The position numbers and the translations under genes were made by a program. A DNA stretch of 38,457 nucleotides from Octopus bimaculoides (Eukaryota), in contig NC_068988.1 in assembly GCF_001194135.2 (NCBI RefSeq), forward strand, positions 78,150,085 through 78,188,541, in the 5' to 3' direction. Shown here piece after piece: positions 1 to 38,457 of this stretch. Below the pieces are notes generated by a model, which was given only the letters and a program-made list of their open reading frames with translations, was not told the DNA's origin and did not search any database. How positions within the stretch are numbered: the first letter of the stretch is position 1; every line of letters starts with the position of its first letter.

Positions 1-43
<43 letters not shown>

Positions 44-118
44 TATATATATACAAATACATGCACACACACACACACACACACATAGATATATATACAT
101 AAACAAACATAAAATATA
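1..118. repeat. (AT)n/(CA)n compound microsatellite
   Basis: Directly visible dinucleotide runs. Confidence 0.95.
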
Positions 119-159
119 TATAGTGCATGAAGACAGTAGGAAAGCTATGATGTGGTTGA

Positions 160-669
160 TGGTTCAGGCTCGGTGGAGTGCTGGGTCAACAACTCATGGA
201 GGATAGCTTCAATTCAGAAAAAAAAGGCGCATCGTTTTGCAATGGGATTCAAAATCCAAATCCAAATCCATGCTGCAGAGTTGTTGAAGGCGAAGAATTT
301 CAGAGAAAAATATGGCAGATTTAATGTGTTTGGGGTGAGAGGAAGAGTAGGGAAGTTAGAAGTGGGAGTCAGTAGGTGTATAGTAGACAGAGGTGGAGAG
401 GTGGGTACTGTGTATTTTGATGGAGATGGCCAGAAAGCAAATAGAAGTCTGAGATATGGTGCGGATGAATTCCAAGGCTGGGTGAAAGGTGTTAACAAAA
501 GAAATAAGCTGTTGTCTGTTAAGGCTTGTGGCGCCAATACAGTTGCCAATGTCCCGACCATACAACTCTGAGATGGGTCCAGAGAAGTGAGTGTAGATTG
601 CTTCTCTACATAACCTACAACACGCTTGACCTGCTTATAGAATTCACCAGAGAAGGAAAAATAATTGAG
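160..669 (-). pseudogene. Penelope-like element RT/thumb fragment (tentatively Neptune-like), frameshifted
   Basis: Joining minus frames gives LNYFSFSGEFYKQV..GYVEK / IYTHFSGPISELYGRDIGNCIGATS (decayed YIDD) ..FVNTFHPALEF..SICFLAISI..TSVYYTPTDSHF*LPYSSSHPKHIKSAI, the PLE RT C-terminal signature. Confidence 0.8.
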
Positions 670-745
670 TGTTGTATACACATATACATATATACATACA
701 CATGTGTACACATATAATATATATACACACACACACACACATATA

Positions 746-778
746 TACAGGGTGCCCCAAAAAATGTATACACACTTT
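746..778 (+). mobile_element. Solo Tc1/mariner-like terminal inverted repeat
   Basis: TA followed by CAGGGTGCCCCAAAAAATGTATACACACTTT inside an (AT)/(CA) run; no partner end found. Confidence 0.45.
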
Positions 779-813
779 AGCAGCTGATAACTCGATTTTT
801 TTAATACTGTTAT

Positions 814-846
<33 letters not shown>

Positions 847-899
847 CATAGATGCATGCCCCCACACACACAAATATATATACATACTCACATATATCA

Positions 900-1710
900 T
901 TATTTAACGTCTGTTGTCCATGCTGGCATGGGTTTGACAGTTCAACTAGACTGGCACACTGGAAGGCTGCACCAGACTCCAGTCTGATTTGGCATTGTTT
1001 TCTACAGCTGGATGCCCTTCCTAAACTCTTCTAAGAGTTTAACGAGTGCTTTTACATGCCACTGGAATGAGTGTCATTTGTGTGAAACTGGGCTGTGTTT
1101 ACATGCCACCGGCATGTGTACCAATTTGCTTGACACCAGTATCTGCAACAACTACTATTTTGCTTGGCTTGATGGGTCTTCTTCTCAAGCACAACATAAT
1201 GCTAATGGTTTGGTTATTGTCTCCCTGAGGGCTAACCCTCGAAAGGAACTCAGACACTTTGCTTCTGTCAGGCCCAACACTCAAACATAACTGAGCCACT
1301 TTGCCTCCATCAGGCCCAATGGTTGGGAGGAATTCAGCCACTTTGCCTCCATGAGTCCCAACACTCAAAAGGAACTTAGCCACTTTGCCTCTGTCAAGCC
1401 CAACACATGAGAGGAATGCATCTACTTTGCCTCCATGAAGCCCAATGCTCAAAAGGAACCAAGCTACTTCGTTTCCGTGAGGTCCAATGCTCAAAAAGGA
1501 ACTCAGTCACTTTGCCTCTGTGATGTTCTTTATGTGCCACCAGCATGGGTGCACTTGGTTTGATGGCTCCTCGCAAGCACAGTACATCGCCAAAGGTCTC
1601 GGTCAAAAGTCATCGGACATCTAGCAAAGCATACTGGCTTCATTTCTTTCCAGCCTACACATGTCCTCGGCACTCATACCCCATATTTCACCGCCATGCA
1701 GCATGGCTGT
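900..1710 (-). mobile_element. Rearranged RTE LINE 3' end (duplicated ORF terminus plus 3' UTR)
   Basis: Minus strand encodes DVCVQTAMLHGGEIW (~1665-1710), matching TAMLHGSETW in the RTE at 22.3 kb. The ORF-terminal segment (DLWRYAV.EKT.QAK*) occurs twice (~1150-1220 and ~1555-1615), followed by an RTE-type 3' UTR containing GAAGGGCATCCAGCTGTAGAAA. Confidence 0.8.
1221..1523. repeat. 42-bp minisatellite, about 7 units
   Basis: Units start at 1245, 1287, 1329, 1371, 1413, 1455 and 1498; consensus GGAACTCAGCCACTTTGCCTCCATGAGGCCCAACGCTCAAAA. Confidence 0.92.
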
Positions 1711-1808
1711 TTGCACACAGACATCAATCTGCCTTTATATATTCATACATCTATACATACATATATATATATATATATACATATACACACACACATATAT
1801 ATATGTAG

Positions 1809-1843
<35 letters not shown>

Positions 1844-1953
1844 TAAATGTTAGAGGTAATACTTGATAATTGTAAGCACCTGTGTCTGCCAAATCGTAGC
1901 TGGGGTGAAAGAATAAATTAAAAACGTAACGATAAAAACAGAACACAAAGGAT

Positions 1954-2050
1954 TCCGCGGTACACATGTTTCAAGCTTTATAGTCGTTGCATCATTATAT
2001 TGGTATATAATTGATAGACAGGATGGTATAAATCTATCTTCAGCCACAAA
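1954..2050 (-). ncRNA. Type I hammerhead ribozyme motif, near-intact core, extended stem II
   Basis: UUUGUGG-CUGAAGA-U-AGAUUUAUA..UAUAAAGCU-U-GAAA-C-AUGU-GUA/CCGCGGA. Stem I is 7 bp (three G-U), stem III is minimal with palindromic ACAUGU, and the cleavage triplet is GUA. Confidence 0.75.
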
Positions 2051-3132
2051 TATATTCTTTCCCAAGTATTATATCACAAAGAAGAAGTCACCAAGAAAAA
2101 AGTAAAAGAGGGAGAAACATGAGAGAGAAAAAGGGGGAGTCCACTTGGTATTGTCCATTGTAATATACATTGTAATATGTTTATCCTTTAAGTTGATACA
2201 TTTACATAAACGTTCATCGGTACTCCGAAATCTATCCATATTGTGCCCAAATANNNNNNNNNNNNNNNNNNNNNNNNNNNNNNNNNNNNNNNNNNNNNNN
2301 NNNNNNNNNNNNNNNNNNNNNNNNNNNNNNNNNNNNNNNNNNNNNNNNNNNNNNNNNNNNNNNNNNNNNNNNNNNNNNNNNNNNNNNNNNNNNNNNNNNN
2401 NNNNNNNNNNNNNNNNNNNNNNNNNNNNNNNNNNNNNNNNNNNNNNNNNNNNNNNNNNNNNNNNNNNNNNNNNNNNNNNNNNNNNNNNNNNNNNNNNNNN
2501 NNNNNNNNNNNNNNNNNNNNNNNNNNNNNNNNNNNNNNNNNNNNNNNNNNNNNNNNNNNNNNNNNNNNNNNNNNNNNNNNNNNNNNNNNNNNNNNNNNNN
2601 NNNNNNNNNNNNNNNNNNNNNNNNNNNNNNNNNNNNNNNNNNNNNNNNNNNNNNNNNNNNNNNNNNNNNNNNNNNNNNNNNNNNNNNNNNNNNNNNNNNN
2701 NNNNNNNNNNNNNNNNNNNNNNNNNNNNNNNNNNNNNNNNNNNNNNNNNNNNNNNNNNNNNNNNNNNNNNNNNNNNNNNNNNNNNNNNNNNNNNNNNNNN
2801 NNNNNNNNNNNNNNNNNNNNNNNNNNNNNNNNNNNNNNNNNNNNNNNNNNNNNNNNNNNNNNNNNNNNNNNNNNNNNNNNNNNNNNNNNNNNNNNNNNNN
2901 NNNNNNNNNNNNNNNNNNNNNNNNNNNNNNNNNNNNNNNNNNNNNNNNNNNNNNNNNNNNNNNNNNNNNNNNNNNNNNNNNNNNNNNNNNNNNNNNNNNN
3001 NNNNNNNNNNNNNNNNNNNNNNNNNNNNNNNNNNNNNNNNNNNNNNNNNNNNNNNNNNNNNNNNNNNNNNNNNNNNNNNNNNNNNNNNNNNNNNNNNNNN
3101 NNNNNNNNNNNNNNNNNNNNNNNNNNNNNNNN

Positions 3133-3175
<43 letters not shown>

Positions 3176-3346
3176 TATACATACATATGTTTTGCAAGAT
3201 TCTTGATGTGAAATCGTGTGTTGAAACAGATATTGTTATATTTGGGGATGATCATGCTGCCAGTTTAGCCAATAAAAACACACGCACTATATATTTGGTG
3301 TTAATTTGCTTCAGCTTTATTTTATTTTTTACATTAATCGTATTTC

Positions 3347-3391
3347 GGCCAGAGTTCTTTCGTCACACTTCTGTGACCTCATCAGTGGTCC
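3347..3391 (-). ncRNA. Hammerhead-like motif in an unclassified repeat
   Basis: GGACCA-CUGAUGA-G-GUCAC AGAAGU GUGAC-GAAA-GAA-CUC/UGGCC; perfect 5-bp stem II, bulged stem I, very short stem III. Confidence 0.5.
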
Positions 3392-3674
3392 TTTGCTTTC
3401 TTCTTTCTTATTTGTGTGTTTTTCCTTACTAACGATCAGCCATTTTGTATTTTGTATTTCTATTACATGTGTCTTTGTTTGTGCATGTGTATACCCCTAT
3501 GTGTGTCTATACTTCGTAAGTGCATGTGTGTGTGTGGGAAGTGCCTGTATTATGTGTATCTCCTGCTTATACACGTTTGTTTAATTTATTTTTATTTATT
3601 TTGTTCATTATTTTTTTCTATTCTTTCTTTTTTTTGTATTTAATTTAATTTAATTGTGTTAATTTCATTTGTTC

Positions 3675-5796
3675 CTTTTTATAGTCGATCCACAATGTGC
3701 TCAGGTTCGTTTTCCTAGTTTTGCAGTCTTCAAGGGTCATTTTGTTTTGGTCTTTGCATCTGTAGCTCCCTTTTCGACAACCTTTTTGTTCTGGTGGTAG
3801 TAGGTTGTTTTCTTCTAGGAATGTGTATGTTCTTTCAGTGATTACAGATGTTAATATTTTATACATTGTTGGTAGACAGGTGGTTGGTCTATAGTTCTCT
3901 GGGTTATCTGTTTTTTGGTATTAGGTATGTCACTCCCTGTGTCAACCAGTCTGGGCTATTTTCTGGGTTTTTCATGACTTCATTGTATGCTGATGACATA
4001 TCTCCATGTATATCAACTAGCTGTTTGATCCAGAAGTTTGGTACTCGATCTATTCCCAGAGACTTCCAATTGCTGGTCTTTTTCAGGGCCAGAGTGATCT
4101 CCTCCTTTTGAATATCTTCCCATTCCTGTACTTCTTTATTTCAGGAGTGTTTCTTGTTCCTTAATCAATTCTGCATCTTTTGTTATGTTGTTTTTCATTT
4201 TCCCATATCGTACGCCAGAAATTTTCCATATCCTCTTTCTTTGGTGGTTGCTCAACATTTATTTGTTCTTTACCGAGTTCCCTGTAAAATTTCTTTCCAT
4301 CTTCTTTAAATGATTTGTTTTGTCTAAATTGTTTGCTTCTCTTTATATATCATAACAGTCGTTGTGCCTTTGCTTAAATTTTTTGTTTTAGGTTTTCTTT
4401 TGCTTCAGGTATTTCATTTTTTTGTTTGATCCCATGCTTTTTGCATATTTTCTTGGCTTTTCTTTGGTTGACCTGGTTTCCATTACTTATTTCGGTTAGT
4501 ATTGATAGGTCGCCTCTCATGCATTGTATATCCTTTTCAAAGTTTTCTTTCCATTTTGGTTGTCTTTTCTTCTGTTGAGCAGTTTTCTTTTTTAGTTTTA
4601 TGCCTTTTGCTTCAGTAATAGCTTCAGCTGTAGCATAGGCTAGTTGGTTTAGCAATGTTATATTTAGTGGTTCTATTGTTGTTGAATGTTATCTCATCTA
4701 TTATATTATTGCCAATTTTAATCAACTCCTTCAGGTTCTTATCCATACTGACTTTTGGTAGGGGCTCTCTGTCTGTGGTGTTTTGTGCTTTTACATGTTC
4801 CCATTTTCTCTGTATTTCTTCTTTTAGTTCCAAATATTTCTCCCTATCCATGTCACTGTTGGTTGTTTTACAGGTTCTTCTATCTCATTACCCACAGAGG
4901 GCTCCTCAAATACATCCTCTTCTTGGTTTTCTGTAGTCCCTATTTCTATTTCATTTGTATTTGGTGTTATACAGTGAGATCTGTTGACATTTTCTTTTAT
5001 TTCTTCCAGCTCAGTGTCTGTGAGCCTCCTGTTTTTAATGATATCTCTTTGGACATTCCCTAACTTGTTGGGATCCATATTTAACCTTGAAGTTGAATTT
5101 TGTTGTCTTCATAATTGATAAGTCCTTTTTGTCGTGTTATCTTCTGATGGTGTGACTACCGCTGTGTAGTATGCTTCCATTACTAGTTTGTACTCTTCCC
5201 AATTCCATTTAGTTCTAGGTGTTTTTGCGTGTAGTATGGCTTGCATCGGTGGGGCTCAGGTTGAGGTTTTCCTTGGTTAAGTTGCCCACAGTCACCCAGG
5301 AGTGAGTAGAGTTCGAATCAGTAACCAACTTTTCACTCCCAGCCTGACTCCTCACTAGGAGGTGCACACCTTGTTGACCCATGAGACGAGCGATGCGGTA
5401 TGGGTTGTTTTTATTGACTTTATCCATTATGGTTAACTACTGGTATATTCATGGTGATTGGCCACATACTCCTTGAGTACCTGAGTGTGCCCTATGCGTA
5501 TCACACACATTGCTGGGTCCACCTTCAAGGCCATTGTCCATCTGACTCTACGGGTCATCCGCCCGCTCTGCCGTCTCAGACTTCATGCACTTAAGGGAAG
5601 GTATCCCTTCAGCCACAACAGCAGTCTAAATGCCATTGCCCCTCATTTAGTTTAGCACCACTGTCAAGTGGAGGTCCCGGGGCATGACCACCAGTGTGCA
5701 CAACTGGCTACTTGGAGTCATAAGTGAGAGTTGAGCTTTTGTTGTGAACTAGTGATCACCATCCATGCTATCACTAACAAATACCCCATATGCCCC
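3675..5796 (-). mobile_element. R4/Dong-clade LINE, intact 5' end, truncated within RT (pseudogene)
   Basis: N-terminal KWNWEEYKLVMEAYY and NKLGNVQRDIIKNRRLTDTELEEI; KENLKQKI*AKAQRL; RT motifs LPPEQKGCRKGSYRCKDQ and LWIDYKK, where the element breaks off. It is flanked 5' by (TAA)n. Confidence 0.88.
5640..5796 (-). ncRNA. HDV-like self-cleaving ribozyme at the 5' end of the Dong/R4 element
   Basis: Elements appear in canonical order: P1 GGGGCAU (5796-5790)/AUGCCCC (5685-5679); P2 CUCUCACUUAU (5730-5720)/ACUAAAUGAGGG (5651-5640); P3 GAC/GUC; L3 starting UCC; GG after P1 for P1.1; P4 CCACU-UGAC-AGUGG; J4/2 GCUAA (C at 5655). Confidence 0.75.
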
Positions 5797-5830
<34 letters not shown>

Positions 5831-5860
5831 CATTATTATTATTATTATTATCATTATTAT
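5797..5860. repeat. (TTA)n microsatellite at the Dong/Penelope junction
   Basis: Visible trinucleotide run. Confidence 0.95.
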
Positions 5861-5910
5861 AACTCGGAATCTTGGGGTTAGTAGCCCGCGCTCTTAACCA
5901 CTATGCCATA
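5861..5910 (-). promoter_or_regulatory. tRNA-derived segment (A box, truncated B box) in the Penelope 3' region
   Basis: TGGCATAGTGGTTAAGAGCGCGGGCTACTAACCCCAAGATTCCGAGTT; the second copy (~29721-29785) keeps the B box GAGTTCGATTCC. Confidence 0.65.
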
Positions 5911-7887
5911 TGCCCGTGGTCAATTATGGAGTGAATTTTAGGGCTTATAAATCTAATATTCTCCTATCCTTCCTTAATACCAGTTCCCATATGCTATTCA
6001 TATCTGCACTCGGTCTGGTCTGCTTAGGAGGTTGTTGTGTCCTAGCATATGTGCTGCTTCTTTTAGTTTATGTATTTTCCAGTGGTGTTCTCTGTCTATT
6101 GTTTTAACTTCATCCCACAGGGGGAGGTGGTCTCCATTTTTCCATACATGATCAGTTATACCCAATTTATCAATATCTCCTCATGTCACAGCTTTGCAAC
6201 ATTCCTCTACCCTTATTTTGAGGGAGCAGCATGTTTCACCTTTGTATAACCTACCACAGCTGTATGGGATGGAGTACACACAGTCTTTGGTCATATTCTC
6301 TTCTATTGGTGGTTTTACTCGAAGGAGATATTTGCGAAGTGTTGTATTACTCTTGAACACTGTCCTAATGTCATATAGGCTGCATATCTTTTGTATCTTT
6401 TCGGAGAAGCCTTTCACATAGGGTAGACAGACTGTGGACAGTTCATTGGCCTCATCCTCTCTGTTCTCCATAATTGGAGTAGATAGTATATTTTGGGGGT
6501 AGTTGTTGCTTAATAGATTGTTACTGAGCTTGATCATTTCTTCGTGGTGGGTATCACGATCGCTACTTATATTCTTTGCTCAATGCTTTAGGCACTGAGC
6601 AATCCTTTTCTTTACACTGTATGGATGGTGGGAATTGAAGTTGAGATATTGTCCAGTGAAGGTCAGCTTGTAGTACTTGGTGCATGTTATTAATACATCC
6701 AGGAATGCTAGCTGATTGTCTTTTTCTTTTTCCATTGTGAACTGTATGGATGGCTTTATTGAGTTCACATGATCTAACAGCACTTGGATATCTTCCTGGT
6801 GGGGCCACAGTATAAAGGTGTCATCAACATATCGCAGCCATAGGGTTGGTTTTAGTGGTGTTGATCCTAAAGCCAAATTCTCAAAGTATTCCATGTATAT
6901 ATTGGCTATTATCGGTGATAATGATGAACCCATAGCTAAACTCGCTTCTTGTTGATATATATCAGTGTCCATACTGAAGTAGGTAGTTTCTACACAGAAG
7001 GTCAACATTTCCATCAAGTTTCTTATTGGTATACTAGTGCATTCTTTTAGACAGGTGTCTGTCACTAGCTTTTCTTGAATTACCAATAGTGCTTCCCCAG
7101 TTGGGACTTTGGTGAACAGGCTTATCACATCTAGACTCACCATCTGGTTAGATTCAGTGGGGGTATCCTTGTTCAATTCTGTGAAGTGGGTTGAATTCTT
7201 CACATACGATGTTGACTTTCCTGCTAATGGACGAATTTTATCCACAAGGAAGCGGCTCAGTGGATGACATGCTGAACCTCTACAGCTCACTATAGGTCTT
7301 AATGGAATACCATCCTTGTGAATCTTAGGGAAACCGTACATGTGTGGTAGTTTACTGTAGTGTTGAGTCAGTTGTCTGTACTTCATTGGTGTAAAGTGAT
7401 CCTTGTTCTTGATCAAGATCTGTGACAACTTCCTCTTTGTTTTCAGAGTTGGGTCTTTCTTTACTTTGCTGTAGCTACCATCACTTATAAGACTTGCCAA
7501 TTTTTCAGAGTAGTCAGACTTGTTCATCACCACTGTAGCATTTCACTTGTCCGCTGAAAGTATTATGATGGAATTGTCACTCTGTAGTCTTTTGATAGCG
7601 AACTTTTCTTCCTTAGTGATGTCTGATTTGGGAAGTTTTGCTTTTTCCAGTACCTGTCTCACTTTCCACCTTAGTTCATCTCCCTGAGTTTTTGGTATCT
7701 TTATGGCAATCTCTTCAAGGGGGGCTATTATGTCCAAGTATGTAATGCACTTGATGGTTGTCACAAAGTTGAGACCTTTGTTTAGTACTACTTCTTCAGA
7801 GCTTTCTAGATGTTGGCTACTTACATTAATTACTGCTTTCACAGGCGGGTGACGGACTTCAGTCTTCATTCTCTTAAACTTCTTAAT

Positions 7888-8001
7888 CGAAATTTCCCCA
7901 AGACACTTGATGAAGGCTGGAGGGTATATCAGCTGAACTGTTGTGTTAACAACAAACAAGATGGGGACAAATATCCGTCAAATGTAAATAATGTAAATAA
8001 T
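7888..8001 (+). repeat. Inverted pLTR at the truncated 5' end of the Penelope copy, with decayed minimal hammerhead (7902-7947)
   Basis: Matches the reverse complement of 29549-29657, the 3' terminus of the second copy of the family. Confidence 0.85.
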
Positions 8002-8579
8002 GGACTTATTTGGAGTTAGAATTTCTAATCTCCTTACTCATCTTTAGAGGGAACGTCTCTAAAAGCTCTCTCACTAATATTTTCAAATAACTGTTGTAGC
8101 CTTTAGTTTTAGTTAATACCTAACTGGACTCACACATATATTTCTTTCTCATAAGGATGAAAATGAATATCTTAGATTCTATTCTGCTTTTTCCTTTCTC
8201 AAGTCCTTTGTAAAAAACTTTGTTTATACTTCTTGCACTGAAGAGTACAGTGATATATAATTAATTAAATTTATTCTAATTAATTAATTCTATTCAACCA
8301 TGAATTTGCATGAGTTTTATATCACTGTACGAAACGATTATCTGCATGAATTAAAACTCTCTTATATATTTTAACACCTTCTCTTTTCCATTTTTATCAA
8401 AATTGTTGAGTTTTACAGGATTTCTTTCCATAAATTCACAATGCACCACATACAAGTCTTATTTTCATATTCACAATTTTACGCCAGTAAGCTACCAACA
8501 AAATATGAAGAATTTATATTAGAAATCTCTTTTTGGAAACCTCCAAATTAAAGGATGAATCTAATTCAACCTTTTAAAT

Positions 8580-8591
8580 ATACATACATGC

Positions 8592-8657
<66 letters not shown>

Positions 8658-8740
8658 CTCTCTCTCTCTATATATATATATACATACATACATATATACA
8701 TACAAATACATATATACATAGATGTATACCTATATATATA
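8580..8740. repeat. Compound (TATC)n/(TC)n/(TA)n/(CATA)n microsatellite
   Basis: Visible. Confidence 0.9.
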
Positions 8741-9122
8741 CCGTAAATCCTCGAGTATGGTCCGCCCTTGAGTAGAATACGCAGGGGATTTTTAGGCGGC
8801 TGTACCTCTGAAAAACCTAAACCTTGTGTATAATACGCACCCCTTCTCTAACTTGAGTCAAAGAGGTCTATATAACGTCCTTGGTTTGTAAACATATATC
8901 CGGTAACATCCTTTATTATTATTGTATATTTAACATAATGCAAACGTGCAGCTTCTTTGTGCACTTTGTTTACAGAAAATAAAGAAATAACAGTAATAAC
9001 GTCAGTGAAAAATAAATATTAAGTAAATAGCCTTTCACATATTTATCACTATCAGATATAAAAGCAAAAGCAAAAACATTTATTCAAATCCTTCAAATTC
9101 AACGTCACTTTCAGCATCAAAT
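8741..9122 (-). mobile_element. pogo/Tigger-like DNA transposon end
   Basis: TA + CCGTAAATCCTCGAGTAT terminus with repeated subterminal GAGTA/GTGTA-TAATACGCA motifs; minus strand ends in acidic FDAESDVEFEGFE*, typical of pogo transposase C-termini; runs into a gap. Confidence 0.65.
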
Positions 9123-9753
9123 NNNNNNNNNNNNNNNNNNNNNNNNNNNNNNNNNNNNNNNNNNNNNNNNNNNNNNNNNNNNNNNNNNNNNNNNNNNNNN
9201 NNNNNNNNNNNNNNNNNNNNNNNNNNNNNNNNNNNNNNNNNNNNNNNNNNNNNNNNNNNNNNNNNNNNNNNNNNNNNNNNNNNNNNNNNNNNNNNNNNNN
9301 NNNNNNNNNNNNNNNNNNNNNNNNNNNNNNNNNNNNNNNNNNNNNNNNNNNNNNNNNNNNNNNNNNNNNNNNNNNNNNNNNNNNNNNNNNNNNNNNNNNN
9401 NNNNNNNNNNNNNNNNNNNNNNNNNNNNNNNNNNNNNNNNNNNNNNNNNNNNNNNNNNNNNNNNNNNNNNNNNNNNNNNNNNNNNNNNNNNNNNNNNNNN
9501 NNNNNNNNNNNNNNNNNNNNNNNNNNNNNNNNNNNNNNNNNNNNNNNNNNNNNNNNNNNNNNNNNNNNNNNNNNNNNNNNNNNNNNNNNNNNNNNNNNNN
9601 NNNNNNNNNNNNNNNNNNNNNNNNNNNNNNNNNNNNNNNNNNNNNNNNNNNNNNNNNNNNNNNNNNNNNNNNNNNNNNNNNNNNNNNNNNNNNNNNNNNN
9701 NNNNNNNNNNNNNNNNNNNNNNNNNNNNNNNNNNNNNNNNNNNNNNNNNNNNN

Positions 9754-35480: not shown

Positions 35481-38101
35481 CATACATAAAAATATAGGTG
35501 TGATATAAAAGCTTATAAAAATATATAAGAATACATATAAAATCACATATAAATAAGGATTACATGTAAAAAGGTATGCGTGATATATATAGGGAGCACA
35601 AAGCGAATGAGAGGTTGATAAATATAGGAATAAAAATCTCAATCTTCTAAATGGCAGACCGCCTAAGATATCAAGGTATTAGGAAATTCCATGGGCTTAT
35701 TCGATATAACGATGGGCTCTTCAGACTCAGCACAGATTATGAATTTAGTGGGCTTGTATCTCCTTGCGGAAATAAAAAGTAGCTTCCCTATTCTATCTGG
35801 TGGGGTTTATATAAGGACGATGCCCTACTTATTGCACGCAGTCTGCCTAATCCTACTGCTGAAAGGGTAAAAAAAGAATTTAAAGAATTTTGTAAAAATT
35901 GTGAAAATTTCTTTAACCTTCATATCATTTTCAATATGAGCTACAAAGTGGCTAACTTACTATAGATAACGTTAGACTTGAGCACCGAACTTTACCACCC
36001 ATGCCGAAAGCCAAACCAAACCCTCAAGTACATCAATGTCTCCTCTAATCATCCTAAGTCAACTATTAATAGCATTATAGTCGCCATCTCTATTCGAGTG
36101 TGAAATCTATCCGCTACCGAGGAAATCTTCAATCAACATATATAATAATGCCTTGAAATTAAGTGGCTTTAATAAAAGTATATACTATATACCAGATACT
36201 AAATTAAAAAGAAAAACCACAAATATGGATCCTAATAATAGCATAGGTATAAGTGAATTAGGGCAATTAAGTGATACTAGCATAAATCAACACCATATTA
36301 AATGCTCTAGACCGAGAAATCATAGGTTAAGTTCTTAGGGGTTTGGTACAGATCTCCAGGTAGAAAAGAACTGGGCTGAGGTATCGGTCAAGGTGACCCA
36401 CATAGTCAAGACCTGGTCTTGGCGGTGGCTAACCTTGAAAGGGAGGGCGGAGGTAGCCAGTGTGTTTATTGCATCGGTCATCATCTACCGTTTAACTGTC
36501 GTTCCTTGTTCAGATTCGTGGTGAGGCAAGTTGGAGAGACAGATCTTCCATTTATTGTGGAAGGGCTCGACTCCACTTGTGAGACATTCTATCTGCTGTC
36601 AAAAAACGTTAAAGGGTCGATTAGGGATGCCTTGGCTGTTGATGCGCACACATGCACTGAGGTTGAGGTATCTTTGGCTTCGCCTGGATGGTGAACAGGT
36701 GTGGTCTCTGCTGGCGAAATGGATGTCTCCCAGGTTCACTAGTTTTGGTGGACAGGAAAACTGATTCCATGGAAGATCGAAGTTGGATACATGGTACACG
36801 GATTATCGTAAGGCTCTCCTGCTTTTCTGTCGCTTGGGCAATGCCAGTGGTTTTGGTACAACTGCATCGTTTTATAGCAGGTTGGTAGCGTCTAGACGTG
36901 ACGATACCCTAGGAGAGACCCTGGGTCTCGATAATAATCAACTGGACAGTCTGTTCCAACAGACATTCGGGCTGAAGACATTGGATACTTCCAAAAGTCT
37001 CTGGTCTGGCAATGTTGTCAAGAAGCCTTACTCATTCAGGATAAGATTACTAGACACGGTCATCCCGGCCCATCAGCATGTCCAAGATGCGAGCAGGAGG
37101 AGGGAAACCGTCCGGCACACTATTGTTCAGTGTCCACAGGTGTCGGAAGTGTGGACTTTTGCAAAACACCTGTTGTTCGACACAAGAAGAGTACAGCTAT
37201 TGTCTGAGTCAATTCTAAAAATTGACCCACCTGATTTTCTAACAAAAGAAGGTAAGAATTGTTTTCTCGTGGCAATAGCGTGATAGGTGATACGAAAATC
37301 GAGAATAAAAGGAATGGCGACAAGCAATTTCATCTCTGGTACCGGGCTGGTGAGTTTTTTTCACTTTTCACCTGAAAAAGAAAGTGGAACTTGAGAGGAA
37401 ATGCCTGTCAGAGAAAATGTTCAAAGATAGATGGAAACGTGTGGCATGAGTCCTGAGCGTGAAAGATACTTTGTGAAAATGACATAGGCCTTATCACAAA
37501 TATTGGTGGGATAGTGGCGCTGGAGCATAATCCTGATTCATCACCTCATTTGTTTTGTCTTTTGTTCATCTATCATTTGTTTTATATATTCTTATATATT
37601 TAATTTTAAATGCATCTCAAAGTTTTTTCATCCGTTTCATCTGACCTCAAAGATCAGATTCTATTGTGCCTTCTATTTTATTGCTCACTTGTGGGCAATA
37701 AAAAGTCATAGCATGATGGCAGCCACCGGGGAGCACATCATCCTGATGGGGACATTATATATATGGAAGTTTTAATCTTATAACCCTAACTAGTAATGTA
37801 CTCCTAAAGCGGCCGTAGATGGAACGCCCTCCTATTTTTCGGATTCGATTTATTTACTGTTCTTAACTTTATACCTTGTGTAACTTTTATCTCATATTTT
37901 AGATGTATTACAAATTTTAGACGATTTAGGTGAATTGCCATTTTGAAGATTGATATTTCTATTCCTATATTTAACAACCCCTCATTCATTTTGTGCCCCC
38001 TATATATATCATACATTACTTTTTACATGTAATCCTTATTTATATGTGATTTTATATGTATTCTTACATATTTTTATATCTCTCCTATATTTTTATGTAT
38101 G
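35481..38101 (+). mobile_element. Third PLE lineage (tentatively Nematis-like): RT fragment ~35685-36335 bracketed by ~180-bp inverted repeats
   Basis: GLFDITMGSSDSAQIMNLVGLYLL..YKDDALL..ITLDLSTELYHPCRKPNQTLKYINVSSNHPKST; arms ~35481-35666 and ~37926-38101. Confidence 0.72.
36335..37705 (+). mobile_element. Tx1/L1-clade LINE 3' fragment nested in the PLE
   Basis: DLQVEKNW..LTLKGRAEVA..YRL, FHLLWKGSTPLVRHSICCQKTLKGRLGMP, zf-RVT-like CPRCEQ / ETVRHTIVQCPQVSEVW, then a T-rich UTR ending GGCAATAAAAAG. Confidence 0.82.
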
Positions 38102-38344
38102 TTTGGTTTTATTCTTTATACACTTGGAGAATCATTATACCTATAAATGCATGGTTTATGTTGATGTGTATAAATATATATGATTCAATTATATTGATTG
38201 AATATCTTCATGTATGCAATTGGGATTTTGGTTGATTGCCTAGGATTTGCGTTTTCATTTTCCTCTACTTTGTATTATTTCGCATTGACTCTCTATGAGC
38301 AGTCAGTAAATAACCCATACTTTCTACAACATACTTAATTTTAT

Positions 38345-38390
38345 ACAAATATATAAGTATATATATACAAATATGTATGTTTATATACAA

Positions 38391-38421
<31 letters not shown>

Positions 38422-38457
38422 CAGATAAATACATATATGTGTGTGTGCATATATATA
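38345..38457. repeat. (AT)n-rich microsatellite
   Basis: Visible. Confidence 0.9.

Follow-up and report, generated by a model that had tools for sequence, protein, structure and literature searches.

A probable HDV-like ribozyme fold, or its relic, with an enlarged L3 at the 5' end of a decayed Dong/R4-type LINE in Octopus bimaculoides

Self-cleavage by HDV-like ribozymes is a known route by which LINEs of the Dong, R4 and R2 kind exit read-through transcripts. The loop L3 of these ribozymes is usually short (about 6-8 nt) and single-stranded and helps to form the active site, and HDV-like descriptors hold L3 short because it builds the active site. The RNA of Dong from Bombyx mori self-cleaves at the (TAA)n/Dong junction by means of an HDV-like ribozyme, and the same has been described for R4, R2, RTE and L1Tc (PMC3774820). 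The Dong ribozyme opens the element and cuts exactly between TAA and G, with a 21-nt (TAA)7 leader as the upstream product (PMC3774820). Several rules are shared by HDV-like ribozymes. The first pair of P1 is G1-Y and cleavage occurs at the first P1 nucleotide (PMC4908430, PMC6326823). L3 follows the pattern U-C-C-N-C-G, in which the C next to the final G is conserved, and its CC pairs with a GG located right after the P1 3' strand to form P1.1 (PMC6326823). The 5' U and 3' G of L3 form a reverse wobble (PMC3774820, PMC6326823), and the catalytic C occupies the first position of J4/2 (PMC10879173) in a C-N-R-A pattern (PMC6326823).

The DNA analyzed here (the window) is a stretch of 38,457 nucleotides from Octopus bimaculoides. 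Its minus strand carries a dead LINE with stops and frameshifts throughout and without its 3' part, and the first 155 nt of this LINE (5796-5642) can adopt an HDV-like double pseudoknot in the order P1-J1/2-P2-P3-L3-P3'-P1'-P1.1-P4-J4/2-P2'. The features of the locus, listed in the direction of transcription, are as follows.

5797-5860, minus strand: (TAA)n microsatellite that forms the target site, upstream of the element (TRF: period 3, 21.3 copies, 93% matches)
5790-5796, minus strand: P1 5' strand GGGGCAU, which pairs with AUGCCCC through 7 Watson-Crick pairs, with 104 nt between the strands
5729-5789, minus strand: J1/2 of 61 nt, containing a helix of its own, UAGUGAU (5776-5770)/AUCACUA (5756-5750)
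5721-5728, minus strand: P2 5' strand CUCACUUA
5717-5719, minus strand: P3 5' strand GAC
5689-5716, minus strand: L3, 28 nt, UCC-AAGUA-(GCCAG-UUGUGCACA-CUGGU)-G
5690-5708, minus strand: L3 stem-loop of 19 nt, GCCAG/CUGGU, with a 5-bp stem and the palindromic 9-nt loop UUGUGCACA
5686-5688, minus strand: P3 3' strand GUC, directly adjoining the P1 3' strand; P3 is 3 bp
5679-5685, minus strand: P1 3' strand AUGCCCC
5677-5678, minus strand: GG, placed to form P1.1 with the CC of L3
5656-5673, minus strand: P4 hairpin CUCCAC/GUGGUG with loop UUGACA; 6 positions, one of them U.U
5650-5655, minus strand: J4/2, CUAAAC, with C5655 at the position of the catalytic cytosine
5642-5649, minus strand: P2 3' strand UAAAUGAG
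5428-5641, minus strand: rest of the 369-nt 5' UTR, bounded by the start codon at 5427
3660-5427, minus strand: decayed LINE ORF, with a lysine-rich N-terminal region without an APE domain, followed by the start of the RT

The element directly adjoins (TAA)21, and the ribozyme-like fold opens on the first base past the tract. The family start codon lies at 5427, and the N-terminus of the LINE aligns residue for residue with that of the relative P0001 (ORF residues 10-69 with P0001 residues 10-69, E 4e-10). Position 5796 is supported as the 5' end of the LINE. LINEs of the Dong/R4 clade have a single ORF whose RT is preceded by no APE domain and followed by a C-terminal zinc knuckle and a restriction-like endonuclease. 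The ORF in the window contains about 330 aa without a Pfam domain ahead of the RT, followed by a weak RVT_1 match; the rest of the LINE, including the C-terminus, is absent ahead of the N gap at 2254-3132. Among PDB entries, R2 proteins come closest to the RT of its relatives (E 2e-14), and the relatives show RVT_1 and a weak zf-RVT match and no Exo_endo_phos match, i.e., no APE domain. The relatives' 5' ends follow (TAA)n directly in 17 of the 18 copies read (12 loci), and the remaining copy comes after the A-rich 3' end of a preceding copy. Copies adjoining (TAA)n were found in L001-L004 (seven of eight copies), L007, L015, L018, L024, L029, L032, L065, L071 and L072. Assignment of the window element to the (TAA)n-specific, APE-less LINEs of the R2/R4 supergroup is therefore supported, and the element appears to be a dead Dong/R4-type LINE inserted in a (TAA)n microsatellite. 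A first-pass annotation of the window had placed an HDV-like ribozyme at the exact 5' end of a Dong/R4 LINE, and the position, together with an element of the R2/R4 supergroup, is supported by these comparisons; the 5'-end processing of R2, R4 and RTE elements that it invoked has its precedent in the work on Dong and its kin (PMC3774820).

Most sequence rules of HDV-like ribozymes are followed at the locus. The first P1 pair, G5796-C5679, is a G1-C pair that satisfies the G1-Y rule, and the predicted cleavage site lies 5' of G5796. The CC of L3 (5715-5714) is positioned to pair with GG 5678-5677, as in P1.1, and C5655-U-A-A fits the C-N-R-A pattern with C at the first position of J4/2. J1/4 is 3 nt. 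The functional ends of L3 are retained, with U5716 followed by CC at its start and G5689 at its end, in agreement with the U...G rule. The loop departs from the short single-stranded form in being 28 nt long and partly helical, and the nucleotide ahead of its terminal G is U, whereas known ribozymes have a conserved C there (C23 in PMC6326823). Direct reading of the sequence gave no P3/L3 solution with an L3 of 6-10 nt for the window P1.

All of the pairings in the first-pass annotation (P1, P2, P3, P1.1, P4 and the J1/2 helix) are present on the minus strand at 5796-5642, as is the over-long L3 with AAGUA and a GCCAG/CUGGU hairpin capped by a palindromic loop. Two of its details need correction. 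P2 was described with one mismatch and one bulge; its 8 positions comprise 7 pairs and one C.A mismatch, and the bulge is not required. The competing sequence GGGGCAAU exists as reported, at 5642-5635 and not 5643-5636, and overlaps the P2 3' strand by 1 nt. P2 is weak (duplex -2.6 kcal/mol). An alternative P1 5' strand, GGGGUAU, is located inside J1/2 (5787-5781), and three GGGGYAU-type strands vie for the single AUGCCCC at the locus.

The Dong and Ascaris R4 ribozymes belong to R4-clade LINEs, apparently the same kind of element as that in the window, and Dong also targets (TAA)n. Dong starts with its ribozyme, as the window LINE starts with the fold, and the presumed shared job is release from the co-transcript. 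No sequence similarity is detectable between the two, the Dong 5' end starting with GCUCCCUAAAAUCC, and self-cleavage has been demonstrated for Dong (PMC3774820), whereas the window copy is a predicted fold with a 28-nt L3. R2 (Eickbush consensus) resembles the window fold in having 6-7 bp in P1, at least 5 bp in an often mismatched P2, a variable P4 and a catalytic C; its few invariant nucleotides include the G of L3 that forms a reverse wobble with the U of L3 (PMC3774820). R2 differs in its location in 28S rDNA, its cleavage often upstream inside the 28S sequence, its J1/4 of 0-2 nt (3 nt in the window) and its short L3. Large HDV-like ribozymes of the drz-Agam-2 type share with the window fold a long J1/2 that has its own helix (P1.2) between P1 and P2; P1.2 pinches P1 and P2 together and speeds cleavage, and large structured J1/2 domains are natural and activating (PMC4908430). 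These ribozymes place the extra domain outside the core, in J1/2 or P4, whereas the window fold has a second extra helix inside L3, in the catalytic core. By analogy, the J1/2 hairpin would be a peripheral domain of a known kind; L3 is the unusual part. Minimal and theta HDV-like ribozymes obey the same core rules, including the catalytic C first in J4/2, and are inactivated by a C-to-U change (PMC10879173). These forms are trimmed, with a short or absent P4 and a short J1/2 and L3, in contrast to the expanded window fold.

A descriptor combining the published HDV-like sequence constraints with an L3 of up to 40 nt was passed by 6 of 200,000 shuffles of the locus and by 34 of 200,000 when both P1 strands were held fixed. 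A relaxed structural descriptor was passed by 35 of 20,000 shuffles with the 5' strand fixed and by 161 of 20,000 with both strands fixed. Applied to 592,732 nt of real sequence (the window and 73 loci, both strands), the descriptor with the published constraints yielded three matches, two of which are the window locus and the third a weak 6-bp case at an unrelated site. It is very unlikely that the nested double-pseudoknot order and the HDV-like signature nucleotides arose together at the locus by chance. Two other descriptors were dropped as uninformative: a very loose HDV descriptor (212 matches in 340 nt) and a "strict" structural-only descriptor (412 matches in 548 kb).

When the nascent transcript of 118-121 nt is folded by minimum free energy, P1 closes the structure. 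The full-length minimum-free-energy fold lacks P1 and has z = 0.44, and folding energy is therefore unusable as support. The nested part of the HDV-like model has an energy of -26.0 kcal/mol, and a rival fold that keeps P1 and pairs nt 38-57 with nt 92-111 reaches -34.5 kcal/mol. Rfam cmscan gave no HDV, CPEB3 or drz match in the window at the gathering score, no HDV-like match in the 800-nt slice 5300-6100 at E<=10, and no ribozyme family match in L001-L005, the L001 5' UTR or seven relatives. Rfam models do not encode pseudoknots and would penalize a 61-nt J1/2 and a 28-nt L3.

The favored reading, with a rough probability of 0.65, is that the dead Dong/R4-type LINE opens, at 5796-5642 on the minus strand, with an HDV-like self-cleaving ribozyme fold or its relic. 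The steps of its action are modeled on the ribozyme family. Because the element itself would lack a precise promoter at +1, it would be transcribed within a longer RNA starting in the host flank, and the tract at 5797-5860 would become the (UAA)n leader of this read-through transcript. As the 5' UTR emerged, P1, P3, P1.1, P4 and P2 would form the nested double pseudoknot. C5655 in J4/2, together with a bound Mg2+, would then catalyze cleavage, in which the 2'-OH of the final flank nucleotide attacks the phosphate on the 5' side of G5796, and the product would be an element RNA starting exactly at G5796 with a 5'-OH.

The L3 stem-loop may be either a tolerated variant or a lesion of the dead copy. 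If a lesion, the locus would still be of HDV-like ancestry; the family L3 would be about 9 nt (UCCAAGUAG), and the 19-nt block GCCAGUUGUGCACACUGGU would have been inserted in this dead copy or in a small dead subfamily. This explanation, which is somewhat unlikely, agrees with the heavy decay of the copy (many stops and frameshifts), with the occurrence of the block in no other copy and with the near-perfect palindromic form of the block, a form that replication errors can produce. Removal of the 19 nt also leaves, as read from the sequence, an L3 of near-canonical length with its U, CC and G intact. However, P1, P3 and P1.1 are intact at all 24 nucleotides, and decay of the region is therefore modest; no flanking direct repeats mark an insertion, and L065, the sole related lineage with an HDV-like model, also has an over-long L3 (13 nt). 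A lesion would mean that there is no new structural variant; the locus would then be an unremarkable addition, from one more host genome, to the known 5' processing ribozymes of Dong/R4 elements.

The other possibility, that the stem-loop is lineage-wide and that HDV-like ribozymes can hold an extra helix ("P3.1") in the active-site loop and yet cleave, is rated unlikely. If true, it would define a structural subclass unseen by all published descriptors and covariance models, which would miss an L3 helix because they fix L3 at about 6-8 nt. Dong-like LINEs could often carry ribozymes of this subclass at their 5' ends, and the palindromic loop GUGCAC might double as a dimerization or protein-binding site. 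An active ribozyme of this form would mean that the HDV-like core is more tolerant of a helix in L3 than assumed, that searches have overlooked a class of retrotransposon ribozymes and that L3 is a new site for engineering switches.

Further copies of the 5' end were sought in several collections. No second copy was found within the window. A protein search gave 53 relatives, none above 55% identity across a substantial portion of the query, and the relatives share 40-50% amino-acid identity with the window LINE. Their DNA was taken from the contigs encoding P0002-P0006, P0013, P0026 and P0032, and a metagenome scan added 65 loci. A pattern scan of viral contigs gave only seven unrelated GC-rich phage matches. 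The window 5' UTR showed no DNA-level alignment with any protein relative, metagenome locus or viral contig retrieved, and the fold is represented by this single decayed copy. Two similarities that seemed plausible on inspection were rejected, each having a local alignment score within the shuffle distribution: an internal duplication of the 5' UTR (nt 1, GGGGCAUAUGG; nt 155, GGGGCAAUGG) and homology of the window L3 hairpin to a conserved hairpin of the relatives' pseudoknot.

Among the relatives, L065 has an HDV-like fold at the exact junction (50 of 50,000 shuffles pass), and L015, of the same lineage, has one with a single P1 mismatch. The L065 model is not retained in L050 and L041, relatives that are 68-75% identical to it. 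An HDV-like reading of the 5' ends of the L001 type, L007, L024, L029, L018 and L072 was rejected, as no solution combined CC/GG, a P3 adjoining P1' and the J4/2 C. The canonical HDV signature is, judging from these 5' ends, absent from most of the distant relatives. Relatives without the signature repeatedly show a helix of 5-9 bp at the 5' terminus, namely CCCGCCC/GGGCGGG in L007, CUGCCUU/AAGGCAG in L029, GUCUCAC/GUGAGAC in L072 and UGUCCUGGG/CUCA(U)GGGUA in the L001 type. The relatives also contain another conserved pseudoknot that is backed by compensatory changes.

These helices and this pseudoknot would be expected of a non-catalytic structured leader, in which the 5' UTRs of the family are closed by pairing of their first nucleotides with a downstream strand, with a role in binding proteins, stabilizing the RNA, translation or promoter activity, and the HDV-like signature of the window copy is coincidental. 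The missing Rfam match and the thermodynamic preference for a non-HDV interior inside the window P1 point in the same direction. However, fixing both P1 strands still leaves only 34 of 200,000 shuffles under the published constraints, or 161 of 20,000 on structure only, that reproduce the remainder of the fold. The C at the catalytic position, the CC and GG of P1.1 and the U and G that bound L3 are all correctly placed. A purely structural leader is accordingly regarded as improbable, and the HDV-like reading is preferred. Almost no weight is given to a tRNA-like 5' end cut by RNase P, for which the 7-bp terminal helix GGGGCAU/AUGCCCC would be the acceptor stem and CCAGU-UGUGCAC-ACUGG (5-bp stem, 7-nt loop) a T-arm-like hairpin, and which could appeal to the tRNA-Gly-like gene directly upstream of the L014 ORF and to the GGGCATATGG found both in the terminal tRNA-like piece of a neighboring retroelement and at the LINE 5' end, since ARAGORN finds no tRNA in the window, Rfam gives no tRNA match at E<=10, the D and anticodon arms are absent with 60 extra nucleotides between, and hairpin and acceptor-like strand are 5 nt apart, which makes stacking impossible.

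Several minor observations concern the relatives and the surroundings of the LINE. Inspection of L002 by eye revealed two motifs, CCHC and RPDIVV...IDIAVPGD, and the endonuclease domain of the relatives gave no Pfam or PDB sequence match. The neighboring retroelement, in which GIY-YIG gave no Pfam match, ends in a tRNA-like piece that has GGGCATATGG in common with the LINE 5' end. The ORF of L014 is immediately preceded by a tRNA-Gly-like gene.

A candidate HDV-like ribozyme fold was identified at the 5' end of a decayed LINE (5796-5642, minus strand). Read 5' to 3' on the minus strand from 5860, a microsatellite ends in ...UAAUAA and GGGGCAU follows from 5796. All pairings listed in the first-pass annotation were reproduced by script and their coordinates fixed, including an L3 with a GCCAG/CUGGU hairpin after AAGUA. 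The mismatch it reported in P2 is present (C.A), but the bulge is not needed, and its proposed P1 competitor exists one base away from the position first assigned.

Parts of the 5' fold (window coordinates; fold elements located by script)
5797-5860, minus strand: (TAA)n-type microsatellite (TRF period 3, 21.3 copies, 93% matches)
5796-5790 / 5685-5679, minus strand: P1, 7 Watson-Crick pairs
5776-5770 / 5756-5750, minus strand: 7-bp helix within J1/2 (61 nt)
5787-5781, minus strand: further possible P1 5' strand, GGGGUAU
5728-5721 / 5649-5642, minus strand: P2, CUCACUUA / UAAAUGAG, one C.A mismatch
Between P2 and P3, minus strand: single unpaired U
5719-5717 / 5688-5686, minus strand: P3, GAC / GUC, abutting P1'
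5716-5689, minus strand: L3, UCC-AAGUA-(GCCAG UUGUGCACA CUGGU)-G
5678-5677, minus strand: GG after P1'
Between GG and P4, minus strand: GAC spacer
5673-5656, minus strand: P4, CUCCAC/GUGGUG, loop UUGACA
5655-5650, minus strand: J4/2, CUAAAC
5642-5635, minus strand: P1 competitor, GGGGCAAU

Loose structural descriptors had almost no value: with a very loose one, a single 340-nt relative yielded an uninformative 212 matches, and a tighter one gave 412 in 548 kb, only 8 of them with a 7-bp all-Watson-Crick P1. Published sequence constraints were therefore used (PMC6326823, PMC3774820, PMC10879173). They require G1-Y as the first P1 pair. L3 must start with U and end with G, which form a reverse wobble, and contain two C able to pair with a GG immediately 3' of P1'; J4/2 must open with the catalytic C and continue N-R-A. 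The sole relaxation permitted L3 up to 40 nt. The window sequence satisfies this descriptor. Shuffled sequences passed it in 6 of 200,000 cases with only the 5' strand fixed and in 34 of 200,000 with both P1 strands fixed in place, and the structure-only descriptor was passed by 35 and 161 of 20,000 shuffles, respectively. Three matches were found in 592,732 nt of real sequence (window and 73 loci, both strands), two of them at the locus described here and the third a weak 6-bp match in L072, a locus carrying a relative. Because the position of the fold is preset as the first LINE base after the target repeat, the arrangement is not a chance find. Among the 11 features listed for class membership, eight gave a clear test result. 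Six are present (G1-Y at the boundary, helix order, P1.1, P3 abutting P1', L3 U...G and J4/2 C-N-R-A). The two found lacking are a match to a covariance model and an L3 that is short and single-stranded. The 5' fold is HDV-like, or derived from such a ribozyme, with a probability of roughly 0.65-0.8.

Several observations argue against this reading. L3 departs from a defining feature of the family in being 28 nt long and partly helical, it has U where the family conserves a C next to the terminal G, and the P1 of this fold admits no canonical short-L3 solution. Rfam searches of the window and of relatives gave no match to a ribozyme family, which is weak evidence because its models are blind to pseudoknots and would score down both the 61-nt J1/2 and the 28-nt L3. 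Folding of the 167-nt region gave no thermodynamic support (z = 0.44); in the minimum-free-energy structure AUGCCCC is paired to GGGGCAAU further downstream. The single AUGCCCC has three possible GGGGYAU-type partners (5796, 5787 and 5642). In nascent transcripts of 118-121 nt, P1 closes the minimum-free-energy fold, and the interior favours a long irregular helix of nt 38-57 with nt 92-111 (-34.5 kcal/mol). The nested part of the HDV model reaches -26.0 kcal/mol. P2 accounts for only about -2.6 kcal/mol. The irregular helix (5759-5740 with 5705-5686, minus strand) competes with both hairpins (J1/2 and L3) as well as with P3, and is favoured by the energy model by about 8 kcal/mol.

HDV-like ribozymes that head Dong-type LINEs have been described before. 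In Bombyx, Dong RNA cuts itself by means of one exactly at the (TAA)n/Dong junction, releasing a 21-nt (TAA)7 leader as the upstream product, and R4, R2, RTE and L1Tc RNAs self-cleave likewise (Eickbush et al., PMC3774820). Ribozymes of this family cleave at the first P1 nucleotide and have a core made of L3 and J4/2; natural "P1.2" peripheral domains, to which the J1/2 hairpin of the window corresponds, bring P1 and P2 together (PMC4908430). Judged from sequence, the window fold is predicted to work like the 5' processing ribozymes of Dong, R4 and R2. In a read-through transcript initiated in the (UAA)n flank, P1, P3, P1.1, P4 and P2 would form, and cleavage would fall 5' of G5796 with the help of C5655, the putative general acid. 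The element RNA so released would start with a defined 5'-OH.

The L3 stem-loop may be a lesion of the window copy. The block GCCAGUUGUGCACACUGGU is a near-perfect palindrome known from this copy alone, and without it L3 would read UCCAAGUAG, close to the canonical length and with every key nucleotide retained. A functional variant whose core tolerates an extra helix is unlikely, though P1, P3 and P1.1 are intact (24 of 24 nucleotides) despite a stop-riddled ORF, and a long L3 also occurs in the only other candidate lineage (L065/L015). If real, the insertion would be a new variant of the Dong-type 5' ribozyme and a modest surprise for ribozyme specialists, drawn from one dead copy. The impressions that the L3 hairpin is homologous to a pseudoknot hairpin of the relatives, and that the window 5' UTR contains an internal duplication, failed shuffle tests and are not claimed.

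The decayed ORF lies downstream of the fold on the same strand and contains many stops and frameshifts. ATG 5427 corresponds to the start codon of the family, as residues 10-69 match up with residues 10-69 of the best protein relative, P0001 (E 4e-10); the 5' UTR therefore spans 5796-5428 (369 nt). About 330 lysine-rich residues without a Pfam domain precede the start of the RT (RVT_1, weak), and the element ends near 3660, ahead of an assembly gap (2254-3132). A protein search returned 53 relatives from fish, beetles, a lizard, shrimp, coral and other eukaryotic contigs, none exceeding 55% identity across a substantial part of the query. The DNA comparison covered loci encoding P0002-P0006, P0013, P0026 and P0032 and 65 metagenome loci. 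Readable 5' ends lie immediately after (TAA)n in L007, L015, L018, L024, L029, L032, L065, L071 and L072. Seven of the eight copies in L001-L004 directly follow (TAA)n, the eighth following the A-rich 3' end of a preceding copy; LINE 5' joins typically show one or two variable extra bases. The relatives contain an RT whose nearest solved structures are R2 proteins (E 2e-14) and a weakly matching zinc knuckle, with no APE domain in the domain search. The C-terminus of one copy in L002 carries CCHC and RPDIVV...IDIAVPGD motifs that by eye resemble the R2/R4 restriction-like endonuclease, unconfirmed by any profile or PDB sequence. The first-pass annotation named a Dong/R4 LINE; a (TAA)n-specific, APE-less, Dong-like identity within the R2/R4 supergroup is well supported. 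The L001-L004 contigs (ENA ERZ25067903) contain Dong-like elements in head-to-tail arrays with only short (TAA)n runs between them; their subfamilies differ in ORF start and have a 245-nt 5' module in common.

None of the relatives in the loci compared could be aligned as DNA to the 5' UTR of the window LINE. The 5' ends of L007, L029, L072 and the L001-type also form a terminal helix, without the CC/GG, the P3 abutting P1' or the J4/2 C. In the L065/L015 lineage (L065:126-340, L015:725-936), which has the opening motif GGGCAA-GGGGUA in common with the window, an HDV-like model fits at the exact (TAA)n junction.

Parts of the L065-type model
P1: AAGGGCA/UGUCUUU, +1 base A, one mismatch in L015
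P2: GUUCCCG/CGGGUAC
P3: CCA/UGG
L3: CCAUAGUCUGGGG, 13 nt, then GG
P4: GUAACCC/GGGUUAC hairpin
J4/2: CAAU

With P1 fixed, 50 of 50,000 shuffles pass, and P3 and P2 are not conserved in the 68-75%-identical relatives L050 and L041; the model is suggestive only. A covariation-supported H-type pseudoknot of about 45 nt is common to 12 copies of related LINE 5' UTRs (L001:4849-4905, L001:8865-8920, L002:1063, L002:4853, L003:2968, L003:4854, L004:4613, L004:9973, L009:70, L021:37, L024:68 and L049:13). Two helices, A (CCCCG/CGGGG) and B (AGAC/GUCU), a hairpin embedded between them (CCAGGU-UGGC-GUCUGG) and a GCUA junction make up the pseudoknot, and all three helices show compensatory changes. In L001-type copies it is internal, preceded by a leader of 115 nt; in L024 it stands at the 5' terminus. 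Its P1/P2/P3 topology is that of HDV-like ribozymes, but it lacks the CC/GG and the J1/2 spacer, and its junction C is not invariant. At L014:84-168, after an (AAAT)n/A-rich tract and directly upstream of a related LINE ORF, ARAGORN identified a tRNA-Gly(CCC)-like gene, which may be an RNase P-type route to 5'-end formation or a chance neighbour.

Upstream of the (TAA)n tract is a second retroelement (5861-7533, minus strand). Its coding sequence comprises an RT ORF (6580-7533; RVT_1, E 4.5e-12) and an ORF at 6181-6537 whose motif YSIPYSCGRLYKGET is reminiscent of a Penelope-like GIY-YIG domain, with no Pfam match to GIY-YIG. At 29766-29862, within 29710-30180 (minus strand), the window contains a 95%-identical copy of this element's 3' end (5899-5995). 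Both copies finish with a tRNA-like piece and (ATA/TAA)n, so the repeat targeted by the LINE may be the tail of this element. The 10-mer GGGCATATGG occurs on the minus strand in the neighbour's tRNA-like piece (5915-5906) and at the LINE 5' end (5795-5786), with further scattered matches, and could reflect chance, template switching or common descent. The window also contains a degenerate TTAGGG-type array (33519-33673) and a 42/84/126-nt tandem repeat (1221-1521).
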